Shown here piece after piece: positions 1 to 64,000 of a stretch of 64,000 bases of DNA. A program made the position numbers and the translations under genes. Position 1 is the stretch's first letter, and every line of letters begins with the position of its first letter. The stretch lies in assembly GCA_046290465.1 (NCBI GenBank), contig JBKAGP010000001.1:576001-640000 (forward strand). The letters run 5' to 3'. This DNA is from Planctomycetota bacterium (lineage in GTDB: Bacteria > Planctomycetota > UBA1135 > UBA2386). The notes under the pieces were generated by a model, which was not told the origin of the DNA, ran no database searches, and saw only the letters and a program-made list of their open reading frames with translations.

Positions 1-1734
1 TTCGTGCGCAACATGGTGGCCGGCTCGACCGGCCTGGACCTCGCGATGTTGATCGTCGCGGCCGACGACGGCGTGATGCCGCAGACGATCGAGCACGTCG
101 AGATTCTCGACCTGCTGCAGGTTCGCGGCGGTCTGGTCGTGATGACCAAGATCGACGTCGTCGACGAACTGCTGGTCGAGGTGGCCGAGGAGGAGGTGCG
201 CGAGCTGGTGCAGGGCACCGTGCTCGAAGGCGCCGAGTTCTGCCGCGTCAGTTCGATCACCGGCGACGGCATCCCCGAGCTCAAGGCGAAGCTCGAAGCG
301 CTGGCGATGTCGGTCGAGCCGCGCCAGAGCCACGGCCCGTTCCGGATGCCGATCCAGCGGGTGTTCTCGCTGCCCGGGATCGGCACCGTCGTGACCGGCA
401 TCCCGCTGTCGGGCTCCGTCCGGCCGGGTGCCGAGCTCGAGATCCTGCCGCTCGCAGAACGCGTCAAGGTGCGCGGCATCCACGCCTACGGCGGCAAGGT
501 CGAAGAGGCGGTCGCGGGCCACAGCACCGCGCTGTCGGTGCCCGACGCCAAGGAGGCCGGCGTGCATCGCGGCATGGTCGCCGCCGAGCCCGACATGTTC
601 GGCAGCGGCGACGCCGTCGACGTCGAGCTGGCACTCACGCCGCGGTCGCCCAAGCTCGAGCACCGCGTGCCGATCCGGTTCCACACCGGCACCGTCGAGG
701 TGCTCGGCCAGCTGCTGCTGCTCGATCGCGATCGCGCGGCCGCCGGCGACCAGTTCGTGGCGCGTCTCGAGCTGGACGAGCCGGTCGCCTGCTACGCCGG
801 CGACCGCTTCCTGCTGCGGCTGCAGAACCCGGTGGTCACCGTCGGCGGCGGCCGGATCCTGCGTCTTGAGGAGTCGGGCCGCTACCGCCGCAAGGACCTC
901 GGCAGCGAACTGCAGGGCATCGTCGACGCCGGCGACCAGCCCGAGGCACGCGTGCTGCACGAACTCGAGCAGGCCGGCCCGGTCGGCTGCCCGGTCGACG
1001 ACCTGGCGCGCGCGCTCGGTGTCGAGGAGGGCAAGGTCGTCGAGCTGGTTGGCCAGCTGCCCGAGGCCGAACTGTACGACAAGGGCATGCGCGTGTTCCT
1101 GCGGCAGCAGGTGCTCGACGGCGAGCAGGAGCTGCTGACGAGCGTCGACAAGATCCTGGCGCGCCGGCCGGCGGCCGCGTCGATCCAGCGCTCCGCGATC
1201 CGCACGACCCGCACGTTGCCGCAGCAGCTGGTCGAGTTCGTGTTCGCCAAGCTGCAGGACGCCGGCCGCGTGCGCGCCGGCCGGCAGGGGCAGATCCTGT
1301 TCCTCGAACGGCTGAAGCCGCTGCCCGCCGAGCAGCAGGCGCAGTTCGACAAGATCGTCTCGGAATGCGAGAACCGCGCGTTCCGTCCGCCGACCCTCGA
1401 CGAGCTCGCCGAGGTCGTCTCGCTGCGCGGGGACGCGCTGCTGTCGCTGATTGATCGCGCCCAGGACGAGGCCAAGCTCGACAAGGTCGCCGAGCACTAC
1501 TACGGCGCGTCGGTGGTGCGCTCGGTGCTGCACCGGATCCGCGACAACTGCCTTGCCAACGACGAGGTGCTCGACATCCCGGCGCTGCGCGACGGGCTCG
1601 ACACGAGCCGCAAGTTCCTGATCCCGTTGCTCGAATACGTCGACTCGCTCGGCCTGACGGTGCTGCGCGGCGGCGTGCGCCGCCTGCTGCCGTCCTCGGC
1701 GATCAGCCGCGAACTGGCGGCCGAGCGCGGCTGA
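1..1734 (+). CDS. selB: Selenocysteine-specific translation elongation factor SelB (5' end lies before the window)
   Basis: GTPase segment [27 protein letters not shown] (G4), VSSITG, EF-Tu domain II motif [20 protein letters not shown], and the C-terminal winged-helix motif [16 protein letters not shown] typical of SelB. Confidence 0.93.
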
Positions 1735-1926
1735 ACGTTCCGGAGCGTCCGGTCACGTTCCATTCGCGACGGGCCCTTCGCGACGGGCCGTCCCGGATCG
1801 AATCTCGGCCCGTCGTGCCACGCGGATCGGGCGCGACTTGCGCAGCCGGTGCGATCCGGGGCACCCCTCAGTCCGAGGCGTCCGGATGCCGATAGGGAGT
1901 TGTCCACCGGACCCACGGAGCAGCTC

Positions 1927-4266
1927 ATGACGGGTGATACCCATAACAACGACGACGCGGACTTCCTCGACGAGGACTTCGTCGTCGAGGACATCGTCGG
2001 CAAGAACGACGACCTCGAGGACCTGTTCGACGAACCGGCCCAGCCGGAAGCAGAAGATCTCGCGGCCGCCGACGACCCTGCCGACAAGGCGGACGCGGAC
2101 AAGGACGAGGACGACCTGCTGTTCACGGACCATACCGAGGGTCTGGATGCCGAGGAGCCGTTCCAGAAGCCGACGTTCGCGGAGGACGGCGAGTCGCAGT
2201 GGAGCGGGGAGGAGCTCGATCTCGAGTCCGTCGGCGACGACACGATGGGCGTGCCCGACGCGACGCTCGAGGACGAAGAGGCGATGGCCGACCCCGAGCT
2301 GGTCGAGGCCAAGGAGACGTTCGCGTCCGAACTCGACTCGATGCTGGGTGACGAAGAGGACTTCGCGCTCGACAGCGAAGCCGACCTGCAGCTGGTCGGC
2401 GACGACGGCATCAGCGAGTTCGAGCAGTCGGGACCGTTCGTGCTCGACGACGGCGAAGGCCTGTGGAGCGACGAGGCCGAGGCCGACGGCGCGCAGCCGT
2501 TGGCCGAGCAGGCGTTCGCCGAGCAGCCGGGCGACGAGCAGCCGGCGGTCGGGGCGTTCGACGACGAGGACCAGGACGACACGTTCGAGGTGGCCGACGA
2601 CCAGACGATGGTCGCCGAAGGCAACCCGTTCGTGAACATGACCCACGAACTGCCGCCGGAGTCGGTCGACGCCAGCGAGGCGCCGACCCAGGTCGGCGAC
2701 GGTGCGTTCGACGAGCTGGACGAGGTCGCTGCGGCCGGCGGTGCCGAAGCCGCGGCCGAGCACGTCGAAGACGGCTACGAGGAGATGCAGCTGCTCGACG
2801 CGGCCGAAGGTGGTGAGGTCGGCGGGGCCGGCTGGGAGCCGCTGCCGGCGACGTCGGTGGACGCGCTCTCCGAGGTCGACGAGATCCAGCGTGCCGACGA
2901 GGTCGAGTACGACACGTCGGGCTACGAGGAGGACGAGGTCTACGACGAGGCCGAGGGCGACGAACCGGGCTACGAGGACGAGTACGCCGAACACGAGTAC
3001 ACGCCCGAAGAGCTCGAGGGGGTCGACGGCCACGACATCTACGCCGAGGACGAGGACGAGCACGAGGCGGTGGTCGTCGGGGGGCCGGGTTCGGGCCGCA
3101 GGCGTTCGTGGAGCCTGCTGCTGTCGCTCGCGGCGTCGGTGATGATCCTGGGGCTGGCGGCGACCGTGGTGGTCCGGCCGGCGTGGTTCGGCCTGAGCGT
3201 CGAGCCCGAGCAGGTCGCCCGCGTCGAGGTGCCGCGGCCGCGCGTCGAACTCGACGTGGCGGAGCCGCCGAAGGTGGAGGCTGCGGTCGCGCCGAACGAG
3301 ACGCAGCCGTCCGATACCGATCCCGAGGCACCGACCACGGCGCCGACGTCGGAGGGGCCGACCCCGCCGAACGAGGCCGTGCCGAGCGAGACCCAGCCCG
3401 GAGATACCCAGCCCGGAGAAACCCAGCCGGCAGAGAACCAGCCAGGCGAGGCCCAGCCGGGGGAGAACCAGCCGGGCGAGAACCAGCCGAACCCGACCGC
3501 GCCGGTCGACCCGCCGACCGCCGAGGATCCGCCGCAGCCGCAGATCGGCCAGGGCGAACCGTCGGCCACCACGCCCGACGTCGTGGTCGCGCCGACGGCC
3601 GGCGGCACCGAAGGGCCGGTCGCCGTCGACACCCCGAAGCCCGACAGCTGGCCGGTCGCGCCGACGGCGCAGGAGCCCGAGGTCGAGGCCAAGGGCGAGA
3701 CGCTGGCCCGCTTCGGCGACAACCTGCTGGTCGGCGGCATGGGCCAGGGGGACACGTCGAACGGCAACGCGCTCGACGGGGTGCTGCCGGGTAGCCGCGC
3801 GTTCGCGCAGCTGCACAACGGCAACTACTTCATCGGCAAGGTCAAGCAGATCGCTGGCGAGACGATCACGCTGCGCGTCGACACCGGCGAGGTCACGCTG
3901 CCGACGATCGAGATCGCGCAGCTGACGAGGCTCGGCTCCAACGACTACGACGACCTGCAGCGCGCCACCAAGGGCTTCGTGCGGCTGACCAACAACAACC
4001 GCCTGGTCGGCGGCATCCTCAGCCGGATCGCCGACGACCACATCGTGCTCGAGTTCCGCAGCAACCGCGTGATGCTGCCCAAGTCGGTGGTCGGCGAGAT
4101 CGTCAGCGGCGAGGACGACAGCAACGTCCGCCTCGGCACGACGCGCGAAGAGGACAACTGGCTCAAGAAGATCGCCGAACGCGAGCTCGGCAACGGCCGC
4201 GGCGCCGAGGTCGAGCCCAAGCCGAAGACCCCGGGCGGCGCTGCGCGCAGCGGCCCGCCCAGGTAG
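1927..4266 (+). CDS. Single-pass membrane protein: very acidic N-terminal region, Pro-rich linker, two small C-terminal beta domains; function unknown
   Basis: ATG 1927 preceded by GGAG; ~390 aa Asp/Glu-rich; TM segment SLLLSLAASVMILGLAATVVV after RRR; [ED][TNA]QPG repeats; duplicated L-x-N-[GN]-N-x3-G beta modules; strong GC3 codon bias. Confidence 0.8.
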   Translation: MTGDTHNNDDADFLDEDFVVEDIVGKNDDLEDLFDEPAQPEAEDLAAADDPADKADADKDEDDLLFTDHTEGLDAEEPFQKPTFAEDGESQWSGEELDLESVGDDTMGVPDATLEDEEAMADPELVEAKETFASELDSMLGDEEDFALDSEADLQLVGDDGISEFEQSGPFVLDDGEGLWSDEAEADGAQPLAEQAFAEQPGDEQPAVGAFDDEDQDDTFEVADDQTMVAEGNPFVNMTHELPPESVDASEAPTQVGDGAFDELDEVAAAGGAEAAAEHVEDGYEEMQLLDAAEGGEVGGAGWEPLPATSVDALSEVDEIQRADEVEYDTSGYEEDEVYDEAEGDEPGYEDEYAEHEYTPEELEGVDGHDIYAEDEDEHEAVVVGGPGSGRRRSWSLLLSLAASVMILGLAATVVVRPAWFGLSVEPEQVARVEVPRPRVELDVAEPPKVEAAVAPNETQPSDTDPEAPTTAPTSEGPTPPNEAVPSETQPGDTQPGETQPAENQPGEAQPGENQPGENQPNPTAPVDPPTAEDPPQPQIGQGEPSATTPDVVVAPTAGGTEGPVAVDTPKPDSWPVAPTAQEPEVEAKGETLARFGDNLLVGGMGQGDTSNGNALDGVLPGSRAFAQLHNGNYFIGKVKQIAGETITLRVDTGEVTLPTIEIAQLTRLGSNDYDDLQRATKGFVRLTNNNRLVGGILSRIADDHIVLEFRSNRVMLPKSVVGEIVSGEDDSNVRLGTTREEDNWLKKIAERELGNGRGAEVEPKPKTPGGAARSGPPR
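3388..3492 (+). repeat. Coding tandem repeat, 7 x 15 bp (ETQPG-like pentapeptide)
   Basis: gagacccagcccgga/gatacccagcccgga/gaaacccagccggca/gagaaccagccaggc/gaggcccagccgggg/gagaaccagccgggc/gagaaccagccgaac. Confidence 0.9.
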
Positions 4267-4326
4267 TCTGCCGCGGAGTCGAAGGTCGGGGCGCGCTCCG
4301 GCCGGCGGACTCGCTAAGCTGCCGCC

Positions 4327-4842
4327 GTGCAGACCTGCCCCGAATGCGGCAACCACGACATGCGCGTCGTCCAGCGTGACGGCGCGTCCGTGCACGAGTG
4401 CGGGCTGTGCGGGGCGACCTTCGGCGACCGTCGCGCGGTGCGTGGAGCGGAGCTGGCGGACGAGGCGTTCGCACGCGGCGTCGACGAGGAGATCTGGCCG
4501 CTGGCCCGCGTGCTCGAACGACTGCCGGGGTTCACGCTCGGCAGCTGCAGCGCCGGCGGCCGCGGCGGCCTGCCGTTCGTCGAGCTGGTGGTCGCCGGCC
4601 ACGAGGCGCTGGTCCAGCTCGAGAACCTGGCCAAGGCCGTGCGGCTGGCGGCGGGTGCCCTGCGGTGTCGCTGGCTGCTCGAAGCTCGCTTCGAGAACAC
4701 CCTGGTGGTCGTGGTGCGCGCCGACGGCGGGGAGCAGGAGTTGCGCGATGCTCGCATCGACGTCGAGGCGCTCGCGCGGCACGTCGATCGGGACATGCGT
4801 CTGACGTGGTGGCGGCATGCAGAGGACGGCCAGAACGGATAG
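4327..4842 (+). CDS. Hypothetical protein with N-terminal zinc ribbon (CxxC...CxxC)
   Basis: GTG start; CPEC...CGLC; fills the gap between neighbours; TAAGCT 6 nt upstream of the start. Confidence 0.7.
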   Translation: MQTCPECGNHDMRVVQRDGASVHECGLCGATFGDRRAVRGAELADEAFARGVDEEIWPLARVLERLPGFTLGSCSAGGRGGLPFVELVVAGHEALVQLENLAKAVRLAAGALRCRWLLEARFENTLVVVVRADGGEQELRDARIDVEALARHVDRDMRLTWWRHAEDGQNG

Positions 4843-4887
4843 CCTGCGTCGAGACCCCGACGACCGATCCGCACGCTCCGTCCGCAC

Positions 4888-6462
4888 ATGTACCGTTCCC
4901 TGTCGCTGCTGTTCATCCTGTTCGCGTCCGCTGTGCTTACCGCGCAGTCCGACCTCGAGGGCCGCCTCGATGCCGTCAAGGAGTTCGACCGCTACTTTCG
5001 CAAGGCCAAGGAGGAGGCGCTGCAGGTCGAGGCGGTGATGACCCTCGAGGGCAACGAGTGCCTGCCGGCGGCGGAGTCGCTGATCAAGCTGCTGACGCAC
5101 AAGTCGCCGGCGGTGCAGGACGCGGCGCTGACGGTGCTGGGCGGCTATCGGGAGCAGGCGACCTTCCAGCCGTGGATCGACGAGCTGCCAAAGGAGAGGG
5201 ACGCCAGGAAGGCCGCGGTCACGATCAAGCTGTGCGGCCGCTCGAAGCTGCGCGGCGCGGTGCCGGCGATCGAGGAGTACATCCAGAACGCCAAGCGGCT
5301 CGACGGACCGGTCAAGTACGAGACCGCGCGCGCGCTGATGGCGATCGGGGACCCGGGCAAGACCGGTCTGCTGGGCCAGTTCGTCGAGGACCCGGACGCG
5401 CCGGTGCGCATGGCCGCGTGCGATGCGATCGCAAAGCTGAAGGTCAAGGAGCTCGGCCCGGCGGTGACCAAGCTGCTCGAGGACGACGAGTGGCAGGTGC
5501 AGACGGCCGCGATCGAGGCGGTCGCGGTGCTGCGCCCGCAACAGGCGGTGCAGCCGCTGATCGACCTGATGCGCGAGTCGGGCCGGCTGCGCACCGAGTG
5601 CGCCGACGCGCTGTTCCGGATCACCGCGCTCGACTTCGGGGTCGACCCGGAGAAGTGGCAGCAGCAGTGGACCAAGCTGATGTCGATCGACGGCTGGCGC
5701 ATCCCGACCGACGAGGAGCTGGCGCAGAAGATCGCGAGCCGCAAGAAGTACGACGCCTTCTACGGCAAGAAGGACGAGACCAACTCGTTCGCCGGGATCC
5801 CGACGACGTCGACCAACGTGCTGTTCGTGATCGACGTGTCGGGCTCGATGGACGACCTGGTGGTCGAGGTCGACAAGTTCCGCGAGTACCGCGACCGCAA
5901 GCGGTTCACGATCGTGCAGACCGAGCTGCTCAACACGATCGAGACGCTGTCGAAGGACACCAACTTCAACATCGTGGCGTTCGCGACCGACCTCGACCCG
6001 TGGAAGAAGCGGCTGGTGCCGGCCAACGTCGTCAACCGGGACTCGGCCAAGCAGTTCGTCGAACGGCTCAAGCCGATCGGCGGCAGCGAGTCGCAGGAGC
6101 TGGCGGCGTCGGGACTCGGCGGCAGCGCCAACCTCGCCGCCGGCAAGACCAACACGCTGAAGGCGCTGCTCTACGGCTTCGGCATCGATCCCGAGAAGCC
6201 GAAGAAGAAGGCCGCGGTGACCGGCTACGACAAGAAGGCGATCAAGGAGAAGCGGCCGCTCGACACCATCTACTTCCTCAGCGATGGCCGTCCGTCGGTC
6301 GGCAAGCTGATCGAGCCGATGGAGATCCTCGCCGAAGTGCGCAAGCACAACGATCTGTACCGGATGGTCATCCACACGATCGCGATCGGCGACTTCCAGA
6401 AGAACTTCCTCGACCAGCTCGCGCGCGAGAACGGCGGCGTGTTCGTCGACCTGGGGCGCTGA
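4888..6462 (+). CDS. Secreted HEAT-repeat plus von Willebrand factor A domain protein
   Basis: Signal peptide; HEAT repeats (DPDAPVRMAACDAIAKL, DDEWQVQTAAIEAV); vWA MIDAS motif FVIDVSGSM and IYFLSDGRP, ending LARENGG. Confidence 0.85.
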   Translation: MYRSLSLLFILFASAVLTAQSDLEGRLDAVKEFDRYFRKAKEEALQVEAVMTLEGNECLPAAESLIKLLTHKSPAVQDAALTVLGGYREQATFQPWIDELPKERDARKAAVTIKLCGRSKLRGAVPAIEEYIQNAKRLDGPVKYETARALMAIGDPGKTGLLGQFVEDPDAPVRMAACDAIAKLKVKELGPAVTKLLEDDEWQVQTAAIEAVAVLRPQQAVQPLIDLMRESGRLRTECADALFRITALDFGVDPEKWQQQWTKLMSIDGWRIPTDEELAQKIASRKKYDAFYGKKDETNSFAGIPTTSTNVLFVIDVSGSMDDLVVEVDKFREYRDRKRFTIVQTELLNTIETLSKDTNFNIVAFATDLDPWKKRLVPANVVNRDSAKQFVERLKPIGGSESQELAASGLGGSANLAAGKTNTLKALLYGFGIDPEKPKKKAAVTGYDKKAIKEKRPLDTIYFLSDGRPSVGKLIEPMEILAEVRKHNDLYRMVIHTIAIGDFQKNFLDQLARENGGVFVDLGR

Positions 6463-6491
6463 GCGGCGGCGGGGCCGCGCCGGCGGCCGGC

Positions 6492-6578
6492 CTATCGGGC
6501 CAAAGCCCCGTCCGCGGCGTACACGCCGCTTCCGCGATCACGGTTGGCAGCGCGTCCACTACATGGACGCGCTCCTAG
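6492..6578. repeat. ~85-bp palindromic extragenic repeat, copy 1 (REP/MITE-like), ending in CTAG
   Basis: Near-identical to 8607-8693; contains a 10-bp hairpin AGCGCGTCCA-ctaca-TGGACGCGCT followed by CCTAG. Confidence 0.85.
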
Positions 6579-7828
6579 CCGAGCGGCTCGCGGCCGCGCA
6601 GCAGGCCGCGCGGTCGCAGCCACAGCGCGACCGCGGTCGCCAGCGCACCGGCACCGGCGGCGGTGAACAGCACGCGCGCCATGCCTTCGCGTTCTTGCAG
6701 GTGGAACAGCAGCACGTTGGCGACCGCGTAGACGGCGCGCGCGCCGAGCGACAGCACCGACAGCACCGTGGTGCGCGCGTGCGAGCCGATGCGGTGGTTG
6801 ACGAACTCGTGGATCAGCGACCAGTGCATCGCGAACGGCACCTGCTGTACGAAGAACATCGCGACGCCGATCCAGCAGAACCAGGTGACGGCGCCGCCGG
6901 ACGCGGCGGCGCGGCGCTCGAACGCCATCACCAGCATCGACGCGCACAGCACCAGCGGCATGCCCCAGAACAGCGGCCGTCGCCCCCAGCGCGCCACCAG
7001 CTGCGGCACCTTCGAACTCAGCGGGGCGGCGAACAGGTTGAGCAGCGCGAAGATCACGCCGACGGCAATCGCGTTGGCGAACAGCGGTTCGGTCTCGCCG
7101 ATCGCCTCGAGGTACGGCTGGTAGTTGTGGAACGGGAACCGCAGCAGCGTGAACAGCACCACCCAATACAGCAGCAGCCAGCGCACCGGGGTCTTGCGCA
7201 GTTCGTCGCCGGCATGGCGCAGGAACGGCGCGCGGACCCGTTCGGGAGCGACGATCGTGCGCGGCCCGAGCAGGCGCGAAGCCAGCAGCGCGGCGACCAG
7301 GTTGAGCGCCGCCGTGGCGAGGATCGCCGGCTCGTAGGCGGTGCCGTGCTCGTTGCCGAAGCGCACCAGCGTCCCGCCGAGCAGGAATGCGGTGCCGGTG
7401 CCGTAGAGCCGGCGGGCGTGCACCCGGCTCTCCTCGGCGAGGTAGCGCTGTTCCTGGCCGTGCGCCTTCAGCGTCTCGTAGAGCACGACGGTCGGCGGGC
7501 CGGACAGCACCGAGTGGCCGAGCCCGAGCAGGATCTCGCCGAGCACGAAGCCCGGGTAGTCGCGCCACAGCACGAAGGTCGCGAACCCGGCCGCCAGCAG
7601 CCCGGGGCCGATGACCAGCATGCGGCGCGCGCCGAACCGGTCCGCGAGCACCCCGGTGGGCACTTCCGCGACGAACATCGTCAGGTAGTACGCGGTCAGG
7701 ATCTCGCCGTACTCGCCGGCGCTCATGCCGTGATCCGCGAAGAACAGGAACAGGAACGGCACGCACGCGAACGGATAGGTGACCAGCGCGTAGCTGCGCA
7801 GCCAGCGGAGCTGTCGTTCGAGATGCAA
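6575..7828 (-). CDS. MFS transporter
   Basis: Probable TTG start at 7828; motif A EVPTGVLADRFGARR; many hydrophobic segments; RTTVLS motif in the C-terminal half. Confidence 0.88.
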   Translation of the reverse strand: MHLERQLRWLRSYALVTYPFACVPFLFLFFADHGMSAGEYGEILTAYYLTMFVAEVPTGVLADRFGARRMLVIGPGLLAAGFATFVLWRDYPGFVLGEILLGLGHSVLSGPPTVVLYETLKAHGQEQRYLAEESRVHARRLYGTGTAFLLGGTLVRFGNEHGTAYEPAILATAALNLVAALLASRLLGPRTIVAPERVRAPFLRHAGDELRKTPVRWLLLYWVVLFTLLRFPFHNYQPYLEAIGETEPLFANAIAVGVIFALLNLFAAPLSSKVPQLVARWGRRPLFWGMPLVLCASMLVMAFERRAAASGGAVTWFCWIGVAMFFVQQVPFAMHWSLIHEFVNHRIGSHARTTVLSVLSLGARAVYAVANVLLFHLQEREGMARVLFTAAGAGALATAVALWLRPRGLLRGREPLG

Positions 7829-7893
7829 GCGGCGCAGCGTCGCGCTTGGCCGCGACGGTTGCAATCGTCGAGCGCGGTGGCGACGGTAGGGGA

Positions 7894-8610
7894 GTGAGGT
7901 CCCGTTCGCTGCTGGCCATCCCGCTGGTCTGGCTGCTCGCCGCGTGTGCCGCCGGCGTGCCGATCGACCGCGCCGTCGAGCAGCAATGGGCGACCGACGT
8001 GCTGCTCGGTGCCGAGTCCGGCCACCGGCGCGACGGCGTGGTGCGCTGGCGCGGGCCGGTGCGGTTCCTGGTGGTGGAAGCAAAGGACCGCTTCCGCCGC
8101 GCGATCGATCGCGCCTTCGAGGACCTGTCGCGGACGCTCGAGGGCGTGCACCGGCTCGAACTCGAATACGTGCAGCGGCGCGACACGCGCATTGGCGGCG
8201 AGGGCTTCGTCACGGTGTTCCCGGTGGCTCCGGGCCAGGCGGCACTGCTGGCCGCCGAACTCGGCGCGCTGCCGCCGAGCGCCGACGCCGACGGCTGGTT
8301 CACGATCGCCTGGAATGGCGCGTTCGAGCTGACCCGGGCGCTGGTGTTCGTGGATCCGGCGCTGGAGCCGCGCTGGCTGCGGCACACCGCGCTCGAAGAG
8401 ATGTTCCAGTCGCTGGGCCCGAGCAACGACTCGGGCCTGCTGCGCGACTCGCTCGTCTACGAGGGCGAGCACGGCTACGGCTCGCACCAGCGCCTGGCGC
8501 GCGTCGACAGGGAGATCCTGCGGTTGCTCTACGGGGCGCTGCTGCCCGGCGCCGACGCGGCCGAGATCGCGCGGGCGATGGCGCGCAGCTGGCGGTTCGA
8601 CGGCGGCTAG
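7894..8610 (+). CDS. DUF2927-like lipoprotein (zincin-like fold)
   Basis: GTG after a GGGGA-like RBS; lipobox LAAC; VVRWRGPVR and LEEMFQSLGPSNDS...D..IL.LLY motifs typical of DUF2927. Confidence 0.7.
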   Translation: MRSRSLLAIPLVWLLAACAAGVPIDRAVEQQWATDVLLGAESGHRRDGVVRWRGPVRFLVVEAKDRFRRAIDRAFEDLSRTLEGVHRLELEYVQRRDTRIGGEGFVTVFPVAPGQAALLAAELGALPPSADADGWFTIAWNGAFELTRALVFVDPALEPRWLRHTALEEMFQSLGPSNDSGLLRDSLVYEGEHGYGSHQRLARVDREILRLLYGALLPGADAAEIARAMARSWRFDGG

Positions 8611-8693
8611 CGGGCAAAGCCCCGTCCGCACGCGTACACGCCGCTTCCGCGATCACGGTCGGCAGCGCGTCCACTACATGGACGCGCTCCTAG
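8607..8693. repeat. ~85-bp palindromic extragenic repeat, copy 2, bounded by CTAG at both ends
   Basis: CTAG(8607-10)-cgggcaaagccccgtccg...agcgcgtccactacatggacgcgctc-CTAG(8690-93); direct repeat of 6492-6578. Confidence 0.85.
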
Positions 8694-8767
8694 AGGACTG
8701 GCTGAGAAGCGGCCGCTCTGGCGCGCTTCGCTTGCATTCGAACCGGTGCCGGGCATTCTCAGCGGCG

Positions 8768-9796
8768 ATGGCGATCGCCGACTTCCGCAGTGACACGATG
8801 ACCGCCCCGTGCCAGCAGATGCGCGCGGCGATGGCGGCGGCCGAGGTCGGCGACGACGTCTGGGGCGAGGACCCGACCGTGACGGCGCTCGAACGGCACG
8901 TCGCGGCGCTGCTCGGCAAGGAGGCTGCGCTGTTCCTGCCGTCGGGCACGATGGCCAACCAGGTCGCGATCCACGTGCACTGCCGTCCCGGCGACGAGCT
9001 GATCTGCGAGGAACGCAGCCACGTGTTCTTCTATGAGGGCGGCGCGATCGCGCGGCTGTCGGGCACCCAGGTGCGCACGCTGACGGCGGCCAGCGGCTTC
9101 CCGGAGCCGGCGCAGGTCGAGGCGGCGGTGCGCCCGGACGATCCGCACTTCCCGCGCTCGCGGCTGCTGGTGGTCGAGAACACCCACAACATGGCCGGGG
9201 GCCGGGTCGCCGACGCGGCGCGCCTAGCCGAACTCGCGGCCGCCGCGCGGCGGCACGGCATGCGCGTGCACTGCGATGGGGCCCGCCTGCTCAACGCCGC
9301 GGTCGCGCTCGGCGTGCCCGCCAGCGAACTGGTCGCGCCGGTCGACACCACCACCCTGTGCCTCAGCAAGGGACTCGGCGCGCCGGTCGGGTCGCTGCTG
9401 GCCGGACCCGGGGACTTCGTGCGCGAGGCGCGCCGGGTCCGCAAGGCGTTCGGCGGCGGCATGCGCCAGGCCGGCGTGCTGGCCGCGGCCGGTCGCATCG
9501 CCGTCGACCGTGGGCCCGCGTGGCTGGCCGAGGACCACCGCCGCGCCCGCGTGCTGGCCGAAGGCCTGCAGGGGCTCGCGTGCGCGACCGTCGACGTCGC
9601 CGCCACCGACAGCAACATCGTGATGATGGACACCGTCGCCGGCGCCGCCGACACGGTGCTCGACGAACTCCAGCGCCACGACGTGCGCGCCGCCAAGGCC
9701 GGCGCCGACCGCATTCGCTTCGTGCTGCACCGGGATCTCGACGATGAGATGGTGCAGCGCTGCCTCGAGATCGTTCGCGGGATCCGAATCCCCTGA
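8768..9796 (+). CDS. ltaE: Low-specificity L-threonine aldolase
   Basis: DFRSDT, GDDVWGEDPTV, PSGTMANQ, ENTHN, HCDGARL, CLSKGLGAPVGS (PLP Lys), GGGMRQAG. Confidence 0.92.
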   Translation: MAIADFRSDTMTAPCQQMRAAMAAAEVGDDVWGEDPTVTALERHVAALLGKEAALFLPSGTMANQVAIHVHCRPGDELICEERSHVFFYEGGAIARLSGTQVRTLTAASGFPEPAQVEAAVRPDDPHFPRSRLLVVENTHNMAGGRVADAARLAELAAAARRHGMRVHCDGARLLNAAVALGVPASELVAPVDTTTLCLSKGLGAPVGSLLAGPGDFVREARRVRKAFGGGMRQAGVLAAAGRIAVDRGPAWLAEDHRRARVLAEGLQGLACATVDVAATDSNIVMMDTVAGAADTVLDELQRHDVRAAKAGADRIRFVLHRDLDDEMVQRCLEIVRGIRIP

Positions 9797-9876
9797 GCGT
9801 TCCGAATCCCCTGAGCTTTCGAATCTCCTGAACGTTCCGAAAGCCCTGAACCTTCCGACCCCCACCCTTCCGAACC
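9783..9876 (+). repeat. Degenerate 17-18-bp tandem repeat (4-5 copies) derived from the ltaE 3' end
   Basis: tccgaatcccctgagcgt / tccgaatcccctgagct / ttcgaatctcctgaacgt / tccgaaagccctgaacct / tccgacc...; the first copy contains the ltaE TGA. Confidence 0.8.
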
Positions 9877-9885
9877 GGACCTCAC

Positions 9886-11223
9886 GTGAGCATCTTCAAG
9901 GCCTACGACATTCGCGGCACCTACCCCGACCAGATCGACGCGAACAACGCGTTCCGCATCGGCGCGGCGATGGTGCAGTTCCTCGGTGCCCGGCGACTCG
10001 TGGTCGGCCGCGACATGCGGACGATGGCGCCCGAGATCCAGGACGCGGTCATCGAGGGCATGATGTCGCAGGGCTGCGACGTGGTCGACATCGGGCTCGC
10101 GTCGACGCCGATGGTCTACTACGCGATCGGCAAGATCGAATGCGACGGCGGCATGGCGGTGACCGCGTCGCACAACCCCAAGCAGTACATCGGCTTCAAG
10201 ATGTGCCGCGGCGAGGCGCGGCCGCTGTCGGGCGACAGCGGCATCAAGGACATCCAGCAGCTGGTCGAGAGCGGCGACCTCGAGCCGAAGGCCGACAAGG
10301 GCAAGCGTGAGCAGGTCGACCTGATGGACGACTGGTGCGCGCACATCGCCGGCTTCGCCAGGCACGTCGCGCCGATGAAGGTCTGCGTCGACTACGCCAA
10401 CGGCATGGGCGCCAACGAGTCGCCCGACATCTTCTCGCGCATCGAGGGCCTCGAGGTCGTGCCGATGTACGACGAACTCGACGGCACGTTCCCGAACCAC
10501 GAAGCCAACCCGTTGAAGGAGTCGAATCTCGACGTGCTGCGCGACGCCGTCAAGAAGCACGGCGCGACCATGGGGCTGTCGTTCGACGGCGACGCCGACC
10601 GCTGTGCGTTCGTCGACGAAGCGGGGCGCACCGTGCACGCGGACCTGATCACCGTGATCCTGGCGCGTGGCTTCCTCGAGCGGCATCCGGGCAAGGGCAT
10701 CATCTACGACCTGCGCTCGAGCAAGGTCGTGCCCGAAGAGGTGACGCGGCTCGGTGGCCGGCCGGTGCGCGAACGCGTCGGGCACTCGTTCATGAAGGAG
10801 ACCATGCGCAAGGAGGACTGCATCGGCGGCGGTGAGCTGTCGGGGCACTTCTACTTTGCCGAGAACTTCTTCACCGATTGCGGCGTGCTCGCCGCGATCG
10901 AGGTGATGAACCAGCTCAGCAAGGAGGGCAAGTCGCTGAAGGTGGCCGCCGACGAGCTGCGCAAGTACCACGGCACCGGCGAGATCAACTTCAAGGTCGA
11001 GGACAAGGCCGGCAAGATGAAGGAGGTCGAGCAGCGCTTCGCGGACGGCAAGATCGACTTCCTCGACGGCATCACGGTGACGTACGACGACTGGTGGGCG
11101 AACGTGCGCCCGTCGAACACCGAGCCGTTCCTGCGCATGTGCCTCGAGGCGGACACGCGGGAGCTGATGGAGCAGAAGCGCGCCGAGCTGTTCGAGGTGC
11201 TGGGCACGCCGGTCGACCACTAG
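9886..11223 (+). CDS. manB: Phosphomannomutase/phosphoglucomutase
   Basis: IFKAYDIRG, active-site VTASHNP, metal-binding FDGDADR, GGELSGH, RPSNTEP. Confidence 0.9.
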   Translation: MSIFKAYDIRGTYPDQIDANNAFRIGAAMVQFLGARRLVVGRDMRTMAPEIQDAVIEGMMSQGCDVVDIGLASTPMVYYAIGKIECDGGMAVTASHNPKQYIGFKMCRGEARPLSGDSGIKDIQQLVESGDLEPKADKGKREQVDLMDDWCAHIAGFARHVAPMKVCVDYANGMGANESPDIFSRIEGLEVVPMYDELDGTFPNHEANPLKESNLDVLRDAVKKHGATMGLSFDGDADRCAFVDEAGRTVHADLITVILARGFLERHPGKGIIYDLRSSKVVPEEVTRLGGRPVRERVGHSFMKETMRKEDCIGGGELSGHFYFAENFFTDCGVLAAIEVMNQLSKEGKSLKVAADELRKYHGTGEINFKVEDKAGKMKEVEQRFADGKIDFLDGITVTYDDWWANVRPSNTEPFLRMCLEADTRELMEQKRAELFEVLGTPVDH

Positions 11224-11386
11224 GGTAGTGCGTCCGATACAAGGGGCATGCTGCGGGCCCGAGGACGCCCGTCGCTGCGTTGCTACTCCTCGGCAGGATG
11301 TTTGGAACATGCAGTCGGCGCAGCGCCTTGCGACGAACGCCCTCGCATCCCGGATCATGCCCCATCTACCAGACGCACTACACTAG
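11220..11386. mobile_element. MITE-like element (167 bp) with terminal inverted repeats and CTAG ends
   Basis: Left CTAGGGTAGTGCGTCCGAT versus reverse complement of the right end CTAGTGTAGTGCGTCTGGT (16/19); nested internal IRs ggggcatg/catgcccc and cgaggacgcccgtcgc/gcgacgaacgccctcg; no coding capacity. Confidence 0.7.
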
Positions 11387-11390
11387 GGTC

Positions 11391-12641
11391 GTGCATCCGC
11401 CGGCTCGCGAGCCCCGATGGTGGCGGCTGGGCGCGTTCGCGCTGCTGCTGCTCGGCGTGGCGGTGCGCGGCGGCGCCTGGCTGCTCGACCCGGTGCTGCC
11501 GTTCGAGGACGGCACGCTGCTGTTCGCGCGCAGCTACGCCGAACCGCGGCTGTCGGACTGGTTCGCGCCCTATGCCGGCTACGTGCCGGTCGGCAGCAAC
11601 GTCGCCGCGTGGTGCGCGTGCCGGCTGCCGACGGCCGCGATCCCGCACGCGTTCGTGGGGCTGGCGATGCTGCTGCACACGGCCGCTGCGTGCAGCGTGC
11701 TGCACCCTGGCTGGCAGCTGCTGGGTCGGTTCCGGCTGCGGCTGCTGCTGGCCGCCGTCGTGGCCTGGGTGCCCTGGTCGAGCGTGCTGGTGCCGACGAC
11801 GCTCAGCTACGTGCAGTGGAGCATGCTGTGGTGGCTCGTGGTGGTGTTGCTGCGGCCGTGCGGGGGCACGCGCATGGCGCGCCTGCGGCACGGGCTCGCG
11901 GTGGCGATGCTGGTGCTCTGGCACCCGCTCGCGCTGACGCTGGCGCCGCTGCTGGCGCTGCCGGCGGTTCGCCGAGGCCGCGCGGCGGTGCTGCTCGGCT
12001 TCGTGGCGGCGCTCGTCGGCTACTGGGTCCTGCGGCAGATGGTCGTCACCGAGGTGCCCGCGGTGCAGGCCGAACGGCTGGCGCTGGTACCGACGACCTG
12101 GCTCGGTCGCGTCATGCTCGAGGCGTTCGCCGGCTACGAACTGCGGCCGTGGCTGCTCGCACAGCTCGGCACGTGGTCGGTGTCGGCGGCCGGCCTGCTG
12201 TTGGCGATGGGCTGGCTGGCGCTGGTCCTGCGGGCGAGGCGGCGATGGTCGGAGCCCGTGCAGGCGTTCGCGGTCGGGGTCGTCTGGGTCGGGGTGGTGG
12301 CGCTCGCGGTTGCCGCGATGCGGCGCGACCAGTTCGATCCCGACGGCGACGGATCGGTGCGCTACTTCGCGCTCGGCCGGCTCGGCCTGCAGACGCTGGC
12401 GATCCTGGCGCTCGGCACGCTCGCGTCATGGCGGTGGGCGGCCGGGCTCGGCGCGCTGGTGCTGGTCGTGCCGTGGCTCGACGGGATCGCGCGCCAGGCC
12501 GTTCCCGCAGGCGGTGCTGCCGCGATGCGGTCGTTCGTCACCGAACTGCAGGCGCAGGAGCTGCGCCGCGGCGGCCGCCGCTGGATCCGCGCGCGCCTGG
12601 TCCAGGACAACGGCTGGGTGATCCTGATCCGTCCGCGTTGA
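11391..12641 (+). CDS. Polytopic membrane protein, possibly GT-C-like glycosyltransferase
   Basis: About 10-11 hydrophobic segments; N-terminal loop EDGTLLF...FAPYAGY and a late RY motif resemble GT-C-type membrane proteins; start uncertain. Confidence 0.55.
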   Translation: MHPPAREPRWWRLGAFALLLLGVAVRGGAWLLDPVLPFEDGTLLFARSYAEPRLSDWFAPYAGYVPVGSNVAAWCACRLPTAAIPHAFVGLAMLLHTAAACSVLHPGWQLLGRFRLRLLLAAVVAWVPWSSVLVPTTLSYVQWSMLWWLVVVLLRPCGGTRMARLRHGLAVAMLVLWHPLALTLAPLLALPAVRRGRAAVLLGFVAALVGYWVLRQMVVTEVPAVQAERLALVPTTWLGRVMLEAFAGYELRPWLLAQLGTWSVSAAGLLLAMGWLALVLRARRRWSEPVQAFAVGVVWVGVVALAVAAMRRDQFDPDGDGSVRYFALGRLGLQTLAILALGTLASWRWAAGLGALVLVVPWLDGIARQAVPAGGAAAMRSFVTELQAQELRRGGRRWIRARLVQDNGWVILIRPR

Positions 12642-12674
12642 CGACGAACGTGCGATGGTGTCCGCTGCCCCGGC

Positions 12675-13439
12675 ATGTTCGCGCGTCCCTCCGGCATCGT
12701 CTCGCTGACCACCGACTTCGGTCCGGCCGACCCCTACGTCGGGATCATGAAGGGCGCCTTGCTGCGCGCGTCGAACAAGGTCCAGGTCGTCGATCTCGGC
12801 CACGGCGTCGCCGCCCAGGATGTCGCTGCGGGCGCGTTCCAGCTGTGGTCGGCGATCGGTCGCTTCCCCGACGGAACGGTCCAGGTGGGGGTCGTCGACC
12901 CCGGCGTCGGGACCGCACGCCGCGTCGTCGGCGCGGCGGCGCACGGCCAGTACTGGCTCGCGCCGGACAACGGGCTGCTCGGCGCGGTGCTGGCGTCGGA
13001 CCCGGCCGCCGAGGTCCGCGAACTCGACCTCGAGCACCTGCGCGTGCAGCGGCAGGCGCGCACGTTCGACGGCCGCGACGTGTTTGCGCCGGTCGCCGCG
13101 TTCCTCGCGACCGGCCGCTACGGCTTCTCGGCGCTCGGCCCGCGGGTGCAGGACATGGACGCCGACGACCCGGTGTTCGGCGGCGCCGACCGGGTCGTGC
13201 ACGTCGACCACTACGGCAACCTGATCACCAACGTCCCTGCCGACCGCTGCCGCGACGCGCGCATCGAGGTCGGCGGCCGCACGATCGCGCTGCAGGCGAC
13301 CTACGGCGACGTCGCCGAGGGCGAACTGCTCGCCTACGTCGGCTCGTTCGGGCTGCTGGAGGTCGCCGCGCGGGACGGCTCGGCGGCAACGGTGCTCGGA
13401 ATCGGGCGCGGTGCGCCGGTCGCCCTGGCCAACCCGTAA
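12675..13439 (+). CDS. SAM hydroxide adenosyltransferase / chlorinase-fluorinase family (DUF62)
   Basis: LTTDFG..D.YVG.MKG, VVDPGVGT.R, APDNGLL, TFDGRDVFAP, DHYGNLITN, GS.GLLEVA. Confidence 0.92.
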   Translation: MFARPSGIVSLTTDFGPADPYVGIMKGALLRASNKVQVVDLGHGVAAQDVAAGAFQLWSAIGRFPDGTVQVGVVDPGVGTARRVVGAAAHGQYWLAPDNGLLGAVLASDPAAEVRELDLEHLRVQRQARTFDGRDVFAPVAAFLATGRYGFSALGPRVQDMDADDPVFGGADRVVHVDHYGNLITNVPADRCRDARIEVGGRTIALQATYGDVAEGELLAYVGSFGLLEVAARDGSAATVLGIGRGAPVALANP

Positions 13440-13473
13440 GATTTGGCCAATCCGTAAGATCCTTCGCCTACCA

Positions 13474-14406
13474 ATGACTGCTACCCAACCTGACCAGAAG
13501 CCGACGCTCCGCCTGGTGGGCGTGCCGATGGACCTCGGCGCCGGCCGCCGCGGTGTCGACATGGGCCCGTCCGCGATCCGCATCGCTGGCGTGACCGCTG
13601 CCTTGCGCAAGCTCGGCTACCACATCGAGGACGACGGCGACGTCGGCGTGCCGGCACCGGAGACGCGCGAGCCCGGCGACGAGAGCGCGCGCTACCTCGA
13701 ACCGATCTACCACGTCTGCAACCGGCTGCGCCTGCGCGTGCGGCGCGCGCTCGACCAGGGCGACGTGCCGGTCGTGCTCGGCGGCGACCACAGCATCGCG
13801 ATCGGCACGGTGTCCGGGGTCAGCGAGCACTTCCACGACAAGGGCGAGAAGATCGGCCTGATCTGGGTCGACGCGCACGGTGACATGAACACGCCGGACA
13901 GTTCGCCGACCGGCAACATCCACGGCATGCCGCTGGCGACGCTGCTCGGCATCGGCCACCCGCGGCTGGTCGAGATGGGCGGGTTCTCCCCGAAGGTGCA
14001 GAAGGAGCACGTCTGCCTGATCGGCATCCGCGACATCGACGACACCGAGCGCCGCATCATCCGCGAATCGGGCATCCACGCCTACACGATGCGCGACGTC
14101 GACGAGCGCGGCATGCGCGCGATCATGGCCGAGGCGATCGGCTACGCGACCGACGGCACCGCCGGCTTCCACGTGTCGTTCGACCTCGACGGCATGGACC
14201 CGCGCGACGTGCCGGGCACCGGCACGCCGGTCAAGGGCGGCATCAGCTGGCGCGAAGCCAACCTGCTGATGGAGATGGTCAGCGACACCGGCAAGATGCG
14301 CAGCCTCGAGGTGACCGAGCTGAACCCGATCCTCGACGTGCGCAACCAGTCCGGCGAGGTCGCCGTCGACGTGATCAGCAGCGCGTTCGGCAAGCGGATC
14401 CTGTAG
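13474..14406 (+). CDS. rocF: Arginase
   Basis: GAGRRGVDMGP, GGDHSIA, DAHGDMN, GNIHGMP, SFDLDGMDP, GTGTPV.GG, ELNP. Confidence 0.95.
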   Translation: MTATQPDQKPTLRLVGVPMDLGAGRRGVDMGPSAIRIAGVTAALRKLGYHIEDDGDVGVPAPETREPGDESARYLEPIYHVCNRLRLRVRRALDQGDVPVVLGGDHSIAIGTVSGVSEHFHDKGEKIGLIWVDAHGDMNTPDSSPTGNIHGMPLATLLGIGHPRLVEMGGFSPKVQKEHVCLIGIRDIDDTERRIIRESGIHAYTMRDVDERGMRAIMAEAIGYATDGTAGFHVSFDLDGMDPRDVPGTGTPVKGGISWREANLLMEMVSDTGKMRSLEVTELNPILDVRNQSGEVAVDVISSAFGKRIL

Positions 14407-14441
14407 CCGGGGGCGCGGCTTTCCTGGCCGCGCGGAGGACT

Positions 14442-14490
14442 GGCTACGGAGCCCAGGCTACGGAAGCCCAGGCTACGGAAGCCCAGGCTG
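14442..14490. repeat. Intergenic tandem repeat, 3 x 14-15 bp, between convergent genes
   Basis: ggctacggagccca / ggctacggaagccca / ggctacggaagccca / ggctg. Confidence 0.8.
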
Positions 14491-14517
14491 CTGATCCCCG
14501 CTGCGAACGGACCCGCG

Positions 14518-15654
14518 CTACCAGTCGATGCCGAACGTCACGTCGGCGTAGAAGCCCTGGTCAAGCGCGCCCTCGGCCGGGTCGAACGACGCCGCGCCGG
14601 TGGTCAGGAAGTAGTCGCCGGCGACGACCGCACCGCCGCGAACGTTCAGCGAGAAGTGGTCGGTGAACCGCTGGGTCAGGCCCGCGTAGACGATCACTTC
14701 CTGGATCTGCAGGTTGGCGCGCTGCTTGCCGGTGCCCGACGACGACCGCACGCGGTACTGCGCACCCTGGACCTGTGCACCGAGCGCGATCGCGGTGCTG
14801 CCCGACGGCCACCACGACAGCTCGACGTACTCGGGCGCCATCAGGTCGATGCGCACACCTTCGACGACCTCCCAGCTGAAGCCCAGCCAGGGCAGCCACG
14901 GGGCGTCCTCGTAGACCTGGTTGTAGCGGGCGCCGAGCTTCCAGAAGAAGTTGTCGGTCGCCTGGATCGTGAACATGGCCGACGACGGGAAGTCGTAGTC
15001 CTTGTGCGTCAGCGTGCCGTCGAGGTCCGAGTAGACCCCGGGGTTGGTCTCCATCTCGAACAGCACGTTGTCGGCGACGAACACGCCGAAGCCGAGCCGC
15101 GCGCCGGCGGCGGTCAGCGTCTGGTCGCCCCAGTTGCCTTCCGAGTTGATGCCCGGGTTGTTGGCCGAGCCGAACGGCGTCGTGGTGCTGTAGTGGCGGC
15201 CGTACTGGTAGAGGCCGAAGAGCAGGTACGAGTCCGGGTAGATGACCACCGGGAACTCGACGTCGAAGTCGTAGCCGAACAGGTCGAAGCTGCCGGGTTC
15301 GCCGTTGATGCGCTGGTTGGGCATCCAGCGCGCGCGCAGCTCGAGCGCCGGATCGTAGCGTTCGCGGCGGTCCATGAACTCACCGTGCGCCTCGCGGAAC
15401 AGCGTCGACACCGAGTAGTCGGCGCGACCGTCGTCCTGCCAGGAGCGAGCGCCGAACGCCGGCACGTCGATGCGATCACGCGCTTCGTCGTTCGGGTCGG
15501 TGGGAGCCGAGCCGAGGCTCGTGCCGACCTGCCGACCGATCCCCGCGAAGGGATCGGTGCTGCTGGTAGCGATAGAAGACGCTGGTGCCTGTGCGAACGC
15601 CGAAGCGACGCCGAGGCCCGCAGCGAGAACGACCCGTGCAATTTGGTTGCGCAT
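14518..15654 (-). CDS. Outer-membrane beta-barrel protein (DUF6268-like)
   Basis: Signal peptide MRNQIARVVLAAGLGVASAFA; alternating amphipathic strands; PWLPWLGFSW; C-terminal aromatic beta-signal VTFGIDW. Confidence 0.7.
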   Translation of the reverse strand: MRNQIARVVLAAGLGVASAFAQAPASSIATSSTDPFAGIGRQVGTSLGSAPTDPNDEARDRIDVPAFGARSWQDDGRADYSVSTLFREAHGEFMDRRERYDPALELRARWMPNQRINGEPGSFDLFGYDFDVEFPVVIYPDSYLLFGLYQYGRHYSTTTPFGSANNPGINSEGNWGDQTLTAAGARLGFGVFVADNVLFEMETNPGVYSDLDGTLTHKDYDFPSSAMFTIQATDNFFWKLGARYNQVYEDAPWLPWLGFSWEVVEGVRIDLMAPEYVELSWWPSGSTAIALGAQVQGAQYRVRSSSGTGKQRANLQIQEVIVYAGLTQRFTDHFSLNVRGGAVVAGDYFLTTGAASFDPAEGALDQGFYADVTFGIDW

Positions 15655-15821
15655 ACGCCCTGTCTGACCGTGGTTTGACCGATCCACGATCGTGACGACG
15701 GCAACATCGGATTCAAGAGCGAAGGCGCGGCTTCTTCGGCACCGATCTGCATCGCCGGTGTTGGCGTTCGTGGACAGTTTCCCACAACGCTCGGTGGATC
15801 GCGCGAGCGTGCGTCGCCGCC

Positions 15822-17006
15822 TCAGCGTTGGAAGATCGGCAGGTACTGCCGCGGCATCTGCAGCAGGATGCACGCCATCGCCGTTCCCATCTCGTCGCCG
15901 GGACCGACGCGGTTGCGCCAGCGACCGTCGGCTGCCTGCGCGTCGAGCAGGTCGCGCGCCAGCCGGGCATAGAACGCGCGCAGGCGCGGGCCGCCGAACT
16001 GGTAGAAGGCCTGCGCCGCGTAGTAGTTGCCGTACCAGTAGTAGAAGTGGTCCCGGTAGTAGCCGCCCGCGACGTTCGCGTACTGCTTCTCGAGGAACGA
16101 CAGCACCGGGTCGCTGAGCTCGTCGTCGTGCACGCCGGCGCTGGCCAGCGCCGTCATCGCGGCGGCGTTGATCGCGTACTGCTGGGACTTCTGGTACTGG
16201 CCGCGTCCGTAGATCTTGTAGTAGTACAGGCCGCGGTCGTAGCCGTTCTGCACCCGGCTCTTGCTCACGTAGCCCATCGCGCGGTCGATGGTTTCGCTCG
16301 GCACGCGGATGCCGATGTTGCGCGCGGCGCGCAGCGCCTGCAGCTGGCAGACCGTCACCGACAGGTCGAGCTCGCGGTCGAACGCGTTGTAGCGCCAGCC
16401 GCCGTGCTGGTTCTGGCAGTCGACGATCAGGTTGACCGCCTTCTCGAGCGTGACCTTGGCGCGCTCGTTGGCGGCCATGCCGTAGACCTCCGCGAGGAAC
16501 AGCGTGCCGAACGCGTGGCTGTACATCCGCGTGCCGGCGGCGCTCAGCAGGCCCGACTGCTGCGAGCGGGTGATCACGAAGTCCTCGGCGCGCTTGATCA
16601 CGTCCTGGTAGCGGCCGCGGTCCGGCAGGTGGCCACCGGCGAGGAACGCCATGCCGCAGATCGCGGTGACGCCGAGGTGGCCCTCGCCCTTGCTGCGCTG
16701 CGCGTCGGGCAGCAGCGCGTTGTCGAGCAGCTGGTAGTTGTCCTGCTGCTTGTGGCCGACATAGCCGACCCAGGCGCCCGACGACAGCTGCTGCTTCTGC
16801 AGCCAGGCGAGGCCGCGGTCGGCGGCCTTGGCGCACTCGTCGGCCAGCTTGCGGTCGAACCAGGCCTCGTCGTCGACCTTGGTCTTTGGCTTTCCGGTGG
16901 CGCTGGTCGGGCCCTGCTCGAGCACGGCCTCGGGCTTCGGACTCTGCGGTGTCGGGCCTTGCGGCACCTGCGAGAGCAGAGCGGTCAGCGCGAGGAGCGT
17001 GAGCAT
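15822..17006 (-). CDS. Secreted prenyltransferase/squalene-oxidase repeat (alpha/alpha barrel) protein
   Basis: Signal peptide; QW-like repeats LQKQQLSSGAW, IVDCQNQHGGWRY, LLDAQAADGRW; MYSHAFGTLFLAE, DLSVT..QLQALRAA, YYAAQA. Confidence 0.85.
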   Translation of the reverse strand: MLTLLALTALLSQVPQGPTPQSPKPEAVLEQGPTSATGKPKTKVDDEAWFDRKLADECAKAADRGLAWLQKQQLSSGAWVGYVGHKQQDNYQLLDNALLPDAQRSKGEGHLGVTAICGMAFLAGGHLPDRGRYQDVIKRAEDFVITRSQQSGLLSAAGTRMYSHAFGTLFLAEVYGMAANERAKVTLEKAVNLIVDCQNQHGGWRYNAFDRELDLSVTVCQLQALRAARNIGIRVPSETIDRAMGYVSKSRVQNGYDRGLYYYKIYGRGQYQKSQQYAINAAAMTALASAGVHDDELSDPVLSFLEKQYANVAGGYYRDHFYYWYGNYYAAQAFYQFGGPRLRAFYARLARDLLDAQAADGRWRNRVGPGDEMGTAMACILLQMPRQYLPIFQR

Positions 17007-17098
17007 CGCCGCCGATTGTCCCCGGCCACCGCCGCGGTCGCCAGGGCCGAAACGCCTCCAGGTCGTATCTCCAGGACCGCGGCGGCCGGCGCGGTGGA

Positions 17099-18493
17099 TC
17101 AGGCCAACAGCTCGCGCACGACCTTGCCGTAGACGTCGGTCAGGCGCAGGTCGCGGCCGCCGAAGCGGTAGGTGAACCGTTCGTGGTCGATGCCGAGCTG
17201 CCACATCAGCGTCGCGTGCAGGTCGTGGATCGACATCGGGTTCTCCTCGGCCTTGTAGCCGTACTCGTCGGTTGCGCCGTAGCTGACGCCCGGTCGGAAG
17301 CCGCCGCCCGCCATCCACATCGTGAACCCGAACGGGTTGTGGTCGCGGCCGTCGCGCCCCTGCGCGAACGGCGTGCGGCCGAACTCACCGCCGAACAGCA
17401 CGATGGTCTCGTCGAGCAGGCCGCGCGCCTCGAGGTCGTAGAGCAGCGCGGCGATCGGCTGGTCGACCATCTTGCAGTTGCGGCCGAGCTTGGCCTTGAG
17501 GCCGCCGTGCTGGTCCCAGCGGTCGCTGCCGGTGTCGCCGCAGGTCAGTTCGACGAAGCGCACGCCGCGTTCGACCAGGCGCCGCGCCAGCAGGCACTGA
17601 CGGCCGTAGATGCGGGTCTGCTCGTAGTCCGAGTTCATCCCGTACATCTCGCGGGTCGCCGCCGACTCGCCGTCGACGCCGAGCAGGTCCGGCACCGCGG
17701 TCTGCATGCGGAACGCCAGCTCCTGGTTCCGGATCGCCGCTTCGAGCGCCGGATCGCTGCCGTGCTCGTCGAGGCCGAGTTCGTCGAGGGCGCGCGCCAG
17801 CGCCAGCTTGCGGCGCTGCCGTGCGTCGGACTCACGCGGCTTGATGTTGGCGACCGCGTCGCCGCGCATCGAGAACAGCGAACCCTGGCTGTGCGCCGGC
17901 AGGAAGCCCGAGTGGAAGTTGTCGACGCCGCCCGGCGGCACCAGGCCGCCGTTGAGCACGCAGAACGCCGGCAGGTCCTCGGCCTCGGTGCCGAGGCCGT
18001 AGCCGATCCAGGCGCCCATGCTCGGCCGGCCCTGCAGGCCGTGGCCGGTATGCAGGAAGTAGTTGGCGTTGGTGTGCTCGCTGAAGTCCGCGTACATCGA
18101 ACGCACGAAGGTCATCTTGTCGGCGACCTTCGCCATGTGCGGCAGCAGGTCGCTGATCCACTGGCCGCTGTCGCCGCGCTGGCGGAACTTCGCGCACGGG
18201 CCGAGCGTGTTGCCGCGGTCGTTGAACTGCGTCGGCTCCATCGGCAGCGCGAACTTCTTGCCGTCCTCGGCGACCAGCCGCGGCTTGTAGTCGAACAGGT
18301 CGTGGCAGCTCGGCGCACCGTCCATGTAGAGGAAGATCACCGAGCGCGCGCGCGGCGCGTGGTGGCGCACCAGGGCGCCGCCGTTCTGCTGGCGCTGCAG
18401 CAGGTCGGCGAACGGCAGCATCGCGAAGCCGTTGGCGGCCTGCCGGAGCAGCTCGCGACGGTTGGGACGGAACGTCTGTGGGCGGCGGCTCAT
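17099..18493 (-). CDS. DUF1501 family protein (Tat-exported)
   Basis: NRRELL Tat motif; HHAPRARSVIFLYM.G.PS..DLFDYKP, GRQCLLARRLVERGVRFVE, EFGRTP, GRDHNP, HDLHAT. Confidence 0.93.
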   Translation of the reverse strand: MSRRPQTFRPNRRELLRQAANGFAMLPFADLLQRQQNGGALVRHHAPRARSVIFLYMDGAPSCHDLFDYKPRLVAEDGKKFALPMEPTQFNDRGNTLGPCAKFRQRGDSGQWISDLLPHMAKVADKMTFVRSMYADFSEHTNANYFLHTGHGLQGRPSMGAWIGYGLGTEAEDLPAFCVLNGGLVPPGGVDNFHSGFLPAHSQGSLFSMRGDAVANIKPRESDARQRRKLALARALDELGLDEHGSDPALEAAIRNQELAFRMQTAVPDLLGVDGESAATREMYGMNSDYEQTRIYGRQCLLARRLVERGVRFVELTCGDTGSDRWDQHGGLKAKLGRNCKMVDQPIAALLYDLEARGLLDETIVLFGGEFGRTPFAQGRDGRDHNPFGFTMWMAGGGFRPGVSYGATDEYGYKAEENPMSIHDLHATLMWQLGIDHERFTYRFGGRDLRLTDVYGKVVRELLA

Positions 18494-21042
18494 CGGCGGA
18501 AGCGGAACTCGGTGGTGTTGAGCAGGGCGTGCAGCGTGTCGAACCAGACGGTGCGTTCGTCGTCCGCCTGCTCGACGAACGGCAGCAGGCGGTGCAGCTC
18601 CTCGGTGCGCGGCAGGCGGCCGAACGCCAGCCGGTAGGCCAGCTGCAGCCGCTGCGCCGCGTTGTCGCTGTGCGCCAGCACGCGGTCGGTGAAGCGCTTG
18701 CACAGCTCGTGCACCAGCGGCGCGTTGGCCAGCGCCAACGCCTGCGCCGGCACGTTGGACGTGTTGCGGCGGCCGACGGTCGCGAACGGCGTGGGCTGGT
18801 CGAACGCCAGCATCAGCTCGTTCATGAAGTTGCGCCGCACGGCCAGGTAGATGCTGCGCCGGCCGCGGCCGTCGAGCGGGTCGTGGCGGCCGGGCCGGCC
18901 GCGTGCGTTGGTGATCGCCTCGCGCGGCTGCTCGATCGACCGGCCGTAGAGCTTTGGGTCGAGCGAGTCGCTGATCGCCAGCAGCGCGTCGCGCACCAGC
19001 TCGGCTTCGAGCGGCCGCACGTTCTGGCGGTGCACCAGCACGTTGTCGGCGTCGACGTCCTGCGCGTCTGGCCGGATCCGGCTGCTCTGCCGGTAGGTGT
19101 GCGACGTCACCATGCGGCGGATCGTCTGCTTGAGCGACCAGCCGTTGGCGACGAAGTCGCGCGCCAGCCAGTCGAGCAGCCGCGGGTGGCTCGGGCGGTC
19201 GCCGAGCGCGCCGAAGTTGTCGACGCTCTTGACGATGCCGCGGCCGAACAGGTGGTGCCAGACGCGGTTGACCAGCACGCGCGGCGGCAGCGGGTTGTCG
19301 GCGGCGAGCACGGTGTCGGCCAGCTCGAGGCGGCCCGACGAGTGCTGGGGGGCCTTTGCCATCTTGGCGGGCACCGCCGACAGGAACGAACGCGGCGCCG
19401 CCTCGCCCGCCATCTTGTGGTTGCCGCGCAGGTAGACGTAGCTGTCGATGCCGTTGCCGTCGGCCATCGCCGGGATCGTCGGCGAGACCGGCAGCGCCGC
19501 GACCGCATCGGCCAGCTCCTTGCGCGCCCGGCGCCACGCGGCGTCGGTGCGGCCCGCGTCGGCGTCGGCGACCAGCGGGTTGGACCTGGTCTCGGGCGGC
19601 CGACCGTGCGGCGACAGGATCACGGACTGCACCGCGAGCCAGGTGTGCTCCGGGTAGTGGCCGCGGTTGTGGCGGGGATCGCCCAGGTCGGGAGCGCGCT
19701 GGTCGATCGCCTGCACGTAGGCGGTGCGGCCGCGCCACATCTCGGCGTCGAACGTGACCCAGTGGGCTTCCTGCTTGTCGACGTTCTTGTGCAGTCGGCC
19801 GTAGATCGGATCGCGCACGACGTGGAAGCCGTCGACGATCAGTTTGAGGCGGCTATGGTCGCCGGCGGCGCGCACGTGCACGTAGCGATGCTCGATGCGG
19901 AACGAACGGGTGGCGAGCGTGCCCTCGCGCTGGCTGCCGGCGGCGCAGCTGAGCCAGAACGGCCCCGGCAGCTGGATCAGCCTCGGTTCTTCGGCATCGG
20001 GGTTCGGGCAGAACGGGCCCTGCCACGGCTCGGCACCGAACGCGTCGTTGCTGACGTACCAGTGCGCGTCGGGGCGCGCCGCGTCGGCGATCACGACGTC
20101 GTCGTCGCGCAGCGTCACGCCGGACGCGCGCGGTTCGGCGTCGGGCAACCAGTGCCTGGCGAGCTCACGCTGCGCGCGCAAGGCGCGCTGGTAGCCGTCG
20201 GAGTCGGGCGGGACCTGCTTGAGCGAGGCCTGCACGAAGCGCGAGCTCTGCACGAAGCCGAACAGCCCGTAGTAGTCGCGGGTCGGGATCGCGTCGAACT
20301 TGTGGTCGTGGCAGCGCGCGCACGCGACGGTCATGCCGAGGAACGCCTTGCCGAACACGTCGATCTGGTTGTCGACGCGGTCGGCCTGGTGCTGCATCGC
20401 GTCGACCGGCGAGTGGGTCTGCTCGACGAACCACCACGACGCGGTCGCCTGCACGCTCTCGTTGTTGCCGTCGGCGTCGCGCCGCGGATCGGCCAGCAGG
20501 TCGCCGGCGATGTGCTCGCGCACGAACTGGTCGTAGGGCAGGTCGGCGTTGAGCGCGCGGATCACGTAGTCGCGATAGCGGAAGGCGTTGGGGATCTCGA
20601 AGTCGTACTCGTGCCCGAGCGTCTCGCAGTAGCGCATCAGGTCGAGCCAGTGGCGGCCCCAACGTTCGCCGAAGTGCGGGCTCGCCAGCAGCGCGTCGAC
20701 CTCGCGCTGCCAGGCCCGTTCGCTCGGATCGGCGAGGAACCGTTCGACCGCCTCGGGCGTCGGCGGCAGGCCGACCAGGTCGAACCACAGCCGCCGCAGC
20801 TGCGTGTGTGGCGGTGCCGGCGGCGAGGGTTGCAGCGACGCGTCGGCGAGTCGCTGCTGCACGAACGCGTCGACCGGGTGGCCGGCGGCGGGTGGCGCCA
20901 CCGACCGCAGCGGCTGCCATGCCCAGTGCTCGCGGCGCGCGTCCATCGGCGTCGCGTCCGGGGCCGGGGCGGGCGACTCCTGCGCCGACGCGAAGGCCGG
21001 CAGCAGCAGGCCGAAGAGCATGGGGACGAGGGGTCGCAACAT
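18490..21042 (-). CDS. DUF1549/DUF1553 (PSD1 / planctomycete cytochrome c-associated) protein
   Basis: HWAWQP, GERWGRHWLD, YRDYVIRALN.D.PYD, heme motif CARCHDHKFD, RVLVNRVWHHLFGRG, PSHP.LLDWLA, SNVPAQAL; 4-bp overlap with DUF1501. Confidence 0.93.
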   Translation of the reverse strand: MLRPLVPMLFGLLLPAFASAQESPAPAPDATPMDARREHWAWQPLRSVAPPAAGHPVDAFVQQRLADASLQPSPPAPPHTQLRRLWFDLVGLPPTPEAVERFLADPSERAWQREVDALLASPHFGERWGRHWLDLMRYCETLGHEYDFEIPNAFRYRDYVIRALNADLPYDQFVREHIAGDLLADPRRDADGNNESVQATASWWFVEQTHSPVDAMQHQADRVDNQIDVFGKAFLGMTVACARCHDHKFDAIPTRDYYGLFGFVQSSRFVQASLKQVPPDSDGYQRALRAQRELARHWLPDAEPRASGVTLRDDDVVIADAARPDAHWYVSNDAFGAEPWQGPFCPNPDAEEPRLIQLPGPFWLSCAAGSQREGTLATRSFRIEHRYVHVRAAGDHSRLKLIVDGFHVVRDPIYGRLHKNVDKQEAHWVTFDAEMWRGRTAYVQAIDQRAPDLGDPRHNRGHYPEHTWLAVQSVILSPHGRPPETRSNPLVADADAGRTDAAWRRARKELADAVAALPVSPTIPAMADGNGIDSYVYLRGNHKMAGEAAPRSFLSAVPAKMAKAPQHSSGRLELADTVLAADNPLPPRVLVNRVWHHLFGRGIVKSVDNFGALGDRPSHPRLLDWLARDFVANGWSLKQTIRRMVTSHTYRQSSRIRPDAQDVDADNVLVHRQNVRPLEAELVRDALLAISDSLDPKLYGRSIEQPREAITNARGRPGRHDPLDGRGRRSIYLAVRRNFMNELMLAFDQPTPFATVGRRNTSNVPAQALALANAPLVHELCKRFTDRVLAHSDNAAQRLQLAYRLAFGRLPRTEELHRLLPFVEQADDERTVWFDTLHALLNTTEFRFRR

Positions 21043-21107
21043 GATCGCACTCGTTTGTATGTGGTCGCTCCAGGGCCGGCAACCCGGTAGCGTGCGCAGA
21101 CATTCCT

Positions 21108-21941
21108 ATGACCAAGTCCGCCCGCTCGTCGCGTTCTCGTTCTGCCGCTGCCAAGACCAAGATGAAGGCGCTCGACGTCGATCCGCGGTCGCCGTCGCTG
21201 GAGGGTCGGGTCGCGATCGTGACCGGCAGCAGCAAGGGGCTCGGCAAGGCGATGGCGATCGCGCTCGGCGAGGCCGGCGCGCGGGTCGTGATCAACTATT
21301 ACAACGGCAAGGAGCAGGCCGAGCAGACCCGCGACGAGCTGCAGGGCCGCGGCATCGAGGCGATCGTCTGTCGCGCCGACGTGACCAGCGAGCGTCAGGT
21401 CGACAAGCTGGTCGGCGACGTCGAGAAGAAGCTCGGCAAGCCCGACATCCTGGTGCTGAACGCGACGCCGGACCAGCCGCAGAAGCCGATCGAGAAGTAC
21501 GACTGGGCGTTCTACCAGTCGATGCTCGACTTCTTCGTCAAGTCGCCCTACCTGATGACGCGCGCGGTGCTGCCCGGCATGAAGCGCCGCAAGTGGGGGC
21601 GCATCGTCAACATCGGCAGCGAGGTGTTCCGCCGCGGGGTGCCGAACTTCTCGGCCTACGTCGCCGCCAAGGGTGCGCAGGCCGGCTGGACCCGCAGCAT
21701 GGCGACCGAGCTGGCGCCGTGGAACATCACCGTCAACATGGTGTCGCCGGGGTGGATCCCGGTCGAACGCCACGACAAGGACCCGAAGGCCCTGAAGGAC
21801 GGCTACAAGGCGCTGATCCCGATGCGACGCTGGGGTGTGCCCGGCGACGTCGGCGGCATCATCGCGTTCCTCGCCAGCGAGCAGGCGGCGTTCATCACCG
21901 GCCAGGACGTCGCCGTCAACGGCGGCATGACCGTCTGCTGA
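21108..21941 (+). CDS. Short-chain dehydrogenase/reductase (FabG-like SDR)
   Basis: TGSSKGLG, GRIVNIGS, YVAAK, VNMVSPGWI; alternative start at 21162. Confidence 0.9.
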   Translation: MTKSARSSRSRSAAAKTKMKALDVDPRSPSLEGRVAIVTGSSKGLGKAMAIALGEAGARVVINYYNGKEQAEQTRDELQGRGIEAIVCRADVTSERQVDKLVGDVEKKLGKPDILVLNATPDQPQKPIEKYDWAFYQSMLDFFVKSPYLMTRAVLPGMKRRKWGRIVNIGSEVFRRGVPNFSAYVAAKGAQAGWTRSMATELAPWNITVNMVSPGWIPVERHDKDPKALKDGYKALIPMRRWGVPGDVGGIIAFLASEQAAFITGQDVAVNGGMTVC

Positions 21942-21993
21942 TCCGAAGGCAGCCGGCGCCGTTACCTCCCCGCAACCCGTCCCGATCCCAGCC

Positions 21994-23025
21994 ATGCTCC
22001 GTCGAACCTCCCTCGTCTGTCTGCTCGCGCTCGCCGCCGGCCTGTTGTGGTCGTGCGGCAACGAGCCCGCCGCCGCCAACTCCGGCAAGCCGCGGGTCGC
22101 GTTCGTGACCAACTGCGCGGTCGAGTTCTGGGCCGTCGCCGAAGCCGGCGTCAAGGCCGCGGCCGAACAGGCCGGGGTCGAGGCGCTGGTCCGGATGCCG
22201 CCGACCGGCACCGCCGAGGAACAGAAGCGCTACCTCGAGGACCTGGTCGCCGCCGGCGTCAAGGGCATCGCGGTCACGCCGAAGGATCCCGACAACATGA
22301 CCGGTCTGCTCGACCGGATCGCCGAGCGCTGCACGCTGATCACGCACGACTCGGATGCGCCGAAGTCGAAGCGCCTGTGCTACATCGGCGTCGACAACTA
22401 CGACGCCGGCCGGATGTGCGGCCAGCTGGTCGAGGAGGCGATGCCCGACGGCGGCCCGATCGTGATCCTGGTCGGCACGCTCGACCAGGACAACGCGCGC
22501 GGTCGCCGGCAGGGCCTGATCGACCACCTGCTCGGGCGGTCGCACGACCCGAGCCGCTTCGATCCGCAGGACGCGGTGCTGAAGAACGACAAGTGGGAGA
22601 TCCGCGCGACGTTCACGTCGCAGATGGACCCGCAGAAGGCCAAGGCGGCGGCGCAGGACAGCCTGACGCGCTGGTCGGACCTCCGCGGCATGGTCGGTCT
22701 GTTCGCGTACGAGCCGCCGGTGATCCTCGATGCGGTCAAGTCGGCCAACCGCCTCGACCAGATCGCGATCGTCGGCTTCGACGAGGACGCCGCGACGCTG
22801 AAGGGCATCCGCGACGGGGAGATCCACGGCACCGTCGTGCAGAACCCGTACGAATACGGCCACCGCTCGATCACCCTGCTGGCGAAGCTGCTCGCCGCCG
22901 AGGACGAGGCGGCGCGCAAGGCGCTGCTGCCCGAGAGCGGCACGATCGTGGTGCCGGCGCGCCAGATCCGCAAGGCGAACGTGCAGGCGTTCTGGGACGA
23001 CCTGAACCAGAAGCTCGGCAAGTAG
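21994..23025 (+). CDS. Sugar ABC transporter substrate-binding lipoprotein (RbsB-like)
   Basis: Lipobox LWSC; ITHDSD, YIGVDNYDAG, VGFDE, VVQNPYEYG. Confidence 0.9.
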   Translation: MLRRTSLVCLLALAAGLLWSCGNEPAAANSGKPRVAFVTNCAVEFWAVAEAGVKAAAEQAGVEALVRMPPTGTAEEQKRYLEDLVAAGVKGIAVTPKDPDNMTGLLDRIAERCTLITHDSDAPKSKRLCYIGVDNYDAGRMCGQLVEEAMPDGGPIVILVGTLDQDNARGRRQGLIDHLLGRSHDPSRFDPQDAVLKNDKWEIRATFTSQMDPQKAKAAAQDSLTRWSDLRGMVGLFAYEPPVILDAVKSANRLDQIAIVGFDEDAATLKGIRDGEIHGTVVQNPYEYGHRSITLLAKLLAAEDEAARKALLPESGTIVVPARQIRKANVQAFWDDLNQKLGK

Positions 23026-23028
23026 CGC

Positions 23029-24558
23029 GTGGCGACCGCGGCACGGCTGCAAGCGCGGGGCGTCCGCAAGGCGTTCCCCGGCGTGCGCGCCCTCGACGGC
23101 GTCGACCTCTCGGTGCACGCCGGCGAGGTGGTCGCGCTGGTCGGTGAGAACGGCGCCGGCAAGAGCACGTTGATGAAGGTGCTGGCGGGCCTGCACCGGC
23201 CCGATCAGGGCGAGGTGCTGCTCGACGGGCGGCCGGTGACGCTGCTGGATCCGCTCGACGCGCTGCGGCGCGGCATCGCGCTGATCCACCAGGAGCTGAG
23301 CCTGTGCGACAACCTGACCGTCAGCGCCGCGATGTTCCTCGGTGCCGAGCTGCGGCGCGGACCGTTCCTGCGCGAGCGCGAGATGGCCGCGGTGACGCGC
23401 GAGTGGCTGGGCCGGCTCGGCCTCGACGTCGATCCGCGCGCTTTGGTGTCGTCGCTGCGCATGGGCCAGCGCCAGCTGCTCGAGATCGCACGGGCGCTGC
23501 GCGCCGAGGCGCGCGTGCTGATCATGGACGAGCCGACCTCGAGCCTGACCGAGACCGAGGCCGAACGGCTGTTCGAAGTGGTGCGCGAGCTGCGCGCGCA
23601 GGGCGTCGGCATCGTCTACATCACGCACCGCCTCGGCGAGATCGAGCAGCTCGCCGACCGCGTCGTCGGGCTGCGCGACGGCCGCAACAGCGGCGAGCTC
23701 GGCCGCGACGAGATCTGCCACGATCGCATGGTCGCGCTGATGGTCGGCCGCGAGCTGTCGGGTGCCGCGCGCAGCCCGCACCCGCCCGGCGAGCCGGTGC
23801 TGCAGGCGCGCGGGGTGCGCACCGCGATGTTCCCGGCGGCGAGCGTCGACCTCGAGCTGCGCGCCGGCGAGGTCGTCGGCATCGCCGGGCTGCTCGGCTC
23901 GGGACGCAGCGAACTGCTGCGCGCGCTGTTCGGCGTCGATGCGCGGCTCGCCGGGGACGTGCGCATCGGCGACGACCAGCTGCCGCCGGCAGACGTCGGC
24001 GCGGCGGTGCAGCGCGGCCTCGCGCTGTTGCCCGAGGACCGCAAGCAAGAAGGGCTGGTCGTGTCGATGGCGGTGCGCGAGAACCTGTCGCTGCCGACCC
24101 TGCGCCGCCGCGGTCGCTGGCTCGACCGCGCCTACGAGCGCGCGCTGAGCCGCGACAGCATCGCGCAGCTCGGCATCGCGTGCAGCGGTGGCGAACAGGT
24201 GGCCGGCTCGCTGTCGGGCGGCAACCAGCAGAAGATCGTGCTCGGCAAGTGGCTGGCCGCTGCACCCCGGGTGCTGCTGCTCGACGAGCCGACGCGCGGC
24301 GTCGACGTCGGCGCGCGCGCCGAGATCTACCGGCGGCTCGACGAACTCGCGGCCGAAGGACTGGCGGTGCTGTTCGTCAGCTCGGAGCTCGACGAGGTGC
24401 TGCAGCTGGCCGACCGCGTGCTGGTTCTGCGGGACGGCGCGGTGCAGGGTGAGCTGCGCTCTGCGCAGCGCACCGAGGAACGGATCATGATGCTGGCGAC
24501 CGGCGCCCAACGGGCGACCTCGAGGCAGCGGACCGAAGCAGCGGAGGACGGGCGATGA
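23029..24558 (+). CDS. Sugar ABC transporter ATP-binding protein (RbsA-like, two ABC domains)
   Basis: GENGAGKST, MDEPTSSL, PEDRK.EG, LSGGNQQK, DEPTRGVDVG. Confidence 0.93.
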   Translation: MATAARLQARGVRKAFPGVRALDGVDLSVHAGEVVALVGENGAGKSTLMKVLAGLHRPDQGEVLLDGRPVTLLDPLDALRRGIALIHQELSLCDNLTVSAAMFLGAELRRGPFLREREMAAVTREWLGRLGLDVDPRALVSSLRMGQRQLLEIARALRAEARVLIMDEPTSSLTETEAERLFEVVRELRAQGVGIVYITHRLGEIEQLADRVVGLRDGRNSGELGRDEICHDRMVALMVGRELSGAARSPHPPGEPVLQARGVRTAMFPAASVDLELRAGEVVGIAGLLGSGRSELLRALFGVDARLAGDVRIGDDQLPPADVGAAVQRGLALLPEDRKQEGLVVSMAVRENLSLPTLRRRGRWLDRAYERALSRDSIAQLGIACSGGEQVAGSLSGGNQQKIVLGKWLAAAPRVLLLDEPTRGVDVGARAEIYRRLDELAAEGLAVLFVSSELDEVLQLADRVLVLRDGAVQGELRSAQRTEERIMMLATGAQRATSRQRTEAAEDGR

Positions 24559-25550
24559 AGAAGTTGGCCGGCATTGCCGGGCTGTTGCTGGTGATCGCGA
24601 TCGTGACGACCGTGCTGAGTCACGACGCCTCGACCGGCAACTACACGTTCCTGTCGTCGTACAACCTCGAGAACCTGCTGCGCCGCGTCGGCATGTTCGG
24701 CGTGCTGTCGGTCGCCGCGGCGTTCGTGATCGTGACCGGCGGCATCGACCTGTCGATCGGCGCCGTGGTCTGCGTCGCGGGCTGCATGCTGCCGTGGCTG
24801 CTGGCCGACTGCGGCCTGCCGGCGATCGTGGCGATGCCGCTGGTGCTGCTGGTCTGCGCCGGCATCGGGCTATGGCACGGCCTGCTGGTCGTCGGCCTGC
24901 GGCTGCAGCCGTTCGTGGTGACGCTGTGCGGCCTGCTGCTCTACCGCGGCCTGATGCGCAAGTTCACCGGCGACCAGACCATGGGCCTCGGCGACGCCGG
25001 CGAGGGGCTGCGCTGGCTGGCGACCGGCAAGATCCCGATCACAGCCGACTTCGGGCTGCCGGCGCCGCTCTGCGTGCTGGCGATCGTCGCCGTGCTGACC
25101 GGCGTGCTGTGGCAGCGAACGGTCTGGGGCCGGCACCTGTTCGCGCTCGGTCGCAACGAGGAGGCGGCGCGCTTCTCGGGTGTGCGCACCGGTCGGCTGA
25201 CCGCGCTGAGCTACGTGGCGTGCTCGCTGCTGGCCGGCCTCGGCGGCTGTCTGTTCGTGCTCGACGTCAACTCGGCGCAGGCGTCGAGCTTCGGCAACTT
25301 CTACGAACTGTACGCGATCGCCGGCGCGGTGCTCGGCGGCGTCGCGCTGCGCGGCGGCGAAGGGCTGGTGCTCGGCGTAGTACTCGGCGCCGCGCTGATG
25401 CAGCTGCTCTCCAACACCATCAACCTGGTCGGCGACAGCAACCAGCTCGAGTTCGCCGTGGTCGGCGCGGTGATCCTGTTCGGCGCCGGGTTCGACGAAC
25501 TGGTGCGCCGCTACCTCGGCTGGCGCGCGACCCGCAGCCGGCGCGCCTGA
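24555..25550 (+). CDS. Sugar ABC transporter permease (RbsC-like)
   Basis: TGGIDLS, PFVVTL, GRNEEAARFSG, YEL.AIAGAVLGG..L.GG.G; ATGA overlap with the ATPase gene. Confidence 0.92.
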   Translation: MKKLAGIAGLLLVIAIVTTVLSHDASTGNYTFLSSYNLENLLRRVGMFGVLSVAAAFVIVTGGIDLSIGAVVCVAGCMLPWLLADCGLPAIVAMPLVLLVCAGIGLWHGLLVVGLRLQPFVVTLCGLLLYRGLMRKFTGDQTMGLGDAGEGLRWLATGKIPITADFGLPAPLCVLAIVAVLTGVLWQRTVWGRHLFALGRNEEAARFSGVRTGRLTALSYVACSLLAGLGGCLFVLDVNSAQASSFGNFYELYAIAGAVLGGVALRGGEGLVLGVVLGAALMQLLSNTINLVGDSNQLEFAVVGAVILFGAGFDELVRRYLGWRATRSRRA

Positions 25551-25580
25551 CGGCTGTTGCCCGGCGCACCGGCCACCAGC

Positions 25581-26189
25581 TCAGCGGATCGGCGTCTCGC
25601 CGATCAGCTCGCGCCAGCGCAGGTGGATCGCGGCCGGGTAGGCCTCGCATTCAGCCGCGAACACGCGCGCGGCCAGCGACGTCACGTTGTCGTTGGACAG
25701 CACCGGCACGCGCGCCTGGATCAGCACGCGGCCGTTGTCGTACTCGTTGTCGCACAGGTGCACGGTGCAGCCCGACTCGGTGCGGCCGGCTTCGATCACC
25801 GCGCGGTGCACGTGTTCGCCGTACATGCCCTTGCCGCCGAAGTCCGGCAGCAGGGACGGATGGATGTTGAGCACCCGGCCCTCGAAGTCCGGGATGATCG
25901 GCAGCAGCCGGATGTAGCCGCACAGCAGCACCAGGTCGCAGTCGAGTTCGTGCACCCACGACCAGATCGCCGACGGGTCGGTCAGCTGGCGGGTCTCGAT
26001 GCCGTGGTCGAGCGCGCGCTGCAGGCCGAAGGCGTCGTCGCGGTCGCTGGCGACGCCGGCGACGCAGCCCTTCAGGCGGCCGTCGTCGATCCGGTCGAGC
26101 AGGTTCTGCAGGGTGCGGCCGGAGCCGCTGAGCAGCACCGCCAGCCGCGGGCGCTGGGCGCGGCTCAGCTCGTCGTGGCGCGCGCTCAC
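25581..26189 (-). CDS. purN: Phosphoribosylglycinamide formyltransferase
   Basis: LAVLLSGSG, LNIHPSLLP.FGG.GMYG..VH, SGCTVH, YD.G; GTGA overlap with the upstream PNP-like gene. Confidence 0.92.
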   Translation of the reverse strand: MSARHDELSRAQRPRLAVLLSGSGRTLQNLLDRIDDGRLKGCVAGVASDRDDAFGLQRALDHGIETRQLTDPSAIWSWVHELDCDLVLLCGYIRLLPIIPDFEGRVLNIHPSLLPDFGGKGMYGEHVHRAVIEAGRTESGCTVHLCDNEYDNGRVLIQARVPVLSNDNVTSLAARVFAAECEAYPAAIHLRWRELIGETPIR

Positions 26190-27010
26190 GTGTGCGCCCG
26201 GGCGGCGGCGATGACGCCGACCAGCAGCGTGGCCATGCGCGGAGCGGCGACGTCGGCGGCGTCGATCATCTCCTCGATCGAGACCCGGCTGGTGCCGCCG
26301 TGCAGCACCTGCTGGGTGACGCCGACCAGCGCCAGCACTTGGAAGCCCGCGTGCACGCCGGCGATCGCCTCGTGCACCAACGACATGCCGACCAGGTCGG
26401 CGCCGGCCTGTCGCAGGAACCGGTACTCGGCGCGCGTCGGCATGCTCGGCCCGGGCACTGCGGCGAACACGCCGCGCGGGCACGGCACACCGGCGTTGAT
26501 CGCGACCTCGCGGGCGAGCTTGACCCACTTCTGCGAGTACGGCTCGCTCATGTCGGGGAAGCGTGGGCCGAGCAGGTCGTCGTTGGGGCCGGTCAGCGGA
26601 TGCAGGTTGCTGAAGTTCAGGTGGTCCTCGACCACCGCGATCGCGCCGGGCTCGATCTGCTGGCTGAGGCTGGCAGCGCCCGCGGTCACGATCAGCAGTT
26701 CGCAGCCGAGCGCCTTCAACACCCGGACGGGGTGGGCGAGCTCGGCCGAGGTCATGCCTTCGTAGGCGCTGAGCGGCGCGTCGGCGACCGCCACCGGCAC
26801 GCCCTCGAGGATGCCGACGTGGATCGGCGACGGCAGCGGCATGCCCGGGATGTCGCCGCCGGAGAGCGCGACCTTGTCCTTCAGCTGGTTGGTGATCGAC
26901 GCGTGGCCGGAGCCGAGCAGCATCGCGACGCGCGGGCGCAGCGCGGTGCGCGTCTCGAGCAGGTCGATCAGCTCGCGTGCGAGTTGTCGCTGGGACAGGG
27001 GCGAGGACAT
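26186..27010 (-). CDS. Purine nucleoside phosphorylase family protein (trimeric PNP/XapA fold), divergent active site
   Basis: LGSG, YEG, DHLN, PLTGPND..GPRFPDMS.PY, GP...T.AE, GADLVGMS; several catalytic residues are substituted (see findings). Confidence 0.8.
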   Translation of the reverse strand: MSSPLSQRQLARELIDLLETRTALRPRVAMLLGSGHASITNQLKDKVALSGGDIPGMPLPSPIHVGILEGVPVAVADAPLSAYEGMTSAELAHPVRVLKALGCELLIVTAGAASLSQQIEPGAIAVVEDHLNFSNLHPLTGPNDDLLGPRFPDMSEPYSQKWVKLAREVAINAGVPCPRGVFAAVPGPSMPTRAEYRFLRQAGADLVGMSLVHEAIAGVHAGFQVLALVGVTQQVLHGGTSRVSIEEMIDAADVAAPRMATLLVGVIAAARAHT

Positions 27011-27045
27011 GGGCGAGATCGTAGGGCCGGGGGAAGCGTCGGCAA

Positions 27046-27726
27046 CTACCGCGTGCCGTTGCTGGCGGGGTCGGTCTTGGCGGTCGCGCTGGGCCGGCCG
27101 GGTGTGGGCTTGCCGGCTGTGGGCTTGCCGCTGCGGGTGCGCGGCATGCCGGCAAGGTCGAGCACGCGCTCGACCAGCCGCACGCGTTCCTGCATCGACA
27201 GCGAGGCGACCGGGATGTAGGGCACGTCGAACTGCTCGAGCAGCAGCTTGACCATGCCGTCGATGCGCACGACCTCCTCCCATTCCACTCCGGCGCGCAC
27301 GCCGTCCTCGGCGAGCAGTTCGCGGTGCGGTCGCAGGAAGAACACGAGGCCACCGCGCACCCACTGCATGTACTCCTCGAGCCGCGGGTCGCGGAAGATC
27401 CGCGCCAGGATCGACGAGTGGTGGGCGGCGTAGGCCAGGTTGCAGAACGCCCGGTCACTGACGAACGGGCCGTCGACCGCGCGCTCGGCGTCGATCTGCC
27501 GGGTGAACACGGCGGCCTGGTAGCGGTCGACCAGGTCGATGTCGGTGCGCAGGGTGTCGAGCCGTTCTTCCATCTCGGCCAGCACGCCACGCGCGACCTC
27601 GGCGATCATCGGCACGCGGTAGCGGTCGCGGATCCAGCGCGCCAGCGTCGTCTTGCCGGTGGCGTGGGCGCCGACCAGGTAGATGCGCGGGGTGGCGGAG
27701 CCGGAGGGTGCACGATGCGGCAGCAT
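27046..27726 (-). CDS. P-loop NTPase, AAA_28/NadR-like nucleoside-kinase family
   Basis: GAHATGKTT Walker A, EVAR, SDR, EDGVR; short GKPT repeats at the C-terminus. Confidence 0.8.
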   Translation of the reverse strand: MLPHRAPSGSATPRIYLVGAHATGKTTLARWIRDRYRVPMIAEVARGVLAEMEERLDTLRTDIDLVDRYQAAVFTRQIDAERAVDGPFVSDRAFCNLAYAAHHSSILARIFRDPRLEEYMQWVRGGLVFFLRPHRELLAEDGVRAGVEWEEVVRIDGMVKLLLEQFDVPYIPVASLSMQERVRLVERVLDLAGMPRTRSGKPTAGKPTPGRPSATAKTDPASNGTR

Positions 27727-27765
27727 CCGTTCGAGCCTAGCGACGCCGCCGCGCCGTTGCCCGCG

Positions 27766-28440
27766 CTAATCCGGATCGCCCGTGCCGAGCTCGCCCTCGC
27801 CCTCGACGTCGTCGTCGCGTTCGTCGTCATCGGACGCGCCCTGCTCCTCGGCGGCCCGCAGCGCCAGCCGCGCGCGGGCGGTGACGTCCGGCTCGACGAA
27901 GGCGCGCTCGACGAATGCGCGCGGCGCCTGCAGGGTCTGCACCAGCAGGTCGGCCAGCAGGCTCGGCGGGGTCGAGTCGGGCAGCGGCAGCGGCTCCTTC
28001 AGCCGCGCCGAGGCGGCCTCGCGCAGCTCGTGTGCGAGGTCGTCGCGCTCGGGTTCGGGCACGGCCGTCTCGAGGAACGGCAGGCACTCGACCTGTCGAT
28101 AGCGGTGCGGGCTTTCGACCTCCTGCAGGTGCACGCGCGCGATGCCGAGCACCCAGATCATGTAGCGGCCGTCGGGCAGCTTCTCGTGCCGCAGGATCTC
28201 GCCGAGGCCGCCGATCGGCACCACCGCGGGCGGATGCTGCGGGGTCTCGCGTTCGCCGATCTGCGGCGAGGCGATCACCAGCCGGCCGGGCCCGTCGAGC
28301 AGGTCGCGCACCATGTCGCGGTAGCGCTCCTCGAAGATGTGCAGCGGCAGCACCTGGTGCGGAAACAGGAACACGCCCGGCAGCGGGAACATCGGCACGG
28401 CGCCGTGCGGCAGGGTCGGTTCTGTCAGTTCGAAGTCCAC
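27766..28440 (-). CDS. Lon peptidase N-terminal (substrate-binding) domain protein
   Basis: VPMFPLPGVFLFP..VLPLHIFEERYRDMV, LPDGRY; probable GTG start at 28440. Confidence 0.85.
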   Translation of the reverse strand: MDFELTEPTLPHGAVPMFPLPGVFLFPHQVLPLHIFEERYRDMVRDLLDGPGRLVIASPQIGERETPQHPPAVVPIGGLGEILRHEKLPDGRYMIWVLGIARVHLQEVESPHRYRQVECLPFLETAVPEPERDDLAHELREAASARLKEPLPLPDSTPPSLLADLLVQTLQAPRAFVERAFVEPDVTARARLALRAAEEQGASDDDERDDDVEGEGELGTGDPD

Positions 28441-28543
28441 GGTCCGGTGCTTTGGGCCAGATGCTACCACGATGCAAGCGGTCGGTGTCGGCGGGTCGGT
28501 ATCATCGGGCCGGTGGCATCGGGCCGGCATCATCGGGATTGGG

Positions 28544-29797
28544 TCATCGGGCGAGCCGACGGCGCGCCGCGGCGGCGTGCCCGGGCAGGCCCTCGAGGTC
28601 GGCGAGTCGCGCGGCGTCGCGCAACAGCGCGGCCGGGGGGCGGTCGAGCCGCAGCCAGGTGCGCACGCGCAAGAACTGGAACACCGACAGCCCGCCGGTG
28701 TAGCGCGCCGCGCCGCCGGTCGGCAGCACGTGGTTGGGGCCAGCGCCGTAGTCGCCGAGCACCTCGGCGCCGTGGGCGCCGAAGAACAGCGCGCCGTAGT
28801 GCGCGAACCGGGGTGCCAGCCGATCGCCGTCGCGGCAGGCGAGCTGCAGGTGTTCGGGCGCGAGCCGGTCGACGACGGCGAGCAATTCGTCCTCGTCGCG
28901 ACAGCAGACGCAGCCGCCACCCTGCAGCGCCTGCTTCGCGACGGCCGCCGTCGGCAGCGTCGCGAGCTGCTCGGTGAGCGCGCGTTCGACCTGATCGGGC
29001 AGCGACGACGAGGTCGTCACCAGCCACGGCCTCGCGGTCGGGTCGTGCTCGGCCTGCGCCAGCAGGTCGGCGGCGACCAGCTCGGGGTCGGCGTGGTCGT
29101 CGGCGACCACGCACAGTTCGCTCGGCCCCGCCGGCAGGTCGATGCCGACGCGGCCCTGGACCAGCTGCTTGGCCGCGGTCACGAACCGGTTGCCCGGACC
29201 GACGACGACGTCGACGCCGGGGCGCGCCTGGTCGCCGTAGGCGAGCGCCGCGATCGCCTGCGCGCCGCCGCATGCGAGCAGCGCATCGCACGAAGCGACG
29301 TGGGCTGCTGCCAGCACGATCGGGGTCGGGCGCGGCGATGCGGCGAGCACGACCGGGACGCCGGCCGCGCGCGCGGTCACCGCGGTCATCAACAGCGAGC
29401 TCGGCAGCGTCGCCAGTCCGCCCGGCGCGTAGCAGCCGGCGCGTTCGACCGGCGCCAGCTTCTGCGCGACGATGCCGCCGGGCAGCTCGCGCGAGAACTC
29501 GGAGATCGAATCGCGCTGCGCCTCGGCGAACGAACGGATCCGACCGGCGACGTCGCGCAGCATCTGCTGGTCGGTTGCCGGCAGCTGCTCGAACGCGGCC
29601 GCGAGCACGTCGGGGCCGAGCGTCAGCCGATCCTGGTGGAGTTCGTCGAACCGCTCGGCGTGGCGGCGCACGGCCGCGTCGCCGTCGCGGTCGACGTCGG
29701 CGAGGATCTGTGCGGCGGTGGCCAGCGTCGCCGGGTCGATCGCGTCGCCGGCAGCGGTGCGCACGTCGGTGGGGGCGCGACGGGGCAACACGGTCAT
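28544..29797 (-). CDS. hisD: Histidinol dehydrogenase
   Basis: YAPGG, GGAQAIAALAYG, GPGNRFV, PAGPSE, QAEHD, APEHL, GDYGAGPNHVLPT. Confidence 0.95.
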   Translation of the reverse strand: MTVLPRRAPTDVRTAAGDAIDPATLATAAQILADVDRDGDAAVRRHAERFDELHQDRLTLGPDVLAAAFEQLPATDQQMLRDVAGRIRSFAEAQRDSISEFSRELPGGIVAQKLAPVERAGCYAPGGLATLPSSLLMTAVTARAAGVPVVLAASPRPTPIVLAAAHVASCDALLACGGAQAIAALAYGDQARPGVDVVVGPGNRFVTAAKQLVQGRVGIDLPAGPSELCVVADDHADPELVAADLLAQAEHDPTARPWLVTTSSSLPDQVERALTEQLATLPTAAVAKQALQGGGCVCCRDEDELLAVVDRLAPEHLQLACRDGDRLAPRFAHYGALFFGAHGAEVLGDYGAGPNHVLPTGGAARYTGGLSVFQFLRVRTWLRLDRPPAALLRDAARLADLEGLPGHAAAARRRLAR

Positions 29798-31059
29798 CGC
29801 TTGCCCTCCTGCTTCTGCGCGCCGCCTCGGCGCGACACCCGCCGGGCTCGCAGGTCGAGTTCGCGACCGACCTCGGCCAGCGTGACGTCGGCGCGCTGCA
29901 TCGCGACGGCCGCGAAGTAGAGCAGGTCGGCCGCCTCGTGCACGACCTCTCCGCGCCCGTCGGCGTCGGCCAGTTCGCCGGCCTCCTCGATCAGCTTGGC
30001 GCGCAGCCAGTCGCGATCCTCGAGCAGCTTGTTGGTGTAGCTGCCCGGAGCCGCCGCAGCGGCGGCGCGCGCGACCCGGCCCGGCAGCGCCAGCAGGCCG
30101 TCGCGATCGCCCCAGCAGCCGTCGGTGTCGAGGTGGCAGAAGCCACGGCCCTGCTGGCGCACGACGAACCGCAGCGCGTCGCGGTCGCAGTCGAGGTCGA
30201 CGCGCAGCAGCTGCTGCGTGTTGCCCGACGTCTCGCCCTTGCGCCAGAGCCCTCGCGAGCGCGACTGGTAGATGCCGCGGCCCTCGTCGACGGCGAGCTT
30301 CAGGCTCTCGGCGCTGGACCAGCACAGGCCGAGCGCGGCGCCGACCTCGTCGGTCACGACGGTCGGCCACAGGCCGCGCTCGGGCTTCTGCAGCGACGCG
30401 ACCAGCGCGTCACCGACCGAGAACGCCTCGGTGTAGAGCGCCATGCCGACCTGCGCGTCGACGCCGAGGCGGTCGAGCGTCGCGACGTCGTCGGGGCTGG
30501 CGACGCCGCCGGCGAACACCAGCTCGCGATCGCCGGCGGCGTCCTTCAGCGCCTGCACGCGCTCGACGTCGAGGCCGAGCATGCGGCCCTCGCGCTCGAC
30601 GAACGTGACCAAGAATCCCGACACGTACGGTGCCAGTTCGCGCATGCGGTCTCGGATGCCGGCGCCGGTGCGGGTGCGCCAGCCGTCGACGACGACCTCG
30701 CCGTCGACGGCGTCAAGCGCGGCGACGACCCGTTCGCGCGGCAGCTGCGACAGCAACTCGGGGGTCGCCATCGTGCCGAGCACGATCCTGGTCGCGCCGG
30801 CGTCGAGCAGGTCGCGCGCGGTGTCGAGGTCGCGGATGCCGCCGCCGACGCGGCACGGCGCGGTGCGGCACAGTTCGCGGACCAGCGCGCGGTTGTCGCC
30901 GTCGCCGAGGGCGGCGTCGAGGTCGACGACGGCGACCTCGCCGACGCGCGCGAAGCGCTGCAGCCACGGCCGCGGATCGCCGGCGTCCAGCACCAGCTCG
31001 ACGCCCGAACGGAGCTGCACCGCGTTGCCGCGGCGCAGGTCGATGGAGGGAAGGATCAT
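29794..31059 (-). CDS. hisIE: Fusion of a HisA-like TIM barrel, phosphoribosyl-AMP cyclohydrolase (HisI) and phosphoribosyl-ATP pyrophosphatase (HisE)
   Basis: N-terminal ILPSIDL, VVDLDAA, VGGGIR, ALD, AGGV, VGMALY (HisA); SRSR.LW.KGETSGN, DCDRD, CH..C (HisI); SYT.KLL, KLIEEAGE, EAADLLY (HisE). Confidence 0.9.
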   Translation of the reverse strand: MILPSIDLRRGNAVQLRSGVELVLDAGDPRPWLQRFARVGEVAVVDLDAALGDGDNRALVRELCRTAPCRVGGGIRDLDTARDLLDAGATRIVLGTMATPELLSQLPRERVVAALDAVDGEVVVDGWRTRTGAGIRDRMRELAPYVSGFLVTFVEREGRMLGLDVERVQALKDAAGDRELVFAGGVASPDDVATLDRLGVDAQVGMALYTEAFSVGDALVASLQKPERGLWPTVVTDEVGAALGLCWSSAESLKLAVDEGRGIYQSRSRGLWRKGETSGNTQQLLRVDLDCDRDALRFVVRQQGRGFCHLDTDGCWGDRDGLLALPGRVARAAAAAAPGSYTNKLLEDRDWLRAKLIEEAGELADADGRGEVVHEAADLLYFAAVAMQRADVTLAEVGRELDLRARRVSRRGGAQKQEGKR

Positions 31060-31820
31060 GACAGGGTCTCTCGGATGGGCAGGTCGGCGGCGGCGAGCGC
31101 GCGCTTGAGTTCGGGGATGGTGGTGCGCCGGTCGTGCAGCAGCGACGCGACCAGCAGCGCGTCGGCGCCGGCGCGGGCGGCGTCCTGCAGGTGCTGGACG
31201 GTGCGCGCGCCGCCGGACGCGATCAGCGGCACGTCGGTGGCCGCGCGGGCCTGCGCGAGCAGCTCGGTGTCGTAGCCGACCCCGGTGCCGTCGCGGTCGA
31301 TGCTGGTCAGCAGCACCTCGCCGACCGAGAGCTCGGTGGCTTGTTGGATCCAGTCGACGACCGCGAGGTCGACGTCGGTGGTGCCGGCGTGCGTGCGCAC
31401 GCGGTGGCGTCCGTCGGGCTGCGGCTGGGCGTCGACGGCGAGCACGACCGCCTGGCTGCCGAACGCGTCGGCGAGCCGGCGCAGCAGGTCGGGGTCGCGC
31501 ACCGCGGCCGAGTTGACCGCGACCTTGTCGGCGCCGCGCTGCAGCAGCGCGCGCGCGTCGTCGACGCTGCGCACGCCGCCGCCGACGCACAGCGGCACGT
31601 CGACGACCTCGCGCACGTTCGCCGTCGTGTCGAGCGCGTGGCCGCGTCCGGCGGTGGTCGCGCTGACGTCGAGCAGAACGATCTCGTCGGCGCCGTCGCG
31701 CGCGTAGCGACCGGCGAGCTCGGCGGGATCGCCGCAGTCACGCAGGTTCTGGAAGCGGGTGCCCTTGACGACGCGACCCTGGTCGACGTCGAGGCACGGC
31801 ACGATGCGGACCGTCAGCAT
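31056..31820 (-). CDS. hisF: Imidazole glycerol phosphate synthase cyclase subunit
   Basis: RIVPCLDV..GRVVKG, GADE, VGGGVRS, GADKV.VNS, FGSQAVV, TSIDRDGT, IASGG. Confidence 0.95.
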   Translation of the reverse strand: MLTVRIVPCLDVDQGRVVKGTRFQNLRDCGDPAELAGRYARDGADEIVLLDVSATTAGRGHALDTTANVREVVDVPLCVGGGVRSVDDARALLQRGADKVAVNSAAVRDPDLLRRLADAFGSQAVVLAVDAQPQPDGRHRVRTHAGTTDVDLAVVDWIQQATELSVGEVLLTSIDRDGTGVGYDTELLAQARAATDVPLIASGGARTVQHLQDAARAGADALLVASLLHDRRTTIPELKRALAAADLPIRETLS

Positions 31821-32434
31821 GACGCCTCCTCGGCGCGCGCCGCGCGGCGCAGCCAGCGCTGCAGCAGGTCGTGGCCCCACGCGCCCGACAGCTCCGGGTG
31901 GAACTGGCACAGCAGCACCGGGCCGCGCTCGGCGGCCGCCACGAACGGGATGCCGTGCGTGCAGGTCGCCTGGCGCCAGCCGGCGCGTTCTTCGGCCGGC
32001 AGCGCGTAGCTGTTGGCGAAGTAGGCCTGGCCGGTGCGCACGCTGCCGTTGCCGGCGCCGGCGCGCACCGTGTTCCAGCCCATCTGCGGGCAGCGCATGC
32101 CTTTGGGGAAGCGCTGCAGGCGACCGGCCAGGGCGCCGAGGCCGGGGACGTCGGGCGCCTCGTCGCTGCCGTCACAGCACAGCTGCATGCCGAGGCAGAT
32201 GCCGAGCGTCGGGCGGCCGGCGGCGAGCCGCGCGCGCAGCGGCTCGCGCAGGCAGCCCTCGCGTAGCCGCTCGGCGGCGGCGGCGAAGTGGCCGACACCG
32301 GGCACGACCAGCAGGTCGGCGTCGACGACGTCGGCGGCGCTCGCCGCGACCAGCTCGCGGCCGAGCCGCCGGAACGCGGCGCGCACCGAGGCGTCGTTGG
32401 CGACGCCGGTCGCGATGTAGGGAACGGTACTCAC
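31814..32434 (-). CDS. hisH: Imidazole glycerol phosphate synthase glutaminase subunit
   Basis: PGVGHF, GICLGMQ, PQMGWN, YFANSY, QFHPE. Confidence 0.93.
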   Translation of the reverse strand: MSTVPYIATGVANDASVRAAFRRLGRELVAASAADVVDADLLVVPGVGHFAAAAERLREGCLREPLRARLAAGRPTLGICLGMQLCCDGSDEAPDVPGLGALAGRLQRFPKGMRCPQMGWNTVRAGAGNGSVRTGQAYFANSYALPAEERAGWRQATCTHGIPFVAAAERGPVLLCQFHPELSGAWGHDLLQRWLRRAARAEEASC

Positions 32435-32454
32435 AGCGTCTCCTTGCGGCTCAC
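32431..32454 (-). other. 7-codon mini-ORF (MSRKETL) created by a 20-bp-period duplication between hisB and hisH
   Basis: Minus strand CAAGGAGACGCTGTGAG occurs twice; its GTG overlaps the hisB TGA, and its own TGA overlaps the hisH GTG. Confidence 0.6.
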
Positions 32455-33035
32455 AGCGTCTCCTTGGTGCTCGGCAGGCGGTCCCCGCGGACCTCGACCG
32501 CCGTGCGCAGCGCCACCGCCAGCGCCTTGAAGGCGGCCTCGCTGCGGTGGTGGTCGTTGTCGCCGCGCAGCACGTCGACGTGCAGGCACAGGCGCGCGTT
32601 GCTCGCGAACGTCGCCAGCGCGTGGCCGACGTTCTCCATCGCCATGCCGCCGATCACCGGTCGTCGCCACGGCAGCTCGACCTGGGCGAACGGGCGGCCG
32701 GACAGGTCGACGACCGCGCGCACCAGCGCCTCGTCGAGGGGCGCGTAGGCGTGGCCGAAGCGGGCGATGCCGCGACGGTCGCCGAGCGCGTCGTCGACGC
32801 ACTGTCCGAGCACGATCGCGACGTCCTCGACCGTGTGGTGGTCGTCGACGTCTCGGTCGCCCTCGCAGCGGATCGTCAGGTCGATGCCACTGTGCCGGCC
32901 GAGCGCGGCCAGCAGGTGGTCGTAGAACGGCACCCCGGTGCGCACGTCGATGCTGCCGGTGCCGTCGATCGCGACGGCTACCTGCACCGAGGTCTCGGCG
33001 GTCCGGCGAGAACGTTCGGCGATGCGCGCGCTCAC
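32451..33035 (-). CDS. hisB: Imidazoleglycerol-phosphate dehydratase
   Basis: R.TAET, TGVPFYDHLL, DDHHTVED, PLDEAL, DLSGRP, G.NDHH.SEAAFKA, PSTK. Confidence 0.95.
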   Translation of the reverse strand: MSARIAERSRRTAETSVQVAVAIDGTGSIDVRTGVPFYDHLLAALGRHSGIDLTIRCEGDRDVDDHHTVEDVAIVLGQCVDDALGDRRGIARFGHAYAPLDEALVRAVVDLSGRPFAQVELPWRRPVIGGMAMENVGHALATFASNARLCLHVDVLRGDNDHHRSEAAFKALAVALRTAVEVRGDRLPSTKETL

Positions 33036-34084
33036 GGTCGACCTCCGGCGAGCAAGGCCTCGACCAGCCGCGTGAACGCGGCGTCGTCGCCGGGACAGGT
33101 GATGCGCACGGCGGTGGCCGACGGTCCGTCGGCCGGGAAGCTGCGCACGGCGATGCCGCGCCCGGCCAGCCGTCGTGCCAACGCCAGCGCCTGGTCGCGA
33201 GTCGCGGCGGTCGCGTAGACGAAGTTGGCCTGGCTCGGCAGCACCGTCAGGTCGAGCGAGGCCAGCGCCACTGCCAGCCGCTCGCGTTCGTCGCGGATCC
33301 GCGTGAGCCGCGGCTGTGGTCGGTCGGCGTCGAGCAACCGTTCGCACAGCAGCAGCGACGGCGTGCTGCACGGATACGGGCTGCCGGTGGCGCGCAGCGC
33401 AGCGACGGCGGGCTCGCTGCCGAGCGCGTAGCCGACCCGCAGGCCGGCCAGCGAACGTCCCTTCGAGAACGTGCGCACGACCAGCACGTTGGGCTCGCGC
33501 AATAGCGCGGGCGTCGGGTCCTCGTCGGCGTAGTCGACGTAGGCGAGGTCGACGACCAGCAGCGCGTCGCCGACACGCCGCGCGGTGCGCAGCAGGTCGT
33601 CGGTGGCGATCGCCAGGCCGGTCGGGTTGTTGGGTGTCGTCAGCGCCAGCACCGTCGCGCCAGCCGCGCGCCGCCACAGCTGCTCGAGGTCGAGCGCGCC
33701 GTCGGTCCACGGCATCTCGGTGAGCGTGGCACCGGCCGCCTGCACGTAGCGTGGCAGCATCGGGAAGCACGGCACCGGGGCGACCAGCGAACGGCCCGGG
33801 GCGAGCCACGCGCGGCAGATCCGGTCGAGCAGTTCGTCGGCGCCGGCACCGAGCACGACCTGGGTGCTGGCGATGCCGAAGCGGGCGGCCAGCCGTTCGC
33901 GCAGCGGACCGTCGTCGGGATAGCGACGCCACAGCTCGGCCGACGCCAGGCCCGTTGCCAGGTTGTCGACCAGCTCGGCCGCGAGTGCCGGGCCCTCGTT
34001 GCCGTCGAGCCACAGGTCGATGCCGGTCGGCGGCGCGGTGCGCGCGTACGGCGGCGGCAGCACGTTGGGGGTGGGCAGGCTCAT
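33032..34084 (-). CDS. hisC: Histidinol-phosphate aminotransferase
   Basis: LDGNE, RYPD, GADE, PNNPTG, D.AY.DY, RTFSKGRSLAGLRVGY, SQANF. Confidence 0.92.
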   Translation of the reverse strand: MSLPTPNVLPPPYARTAPPTGIDLWLDGNEGPALAAELVDNLATGLASAELWRRYPDDGPLRERLAARFGIASTQVVLGAGADELLDRICRAWLAPGRSLVAPVPCFPMLPRYVQAAGATLTEMPWTDGALDLEQLWRRAAGATVLALTTPNNPTGLAIATDDLLRTARRVGDALLVVDLAYVDYADEDPTPALLREPNVLVVRTFSKGRSLAGLRVGYALGSEPAVAALRATGSPYPCSTPSLLLCERLLDADRPQPRLTRIRDERERLAVALASLDLTVLPSQANFVYATAATRDQALALARRLAGRGIAVRSFPADGPSATAVRITCPGDDAAFTRLVEALLAGGRP

Positions 34085-34950
34085 GGCACCAGTTGGCTGA
34101 CGGGGGTCACGACGAGGTCCCGCGCGCCCTGGTCGCGCAGGCGTGGCAGCAGCGCCGGCAGCTCTTCGCGGCGCACCGCCGCGCGCACCGCGAAGCCGTC
34201 GCCGCCGTGCAGCGTCGACACCGTCGGCTGCTGCATCGCCGGCAGCACCTCGATGACCTGCTGCAGCCGGTCGGCCGGCACGTTGACGTCGAGCATCGCG
34301 CGGCTGCGGGCCGCGAGCACCGAACGCAGCAGCAGCACGAACGCGTCGATGACGTCGCGGCGCACCGGGTCGGCGTAGCTGCGCGGGTTGGCGAACAGGC
34401 GGGTGCTGCTGCGGCTCAGCTCGGCGATGATCTGCAGGCCGTTCTGCTGCAGCGTGGTGCCGGTCGCGGTGTTGTCGACGATCAGGTCGGCGTCGTCGGG
34501 CGGGAACGCCTCGGTCGCGCCGTGGCTCAGCACGATGCTGGCCTCGAGTCCTTCGCGCGCGATCCACTCGCGGGTCAGGCCGGCATACTCGGTGGCGATC
34601 CGCAGCGGCCGCTGCGGCAGCCGGCCGTCGACCAGCAGGGCGTCGGGGGCGGCGGCGACGATGCGCACCGGATCGAGTTCGAGGTCGAGCAGTTCGACCA
34701 GCTCGGCGCCGAGCTCGCCGACCCAGTCGGCGCCGGCGAAGCCGAGGTCGCGGCTGCCCTGGTCGAGCATCGTGACGACGTTCTGCGGTTTCAGCAGCTT
34801 GACGTCGAACGCGCAGTTGCGCAGGCGGGGGCGGTAGTCACGGCCGGTCTGCACCGCGGGCATGCCAGCGTCCGCCAGCAGCTGGAGGATGCCGGCGTTC
34901 ATGCGGCCCTTGGGCAGTCCGAGGCGGACCTGCGGGGAATCGATGGTCAT
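34081..34950 (-). CDS. hisG: ATP phosphoribosyltransferase, long form with C-terminal regulatory domain
   Basis: LPKGR, DLGFAG.D, IATEY, GATE, ADLIVD..ATG.TL..NGL, C-terminal LPAM..PTVS.L...GARD. Confidence 0.93.
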   Translation of the reverse strand: MTIDSPQVRLGLPKGRMNAGILQLLADAGMPAVQTGRDYRPRLRNCAFDVKLLKPQNVVTMLDQGSRDLGFAGADWVGELGAELVELLDLELDPVRIVAAAPDALLVDGRLPQRPLRIATEYAGLTREWIAREGLEASIVLSHGATEAFPPDDADLIVDNTATGTTLQQNGLQIIAELSRSSTRLFANPRSYADPVRRDVIDAFVLLLRSVLAARSRAMLDVNVPADRLQQVIEVLPAMQQPTVSTLHGGDGFAVRAAVRREELPALLPRLRDQGARDLVVTPVSQLVP

Positions 34951-35010
34951 GGTGTCGGTCGGGTTGCCGACACCGGCCGCGCCTCCGCCGTGCGGTCGAG
35001 GGGCCTGCCC

Positions 35011-35058
35011 AAAACCACAAGACGCCGGCGTGGCCGGCGTCGCGAAGGGGTCTTGCGG
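35011..35058 (-). terminator. Intrinsic terminator of the his attenuator
   Basis: Minus strand GACGCCGGC-cac-GCCGGCGTC followed by TTGTGGTTTT; upstream CCGCAAGAC can alternatively pair with GTCTTGTGG; lies between the leader stop and hisG. Confidence 0.8.
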
Positions 35059-35075
35059 GTGGGACGATCAGCTCG

Positions 35076-35156
35076 TCACGCGCATACCTTCACCACACCG
35101 GCCATCGGGTGATGGTGGTGATGATGATGGTGGTGCTGGTGACGGAAGGCGCTCAT
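35076..35156 (-). CDS. hisL: his operon leader peptide MSAFRHQHHHHHHHHHPMAGVVKVCA (26 aa)
   Basis: ATG at 35156, 10 His codons (9 consecutive), TGA at 35078-35076, immediately upstream of the terminator and hisG; missing from the ORF track. Confidence 0.9.
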   Translation of the reverse strand: MSAFRHQHHHHHHHHHPMAGVVKVCA

Positions 35157-35217
35157 CGCGGCTCGCAGGGTAGGTCCCGCCGCGCAGCTTGCAAGCCCCG
35201 CGGCGCGGATTCTCGGC

Positions 35218-36729
35218 TCAGCGCTGGTAGATCTCGGCCTCGAGCGGGCCGCCACCGACGACCATCACGGTGCCGTCCGGCAGGCCGACGGCTTGCGGGA
35301 ACAGGCGTTCGGCCGCCATCGAGCCGGTCGGCGCGATCGCGTTCGGGCTCTGCGAGAACACGTCGGCGGTGTCGGTCGCGGTGGCGACGAAGCCGCCGTT
35401 CGGCACGTCGATCGCGAGCTGGAAGCCACCGGCGATCAGCGCGCCGCCGCCCGGCAGCGGCGCCAGCGCGGCGCCGGCGCGGCCGACCTGCATGCCGTTG
35501 ACGGTCTGGAACGAACCGAAGAAGCCCGGCGTGTCGACGACGCAGTCCTCGCGCGTGCCGATGATGATGTCGGCGATGTTGCCGGTCTGCAGGAACACCG
35601 ACAGGTCGACGTTGAGGCCGCCGCACAGCAGCACGCGGCCGTTGCCGAGCGCGACCGCCGAATGCAGCAGGCGGCCGCCGGTGAACAGGCTCGGCAGACC
35701 GAAACCGCCGGACGCCGGGTTGTAGAGATAGGCCGTCGACGAGACGGTCGGGATGTTGACGATCGGCAGCACCGACAGGCCGCCGGCGACCAGCGCCTGG
35801 CCGTTGCTCAGCGTCGTCTGCGTGTGCAGCGCGCGCGCCTCGAGCATCGTCGCGCCGGTGCTGAACGTGTTGGTGCTCGGGTCGAACAGCTCGGTGGTGT
35901 TGAGGATGCTGGTGAAGATCGCCAGCGGGTCGCTCAGGTCGAACGCTTCGAGGCCGCCGGTGATCAGCACCTGGCCGTTGCCGAGCTGCGACGCGCCGTG
36001 GCCGGCGCGCGCGGTGTTCATCGTCAGGTTGGTGGTGGTGCCGGTGGCCGGATCGTAGATCGCCGCCGCCGCGGTCGGCTGGCCGCCGCTGAGGTCGAGG
36101 CCGCCGGTGAACAGCACCCGGCCGTCGGCGAGCGGCGTCGTCTGCGACAGCAGGCCGACACCGAACGTGCCGCCGGCCAGCGACCACTGCTCGAGGCGCG
36201 ACGAGTAGCTCTGCGCGGCGGGGCCGCTGCCGCCGACGAACAGCACCTCGCCGTCGTCGGCCGGCACCGCGCCGCCACCGAGGATCGGCAGCGTCGGCGC
36301 GCCGAGCGCCGCCTTGAAGGTGCCGGGCGCCTGCGGAGTGACGCGCGTCAGGTTCGACACGCGGAACGGACCGGAGCCGGCGACGGCCTGGAACGAGAAC
36401 ACGCAGTCCTCGAGCCACGGGTCGTTCGGCATCGTGATCGTCGGCGTCGCCTGGCCGCTGCCGTCGGTGAGCCCGACGAAGCCGGGCGTGTTGTAGCTGA
36501 CCCACGCGAACTGGTCGGTGATGTCGAGCTGCACGCCGAGCTGCGGCAGGAACGTCGGGAACTCGATCAGGTCGAACAGCAGCGCGTAGGGCTCGTTCGC
36601 CTGGCCCTGCAGCGGGCATGCGAGCTGGCCGCCGAGGCCGCCGCCGACCTTGTCGAGGTCGAGGTTCTGGGCGAGGGCCGGCGCGGCCGCGGCGGCGAGG
36701 AGTACGGGTGCGAGGATCGTGATGCGCAT
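35218..36729 (-). CDS. Secreted Kelch/galactose-oxidase-type beta-propeller protein
   Basis: Signal peptide ending ALA-Q; repeats R..H....L.NG.VL..GG; YDP; N-terminal ~110-aa domain ending Q....SN. Confidence 0.85.
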   Translation of the reverse strand: MRITILAPVLLAAAAAPALAQNLDLDKVGGGLGGQLACPLQGQANEPYALLFDLIEFPTFLPQLGVQLDITDQFAWVSYNTPGFVGLTDGSGQATPTITMPNDPWLEDCVFSFQAVAGSGPFRVSNLTRVTPQAPGTFKAALGAPTLPILGGGAVPADDGEVLFVGGSGPAAQSYSSRLEQWSLAGGTFGVGLLSQTTPLADGRVLFTGGLDLSGGQPTAAAAIYDPATGTTTNLTMNTARAGHGASQLGNGQVLITGGLEAFDLSDPLAIFTSILNTTELFDPSTNTFSTGATMLEARALHTQTTLSNGQALVAGGLSVLPIVNIPTVSSTAYLYNPASGGFGLPSLFTGGRLLHSAVALGNGRVLLCGGLNVDLSVFLQTGNIADIIIGTREDCVVDTPGFFGSFQTVNGMQVGRAGAALAPLPGGGALIAGGFQLAIDVPNGGFVATATDTADVFSQSPNAIAPTGSMAAERLFPQAVGLPDGTVMVVGGGPLEAEIYQR

Positions 36730-36803
36730 GGGTGCGGCGAGGTGGGCAGTCGGCGCACAAGTATGTCGCCGAATCCCGCCCCGCGCGAGCCGTCCCGGGT
36801 GCG

Positions 36804-38246
36804 CTACGGAGTAACGGTCAGCACCGTCGCGTTGCTCAGGAACAGCCGGAAGCCGTCGCCGCAGATCGCCTGCGCGGCCAGCGTGCCGATGGCAGCGGGC
36901 GTGTTGGGCACCGCGAACGGCTGCGTGTAGAACTGCGCCGCGTCGCTGAGGCCGGCGCCGAGCGCGACCACCTGGGTGGCGTCGATCTCGACCTGCCCGA
37001 ACGGCGGCAGCGCCACCGGCCCGGCGAGGCCGATCGACAGGAACACGCCGACCAGCTGGCCCGGCTGGTTGGTCGTCGCGAAGAAGTTGGTCGGGTTGCC
37101 GATGGCGACCGTCGCCGGCGACACCTGCAGCTCCGGGCCGCGCATCAGCGTCGCGCCGCGCGGCCGCAGGTTGCCGTTGGCGGCGACGGTGTCGTTGTAG
37201 ATCTCGGTCGCCTCGCCGGCGTCGAGCGCATCGCCGTCGCCGTTGAGGTCGCGCAGCACGACCAGCCGGTCCGGCGTCTGGTCCTCGCACAGCAGCACCG
37301 AACCGTCGTCGCGGATCACGACGTCCCACCAGGTCGACCCGGCGGTCTGGTAGTCGACGCCCTGTTCGGTCGCGTCGATGACGCCGTCGCCGTTGGCGTC
37401 GCGCGCGGTCCAGATGGTCTCGTTGCTGCTGTGGTCGCTCAGGTAGAAGCGGCCGTCGCGCGCGATCGCCATGCCGTAGTGGAACGGGCTGCTGGCACCG
37501 ATCGTCGACGTGTCCCAGAACAGGCTGCGTTCGCCCGGGTCGTTGCAGTCGCCGTCGAAGTTGGCGTCGGCGAGCCGGTAGACCCCCTTGGTGATCACGC
37601 CGGTGGCGCCGGCCTCGGTGTAGTAGAGGTTGAGGTCGGGGCCGGCGGCCAGCTCGCTCGGGATCGAGTCGCCGGTCGCGACCGAGCCGGGCACGGTGTG
37701 GTAGTCGATCGCCTCGCCCGGATCGAGCGCGTCGCCGTCGCCGTTCTGGTCCTCGAGGCGCACGATCAGGTCGACGCCGGTCGAGCCCGAGTTGGCGATC
37801 GCCAGGAACACGCGGCCGAGCAGGTCGACGTGCAGCCCCTGGATCGACGCCATCGCGATGCCGGCCGGGTTGCTGTCGTCGAAGAACACGCGGTGCTCAC
37901 CCGGGTCGTGGGCGTCGCCGTCGCCGTTGGCGTCGCGCATCGCCATCACGATGTCCGACGTCGAGTCACCGACGTAGACGGTGCCGTCGGGAGCCGCCGC
38001 GATGCACGACGGGTTGCCGAGCACCAGCGAACCGACGTTCTCGTCGTAGAACGGCAGCACCTCGCCGGCGTCGTTGAAGTCGCCGTCCTGGTTCCAGTCG
38101 ATGCAGCGCCAGATGCCGTCGTAGCTGGAGTCGGTGACCAGCAGATCGAGCGAACGGGCGTACGGAACGGCCGACGGGACCTGCGCGATCGCGGCGGCGG
38201 AGAGCGCGGCCGCGGTCAGCGGCGCGAGGATCTTATTGCGATGCAT
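36804..38246 (-). CDS. Secreted beta-propeller-like protein with six DxNxDG(D)xxD.GE Ca-binding-type loops and a C-terminal beta domain
   Basis: Signal peptide; repeats DWNQDGDFNDAGE, DANGDGDAHDPGE, DQNGDGDALDPGE, DANFDGDCNDPGE, DANGDGVIDATE, DLNGDGDALDAGE spaced ~55 aa apart. Confidence 0.8.
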   Translation of the reverse strand: MHRNKILAPLTAAALSAAAIAQVPSAVPYARSLDLLVTDSSYDGIWRCIDWNQDGDFNDAGEVLPFYDENVGSLVLGNPSCIAAAPDGTVYVGDSTSDIVMAMRDANGDGDAHDPGEHRVFFDDSNPAGIAMASIQGLHVDLLGRVFLAIANSGSTGVDLIVRLEDQNGDGDALDPGEAIDYHTVPGSVATGDSIPSELAAGPDLNLYYTEAGATGVITKGVYRLADANFDGDCNDPGERSLFWDTSTIGASSPFHYGMAIARDGRFYLSDHSSNETIWTARDANGDGVIDATEQGVDYQTAGSTWWDVVIRDDGSVLLCEDQTPDRLVVLRDLNGDGDALDAGEATEIYNDTVAANGNLRPRGATLMRGPELQVSPATVAIGNPTNFFATTNQPGQLVGVFLSIGLAGPVALPPFGQVEIDATQVVALGAGLSDAAQFYTQPFAVPNTPAAIGTLAAQAICGDGFRLFLSNATVLTVTP

Positions 38247-38335
38247 TCTCAACAAGCCTAGGGCTCGCCCGAGGCACCGCAAGGGGCCGAACGGCCCGTT
38301 CGAGAATCCTCACGCGCCGACCGGCGCACCGAAAG

Positions 38336-40642
38336 TCAGTTCTGCACGGTCGCGGTGCCGGCGTTCGACGTGACGATGTTGAGCGCGTTGACGGTTGGAT
38401 CCCAGATCAGCCACTGGTGGTAGAGCGTCAGGCCGACCAGGTTGGCCGCGTTGGGCACGACGATCGGGTAGCTGGCCTCGCCGTTGCCGTCGGTGATCAC
38501 AAGGTCGAGCGCCTCGGCCGCGACCAGCAGGTCACAGCCCGGCGCGTTCGGCAGTTCGAACGGCAGCGCGACGCCGTTGTAGCTGGTGTTGTCGAGGCCC
38601 GACGCCAGCAGCGCGAACGTGTTGTCGAGCGCGTCGCGGACCTTCGGCTGGTAGCTGCTGCCGAGCTGCGGCTGGCCGTCGAAGCCGAGCGCCGGCACCT
38701 TGCCGGTGGTCTGCGGCGTGCACAGCACCCGCCAGGCGGGGTTCTGCACCAGGCCGGACGCGGTCCAGCTGGAGGGGCCGTTGACCAGGTCGCGATACCA
38801 GCCGCCGCCCGACGAACCGGACGTCAGCGTGCTGATGTAGGCGTTCTGCGCCGAGGTGTCGAGGCCGAGGTAGAACGTGCCGGTCACCTGCACCGGCTGG
38901 TTCAGCACCGCGGTGTAGAAGCCCTGCGTGCTGCCGACCGTGATCGTCGCGGTTGCCGCAGCGGTCGCCGACGGCGCGCCGTTGGCGTCGAGGTAGAGCG
39001 CCGCCGGGACCTGCACGGTGCCGCCGGTCGAGCCGGTCCAGATCTCGAAGCCGGTGACCGTCAGCGTGTCGTTCTGCGCGACGGTGTAGCAGTATTCGTT
39101 GTCGCGGAGCTGGTTGGCGAGCGTGCCACCGCCGCCGTTGAGCTCGGGGCACGGGCCGACCGGGACCGGCACCGAGCCTTCGCAGCCGGCGCCGTAGAGC
39201 GAGAACGCGTCGGTCGCCAGCACGATGTCGTGCACGACCGGCTGGTCGTAGCTGGTGACGTTGACCTGGATCGAGGTCGGCACGTGGCCGGGAGCCTCGT
39301 AGGTCACGGTCCAGTTGCCGAGCGGCAGCCACAGGCCGTAGCGGCCGTCGCGGGCGCGGCTGCGGGTCTGCTCGCCGAGCGCGAACGTGGCGGGCGTGAA
39401 CGAGATGGTCGCCTCGAGCGGCACGTTGTTGGACGACGACGTGACGTGGCCGCGCACCGCCGGCCGCCAGGTCGTCAGCGCGTGCTGCACGCCGGGCCAG
39501 ACGCGCGCCTCCTCGGCGACGGTCAGCGCGAAGTCCGGCTGGAACGCGGTGCCGATCTCGATCAGGTACGACAGCGTGCCGCCCGACGACCAGTGGTCCT
39601 CGGGGGCTTCGCCCGACGCCGACGGGTCGCGCTTGCCGAACGTCATCGGCGCGCGCAGGTCGTCGCAGTAGTGTTCGATCAGCGCTGCCGTCGAAGCACT
39701 CACGTTGGCGCACGGCGCATAGGTGCGCAGCACTTCCTGTCCCGAACTGTGGAAGTCGATGTAGACCTCGGGGCGCAGCGTCGCGATCGCGTTGCGCATC
39801 GTGACCGTCTCGGGCTCGCTGCCCGCCGACGGGCCGCGGTAGATGTTGGACGTCTCGGTCGCCGACGAGCCGCAGTTGCCCCACAAGAACGGGTAGTTGC
39901 GGTTGAGGTCGACGCCGTAGCTGCCGCCTGCGTTGGCGCGGCGGTTCTTGCGCCAGAACTCGTCGACGTTCCAGACGTGGTCGACGCCGTCGGGGTTGAC
40001 CATCGGCACGAAGTACAGTTCGTAGCCGTCGACGACCGCCTGGATCGCCGGGTCGGTCGCGTAGGCGGCGAGCACGCGCTGCATCGCGCCGATCACCATG
40101 TGCGGCGAGTTGAGCTCGCGCGCGTGGTGCTGCGCGATCACGAAGATGGCCGGCTCGTCCTCGTCGCTGGCGACGTTGTCGCTGATCTTCAGCGCGTAGA
40201 TCGAGTTGCCGTCGTGGGTCTGCATGCCGCCCGGCAAGGCGCTCAGGTCGACCTTCTGCGCCAGCGTCGGGTTGCCGGCGACCTCGGCGTCGATCGCCGC
40301 CTCGATCTCGGCGACCGTGTAGTAGGCGTCGGGCGGCACGTCGATGCCGGCGGCGGCGACCGCCTGGTCGAACGTCTGCTGGAACGACCGCACCTGCCGC
40401 ACGTAGGTGGCGTTCGGCAGCAGCGACTGCACCAGGCCCTTCTGCGCGGCCTCGACGACGAACTCGGCGCTGCCGTCCTGAGGCATCGTGCCACAGCAAC
40501 TGCCCAGCGCGTCGAAGTGCTGCTGGATCATCAGCCACTGACCCGGGGTCGGGTTGGCCAGGGTGTAGAGACTACGCGGCGCCTGGGCGGCCGTACAAAC
40601 GGCGAGCGCCAGCGCGGCTGCGGCGGAGAGAGCGAGGTTCAT
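38336..40642 (-). CDS. Secreted zinc carboxypeptidase (M14 family) with C-terminal beta domains
   Basis: LKISDN, HHARE (HxxE), NPDG, WRKNR, GVDLNRNY, YRGP.AGSEPE, DFHS, IEIG. Confidence 0.9.
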   Translation of the reverse strand: MNLALSAAAALALAVCTAAQAPRSLYTLANPTPGQWLMIQQHFDALGSCCGTMPQDGSAEFVVEAAQKGLVQSLLPNATYVRQVRSFQQTFDQAVAAAGIDVPPDAYYTVAEIEAAIDAEVAGNPTLAQKVDLSALPGGMQTHDGNSIYALKISDNVASDEDEPAIFVIAQHHARELNSPHMVIGAMQRVLAAYATDPAIQAVVDGYELYFVPMVNPDGVDHVWNVDEFWRKNRRANAGGSYGVDLNRNYPFLWGNCGSSATETSNIYRGPSAGSEPETVTMRNAIATLRPEVYIDFHSSGQEVLRTYAPCANVSASTAALIEHYCDDLRAPMTFGKRDPSASGEAPEDHWSSGGTLSYLIEIGTAFQPDFALTVAEEARVWPGVQHALTTWRPAVRGHVTSSSNNVPLEATISFTPATFALGEQTRSRARDGRYGLWLPLGNWTVTYEAPGHVPTSIQVNVTSYDQPVVHDIVLATDAFSLYGAGCEGSVPVPVGPCPELNGGGGTLANQLRDNEYCYTVAQNDTLTVTGFEIWTGSTGGTVQVPAALYLDANGAPSATAAATATITVGSTQGFYTAVLNQPVQVTGTFYLGLDTSAQNAYISTLTSGSSGGGWYRDLVNGPSSWTASGLVQNPAWRVLCTPQTTGKVPALGFDGQPQLGSSYQPKVRDALDNTFALLASGLDNTSYNGVALPFELPNAPGCDLLVAAEALDLVITDGNGEASYPIVVPNAANLVGLTLYHQWLIWDPTVNALNIVTSNAGTATVQN

Positions 40643-40735
40643 GGCAGTCTGGAGGGCAGACAGGACATGATAGCTCGCGGCAGCCCGGCGGGGACAAGCG
40701 CCGGCATTCGTTTGCGCGCCGCGAAGACGCCGTTG

Positions 40736-41851
40736 TTACTGGCGCTTGCGCCAGGCGGCGAGCAGCTCGGCTTCGCGTTCGGCCGACATCCCGGCGCGCC
40801 AGGGCCCGTCGCCGCGGCCGTCCTGCACCCAGGCGGCGGTGTCGGCGAGCGTCTGGGCGATCGGGCGGAACGTCAGTCCGGCCTGCATCGCGCGCCGGTT
40901 GTCGGCGTAGCCGTTGCGCTTCGCCGGCATCCACGCCGGCATCTGGCCCCACGGCGTCACCTCGTGCTCCTCGAGGAAGGCGTCGTCGACCCACGTGAAC
41001 GAACAGCGGTGGTTGATCGAGCCCTTGCCGGTGTGCAGGAACTCCGCCATCGAGATGCGCGCGTCGAAACCGGTCGCGTTGAACGGACCGTAGCTGCCGT
41101 CCTCGATCAGCTTGACGATCCAGGCACCGAGGTCGCGCACGTCGACGAACTGCGTGAACTGGTCGCGGTCGCCGGGCGCCAGGATCTCGCCGCCGCGCAG
41201 CAAGCGCTTGGGCCAGTAGGTCCAGCGGTCGGTCTTGTCGCCGGGGCCGACGATGTAGCCCGGCCGCACCTTGGTGGTCCGGCCCGGGAACGCCGCTTCG
41301 GCCGCGTCCTCGCCGTAGCGCTTCAGGGCGCCGTAGCGTTCGAAGTTCTTGCCGAGGTCGGTGGTGTACTTGTCCTCGCAGGTCGCCAGCGCCGCGTCCT
41401 CGGTGATCGTGTCGGCGTTCTCGCCGAGCGCCGGGTAGACCGACAGCGAACTGATGAACACGTACTGGCCGACGCGCCCCTGCAGCACCTTGGCGACGTC
41501 CTCGACCTCGCCGGTGAAGTAGGCGCTGGTGTCGACGACGGCGTCCCATTCGCCCCGTTCGAGCGCGCTCAGGTCCTGCGCCGGGTCGCTGCTGCCGGGC
41601 CGCGGCCGGCGGCGCTGGCCCTTGCGCTTGTCGACCTCGGGGAACAGGTGCGGATTGGAGCGGCCGCGGTTGAACAGCGTGAACGTGTGGCCGCGCTCCA
41701 GGCCGGCGCGCACGATGGCCGGGCCGAGCCAGCCGGTGCCGCCGAGCATCAGGATACGCTTGGGCTGGGTGAGGCGGAACGGCACGTAGAGGGCGCCGGC
41801 GGCGGCCGCGGACGTGCCGAGGAACGAGCGACGGGTCATCGGGACGGGCAT
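40736..41851 (-). CDS. Tat-exported NAD-dependent epimerase/dehydratase family protein
   Basis: TRRSFL Tat motif; LGGTGWLG, FNRG, YVFISS.SVY, YGALK, RPGYIVGP.D.TDR.TYW; alternative start at 41839. Confidence 0.87.
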   Translation of the reverse strand: MPVPMTRRSFLGTSAAAAGALYVPFRLTQPKRILMLGGTGWLGPAIVRAGLERGHTFTLFNRGRSNPHLFPEVDKRKGQRRRPRPGSSDPAQDLSALERGEWDAVVDTSAYFTGEVEDVAKVLQGRVGQYVFISSLSVYPALGENADTITEDAALATCEDKYTTDLGKNFERYGALKRYGEDAAEAAFPGRTTKVRPGYIVGPGDKTDRWTYWPKRLLRGGEILAPGDRDQFTQFVDVRDLGAWIVKLIEDGSYGPFNATGFDARISMAEFLHTGKGSINHRCSFTWVDDAFLEEHEVTPWGQMPAWMPAKRNGYADNRRAMQAGLTFRPIAQTLADTAAWVQDGRGDGPWRAGMSAEREAELLAAWRKRQ

Positions 41852-41955
41852 GGCCGTGATACGTCGCGTCCGGACCGCCGGTGAGAAGGCAATCTCCGCA
41901 ACTCGCGACAGGCTCTGGGTTCGTGGAAAGTTCGCCGTAGAATCCCCGGTCCTCC

Positions 41956-43428
41956 ATGACCGAGCCGAAGTACCACCTGACGAGCTATGGCTGCCAGATG
42001 AACAAGCTGGACAGCGAGCTGGTCGAGACCAAGCTGCAGCAACGCGGTTACGTTCCCGCAGATGCGGAAGCGGACGCCGACGTCGTCCTGATCAACACCT
42101 GCTCGGTGCGCCAGCACGCCGAGGACCGGGTCTGGTCGAAGCTGGGCAAGCTTAGGGTGCGCAAGCGCACCGAACCGGAGCTGGTGGTCGGGGTGCTCGG
42201 CTGCATGGCCCAGGAGCACAAGCGCTACATGCTGTCGCGCATGCCGCACGTCGACCTGGTGGTCGGCCCGTCGGCGTTCGGCGACATCGACGACACGGTC
42301 GAGCAGGCGCGCTCGAAGAACTCCGAGCTGGCCCGGGAGCGCGAGCCGGCCAGGACCCGCCACGACGTCGTCGGGGCCGGCATGCTGAGCGTCGACCATG
42401 GCGTCAGCGGCGACCGCATCACCCGCAACGTCAAGGTCCGGCCGCACCAGAGCCAGGCCTACATGTCGATCATGCGCGGCTGCAACATGCCGTGCAGCTA
42501 CTGCATCGTGCCGACCACGCGCGGCGACGAGATCTCGCGGCCGATCGCGGACCTCGTCGACGAGGCCAACCGGCTGTGCGACGACGGCGTCACCGAGATC
42601 ACGCTGCTCGGCCAGACGGTCAACGCCTACGGCCGCGACCTGAAGGGGCAGAACGCCAACCTGTCGCGGCTCCTGCGCGAGCTGCACGAGATCCCGGCGC
42701 TGCGGCGGCTGGCGTTCATCACCTCGCACCCGAACTTCTTGAGCCCGGACCTGATCGACGCGATGGCCGAGCTGCCGAAGGTCGCGCGCTTCCTGCACCT
42801 GCCGGCGCAGTCGGGCAGCAACGCGGTGCTCAAGGCGATGCGCCGCGGCTACACCGTCGAGCGCTACCGAAAGCGCATCGAGCAGCTGTGGGCCAAGGCT
42901 CCCGACATCGAGCTGCACAGCGACTGGATCGTCGGCTACCCGGGTGAGACCGAGGCCGACTTCGACCAGACGGTGCAGTTCTGCAAGGACATCGGCTTCG
43001 CGCAGAGCTACGTGTTCAAGTACTCGCCGCGCCCGGGCACGCGGTCGAGCGAGCTCGTCGACGACGTGCCGACCGCCGAGAAGGAGCGCCGCAACCAGGT
43101 GCTGCTGGCGGTGCAGGAAGAGCTGACCGCCGCCAAGAACCGCGCGCTGGTCGGCCAGACCGTCGAGGTGCTGGTCGAGGGCGAGAGCAAGGTCGCCGGC
43201 CGGCTGACCGGCCGCACCGCGCAGCACCGGCTGGTGCACTTCGAGAGCGGCGACCGCGAGCTGGTCGGCCAGTACGTGCCGGTGCGCGTCACCGAGGCGC
43301 TGGCGCATTCGTGCGTCGGCGAACTGCAGCCGCACGATGCGGCCCAGCAGAGTGCTGCCGATCAGGGTGCCGCCGATCAGGGTGCGCACGATCGCGACGA
43401 AGCATCGCCGAGCGGGGTCCCTCAGTGA
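41956..43428 (+). CDS. miaB: tRNA-2-methylthio-N6-dimethylallyladenosine synthase
   Basis: YGCQMN, INTCSVR..AE, GCMAQ, radical-SAM CNMPCSYC, LLGQTVNAYG, TSHP, QSGS, YSPRPGT, C-terminal TRAM domain. Confidence 0.95.
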   Translation: MTEPKYHLTSYGCQMNKLDSELVETKLQQRGYVPADAEADADVVLINTCSVRQHAEDRVWSKLGKLRVRKRTEPELVVGVLGCMAQEHKRYMLSRMPHVDLVVGPSAFGDIDDTVEQARSKNSELAREREPARTRHDVVGAGMLSVDHGVSGDRITRNVKVRPHQSQAYMSIMRGCNMPCSYCIVPTTRGDEISRPIADLVDEANRLCDDGVTEITLLGQTVNAYGRDLKGQNANLSRLLRELHEIPALRRLAFITSHPNFLSPDLIDAMAELPKVARFLHLPAQSGSNAVLKAMRRGYTVERYRKRIEQLWAKAPDIELHSDWIVGYPGETEADFDQTVQFCKDIGFAQSYVFKYSPRPGTRSSELVDDVPTAEKERRNQVLLAVQEELTAAKNRALVGQTVEVLVEGESKVAGRLTGRTAQHRLVHFESGDRELVGQYVPVRVTEALAHSCVGELQPHDAAQQSAADQGAADQGAHDRDEASPSGVPQ

Positions 43429-43441
43429 GCGGGGTGGCCCG

Positions 43442-44554
43442 GTGAGCGGCGAAGACGCGTTGATGCGCGAGGCGCTCGAGCTGGCCGACCGCGGTCGGTT
43501 CGAGGTCGAGCCGAACCCGCGCGTGGGCTGCCTGCTGCTCAGGGACGGCGAGGTGGTCGCGCGCGGCTGGCACGAGTACTTCGGGGGCCGCCACGCCGAG
43601 GCGATGGCACTCGACGAGCTGCGCAGCAAGGGGCTGACCGCCGACACTGCGGTGGTCACGCTCGAGCCGTGCTCGACCGAGAAGGGCGCCGACGGCAAGA
43701 AGACCCCGCCGTGCGCGCAGGCGCTGGTCGCGGCCGGCGTGCAGCGCGTCGTGATCGGCGCCGTCGATCCCGATCCGCGCCACCGGCGCGCCGGCATCGA
43801 CCTGCTCGAGGAGGCCGGCGTCGACGTGCTCGACGGCGTGCTGGCGACGCAGTGCGACGAACTCTACGTGCCGTTCCGCAAGGCGCTGAAGCTCGATCGG
43901 CCGTGGATGCTGTGCAAGTGGGCGATGACCCTCGACGGCAAGACCGCGGCGCCGACCGGCGAGGCGCGCTGGATCAGCGGGCCGGAGGCGCGCAAGAAGA
44001 CCCACGAGCTGCGCGCGCACTGCGATGGCGTGATGGTCGGCTTCCGCACCGCGCAGATCGACGACCCCGAGCTGACCGTTCGCCACGTCGAGGGCGAGCA
44101 GCCGGTGCGCATCGTGATCGATCCGCTGGGCGAGATCGACGACGACAGCAACCTGGTGCGCACCGCGCACGACGCGCCGACCTGGCTGCTGGCCAGCGAG
44201 GACGTCGACCCGGTGCGCAGCGGCCACCTGCAGGACCTCGGCGTGCAGGTGCTGCACATCCCGACGGCCGAGGGGCCGCGCCGCCTGCACCTCGGTCGTG
44301 CCTTCAAGGAGCTGCGCCGCCGCGGCCTGCGCCGCATCCTGGTCGAGGGCGGCGGCGGCCTGGTCGCCCAGATGTTCGCCTGGAACGCCGTCGACCAGGT
44401 GCTCGCCTTCGTCGCCCCGAAGATCATCGGCGGCCAGGGCGCCCCGACCCCGGTCGGCGGCGACGGCCGCCCGTTCATGGCCGAAGCCTGGCAACTCTCC
44501 GACGTTCGCATGCAGACCTACGGCGACGACATGGCCATCGCCGGCTTCGTCTAA
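43442..44554 (+). CDS. ribD: Bifunctional riboflavin biosynthesis deaminase/reductase
   Basis: PNPRVG, HAE, TLEPC...KTPPC, KWAMTLDGK, WISG..AR, DDPELTVR, VEGGG, APKIIGG; GTG start at 43442. Confidence 0.95.
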   Translation: MSGEDALMREALELADRGRFEVEPNPRVGCLLLRDGEVVARGWHEYFGGRHAEAMALDELRSKGLTADTAVVTLEPCSTEKGADGKKTPPCAQALVAAGVQRVVIGAVDPDPRHRRAGIDLLEEAGVDVLDGVLATQCDELYVPFRKALKLDRPWMLCKWAMTLDGKTAAPTGEARWISGPEARKKTHELRAHCDGVMVGFRTAQIDDPELTVRHVEGEQPVRIVIDPLGEIDDDSNLVRTAHDAPTWLLASEDVDPVRSGHLQDLGVQVLHIPTAEGPRRLHLGRAFKELRRRGLRRILVEGGGGLVAQMFAWNAVDQVLAFVAPKIIGGQGAPTPVGGDGRPFMAEAWQLSDVRMQTYGDDMAIAGFV

Positions 44555-44565
44555 CCAGAACGACC

Positions 44566-44630
44566 GCCAACCGACCGCATGCGCCGCGAAGCGGCGCAGG
44601 ATGAACCCGGTTCGGTATGCGGTGGTTGGC
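44566..44630. repeat. Palindromic element, copy A (GCGAAGC-loop hairpin; attC/REP-like)
   Basis: gccaaccgaccgcat...gcgccgc-GAA-gcggcgcaggatgaacccggttcggtatgcggtggttggc. Confidence 0.75.
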
Positions 44631-44683
44631 CTGCAAGGCTGGTCCGGCCCCCAGGGTTGGTTCCCGGAGCAAGGCCTAGGGAC

Positions 44684-46057
44684 TCAATTGCCGATGATGC
44701 CTAGCGCGCCGTTGGATGTGCTGAACCCTGCGGGGGGCAGCAAAGACGCTGCCGTGGCCTGCGCGGCGATCGAACTGCCGATGAGGGCCGCCGACGGCGG
44801 CACCGCAATGGACAAGGTGCTGACCCCGCTGGCCGCGGGCGCGAGCAAGACGTCGATGACGTTCGTGAGGTAGGCGGAGCAGCCCGGCAAACCAGCAAAC
44901 GTCAGGTCGACGCCGCCCGGGATCGCGTTGTCGCCGAACCAGAAGAGGCATGATGGCGACGTCGGTTCGATGAACTGGGCTTGGAAATCCCAGGGGTGGC
45001 CCAGTCGGGGAGTCGTCGCAGCGAGCCGGAGGCCCGGAGCCGCACCGCAGCCGTTGCCGAACGCCACGAGAGATGCATCGTCAGGATCCGGCGCATACTC
45101 CCATGTGGTTCCCAGCCTGCTTCCGTCATAGCCACCGAAGACCACTGCCAGCCTTCGAGCTTCGTCGAATGCGAGCATGATCCGTTCGCGCTGGCCAGGC
45201 GTGGCTGCAGGGATGACCTGTTGCCAGGAGTTGCCATCGAACTCCCAGGTGTCATCGGCATACCCGAAGTTCACGGTTCCGCCGTAGACGATGGTCTTCT
45301 GACGGAACGGGTCGTAGCTCATGCCGTGGGCATAGCGCGGCGGGGGCGACTGGCTCGGCTGTAGTTGGGACCAGGACAGGCCATCCCACGACCAACTCTC
45401 GTTGTGCGAGGTCGCGCCATTGCACGGTGCGGCATCACATCGGCCGCCGTGCAGGAGGATCGCTCCAGCGGAGCGATCGAAGACCATGCCACACTCACTC
45501 GTTGCCGTCGGCGCGGGTCCGGTCGGGTTGCGCAGGGTCCAGTCTTGCCCGTCGTACTCCCAGGTCTCGCGCCAGCTGCCTGGTGAATATCCGCCATAGA
45601 GAACGCACACACCGCGCAACTCGTCATAGGCCATCGACGCGCTGTATCGCGGGTCGGGTGCCGTAGGAGTCGACACCTGAGTCCACGTGGTTCCATCCCA
45701 CTCCCAGGTGTCATTGGACGATGCGTTGGCCGAGGTGTAGCCGCCGAACATCACCACAACCTGACGGGCGGAGTCGTAGCAGATCGCTGGCCGAACTCGG
45801 CCGTCGGGGCCATTCGCCTGCACGTGTTGCGTCCAGTCGGAGCCATCCCACAGCCACGTCTCCGAAGAGTAGATGGATGCGCCGCCGGCGTTGCCGCCGA
45901 ACAGGACGCAGCTTCCGCGCGCCGCGTCGTAGGCCATGCCGTAGACCATGCGCGGTGATGGAGATGTGGCCGGGATTGCCTGGACCCAGGTCGCCTGGGA
46001 GAGCAAGGCAGTGCCGTAGGATGCAGTGACCAGGGCAAAGGCGAGGAAGCGCTTCAT
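44684..46057 (-). CDS. Secreted Kelch-repeat beta-propeller protein, compositionally atypical
   Basis: Signal peptide MKRFLAFALV; six repeats P..R....M.YD..R...VLFGG......TW.WDG..W; C-terminal FGNGC...PGC...Q...SN domain; visibly more A/T-ending codons than neighbours. Confidence 0.88.
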   Translation of the reverse strand: MKRFLAFALVTASYGTALLSQATWVQAIPATSPSPRMVYGMAYDAARGSCVLFGGNAGGASIYSSETWLWDGSDWTQHVQANGPDGRVRPAICYDSARQVVVMFGGYTSANASSNDTWEWDGTTWTQVSTPTAPDPRYSASMAYDELRGVCVLYGGYSPGSWRETWEYDGQDWTLRNPTGPAPTATSECGMVFDRSAGAILLHGGRCDAAPCNGATSHNESWSWDGLSWSQLQPSQSPPPRYAHGMSYDPFRQKTIVYGGTVNFGYADDTWEFDGNSWQQVIPAATPGQRERIMLAFDEARRLAVVFGGYDGSRLGTTWEYAPDPDDASLVAFGNGCGAAPGLRLAATTPRLGHPWDFQAQFIEPTSPSCLFWFGDNAIPGGVDLTFAGLPGCSAYLTNVIDVLLAPAASGVSTLSIAVPPSAALIGSSIAAQATAASLLPPAGFSTSNGALGIIGN

Positions 46058-46124
46058 GGCAACCAAGCTAGCACCAGGTTCTCGGCTGCACCAAGCGGTT
46101 GGGAGCCATGCTCCGAGTCTCTTC

Positions 46125-46203
46125 CGAACCACCGCATACCGAACCGGTTCATCCTGCGCCGCGAAGCGGCGCAGGATGAAGCGGGTTCCTTACGCGTGGG
46201 TCG
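46125..46203. repeat. Palindromic element, copy B (GCGAAGC-loop hairpin)
   Basis: cgaaccaccgcataccgaaccggttcatcctgcgccgc-GAA-gcggcgcaggatgaagcgggttccttacgcgtgggtcg; the inner arm is the reverse complement of copy A's inner arm except for one indel. Confidence 0.75.
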
Positions 46204-46228
46204 CCCTGCGGCGTCATGCCCTACGGCG

Positions 46229-47479
46229 TCAGCGCTTGGTCGGCCGCGGGGGCAGCCACGGCAGCTTCGGGACCGCGGCGCGGTCGGGGTAGACCTCGGC
46301 GCGGAGCTGGCGGCCGACCAGGGCGTGGTCGCCGCGCAGCGCCTGGAACGAGAAGTGCACGTGGCCGGGCATGACCGCGTCGGCGCGGCGCGTCAGCAGG
46401 ATCTCGTCGCGCAGTTCGGTGGCGCGGATGCGGCCGCCGCCGTCGCGGATCTTGCTGGTGTAGAGGCCGGGCCAGATCGCGCGGCCCTTGCGGTTCTGCG
46501 CGTGCCAGTAGTCCAGCAGCACCGCGAACGCCTGCGGCTTCTGGTCGATCGGCCAGTACAGCTGCGGCGTCAGGTAGTCGCACCAGCCGTTGCGCAGCCA
46601 CTTCGGCACGTCGGCGTAGATGTCGCTGTACTGGTCGAGTCCGGCCTGGATGCCCTTCGGCACGCCCGGCCGCGCGATCCCGAACGGGCTGATGCCGACC
46701 ATCAGCCACGGCTTCTCGTCGTGCACCAGCTGGTAGAGCCGTTCGACGAACGTGTCGATGTTCTGCCGACGCCAGTCGCCGCGCGACAGCTTGCCGCCCT
46801 GCTTGCGATAGGTCTGCCAGCTCGCGTCGTCGGGGAACGGCCGCTTGTTTTCCGGGTACGGATAGAAGTAGTCGTCGATGTGCACGCCGTCGACGTCGTA
46901 GCGGCGCACGACGTCCTGGATCACCGCCAGCGTCCACTTGCGCGCGGTCGGGTGGCCCGGGTCCATCCACGTCCAGCGACCGTACTTCCACGTCAGGTGC
47001 GGCGCGCGTCGGGTGACGTGGGTCTCGTGCGGCGGCGACTTGCTGGCCTTGTGCACGCAGCGGAACGGGTTGAACCAGGCGTGCAGCTGCAAGCCGTTGC
47101 GGTGGCAGCGGTCGACCAGGTAGGCGAGCGGGTCGAAGCCGTCGGCCGGCGCCTTGCCCTGCACGCCGGTCAGCCACTCCGACCACGGCTCCAGCGGCGA
47201 GTCGTAGAACGCGTCGCCGGCCGCGCGCACCTGGAAGATCAGCGCGTTGAGCCGCAGCTCGACGGCACGGTGCACGATCGCGTCGAGTTCGTCGCGCAGC
47301 TGGTCGACCGACAGTCCCTTGCGCGACGGCCAGTCGATGTTGTTGACGGTCGCGACCCACGCGGCGCGAAACTCGGCGGGCGTGCCGCCACGCGCACGGT
47401 CTTGTGCATCGACCGGCAGAGAACATGCGAGCGTCGCGAGCAGGCACGCGAACGGCAACCAGCGAAAGGCTTGGATCAT
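46229..47479 (-). CDS. Glycoside hydrolase-like family 10 (YddW/DigH-like) protein
   Basis: EFRAAWVATVNNIDWPS, FQVR..GDAFY.S..EPWS, LHAWFNPFR, RYDVDGVHIDDYFYPY, GISPFG, DYLTPQLYW; signal/lipoprotein-like N-terminus. Confidence 0.9.
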   Translation of the reverse strand: MIQAFRWLPFACLLATLACSLPVDAQDRARGGTPAEFRAAWVATVNNIDWPSRKGLSVDQLRDELDAIVHRAVELRLNALIFQVRAAGDAFYDSPLEPWSEWLTGVQGKAPADGFDPLAYLVDRCHRNGLQLHAWFNPFRCVHKASKSPPHETHVTRRAPHLTWKYGRWTWMDPGHPTARKWTLAVIQDVVRRYDVDGVHIDDYFYPYPENKRPFPDDASWQTYRKQGGKLSRGDWRRQNIDTFVERLYQLVHDEKPWLMVGISPFGIARPGVPKGIQAGLDQYSDIYADVPKWLRNGWCDYLTPQLYWPIDQKPQAFAVLLDYWHAQNRKGRAIWPGLYTSKIRDGGGRIRATELRDEILLTRRADAVMPGHVHFSFQALRGDHALVGRQLRAEVYPDRAAVPKLPWLPPRPTKR

Positions 47480-47702
47480 CGGCAAACAGCACCCCCGTAG
47501 CTCCCGTATCATGCCGGGTTCGACGCCGGTGTCCCACCTCGCTCTGCTCGAAGCGGCTGGCGGTGGGGTGTTGGCGGTTCGGGCCAACTTTCCTGCCGTC
47601 CTCGGCGACCTCGCAGACGGGATGCAGCGACGTCGCGTGCGAGCTACGTTGCATCCTTCCCGGCCGCGAATCTTCTCGGCCCGGACCGATACCCACGCCC
47701 AC

Positions 47703-50700
47703 ATGTCCGCCCCTCGCTCCCTGTTGTTCGTCGCGCTCGGCGCGTCGCTCGCCGTCGCCCAGAACGGCCGTCGCCCCGAGGACTTCCAGATCGCGATCGG
47801 CATGCAGAACCGCGGCCTGCACGAGGAGGCGGTGCGCTACCTGAGCAAGTTCGTGCGCGAGAACGGCCAGCACCAGCTCGTGCCCGAGGCCTACTACCGG
47901 CTGGCGCAGTCGCAGATCGAGCGCAAGCAGACCGACGCCGCCATCGACGCGCTGAAGAAGGCGCTGCAGCGCGGTGGCGCCAGGTTCGAGCTGCTGCCGG
48001 AGGCGCGCTACCGACTCGGCGGCCTGCTGCAGGAGAAGGGCGACCAGCAGGGGGCGCAGCAGCAGTTCGCGGCGCTGGCGGGCGGCGTCGCCGACGACCA
48101 CTACCTCGCAGCGGCGGCGAGCTACGCGCTCGGCGAGACGTTGCGCGACCTCGACCGCGACGCGCCGGCGGCCGAGGCGTTCGGCAAGGCGGCCGCGCTG
48201 GCCGACGGTGAGCAGCGCGGCTTCCGATTTCCGTCGCTGTACCAGCAAGGCTTCGCCTACCTGCGCCTCAACCAGTTCGATCCGGCCGCCAAGGCGTTCG
48301 CCCGGGCGTGCGACGTCGCGCCGGACCAGGCGGCCAAGGGCGAGTGCAGCTACCTGGTCGGCGACGCGCGGCTGCGGCTCGAGCAGTACGTACCCGCGCG
48401 ACAGGCGTTCGAGGCGGCGCGCAAGGTCGGCGGCGAGTTCGCCGACGACGCGCAGTTCGGCCTCGGCTGGGTCGCGCTCGGCAGCGACGATCGCGACGGC
48501 GCGCTGCGCGCGTTCGGGCGGCTGATCGAGCGCCACCCGGATTCTCCGTTCGTCGCCAATGCACGGCTCGAACGGGCGCGCTGCTACTACCAGGCGCAGC
48601 AGTTCGACCGGGCCGGCAACGAACTGCGGCCGCTGCTGGCCGAGGCCGGTCCGCTGCAGCAGGAGGCGCGCGAACTCGAAGGCCTGTGTGCGCTGGCCAG
48701 CGGCAAGGGCCAGGCGGCGGTGCAGACGCTGGAGCAAGCGCTCGCCGCGGCTAGCGACGAGGACAAGCCGCGGCTGTCGTTCGCGCTCGGTGAGGCGTTG
48801 TCCAACCTCGAGCAATGGGGCGATGCGCTGCGGGCCTACCGCGCGGTGCCGGCGTCGGTCGGCGCAGACCTCTACGGCGACGCGCTCTACGGCGCCTGCC
48901 ACGCGCTGCACGAACTCGGTCGCAACCAGGAGTCGATCCAGTGCGCCGACGCGGTCCTGCAGCTCGAGCCGGCGCACCGTTCGCGGGTGCTGGCGCAGCT
49001 GGCGATCGCCGAGAACCGCTTCGCGCTGCGCGAGTTCGCCGCCGCCGAGCAGGTCTACCAGCAGCTGGAGAAGGTCGACGCGCACCGCCGCACGGCGCGC
49101 TGGAAGCTGTCGTGGTGCCGCTACCTGCAGGGGGACAAGCAGGGCGCGGCCGAGCGCTTCGGTGCGGTCGCCAAGGACCGTGAGGACGGCAACGCCGAGG
49201 AGGCGATGGCGATGCAGGCGCTGGCGCTCTACGAGAGCGGCGCCCAGGACCCGGCGCTGCAGGTCGCCGACCGCTACCGCGCGCGCTACCAGCAGGGCCG
49301 CTTCCTGGCGCGCACCGAGCGGATCGCGGCGCGCGTGCTGCGCCAGCGCGGCGACCTCGGCGCGGCCCAGCGCCGGCTCGAGCGCGCCGCCGCGATCGCG
49401 CGGCAGCAGGGCGGTGACGAGGCCGGCAGCGCCGACGTCGCCGAGCAGGCCGACCTCGCCTACCAGCAGGGCGACTACGAGGCCGCCGACCAGCTGTTCG
49501 CGCAGCTGACGTCGCGCGACGACGCGACCGGCGCGCGCGCGCTGGCGGGGCGCGCGTGGTGTGCGTTCGAGCTGGGCAACGACGCGCCGTGCCTGCAGGC
49601 GCTGCAGGCAGCCCGGCAACACCCGGCGGCCAAGGACGAGCTGGCCGGGTTGCTCGAGCTGGAGTCGGCGGTGCGCCACCGGCGGCAGGAGTGGCCAGAG
49701 GCGATCCAGGCGGCGCGCACGTTCTTGCAGAACCACGGCAAGCACCCGAAGGCGCCGATGCTGCGCTATGCGCTCGGCGTCGCGCTGGCGCGCAACGGCG
49801 ACCAGAAGGGCGCGCAGCAGGTGCTCGCCGCGCTGGCCGCCGACGGCGGCTACAACGAGCCCGATCGCGTCGTCTACGAACTCGCGTGGGCGCTGCGGCG
49901 CGGCGGCGACGAACGCGCGGCGCTGCAGCAGTTCGGCAAGGTCACGGCGATGACCGAGGACGTCGAGCTGGCCGGCGAGTCGCGGCTGTTCGTCGGCACC
50001 GACCTGCTGGCGCAACAGCCACCGAAGCTCGCAGCCGCGCGCAAGGTGCTCGAGCAGGTGCAGGGCAGCCACCGCAAGCAGGCGCTCTACCGGCTCGGCT
50101 TCGCCGAGTTCGAGGCCGCGACCGCTGAGGCCGCGATCGCTGAGGATGGCGCGCCGGTCGATCGCAAGCTGCTCGGTGCAGCGCGCGACCACTTCACCGA
50201 GATCGTCGGCATCGAGGGCGAGGAGCTGCGCCACGAAGCGCTCTACCTCGGCGCCGAGTCGTGCCGACGGCTCGGCGATGCCGAGGGCGCGCTGCAGCGC
50301 GCGCAGCTGCTGCTGCGGGAGGCCAACCAGCACGCGCGCGCGCCGCGGGCGCGGTTGGTGGTCGGCGAGTGCGCCCTGCTTGCCGAACGGCCCGACGACG
50401 CGATCGCGCCGTTGGAGCGGTTCCTGCGCGAGCACGACGCCGCCGCGGACGAGGTCGCGCGCGCCGACGCGGCGCGCGCCAACCTGTGGCTCGGCAAGGC
50501 CCGGCTGCAGCGGCGCCAGCACGAGCAGGCCGAGCGCTGCTTCCAGCTGGTGACCGGCCTCAGCGACGGCGCGCTCGCGGCCGAGGCGCAGTTCCGGCTC
50601 GGCGAGAGCCGCGCGCTGCGCAACGACCTCAACGGCGCGGCCGACGCGTTCGTCAAGATCCCGATCCTCTATGCCGACGCCGAGTGGGTGCGTAAGGGCC

Positions 50701-50825
50701 TGCTGCAGGCCGGCCTCACCTACAAGCGCATGAAGCAGCCGGCCAAGGCCACGCGGTTCTTCGACGAGCTGCTCGACAAGCACAAGGGCAGCGACGAAGC
50801 CAAGGTCGCGGCCGCGCAACGATAG
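47703..50825 (+). CDS. Large secreted/periplasmic TPR protein (CpoB/BamD-like repeats)
   Basis: Signal peptide; ~20 TPR-like units (PEAYYRLA, DDAQFGLGW, RHPDSPF..NA, AEAQFRLGE). Confidence 0.9.
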   Translation: MSAPRSLLFVALGASLAVAQNGRRPEDFQIAIGMQNRGLHEEAVRYLSKFVRENGQHQLVPEAYYRLAQSQIERKQTDAAIDALKKALQRGGARFELLPEARYRLGGLLQEKGDQQGAQQQFAALAGGVADDHYLAAAASYALGETLRDLDRDAPAAEAFGKAAALADGEQRGFRFPSLYQQGFAYLRLNQFDPAAKAFARACDVAPDQAAKGECSYLVGDARLRLEQYVPARQAFEAARKVGGEFADDAQFGLGWVALGSDDRDGALRAFGRLIERHPDSPFVANARLERARCYYQAQQFDRAGNELRPLLAEAGPLQQEARELEGLCALASGKGQAAVQTLEQALAAASDEDKPRLSFALGEALSNLEQWGDALRAYRAVPASVGADLYGDALYGACHALHELGRNQESIQCADAVLQLEPAHRSRVLAQLAIAENRFALREFAAAEQVYQQLEKVDAHRRTARWKLSWCRYLQGDKQGAAERFGAVAKDREDGNAEEAMAMQALALYESGAQDPALQVADRYRARYQQGRFLARTERIAARVLRQRGDLGAAQRRLERAAAIARQQGGDEAGSADVAEQADLAYQQGDYEAADQLFAQLTSRDDATGARALAGRAWCAFELGNDAPCLQALQAARQHPAAKDELAGLLELESAVRHRRQEWPEAIQAARTFLQNHGKHPKAPMLRYALGVALARNGDQKGAQQVLAALAADGGYNEPDRVVYELAWALRRGGDERAALQQFGKVTAMTEDVELAGESRLFVGTDLLAQQPPKLAAARKVLEQVQGSHRKQALYRLGFAEFEAATAEAAIAEDGAPVDRKLLGAARDHFTEIVGIEGEELRHEALYLGAESCRRLGDAEGALQRAQLLLREANQHARAPRARLVVGECALLAERPDDAIAPLERFLREHDAAADEVARADAARANLWLGKARLQRRQHEQAERCFQLVTGLSDGALAAEAQFRLGESRALRNDLNGAADAFVKIPILYADAEWVRKGLLQAGLTYKRMKQPAKATRFFDELLDKHKGSDEAKVAAAQR

Positions 50826-50838
50826 ACAGGACTCCGCC

Positions 50839-51573
50839 ATGCTCTCGCTGATGCCCCAGTCGCCGAACGTCGTGCAGACGATCGGCGAGTTCTTCACCGC
50901 CGGCGGCCTGTTGATGTGGCCGATCCTGATCTGCTCGATCGTGTTGGTCGGCCTTGCGCTCGAACGGTACCTGAGCCTGCGTCGCGGTCGCGTGCTGCCG
51001 CAGGTCGTCGTCGACGCGGCGCACCAGTGCACCGAGGGCCGCGCCGACGTGATCGCCGCCGGGATCCTCGAGGCCAGGGCGCCGGGCGCGCGCGTGCTGG
51101 CGGCCGGGCTGCGGCGCCGCGGCTGCCTGCTCGCCGACGTCGAGAAGGCGATGGAGGACCGCCTGCACGAGGAGGGCGCCAAGCTGAAGGGCAACGTCGC
51201 CGGCATCCTGGTGGTCGCCGCGGTCGCGCCGCTGCTCGGCCTGCTCGGCACCGTGCTCGGCATTGCCGACGCGTTCGCGGCGGTCGAACAGACCGGGCTC
51301 GGCAGCCAGGAGGGCAGCGAAGCGCTCGCCGCCGGCATCAAGGTCGCGCTCTACACGACGATCTTCGGCCTGTTCGTGGCGATCCCGGCGACGCTGCTCG
51401 CCGCGCACCTGAAGGCGCGCGCCCGGCGGCTGGTCGCGGCGATCGCCGACACCGTGACGCCGACCGTCGAGGCGCTGGCGTCGCTGCCGCCGACGGCGAA
51501 GACCCCGGACCCGGCCGCGGCCGAGCGGGACGCGGCGTCGAGCGACGAGCCGGAGGAGACCCATGCGGCTTGA
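50839..51573 (+). CDS. MotA/TolQ/ExbB proton channel family protein
   Basis: GG.LMWPIL.CS...LERY, APLLGLLGTVLG, GI.VALYTT.FGL.VAIP. Confidence 0.93.
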   Translation: MLSLMPQSPNVVQTIGEFFTAGGLLMWPILICSIVLVGLALERYLSLRRGRVLPQVVVDAAHQCTEGRADVIAAGILEARAPGARVLAAGLRRRGCLLADVEKAMEDRLHEEGAKLKGNVAGILVVAAVAPLLGLLGTVLGIADAFAAVEQTGLGSQEGSEALAAGIKVALYTTIFGLFVAIPATLLAAHLKARARRLVAAIADTVTPTVEALASLPPTAKTPDPAAAERDAASSDEPEETHAA

Positions 51574-51976
51574 GTCCGACAGCGACGAAGAGCTCGGCAT
51601 CAACCTGATGCCGCTGGTCGACGTGGTGTTCCTGCTGCTGATCTTCTTTCTGGCGGCGACGACGTTCTCGCGCGACGAGGTCGAACTCGACCTGCGCCTG
51701 CCCGAGGCCAAGACCGGCGAGGCCGGCAAGTCCAACCGGCAGCTGATCATCAACGTGTCCTCGGACGGCTCGCTGACGATGGCGGGGCGCAACGTCACGT
51801 TCGAGGCGCTCAAGCAGAAGCTGGTCGCCGCCGTGTCGCGCAACAAGGACCAGGCGGTCTTGGTGCGCGGCGACAAGGCGGCGCAGTTCGGCATCGGCCT
51901 GCAGGTGCTCGACACCTGCCGGATGGCCAAGGTCAAGAAGGTCGACTTCGCGGCGCTGCCGTCGAAGAAGGGGTAG
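51563..51976 (+). CDS. ExbD/TolR biopolymer transport protein
   Basis: INLMPLVDVVFLLLIFF (essential Asp), LP.A, VRGDK; overlaps the ExbB gene end. Confidence 0.93.
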   Translation: MRLESDSDEELGINLMPLVDVVFLLLIFFLAATTFSRDEVELDLRLPEAKTGEAGKSNRQLIINVSSDGSLTMAGRNVTFEALKQKLVAAVSRNKDQAVLVRGDKAAQFGIGLQVLDTCRMAKVKKVDFAALPSKKG

Positions 51977-51980
51977 GCAC

Positions 51981-54900
51981 ATGGCGATCGGGGCGCGCAC
52001 CAGGCGGTGGTTGATGTGGGCGGCGTGGACCGTCCTGTGCCTGGCGTCCGCGATGTACGTCGGCCTCGTCGTCGGTCGGCCGCTCTACTACAGCGACGGC
52101 GGCCAGCAGGTCGCCGGTGCCGACATGGCCGGCGCCGGCATGCTGCGCTGGACCACGCCCGCGGCCGAACGCGAACTGCCGGTCGATCCGATCGGGCGGG
52201 TGGCGCAGCTGCCGGACGGGGCGCTGCTGTTCGGCATGGCCACGGAAGCGGGCACCAGCGACCTGTTCACCTGGCACCCGGATCGCCCCGACGTGCCGCC
52301 CGAGCCCGCCTACGGTCTCAACACCGAGCACAACGAACTGGCGCCGGCGGTCGGTCCCGACCAGCGCGTCTACTTCACGTCGGACCGGCCGGACGCGATC
52401 GGCGGCTACGACCTGTTCGCGACCACCTGGACGCCGCGCGGCTTCGGCCGGGTGACGCCGATGGCGGCCTGCAACACGGCGTTCGACGAGACCGATCCGG
52501 CTCCCGATCCGACCGGCACGTCGCTGGTGTTCGTGCGCATCGACCGCGCCATCGACGACGGCAACGACGGCGTGCTCTACCGCTGGCTGCTCGGCGATCC
52601 GCTCGATCCGTCGCTGGTGTTCCCCGACCAGGCGCGCCGCCGCGAACGGGTGGTCGATCGCGATCCGGCGTTCGCGCCCAACGGTGCGTCGCTGTGGTTC
52701 GTGCGCAAGTTGCGCGGCCGGCCGCTGCTGGTGTGCCGCACCAGCCGGCTCGGCGACGCGTTCGACCGCCCGGTCGAACTGTCGCTCGCATGGGGCACGC
52801 GGTCGCTGCGCAGCCCGCTGCCGCTGCCGGACGGGCAGTCGGTCGCGTTCGTGCAGCCGGCGGCCGGCGAGGACCCGGCGCTGTGGTTCGTCAGCCGTGC
52901 CGAGGAGTTGGTGCCGTGGTGGCCCGGCCAGCAGTGGCTCGAATGGCTGTGCCTGTCGCTGATCGCGTGCGCGGCGCTGCTGCTGCTGCTGCTCTACTTC
53001 GGCCAGCGCTGGAGCGCGCTCGACCTGGTCGCGCAGTGCCTGCTGCTGTCGCTGCTGCTGCACGTGCTGCTGTTCCTGTGGCTGATGGGCGTCGAGATCG
53101 CCGGCTCGCTGCTGCCCGGCAGCGACGACGACGACAGCGGCATGCAGGTCAGCATCGTCGCCTCCGCGGGCGTGGCCAGCGCGAGCCCTTCGGGCGGTGC
53201 GGGCGACGTCGCCGCCAAGGTGCAGCGCACGGTGCGCGAACGTTCGTTCGAGGTGGCCCAGCCGGGCACGGCGACGCAGCGGCCGCAGCCCGACGCGAGC
53301 AACAGCCTCGCGGTCGAGAGCGGCGCCTACCAGGCCGAGCCGACCGCCGAGGCCGAGGCCGAGCCGGCGCAGCTCGACGACGCCGCGGCCGAACTGCAGA
53401 AGCGCGACGGCAGCGATGCGGCGGCCGAACTGCAGCAGGCTGCGATCGGCGCCGTCCAACAGGTGCAGCAGCGAGCCGATCGGGCAGCTGCGCGTTCGGC
53501 AGCGGCCGATCCGAACGCCGAGGCCCGGGTCGTTAGGGTCGAGACGCCCGGCAGCGGCGTGGCGCGCGCGGCGGCGCGCGCGGTCGAGATCGCTGAGGGC
53601 GACGCCAACGCGGCGATCCCGATGCGATCGAGCCCGTCCAACAGCAGCTCGCCCGATGCGCCGGCGATGCAGGACGCCGCCTCGGCGGCGTCGCTGGCCG
53701 CGGCCGAAACGCGCGCGGACGCGGCGCCCGCACCGGTCGGCATGACCACCGAGGCGTCGCTGTCGGCGGCGCCGGCGAGCGCGTCGGTCGCGGCTCCAGA
53801 GCGCGGCGCCAGCAAGACCAGCGACGACGCGGTCACGGTCGCGATGCCCGGCAGCACCGTCGGTCGTTCGGCCAGCCGTCGCATCGACGCCCAGCCGGCG
53901 GCGCGCGAGGTCGCGGTCGCCGGGCCGCGCAGCCTGCCGCGACCCAGCATGCAGCTGCGCGGCGATCGCCCGGCCGGCGGCGCGCTGCCGGCGCGCAGCG
54001 AGGCCGCCGGCCCCGCACCGACTGCTGCGGTCGCCGCCGTCGAGGTGACGGCACCGGCCACACCCGACACGTCGACGGTCCGGGCGGCCCGCACCGCGCG
54101 GGCCGGCGAGCGGCCGTCGCCGCGCGAATCGCTGGCGACGCCGGGCTCGGCGCTGCGCCGTTCGCGACCGGTGGTGGCGATGCGCGGGCCGAGCGTGCGC
54201 ACGGCGCCGAAGGCCAGCCTGCGCGGTGGTGCGCCGATCGCGCTGAAGGATGGCGGCGGCCGACGCCCCGGCGGCGACGCGCCCAGCCGCGAGCCGCGAG
54301 CAGCGGCGGCCAGTGCGCCGGTCGCCGCCGCCGCGCAGCCGCTGCCGGACCAGCCGACCGGCAACCCGTCGTTCGCGCCGCGGCGCGCGCGCCCGGCGCG
54401 CAGCAGCACCGCCGGGGCGTTCGCCGCGCGGTTCCCGGTGACGCCGCCCGGCACCGAGGTCGCGCGCGCCGCGCCGCGGCCGTCGTCGCTGCCGCAGCCG
54501 AGCCAGCCGGTGGTCCAGAAGAACGCCTACAGCAACCGCTTCGGCCCGGCCAAGGCGCAGGCGCTGGAGCGCTTCGGCGGCACCGAGGAGACCGAGCGCG
54601 CGGTGCGCGACGGGCTGGCCTACCTGGCCAGCATCCAGAACCGCGACGGCTCGTGGGGCAACCGCCGCGACTACGACGGCAAGTACGGCTTCGTCTACGT
54701 CGGCAAGACCGCGCTGTGCATGCTGGCGTTCCTGGGCGCGGGCCACACGCCGTCGTCGAACAGCGAGCACTCGGTGGTGGTCACCCGCGCGCTCGAGCAT
54801 CTGCTGGCGCTGCAGGACGAGGACACCGGCGCGTTCGGCCGCAGCTCGTGCTACGGCCACGGCATCGCGACCTATGCGCTGGCCGAGTGCTACGGCCTGA

Positions 54901-55631
54901 CCAAGAACGACGACCTGCTGCGCCCGCTCGAGGACGCGCTGACCTGGATCCTGGCCAACCAGGGCCCGCGCAGCGACCAGCGCAACCGCGGCGGCTGGGG
55001 CTACTTCTCGCCCGGTCTGCGGGCCGAGGACAGCTACGCGCGCGTGTCGGTGTCGTCGTGGATGATCATGGCGCTCGAGTCGGCGCGTCTGTCGGGCATC
55101 GAACTGCCCGAGGACGTGCTGCCGGCGGCGCGCCAGTACCTCGAGCTGTCGTTCGACCGCCCGAACGGCTGGTTCCGCTACAACCACAAGCCGTCGCGGC
55201 TGCGCTCTGGCTGGCCGACGCTGCCCGCCAGCACGCCGGCGGCGGCGTTCTGCCTGATGCTGATGGGCGTCGAGAAGGACGACCGCATGGTCGAGGTCGC
55301 CAGCGACTACACGGTCGAGCGCCGGCCGCGCAGCTACCGGCGCTACCGCGACGACGACTTCGTGCTGCGCGGCCAGGGCAACGTCTACTTCTGGTACTAC
55401 GGCTCGCTGTGCTGCTTCCTGAAGGGCGGCCAGCAGTGGCAGCGGTGGAACGAACGGCTCAGCACGGTACTGCCGCAGGCGCAGAACGAGGACGGCTCGT
55501 GGACGCCGATCGACGTCTACGCCGAGGAGGCCGGCGACAACCGGCGTGACCGCAGCTACACGACGGCGATGTGCGTGCTGAGCCTGGAGGTCTACTACCG
55601 ATACTTCACGCCGCTGCTGTTGGGTCGGTAG
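51981..55631 (+). CDS. Multidomain membrane protein: PD40/TolB-like propeller, TM hairpin with TonB-type S-x3-H motif, Ala/Pro/Arg-rich linker, prenyltransferase-like alpha barrel
   Basis: LNTEHNELAPAV.PD..VYFTSDRP...GGYDL and NTAFDETDPAP (PD40); LLSLLLHVLL; ~470-aa low-complexity linker; QW-like repeats LASIQNRDGSW, LALQDEDTGAF, RGGWGY, AQNEDGSW; LSLEVYYRY. Confidence 0.85.
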   Translation: MAIGARTRRWLMWAAWTVLCLASAMYVGLVVGRPLYYSDGGQQVAGADMAGAGMLRWTTPAAERELPVDPIGRVAQLPDGALLFGMATEAGTSDLFTWHPDRPDVPPEPAYGLNTEHNELAPAVGPDQRVYFTSDRPDAIGGYDLFATTWTPRGFGRVTPMAACNTAFDETDPAPDPTGTSLVFVRIDRAIDDGNDGVLYRWLLGDPLDPSLVFPDQARRRERVVDRDPAFAPNGASLWFVRKLRGRPLLVCRTSRLGDAFDRPVELSLAWGTRSLRSPLPLPDGQSVAFVQPAAGEDPALWFVSRAEELVPWWPGQQWLEWLCLSLIACAALLLLLLYFGQRWSALDLVAQCLLLSLLLHVLLFLWLMGVEIAGSLLPGSDDDDSGMQVSIVASAGVASASPSGGAGDVAAKVQRTVRERSFEVAQPGTATQRPQPDASNSLAVESGAYQAEPTAEAEAEPAQLDDAAAELQKRDGSDAAAELQQAAIGAVQQVQQRADRAAARSAAADPNAEARVVRVETPGSGVARAAARAVEIAEGDANAAIPMRSSPSNSSSPDAPAMQDAASAASLAAAETRADAAPAPVGMTTEASLSAAPASASVAAPERGASKTSDDAVTVAMPGSTVGRSASRRIDAQPAAREVAVAGPRSLPRPSMQLRGDRPAGGALPARSEAAGPAPTAAVAAVEVTAPATPDTSTVRAARTARAGERPSPRESLATPGSALRRSRPVVAMRGPSVRTAPKASLRGGAPIALKDGGGRRPGGDAPSREPRAAAASAPVAAAAQPLPDQPTGNPSFAPRRARPARSSTAGAFAARFPVTPPGTEVARAAPRPSSLPQPSQPVVQKNAYSNRFGPAKAQALERFGGTEETERAVRDGLAYLASIQNRDGSWGNRRDYDGKYGFVYVGKTALCMLAFLGAGHTPSSNSEHSVVVTRALEHLLALQDEDTGAFGRSSCYGHGIATYALAECYGLTKNDDLLRPLEDALTWILANQGPRSDQRNRGGWGYFSPGLRAEDSYARVSVSSWMIMALESARLSGIELPEDVLPAARQYLELSFDRPNGWFRYNHKPSRLRSGWPTLPASTPAAAFCLMLMGVEKDDRMVEVASDYTVERRPRSYRRYRDDDFVLRGQGNVYFWYYGSLCCFLKGGQQWQRWNERLSTVLPQAQNEDGSWTPIDVYAEEAGDNRRDRSYTTAMCVLSLEVYYRYFTPLLLGR

Positions 55632-55659
55632 GCCCGGCGGGCTACTGTGCCGGCCCCAG

Positions 55660-56232
55660 ATGTCCAACACCAAGTTCGTGCTCCGCACGGTCGTGCTCGC
55701 GCTCGCGGGCAGCGTGCTCGTCTTCCTCGGCGTCGGCCTGATCCTGGCCGACGAATGGACGGTCACGACCACGCGCACGATGGCGCTGCCGCCGGCGCAG
55801 GTCGCCGGGGCCGTGCGCGACCTCGACGCGTGGTCGAAGTGGTCGTCGATCGACTTCCAGCTCGGCAACCCGACCAACCGCAGCTTCCGCGGCGAGGCCG
55901 GCAAGCCGGGGCAGGAGGCGATGTGGAGCGGCCCGCTCGGCCAGGCGGTGGTGACGCTCGACGCGGTGACCGAGACCGGCGTCGACTACCGCATCGGCTT
56001 CGTCTACCGCCAGGGCAACACCGGCGGCAAGTTCGCCGGCAGCATCAGCTGGAAGGCGAACGGCGGCTCCACCGAGGTGACCTGGACCGAGCACGGCAAG
56101 CTCAACTCGCTGATCGAGCGCTGGACCAACTGGTTCGGGGCGCTGCAGGACAAGGTGCAGCAGATCCAGCGCGCCAGCCTCGCCGGCCTCGAGGAGCACG
56201 TGCTCGAGCAGCAGCCGGACGGCAACAAGTAG
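55660..56232 (+). CDS. SRPBCC (polyketide cyclase-like) family protein with N-terminal anchor
   Basis: N-terminal TM; DL.AWSKWS, GSTEVTWT, C-terminal helix SLAGLEE. Confidence 0.75.
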   Translation: MSNTKFVLRTVVLALAGSVLVFLGVGLILADEWTVTTTRTMALPPAQVAGAVRDLDAWSKWSSIDFQLGNPTNRSFRGEAGKPGQEAMWSGPLGQAVVTLDAVTETGVDYRIGFVYRQGNTGGKFAGSISWKANGGSTEVTWTEHGKLNSLIERWTNWFGALQDKVQQIQRASLAGLEEHVLEQQPDGNK

Positions 56233-56289
56233 CCGCCGCTGCAGCGCCCGGTCGCGCGGTCGAACGGTCCCGCGATGGAACCCGTCGCG

Positions 56290-56796
56290 CTACTGGACCG
56301 TCACCGTGACCGGGATCGTCTGCGCCGCCAGCGGCACGGCGGCGCCGGCGCTGGTCGCGGCGCGCAGGCCGCGCAGCGCGATCGTGTAGGTGCCGGGTTG
56401 GCGCGGCTGGCTCGGCTGCACGCGCAGCCGGAACAGGTCGCCGATCGGCAGCGGGTCGGCGGACGGGTTGGTCGAATCGCCGCACAGCACCACGAAGCGC
56501 TCCCCGTCGAAGTCGCCGTCGACCGACAGCGGCGCGATCGCGCTCAGCCGCTGCTGCTGCTGGGCCAACTGCAGCTGCGGCGGCAGTTCGACATCGACCT
56601 GCAGCAGGGCCGGCGCCGGCGACGCGGTGCTGCGCAGCGCCACGATCAGGTCGGTGCCGTCGGCCGAGGGCGCGATCGGTGCCGTGGTCGCGGTGAACGC
56701 GGCGCTCTGCGTCACCGGCGGCGTGCCGTCACCGCCGCCGCCACCGCCACCGCAGGCTGCCAGCAGGAGAACCGCGATCGGGGAGCTTCGCCGCAT
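56290..56796 (-). CDS. Lipoprotein with cohesin-like beta-sandwich
   Basis: Lipobox LAAC followed by a poly-Gly linker; LQVDV.L and P.GDLFRL motifs resemble cohesin-type domains. Confidence 0.65.
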   Translation of the reverse strand: MRRSSPIAVLLLAACGGGGGGGDGTPPVTQSAAFTATTAPIAPSADGTDLIVALRSTASPAPALLQVDVELPPQLQLAQQQQRLSAIAPLSVDGDFDGERFVVLCGDSTNPSADPLPIGDLFRLRVQPSQPRQPGTYTIALRGLRAATSAGAAVPLAAQTIPVTVTVQ

Positions 56797-56869
56797 GGCA
56801 GAAGGGTAGCCGATCCCCGGCAACAGGGAAGGGCTCGCGCGCCGGCCTGGACCCTGCGACGATGGCGCC

Positions 56870-59011
56870 ATGAACAAGCCGTGGGGCGTGGTGTTGGGGC
56901 TGCTGTCGATGGCCGCCCTGCCGGGGCAGGAGCACGGCGGTGGGCAGGCCGGGCAAGGCGACCGGCAGGAGCCGCGCCCGGCCAACCGCCTCGACAAGGA
57001 GTCGTCGCCGTACCTGCGCCAGCACCGGCACAACCCGGTCGACTGGCACCCGTGGGGCGACGAAGCGCTCGCGCTGGCCAAGAAGCTCGACAAGCCGATC
57101 TTCCTGAGCATCGGCTATTCGGCGTGCCACTGGTGCCACGTGATGGCGGCCGAGAGCTTCTCGGACCCCGAGGTCGCCAAGCTGATGAACGAGAAGTTCG
57201 TCTGCATCAAGGTCGACCGCGAGGAGCGGCCCGACATCGACCAGATCTACATGGGCGCGCTGCACGCAATGGGCAAGCAGGGCGGCTGGCCGCTGTCGGC
57301 GTGGCTGACGCCGGACGGCAAGCCGTTCTTCGGCGGCACCTACTTCCCGCCGACGGCGAGCCGCGGCCTGCCGTCGTTCCGCCTGGTCTGCGAGTCGCTC
57401 GCCAACGCCTGGGCGGACGAGCGCGACAAGGTGCTGCAGGGTGCGGGCGAGCTGAGCGAGCACCTCGAGCAGGCGCTGGCGCCGTCGCTGCCGGCGGGCG
57501 AGCCGACGCCGGCGCTGTTCGGCAAGGTGCTGGCGGAGGCCCGGGACTGGTACGACGCCGAGCATCCGGGCTTCGCCGCACCGCCGCGGTTCGCGCCGAA
57601 GTTCCCGCAGGCCTCGCAGCTGCAGATGCTGCTGCGGAACGACGACCAGCAGGGCCGCGCGATGGCGCTGGCGGCGCTGCGCGCGATGGCGCGCGGCGGC
57701 ATCCACGACCAGCTCGGTGGTGGCTTCCATCGCTACAGCACCGACCGCCGCTGGCTGGTGCCGCACTTCGAGAAGATGCTCTACGACAACGCGCTGTTGG
57801 CGTCGGCATACCTCGAGGCGAGCCAGGTGGAGAAGGACGGACCGTTCGCGAGCGTCGCGCGCAGCACGCTCGACTACCTGCTGCGCGAGATGCAGGCGCC
57901 CGACGGTGGCTTCTGGTCGAGCCAGGACGCGCAGTCCGAAGCCGTCGAGGGCAAGTTCTTCGTCTGGAGCCGTGACGAGATCGAGCAGCTGCTCGGCGAC
58001 GACGCCGAGCTCGTCTGCGACGTGTTCGGGGTGACGGCGGCCGGCAACTGGGACGGCACCAACGTGCTGTGGCAGGCGCAGGACGTGCCCGCGACCGAGG
58101 CGTTCGCCGCGGCGCGTGCCAGACTGTTCGCAGCGCGCGCCGAGCGGGTGCGGCCCGGCACCGACGACAAGGTGCTGGTGGCGTGGAACGGCATGGCGAT
58201 CGAAGCGCTGTGCGACGGCTACCGCGTGCTCGGCGACCGTCGCTACCTCGAGGCCGCGCAACGCGCCGGTGCGTTCCTGCTCGAACGGTGCGTGGTCGAC
58301 GGTCGGGTCCGCCGCAGCTGGCAGGGTGGCAGCGCGCCGTTCGCCGGCTACCTCGAGGACCATGCCTCGCTGGCCAACGCGCTGCTGGCGCTGTTCGAGA
58401 GCGACTTCGAGGGGCGCTGGCTGCGCGCCGCGAAGCAGGTGCTGCAGACCACCAGGGACCACTTCCGGGCCGAGGACGGTTCGTTCTACTTCACCGCCGA
58501 CGACCACGAGCAGCTGCTGGCGCGCACCAAAAGCGCCAGCGAGGGCGCGACGCCGTCCGGCATCGCGATGGCGGCGCGGGCGTTCTTGCGGGCGGGGCTG
58601 CTGCTCGGCGACGACGCCGTCTACCAGCTGGGGGCCGGCGCGCTGCGCGCCAACCACGCGCTGCTCGCCCACAGCCCGGCGTCGGCGCCGGCGCTGATGC
58701 GCGCGGTGCAGCTGCACCTCGGCGCGCCCAAGGAGATCGTGATCGCCGGCCGACCCGACGACGCGCGCACCCAGGCGCTGCTGCGCGCGGCGTGGCGGCG
58801 GTTCCCGCAGCCCGGCGTGGTCGCGTGCGTGCACGACGGCAACCGCGAGGCGCTGGTGGCGATCAGCAAGGTCTTCGATGGCAAGCTGCCGAGGGACGGC
58901 GCGCCGTGCGCCTACGTCTGCGAACGGGGCGTCTGCCAGGCGCCGGTCACGACGGTCGACGCGCTGCGGCAGGCGTGGGGGGCGGCGAAGCCCGCGGAGG
59001 GCGGCAGGTGA
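56870..59011 (+). CDS. YyaL/SPATA20 family thioredoxin-domain (DUF255) plus (alpha/alpha)6 protein
   Basis: [72 protein letters not shown]. Confidence 0.93.
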
Positions 59012-59391
59012 GCGAGGACCTGCTCGACGTCGTCGACGGAACGCGGCGCGTGCACGAGATCGCGCGCGACCCGCAGCACGTGGCGTGGCTCGCCGAACGT
59101 CCGGTCCGCCCCGGTCACGTGGTGGTCTGTACCACCAAGCTGGTCGACTCGGTGTTCGACCTCGACGACGAGGCCAGCGCGCGGCTGTGGGCGTTCGTGC
59201 ACCGGATCGGCCGGCGAATGCGCGAACGGCTGCCGTGCGCGCGGGTCTGCGTCAGCGTCATCGGCTGGGCCGTGCGCCATGCGCACGTGCACCTGATCCC
59301 GACCGAGCAACCTGGACAGGTCCCTGGCCTCGACGGCGAGCCGCCGGATAACGACGAGATGCAGGCGCTGGCGGCGCGCCTGCGTCGGTAG
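59008..59391 (+). CDS. HIT family protein
   Basis: GTGA overlap with the upstream gene; [12 protein letters not shown] histidine triad. Confidence 0.88.
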
Positions 59392-59394
59392 CGA

Positions 59395-59730
59395 TCAGCC
59401 GGTCATGCGCGGCGGTTCGGGAAACACGTCCTCGCCGTCCCGCGTGCGTAGGTAGTCGGCGAACACCCGGACGAACCACTCGAGCTCGTCGGCGGCGTCG
59501 GTGCTCAGCTCCTTGTGGCTCTGGGCCTTGCCGAGGCGGGCCGCCAGTTCGGCGAACGGCGCGGTCGCGAGCAGGAACGCGGGGAAGTCCTCCTCCGGCT
59601 TCGGCTCCTCGACGAGCACGCGCAGCTTCTGCAGCCACTGCTGCTGTTCGCGGGAGTACTGCTCGAGGGCCTCACGGCGCTCGTCCAGCGTCAGGTTGCG
59701 GGGGTCCGCCAGAAAGTCGTAGGTGTCCAA
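59395..59730 (-). CDS. Hypothetical helical protein
   Basis: TTG start with GAGAAG upstream; coding-like codon usage; fills the gap. Confidence 0.65.
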   Translation of the reverse strand: MDTYDFLADPRNLTLDERREALEQYSREQQQWLQKLRVLVEEPKPEEDFPAFLLATAPFAELAARLGKAQSHKELSTDAADELEWFVRVFADYLRTRDGEDVFPEPPRMTG

Positions 59731-59793
59731 GGGTCTTCCTCAGGAATGAGAACAACGTTGTGGATCGGCCCACGGCATTGGATTCTTGAGTCG

Positions 59794-60612
59794 TTGACTC
59801 CATCCGAAGGACTGCAGGTGCGGCGACTGCGTCGCGGCGACGACGCGGCAGCCGCGCTCGCCGAGGCGGCGGGCGTGCACGGTGTCTACGTTCGCAACGC
59901 CCTCTCGGAGGGATTGTCCGACGGGTTCGTGTTCGCCGTCGACGGCAGGGACTGCGGGGTCGCGTGGTTCGGCCCGCGCGGCAACCTGGTCGTGGTCAGC
60001 GACCAGCGCGCCCACGGCCACGAACGGGACCTCGCCGCGCAGGTGCTGCGGGCGCGCTGGAGCTGGCGCATCGTGCTCGGCGACGCCGGCCTGGTCGACG
60101 CGCTGGCGGCCGTCGTGCCGCGGCGGGCCCTCGCGCACCGCGACCAGATCTACTACTGCGGCGGCCCGGACGACGCCAACCCCAAGCACGTGCGCGACGA
60201 CCTGCGCGAGCCGGAGCGCGAAGACCGCGAACGGCTGGCGCGCGCGACCCTGGCGCTGAACGCGAGCGACCTCAACATCGCGCCCGACCGCGTCGATCGG
60301 CGCTGGCTCTACAGCACCATCGACGACCGGATCCACGACGGCACGACCCGCGTGCTCGGGCCGGTCGGCGGGCTGTGGAGCAAGCTCGACTTCGGCAGCC
60401 AGGGGCCCGGTGGGGTCGTGATCGAGGGCGTCTACACGTTCCCCGAGCGGCGCGGCCGCGGCCTCGGCGCCGACCTGGTCGCCAGCTGCATGGCGCAGAG
60501 CCGTGGCGCGGTGTCGCTGCACGTCGCCGAGCACAACCGGGCGGCGCGGCGCAGCTACGAGCGCGCCGGGCTGCGCGAGGCCGGCCGCTGCCGGCTGCTG
60601 CTGCTCGGCTGA
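59794..60612 (+). CDS. GNAT family N-acetyltransferase
   Basis: GVYTFPERRGRGLG (acetyl-CoA motif A), LHV...N.AARRSYERAG; start uncertain (59746 or 59794). Confidence 0.85.
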   Translation: MTPSEGLQVRRLRRGDDAAAALAEAAGVHGVYVRNALSEGLSDGFVFAVDGRDCGVAWFGPRGNLVVVSDQRAHGHERDLAAQVLRARWSWRIVLGDAGLVDALAAVVPRRALAHRDQIYYCGGPDDANPKHVRDDLREPEREDRERLARATLALNASDLNIAPDRVDRRWLYSTIDDRIHDGTTRVLGPVGGLWSKLDFGSQGPGGVVIEGVYTFPERRGRGLGADLVASCMAQSRGAVSLHVAEHNRAARRSYERAGLREAGRCRLLLLG

Positions 60613-60615
60613 TCG

Positions 60616-62364
60616 TCAGCGCAGCAGGTACGCGTAGGCCAGCTCCGGGCCGAACAGCGGGTGCTGGCACGGCTGCCGCAGGTGCATGGTCAGCATCTCG
60701 CGCTTCAGCGTGTCGTGCAGCCGGTCGGCCTCGACCGCCTTGCCGACCGCGCGCAGGCTGCGCGCCAGCAGCGCCTTGGTCAAAGGCGACGCCGACAGCA
60801 GGGCGGCGCGCGCCAACGCGTTCTGCATCGCGCCGACCTCGCCCTCGCGTTCGTGGGCGTAGGCGGCGAGCAGCGACGACCAGGCGCTGTCGCCGTCGCG
60901 GGCCAGCGCGTCCTCGAGCCCTTCGGCGCGCACCCCGGTGGTGAGGACCTGGTGCATGCCGCCAACGAACGCGGCCGCGTCACGCGTCACCGCCTCGACC
61001 GGCAGCTTCTGCACCGCGGCGACCAGGTTGGGCAGCTGGTCGGAGCTGCCCAGCCGGACCAGCACGGCGCCGGCCTCGGCGAAGTCGCCGACGCGCGCAT
61101 CGAGCGCCAGCGGGTGCTTGACCAGCCAGCGCAGGTCGTCGAGCAGCAGCTCGCGGGCGCGTTCGGGCTGGTCGGTCAGCAGCGCGTGCGCGGCCTGCAT
61201 GCGCAGCACCTGGTGGCTGATGCTGTCGCGGTCACCCGAACCGTAGTCGCGACGGGCGCGATCGAGCACCTGCCCGAGCTCGTCGTCGCGACGCGACTCG
61301 AACAGCGCGATCGCCCACGGCAGCAGTACCCACGGGGTCGGCAGCCGCAGGCTGGCCTCGCGCAGGTGTTCGGCGGCGGCAACGGCGTCGTCGGTGCCGA
61401 GGCAGGCCCAGCCGAGGTGGTAGGCGACGAAGCCGCGCTCGGGCAGCCGCCGGTGCAGGTCCTCGAGCAACGGCCGCGAGGTCGCGAAGTCGGCGAGGAA
61501 GTTGTGGCCGAGCGCGTCGGTGTAGCGGGGCTCGTCGTCGTGCGGCCGTTCGCGGCGGGCGACCGCGGCCAGCGTGGTCAGCTCGCGGTCGAAGCGGCCG
61601 GCGCGCCGCGGCTCGAGCGCGGCGTTGGCGAGCAGCAGCGTGCGCGCCAGCCGGTGCTGGACCGTCGGCGAGCAGCGCGCCGCGTAGCCGAGCGCCTCGC
61701 GGCTGATGTCGCGGGCGCGCGTCGGGTCGTTGCGCAGCAGTTCGAGCGCGGCCAGGGGCGCCAGCACGAACGGCGCGCCCCCGTCGTGGCGGCGGGCGGT
61801 GCGCAGCGCCGCGAACGCGCCCGAGAAGCCGCCGGTACGGATCAGTTCGTCGGCGTCCTCGACGGCGATCACCGCGCGCGGATCCTCGGAGGTGATCCGG
61901 CCGACGGGCAGCGGCCGCGTAGCCGCCTCGCCGAGGGCGCGCCGCGCCGCCCAGGCCAGCTGGTCGATCGCCGCCAGCAGGCCCGGGGTCTCGAGGCCTT
62001 CGCCGTAGGCAGCGCTCGCCAGCAACGTCTCGGTGCCGTCTCGCAGCAGCGTCGCGGTCAGCGCCTTGGCGTCGACGTCGATCGTCAGCGCCAGCTGCGC
62101 GAGGCCGTCGTAGGCCTTGGGGGCGATCGAGAACGCGACGGTCTGGCCGATCGCTTCCCGCCACCAGGTGCGCACCGCGCGCCACGGGCCGTCGACCGGC
62201 AGGCCGTCGCTGACGGTCGCCGCCACCCGGGTGCCGGCCGGCAGCCGCAGCGCGACCGGCGGCGTCGGCTCGGGCACGTCGGCCAGGGCGGATTCCGGGA
62301 TCTCTGCGGGCGCGGAGTGGCAGGCCACCAGGGCGCAGAGCGCGAGCAACGGCAACGGACGCAC
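60616..62364 (-). CDS. Lipoprotein with TPR-like helical repeats
   Basis: GTG start; lipobox LVAC; helical repeats such as AYHLGWACLG..DA.AA..HL. Confidence 0.7.
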   Translation of the reverse strand: MRPLPLLALCALVACHSAPAEIPESALADVPEPTPPVALRLPAGTRVAATVSDGLPVDGPWRAVRTWWREAIGQTVAFSIAPKAYDGLAQLALTIDVDAKALTATLLRDGTETLLASAAYGEGLETPGLLAAIDQLAWAARRALGEAATRPLPVGRITSEDPRAVIAVEDADELIRTGGFSGAFAALRTARRHDGGAPFVLAPLAALELLRNDPTRARDISREALGYAARCSPTVQHRLARTLLLANAALEPRRAGRFDRELTTLAAVARRERPHDDEPRYTDALGHNFLADFATSRPLLEDLHRRLPERGFVAYHLGWACLGTDDAVAAAEHLREASLRLPTPWVLLPWAIALFESRRDDELGQVLDRARRDYGSGDRDSISHQVLRMQAAHALLTDQPERARELLLDDLRWLVKHPLALDARVGDFAEAGAVLVRLGSSDQLPNLVAAVQKLPVEAVTRDAAAFVGGMHQVLTTGVRAEGLEDALARDGDSAWSSLLAAYAHEREGEVGAMQNALARAALLSASPLTKALLARSLRAVGKAVEADRLHDTLKREMLTMHLRQPCQHPLFGPELAYAYLLR

Positions 62365-62434
62365 CGCAGGAGTGTCGCGGAGCGGGCCCGTCGGCTCAAC
62401 CGGAGGGGGGCGGAATGCCGATGGCATCGACGTG

Positions 62435-63412
62435 ATGCGAACCCTCGTGGCTTGTCTGGTCTCGTCGCTCGCCGCCTTCGCCCAGCAGGGCCAGGAGGGT
62501 GGGCAGCGACCCGCGGGCAGCAACTCGATCTCGCCGGTGTCGTTCGACAACAACGGCTGGCCGGTCGGGTTCGGCCGCAACCCCGCCCCGGCGCCGGCCG
62601 GGGAGACCCGCCCTGCCGCCCCAGAGCGCCGCGGCGGCGCCGTCGCGAAGCGTCCGGCCGACGACGACCGGGTGATCGCGGCGGGCACCGCCGACGAACC
62701 GCTGGCGTCGGGCATGCACCTCGACTCGCCGCTGCACGACGTGTTCCGGGCGACCCGCTCGCCCGGCGCGCTGAAGCAGATCGGCGGCGTGGTCGCCTAC
62801 TGGAAGCTGACCGTGCACGGCAAGGACGGCGCGCCGATCGGCGAACGCACCTACGTGCACATCGCCGACTGTGCCCACCCCGAGCGCGACCGCCTCGAGT
62901 ACGGCGACCGCGTGTTCGTGCGCGACGCCGGCCGCGTGTCGGCCGGCCGCGGCGGCATCCCGTGGGAGAAGCTGCAGGGCACGGCCGCTGCCGAGCTTGC
63001 GCTGTTCGGCCTGCACCTGCGGCTGCCCTGGTGCTACGGCGAGGGCCGCAGCTACGCGATCCTGCGCCGGGACGCGGCCGTGCGTCGCGGCGAGACGCTG
63101 GTCAAACTGACGATCGAGCGGCGGCCAGCGGCGGCCAACGAGGTGTTCGGGCCCGAGGCGACGCCGCGGCAGCGCGACCGCTTCGAACTGCTCTACGAGC
63201 CGAGCACCGGCACGCCGCGCGAGCTGCTGCACCGGTTTGCCAGCAGCGGCCAGCAGCGCCGCGTGCTGCTCGAGGACTGGCGCGAGTTCGAGGGCGTGCG
63301 GCTGCCGCACCGCCGCATCTACGTCGACGAGTCGCTGCGCCCGACGACCACGGTGCAGCTGATGGACGTGCGCCGCCGCCGCGTCGGCGACCGCGACTTC
63401 CGGCTGCTGTAG
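62435..63412 (+). CDS. Secreted protein, possible LolA-like fold
   Basis: Signal peptide MRTLVACLVSSLAAFA; C-terminal DWREFEGVRLPHRR motif typical of LolA-like/outer-membrane sorting-type folds. Confidence 0.6.
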   Translation: MRTLVACLVSSLAAFAQQGQEGGQRPAGSNSISPVSFDNNGWPVGFGRNPAPAPAGETRPAAPERRGGAVAKRPADDDRVIAAGTADEPLASGMHLDSPLHDVFRATRSPGALKQIGGVVAYWKLTVHGKDGAPIGERTYVHIADCAHPERDRLEYGDRVFVRDAGRVSAGRGGIPWEKLQGTAAAELALFGLHLRLPWCYGEGRSYAILRRDAAVRRGETLVKLTIERRPAAANEVFGPEATPRQRDRFELLYEPSTGTPRELLHRFASSGQQRRVLLEDWREFEGVRLPHRRIYVDESLRPTTTVQLMDVRRRRVGDRDFRLL

Positions 63413-63416
63413 CGCG

Positions 63417-64000
63417 CTACTCGGGGCAGCCGTCGGCGATCCACTTGCGGATCGTCTCGATCTCGGCCTTGGTCAGCTGCTCCTCGTCCTTCGGCGGCAT
63501 GTGCGCGTCGTCGTCGAGCGGCAGCGCGAACGACTCGAGCATCGCGCTCTCCTCGGGCTTGCCGGGGATCACGATCTGCTCGTCGCCCCAGCCCTCGAGC
63601 ACCATCTTGCGCGTCGTCAGGTCGAGGTCGCCCTCGTAGTCCTTGGGGTTGTGGCACTGCGTGCAGACGCGCTCCATGATCGGCTGGATCTCGGTCGCGT
63701 AGCGGGAGGCGGCCGGCGGCGTGCCCGGCTGCTGGTCGCCTGCATTCTGGCCACCTGCATTCTGGCCACCTGCACCCTGGTCACCTGCACCCTGGCCACC
63801 TGGATCCTGGCCACCTGGATTCTGGCCACCTGGATCCTGGCCGCCGGGCTCGACCGTCGGCTGCCCCTGCTGCTGGTCGAGCGCGCGCGTCAGCGGCTTG
63901 AACAGGAAGTCCTTCTTGTGCGTCAGCGTGCCGCCGAAGTGGCCCGTCGGGACCGACAGCGCCAGCGCCGCCGCGAGCGCCAGACGGAACGGCCGGCGGC
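63417..64000 (-). CDS. Membrane protein with planctomycete-type cytochrome c domain (5' part lies beyond the window)
   Basis: Open frame from the window end: ...TGHFGGTLTH (DUF2231-like end), GGQ-repeat linker, IQPIMERVCTQCH...GDLDL, PGKPEES, HMPP, LT..EI..IRKWIADG. Confidence 0.85.
   Translation of the reverse strand, partial: RRPFRLALAAALALSVPTGHFGGTLTHKKDFLFKPLTRALDQQQGQPTVEPGGQDPGGQNPGGQDPGGQGAGDQGAGGQNAGGQNAGDQQPGTPPAASRYATEIQPIMERVCTQCHNPKDYEGDLDLTTRKMVLEGWGDEQIVIPGKPEESAMLESFALPLDDDAHMPPKDEEQLTKAEIETIRKWIADGCPE
63732..63845 (-). repeat. Coding tandem repeat, ~7.5 x 15 bp (GGQDP/GGQNA-type linker)
   Basis: Plus strand ctggccacctgcatt / ctggccacctggatc variants at 15-bp period. Confidence 0.9.

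Follow-up and report, generated by a model that had tools for sequence, protein, structure and literature searches.

What might a proton motor of the ExbB-ExbD type pull on when its arm carries a ring-shaped fold of the terpene-cyclase superfamily in place of a TonB_C head? This question is raised by four adjacent genes in a 64,000-nucleotide stretch of planctomycete DNA (the window). We lean towards the view that they form a dispensable cassette in which a proton-driven motor lets an arm pull, via a tether and the ring-shaped head, on an outer-envelope ligand. Comparisons with published systems draw on parts of PMC10907165, PMC12204202 and PMC12215075.

Results

A four-gene cassette with a likely proton motor

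The four open reading frames are arranged TPR-ExbB-ExbD-arm with spacings of 13, -11 and 4 bp (Table 1), just as a sequence-only reading of the window had described them, and likely encode a membrane proton motor (ExbB-ExbD) together with its own TonB/TolA-type arm. A survey of gene neighbourhoods finds this order kept in 55 of the 56 assessable Planctomycetota loci selected by their barrel, in 18 of 20 relatives and in 38 of 40 distant loci, sets that partly overlap; one locus (L045) has the TPR and arm genes without motor genes in between.

Table 1. Features of the cassette (window coordinates).
Feature	Position	Strand	Basis
All-TPR protein, 1040 aa, exported; predicted periplasmic scaffold	47703..50825	+	Pfam TPR families; TIGR02795 repeats
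ExbB/TolQ motor subunit, 244 aa	50839..51573	+	PF01618, 1e-25
ExbD/TolR motor subunit, 137 aa	51563..51976	+	PF02472, 1e-29
Arm, three-helix inner-membrane force-transducer-like protein, 1216 aa	51981..55631	+	
TM1, N-terminal anchor, aa 10-33	52008..52079	+	
PD40/TolB-type beta-propeller, aa 56-312, predicted periplasmic	52146..52916	+	PF07676
TM2, aa 323-341, then conserved cytoplasmic R-W-x2-L-D loop	52947..53003	+	
TM3, aa 353-371, predicted motor-docking helix with S357-x3-H361	53037..53093	+	
Motor-box (D-box)-like strand, aa 388-394, predicted ExbD-binding site	53142..53162	+	sequence only
Low-complexity Ala/Pro/Arg/Ser tether, aa 396-845	53166..54515	+	
(alpha/alpha)6 toroid head, terpene-cyclase/prenyltransferase superfamily	54516..55628	+	model pLDDT 93

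The motor subunits carry the membrane threonines and aspartate already recognised in the sequence-only reading: the GLLGT and ALYTT motifs of ExbB and PLVD of ExbD are all present, and T138, T173, T174 and P183 of ExbB as well as the membrane Asp20 of ExbD are invariant across the aligned orthologues. ExbB S33 (50935-50937), invariant in 57 rows, aligns with TolQ Ser28, which contacts TolA His22 (PMC12215075), and P183 corresponds to the TM3 proline linked to that contact. The position of the second His-contacting residue (TolQ Trp32/ExbB Trp38) is Val or Leu in the cassette ExbB, whose profile scores TolQ (1e-25) above ExbB (1e-17).

CpoB consists of a coiled coil and a short TPR domain. The TPR protein of the cassette is about four times its length (the CpoB model has 263 positions) and is composed of TPR repeats throughout, with TIGR02795 (YbgF-type) repeats in five stretches. 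To reach its cut-off, the YbgF model has to sum these five stretches of the 1040 residues; the CpoB model yields 37 bits against a cut-off of 383. The protein had been proposed as a CpoB-like scaffold; it has YbgF-type repeats, but as a whole it is not CpoB. Its N-terminus resembles a signal peptide ending in A-V-A/Q, and the Gln following this region is kept in 48 orthologues.

As anticipated, the gene survey finds neither a TonB-dependent receptor nor an OmpA/Pal gene beside the cassette; elsewhere in the genome there are four receptor-like, two TonB_C and two OmpA-domain genes. Clustering of the genes flanking 80 loci recovered no recurring outer-membrane partner. Neighbouring DUF255 (37 loci) and SRPBCC (25 loci) genes among these 80 reflect local synteny, and the SRPBCC gene downstream (55660-56232) is not a cassette member, as it remains where the cassette is lost. 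A promoter and terminator scan gave no signal exceeding shuffles, and the window has no Rfam match.

The arm and its probable coupling to the motor

The arm matches PD40 (5e-8), SQHop_cyclase_C (6e-6) and Prenyltrans (0.005) in Pfam; these matches, the hydrophobicity profile and the coordinates agree with the N-terminal anchor, propeller and SLLLH helix (53049-53063, aa 357-361) discerned earlier. Since its N-terminus is basic, it is predicted to be cytoplasmic, and the charge bias fits an N-in/out/in/out topology that would place tether and barrel in the periplasm. In a model of residues 1-400 (mean pLDDT 90), the propeller finds TolB as its best fold (E 1e-11), which upholds the earlier idea of a TolB-like propeller fused in cis as far as the fold is concerned. 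However, this propeller is clamped between TM1 and TM2 with no room for the N-terminal domain of TolB, and thus cannot shuttle as TolB does.

The docking helix centres on a histidine of striking constancy. His361 is invariant in 131 of 131 homologues, 61 of 61 barrel-selected loci and 40 of 40 distant loci, exceeding chance expectation within an otherwise variable helix; with Pro279 it is the sole invariant column in the first 400 residues of a 64-row alignment. The Ser357 position is Ser in 124 and Ala in 7 of the 131 homologues, and Ala in 8 of the 40 distant loci. Beyond TM3, residues 388-394 fit six of the seven positions of the motor-box pattern from PMC10907165, V390 being Val, Ile or Leu in 129 of 131 homologues and mean conservation reaching 0.52 compared with 0.28 immediately upstream; a permissive version of the pattern scores 33 of 39, a count that has no control and carries no weight here. 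The sequence-only reading had not remarked on this strand.

Searched against solved structures, a profile restricted to the helix pair returns neither TonB nor TolA at E<=10. The full profile does match TolA (bias 52.6), with S-x3-H in register, but because the helix-pair profile misses both proteins this match is ascribed mostly to Ala-rich composition. The proposal of a TonB/TolA-type transducer is instead supported by the S/A-x3-H motif, the predicted periplasmic topology, the gene order, the ExbB serine and the motor-box-like strand, and on such sequence features we regard coupling of the arm to the ExbB-ExbD motor as highly probable.

The tether and head agree with the linker of about 470 residues and the QW-repeat barrel lacking DxDD that had been proposed. 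The distance from TM3 to the barrel is about 473 residues, and 85% of a 450-residue core are disorder-promoting. No internal repeat was found in the tether, which as a whole ranges from 260 to 708 aa in 129 homologues, almost threefold.

The barrel is confidently modelled as an (alpha/alpha)6 toroid with QW-like motifs at aa 886, 1000 and 1168. In fold comparisons it comes closest to monodomain cyclases and sugar enzymes, with Z 26 to both 8PAJ and squalene-hopene cyclase (SHC); domains of complement and macroglobulin, non-catalytic members of the same fold, are also among the matches. Like the monodomain class II cyclases (MstE, 6SBB; the myxobacterial 8PAJ/8PAK) and SHC, it is a toroid with QW-like repeats (Z 23-26, about 290 aligned residues, 16-19% identity); unlike them, it is predicted to be periplasmic on a long linker and has Y958-x-H960 at the site of the DxDD/DxD acid (DxDDT). 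The profile sets aa 959-961 on SHC D377-T378-A379 and D376 on the invariant Y958 or an insertion; the stretch aligned to D376-A379 is weak (E 0.1), making the register probable rather than certain. The catalytic Asp (DxDD or DxD) is absent from the barrel, its position being Tyr or a gap. The arm has a single DxDD, part of an acidic stretch at aa 382 that does not belong to the barrel.

Judged by its sequence, the barrel is not a class II cyclase, but to call it probably non-catalytic in general, as had been done, goes further: an invariant Tyr/His/Arg/Trp/Lys pocket face is kept. Residues K901, Y902, Y958, R1021, W1027, Y1067, Y1136, Y1139 and Y1180 are invariant in 128 rows, and the pocket-side H960, D1017 and E1203 are nearly so (127, 126 and 127 rows). 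The barrel is the best-conserved part of the arm (52-78% identity, compared with 32-52% for the propeller). Stand-alone paralogues with Y-x-H exist, mostly bearing signal peptides. The source genome also encodes a secreted-type protein joining an ExbD domain to a barrel, present in 4 of 14 congeners as judged by matches to the ExbD-containing part in reading frames of similar length; this counts in favour of the main reading.

Distribution, loss and head exchange

A search with a cassette profile found the cassette in 53 of 301 Planctomycetota genomes. Exactly these four genes are gone from four congeners (90-94% complete), in two of which a scar is left. This block loss indicates that the cassette is one dispensable unit and not an essential substitute for Tol-Pal. 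In four relatives without the cassette (90-96% complete), the only ExbB-type gene found sits between two secretin genes, and each genome retains two short arms that combine S-x3-H with the barrel seen here (8 of 8); these genomes also have a TonB_C gene, a possible client of that motor.

The head itself is exchangeable. Across 40 loci it is the barrel in 32, vWA in 2 (L150 and L151) and CarboxypepD_reg plus a beta-sandwich in 4, and it is lost at a contig end in 2. Two barrel heads carry an added PDZ domain and one a TonB_C-like domain (Pfam 6e-5, just below cut-off; E. coli TonB, E 0.002). The fusion of barrel and TonB_C occurs in only four genomes of a single genus and is absent from three congeners; its TonB_C part seems to have been copied recently from a tonB gene at a distance of 8 kb. 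In an ExbB+ExbD tree, which left out L148 (without ExbB) and L142 (without motor genes), loci with a vWA head cluster with barrel-headed loci at 100% support; no order of exchange is claimed, since the deep nodes are weak (12-72%). Other heads on the same arm make it likely that the cassette is a modular means of delivering inner-membrane energy to the outer envelope.

Discussion

The machine had been announced as undescribed, yet its kind is published: PVC bacteria encode vWA-headed His-helix transducers together with TPR, tolQ and tolR genes (PMC12204202; Williams-Jones et al., 2025), and vWA heads occur on the chassis studied here, at two orthologous loci. The two share the His helix, motor box, disordered linker and non-TonB globular head, and an arm gene downstream of TPR, tolQ-like and tolR-like genes. 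The present arm differs in its toroid instead of vWA, its tether of about 470 aa instead of about 100, its single tolR-like gene where theirs form a pair, and its extra TM1-propeller-TM2 unit. In PMC12204202, prenyltransferase and squalene are absent from the main text, and one supplement is without prenyl, squalene, terpene, barrel or toroid; no report of a toroid-headed transducer was found in the literature searched, largely outside the subscription journals.

With TonB and ExbB-ExbD the cassette shares the S-x3-H helix, the ExbB partner serine and TM3 proline, a D-box-like strand and a proline-containing tether (PMC10907165, PMC12215075). It departs from them in that ExbB Trp38 is not kept and that the arm has three membrane helices, no TonB_C head (no PF03544 match) and no adjacent receptor gene.

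How might such a machine operate? ExbB and ExbD, with their proton-path Thr and Asp kept, would form a 5:2 motor as in their family, and TM3 may dock on ExbB TM1 with His361 and Ser357 facing ExbB Ser33, as Tol and Ton structures suggest. The motor-box-like strand would be captured by the periplasmic ExbD dimer and the disordered tether, given its length and composition, could span the periplasm. The barrel, as a stand-in for TonB_C, would use its conserved Tyr/His/Arg/Trp/Lys face to hold on to a peptide, a protein or a glycoconjugate. Docking platform and scaffold may be provided by the propeller, which the inner membrane holds at either end, and by the exported TPR protein. Against this scheme stand the Val or Leu at the Trp position of ExbB, the alanines at the Ser357 position, the failure of the helix-pair profile to reach TonB or TolA, the narrow occurrence of the barrel and TonB_C fusion, locus L045 and the lack of a recurring outer-membrane partner among the flanking genes. 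The role that we rate likeliest, though only tentatively, is that the motor energises the uptake of large molecules or their passage through the outer membrane. Of MUL1 of Akkermansia, a candidate precedent, PMC12570417 says no more than that mul1A is a mucin transport gene.

That the barrel is a non-catalytic grip seems to us rather probable, but its conservation, exceeding that of the propeller as it would in an enzyme, counts against this. It is conceivable, if doubtful, that the barrel is instead an enzyme, other than a class II cyclase, with a lipid or glycan of the envelope as its substrate, and that the motor positions or switches this enzyme or extracts its substrate. The invariant pocket-side residues, the best fold matches and the stand-alone Y-x-H paralogues would suit such an enzyme, but the cyclase acid position holds Tyr or a gap, complement and macroglobulin domains share the fold without being catalytic, and the head is swapped for or extended by the binding modules vWA, PDZ, TonB_C and CarboxypepD_reg.

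It is improbable that the cassette replaces Tol-Pal in planctomycete outer-membrane tethering or division. The TolQ-like motor, TolB-type propeller, YbgF-type repeats and Ala-rich tether are reminiscent of that system, and Planctomycetes are listed without pal in the supplement of PMC12204202. Yet the cassette has no adjacent pal, no TolA-III domain and no free TolB, its propeller is confined to the inner membrane, and its restricted distribution and block deletion argue against such a role.

The Agl-Glt system of myxobacteria comprises TPR proteins, a TolQ/R-like motor and a TonB-like arm. This parts list equals that of the cassette, vWA heads occur on it, and gliding has been raised for the vWA transducers (PMC12204202), but the cassette encodes neither an adhesin or beta-barrel of the outer membrane nor a cytoplasmic FHA/ZnR module, and it is very unlikely that it powers surface motility or adhesion. 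Equally hard to credit is an arm that merely senses, with ligand or envelope stretch gating the ExbB-ExbD proton channel without outward work: tension-to-motor signalling via His20/Ser34/Pro190 has been proposed for TonB (PMC12215075) and tether length varies widely, but the cassette lacks a regulator or cytoplasmic output domain, and in both Ton and Tol the motor box serves to transfer force.

The pulling arm may have wider implications. The routes previously known from ExbB-ExbD-type motors to the outer envelope are Ton, Tol and, as recently proposed, the vWA transducers; a toroid class and head exchange on one cassette would make the His helix and motor box a general plug-in for proton force. 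For a phylum in which little is understood of how the envelope is energised, the arm and motor supply defined residues as targets for mutation. The barrel also cautions against annotations: many planctomycete genes that bear the label squalene cyclase or prenyltransferase probably do not encode terpene enzymes. More speculatively, and against the odds as we judge them, planctomycetes may possess modular motor arms with swappable heads, the toroid being commonest, that energise the import of macromolecules via outer-membrane pores other than TonB-dependent receptors, for example secretins; the ExbB-type gene between two secretin genes and the short barrel arms of the four relatives described above point this way. 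Such import, if true, would constitute a force route besides Ton and Tol and offer a testable handle on the uptake of large polymers by planctomycetes.

A conserved four-gene motor cassette

The barrel-headed arm cassette is real and conserved. Its four genes are spaced by 13, -11 and 4 bp, and the motor motifs of ExbB and ExbD and the SLLLH helix of the fourth protein, the arm (window 53049-53063), are intact, all as the sequence-only reading had described. The source genome (6.59 Mb) is a single contig that includes the window. The order TPR-ExbB-ExbD-arm recurs. Among the 80 closest loci fetched (records assigned to Planctomycetota, to its subgroups or to bacteria without a group name), 56 extend 2 kb or more upstream and 55 of these have it, as do 18 of 20 relatives and, farther away, 38 of 40 distant loci, one of the 38 with an inserted gene; the 40 were taken from 54 non-self places matched by a profile of the helix pair, and the three sets partly overlap and have members related by descent. 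Run on 301 Planctomycetota genomes with a completeness of 90% or more, this profile has matches in 53 of them, from 42 of 217 genera. The barrel family is much wider than the cassette (10,805 representatives, E<=0.001), with nine copies in the source genome besides the cassette's own. As exceptions, a second arm gene has only an ExbD fragment ahead of it at L034:3560-7540, and a TPR and arm pair lacks the motor genes in between at L045:4365-10642. In two further loci (L149:2812-5223 and L148:226-2742) an additional gene lies between ExbD and the arm; its product has a barrel inserted inside a PD40 propeller and a C-terminal membrane helix.

Hydropathy and a model (mean pLDDT 90) give arm residues 1-400 as TM1, a beta-propeller, TM2, a short loop and TM3. 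The propeller is TolB-like, as proposed, TolB being its best structural match (E 1e-11). Propeller, tether and barrel are all predicted to be periplasmic, with TM3 running N-in/C-out like the membrane helix of TonB. Mean Lys+Arg/Asp+Glu counts per segment (up to 64 aligned rows) are 2.8/0.7 ahead of TM1, 1.0/2.7 behind it, 2.6/1.3 in the TM2-TM3 loop and 1.5/3.5 behind TM3; the segment ahead of TM2 is likewise basic (2.4/1.5), a poorer fit to the predicted topology. Since the propeller is anchored at both ends, it should be unable to move to the outer membrane, unlike TolB, which travels there.

The helix region was matched in 131 of 150 barrel homologues, all 131 with His361 and with Ser (124) or Ala (7) at position 357; the other 19 are largely fragments, yet four exceed 1000 aa. 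The His is also present in 61 of 61 loci picked by the barrel alone and having the helix region on the contig. According to PMC12215075, in Ton and Tol structures this His touches ExbB Ser34/Trp38 or TolQ Ser28/Trp32, linked to a TM3 Pro. The cassette ExbB keeps the Ser (Ser33, aligned to TolQ Ser28 and invariant in 57 rows) and the Pro (Pro183, invariant), whereas Val or Leu replaces the Trp. An alternating-hydrophobic strand 17 residues past TM3 (aa 388-394) fits six of seven positions of the D-box pattern given in PMC10907165. The TolA match of a full-length arm profile sets S-x3-H in register but is strongly composition-biased, and the helix pair alone, run as a profile against solved structures, matched neither TolA nor TonB. 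We infer that the arm functions in the TonB/TolA manner, and it belongs to none of TonB, Tol-Pal, the vWA family or the class II cyclases. The arm would dock on ExbB, ExbD would capture the strand behind TM3, and the pull would be transmitted along the tether to a barrel whose ligand would lie at or close to the outer membrane.

PVC transducers with a His-helix, a motor-box and a vWA head, encoded downstream of TPR, tolQ-like and tolR-like genes, are described in PMC12204202, which anticipates further systems of this sort. The cassette shares the His-helix, a motor-box-type strand and the upstream genes with them and differs in its head; that paper does not mention this barrel. Non-flagellar motors are structurally diverse (PMC12505986), the barrel-headed case is not among the examples found there, and our literature search found no description of a barrel-headed transducer.

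An exchangeable barrel head

The last 372 residues of the arm are modelled as an (alpha/alpha)6 barrel (pLDDT 93), whose closest folds are monodomain cyclases (Z 26.4) and squalene-hopene cyclase (Z 26.3), with glycoside hydrolases and epimerases nearly level (Z about 24). Class II cyclases require a DxDD or DxD acid, according to PMC12414744. In a 16-barrel profile, residues 959-961 align to D377-T378-A379 of squalene-hopene cyclase, and its catalytic D376 lies opposite Tyr958 or an insertion, both in a weakly scoring stretch. Lacking such an acid, the barrel is not a class II cyclase. Tyr958 is invariant and His960 is present in 127 of 128 rows. In the model, the invariant Y958, R1021, W1027, Y1136 and Y1139 lie where inner helices begin, or close by, which is the pocket face in this fold. 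The barrel had been read as probably non-catalytic; it does lack the class II acid, but it likely has a conserved ligand site and may be catalytic.

The barrel ends a few residues past a Y-Y-R-Y-type motif, in the arm (window 55600-55628) as in paralogues; its final residue is Arg in 9/9 paralogues of the source genome and Arg or Lys in 98 of 120 short-tailed homologues. Barrels also occur as stand-alone proteins with signal-like N-termini, encoded in the window (15825-17006, minus strand) and within two BatA/vWA/PQQ-propeller gene clusters (L134, G000:C1:957223-973658; L135, 4117599-4131565).

Heads have been exchanged. At the 40 distant loci the arm carries a barrel in 32, vWA in two and CarboxypepD_reg plus a beta-sandwich in four (one without propeller and motor genes), two being cut by contig ends; a PDZ-type tail follows the barrel in two loci and a TonB_C-like domain in one. 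The TonB_C fusion is probably a recent graft, since it is limited to four genomes of one genus (missing in three others) and shares 68% identity with a tonB gene lying 8 kb from it. An ExbB+ExbD tree of 41 rows and 334 columns places the vWA loci with two barrel loci (support 100%) and the CarboxypepD_reg loci with the clade containing the TonB_C fusion (88%). Binding modules are what takes the barrel's place or is added to it, which speaks for a grip rather than an enzyme.

The source genome encodes further His-helix proteins, two with barrel heads, one with vWA and one with TonB_C, and a secreted-type ExbD-domain+barrel fusion. At L131 (G000:C1:2835269-2840817) lie two short arms, each with S-x3-H helix, strand, poly-proline linker and barrel, both retained in relatives without the cassette. 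A likely vWA-type transducer (L136, G000:C1:3747268-3749466) joins FHA, S-x3-H helix, proline linker and vWA in one protein. At L133 (G000:C1:6567496-6569763, minus strand), directly upstream of genes with pilin-like N-termini, one chain combines a signal-peptide-like start, an ExbD periplasmic domain and the same barrel; its ExbD-containing part is matched by ORFs of comparable length in 4 of 14 congeners, and each of the four carries the cassette.

Loss and role of the cassette

The N-terminal half of the arm has a match in 6 of 14 congeners. Four congeners, 90-94% complete, lack such a match; in them the glycoside-hydrolase-like and SRPBCC flanking genes adjoin, and two of these congeners retain a scar of the barrel gene, its final 30-45 codons (74-89% identity). 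The four cassette genes were therefore lost together and are a single dispensable unit; the SRPBCC gene stays when the cassette is gone and so lies outside it.

Genes flanking the cassette
Feature	Window position	Strand	Basis
GHL10 glycoside-hydrolase-like gene	46232-47533	-	synteny in close relatives; independent of cassette
SRPBCC gene, downstream	55660-56232	+	synteny in close relatives; independent of cassette
DUF255 gene	56870-59011	+	synteny in close relatives; independent of cassette

A lead on the role comes from four relatives that lack the cassette: two secretins flank the sole ExbB-type gene found there, and S-x3-H is kept in 8/8 short barrel arms examined. A TonB_C gene is also present in each of the four. 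The corresponding source-genome cluster (L137, G000:C1:1693134-1705420) reads secretin, TPR, unknown, ExbB, ExbD, ExbD, secretin, with no transducer adjoining, and is kept in 4/4 relatives checked as the sole ExbB-type locus found. A conventional receptor-ExbB-ExbB-ExbD-TonB-TPR cluster lies at L138 (G000:C1:5630186-5638985). MotA-like genes, judged by N-terminal sequence, occur in three relatives (L229:7161-7928, L228:6243-7829, L230:7872-10153), with an adjoining MotB-like gene in two.

No partner gene is recurrent next to the cassette among the flanking genes of the loci compared. That the cassette drives macromolecule import through non-TonB pores seems rather doubtful, and its loss as a block makes an essential Tol-Pal-like role unlikely. 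Because the cassette is accessory, we favour a role in the energised uptake or passage of large molecules.
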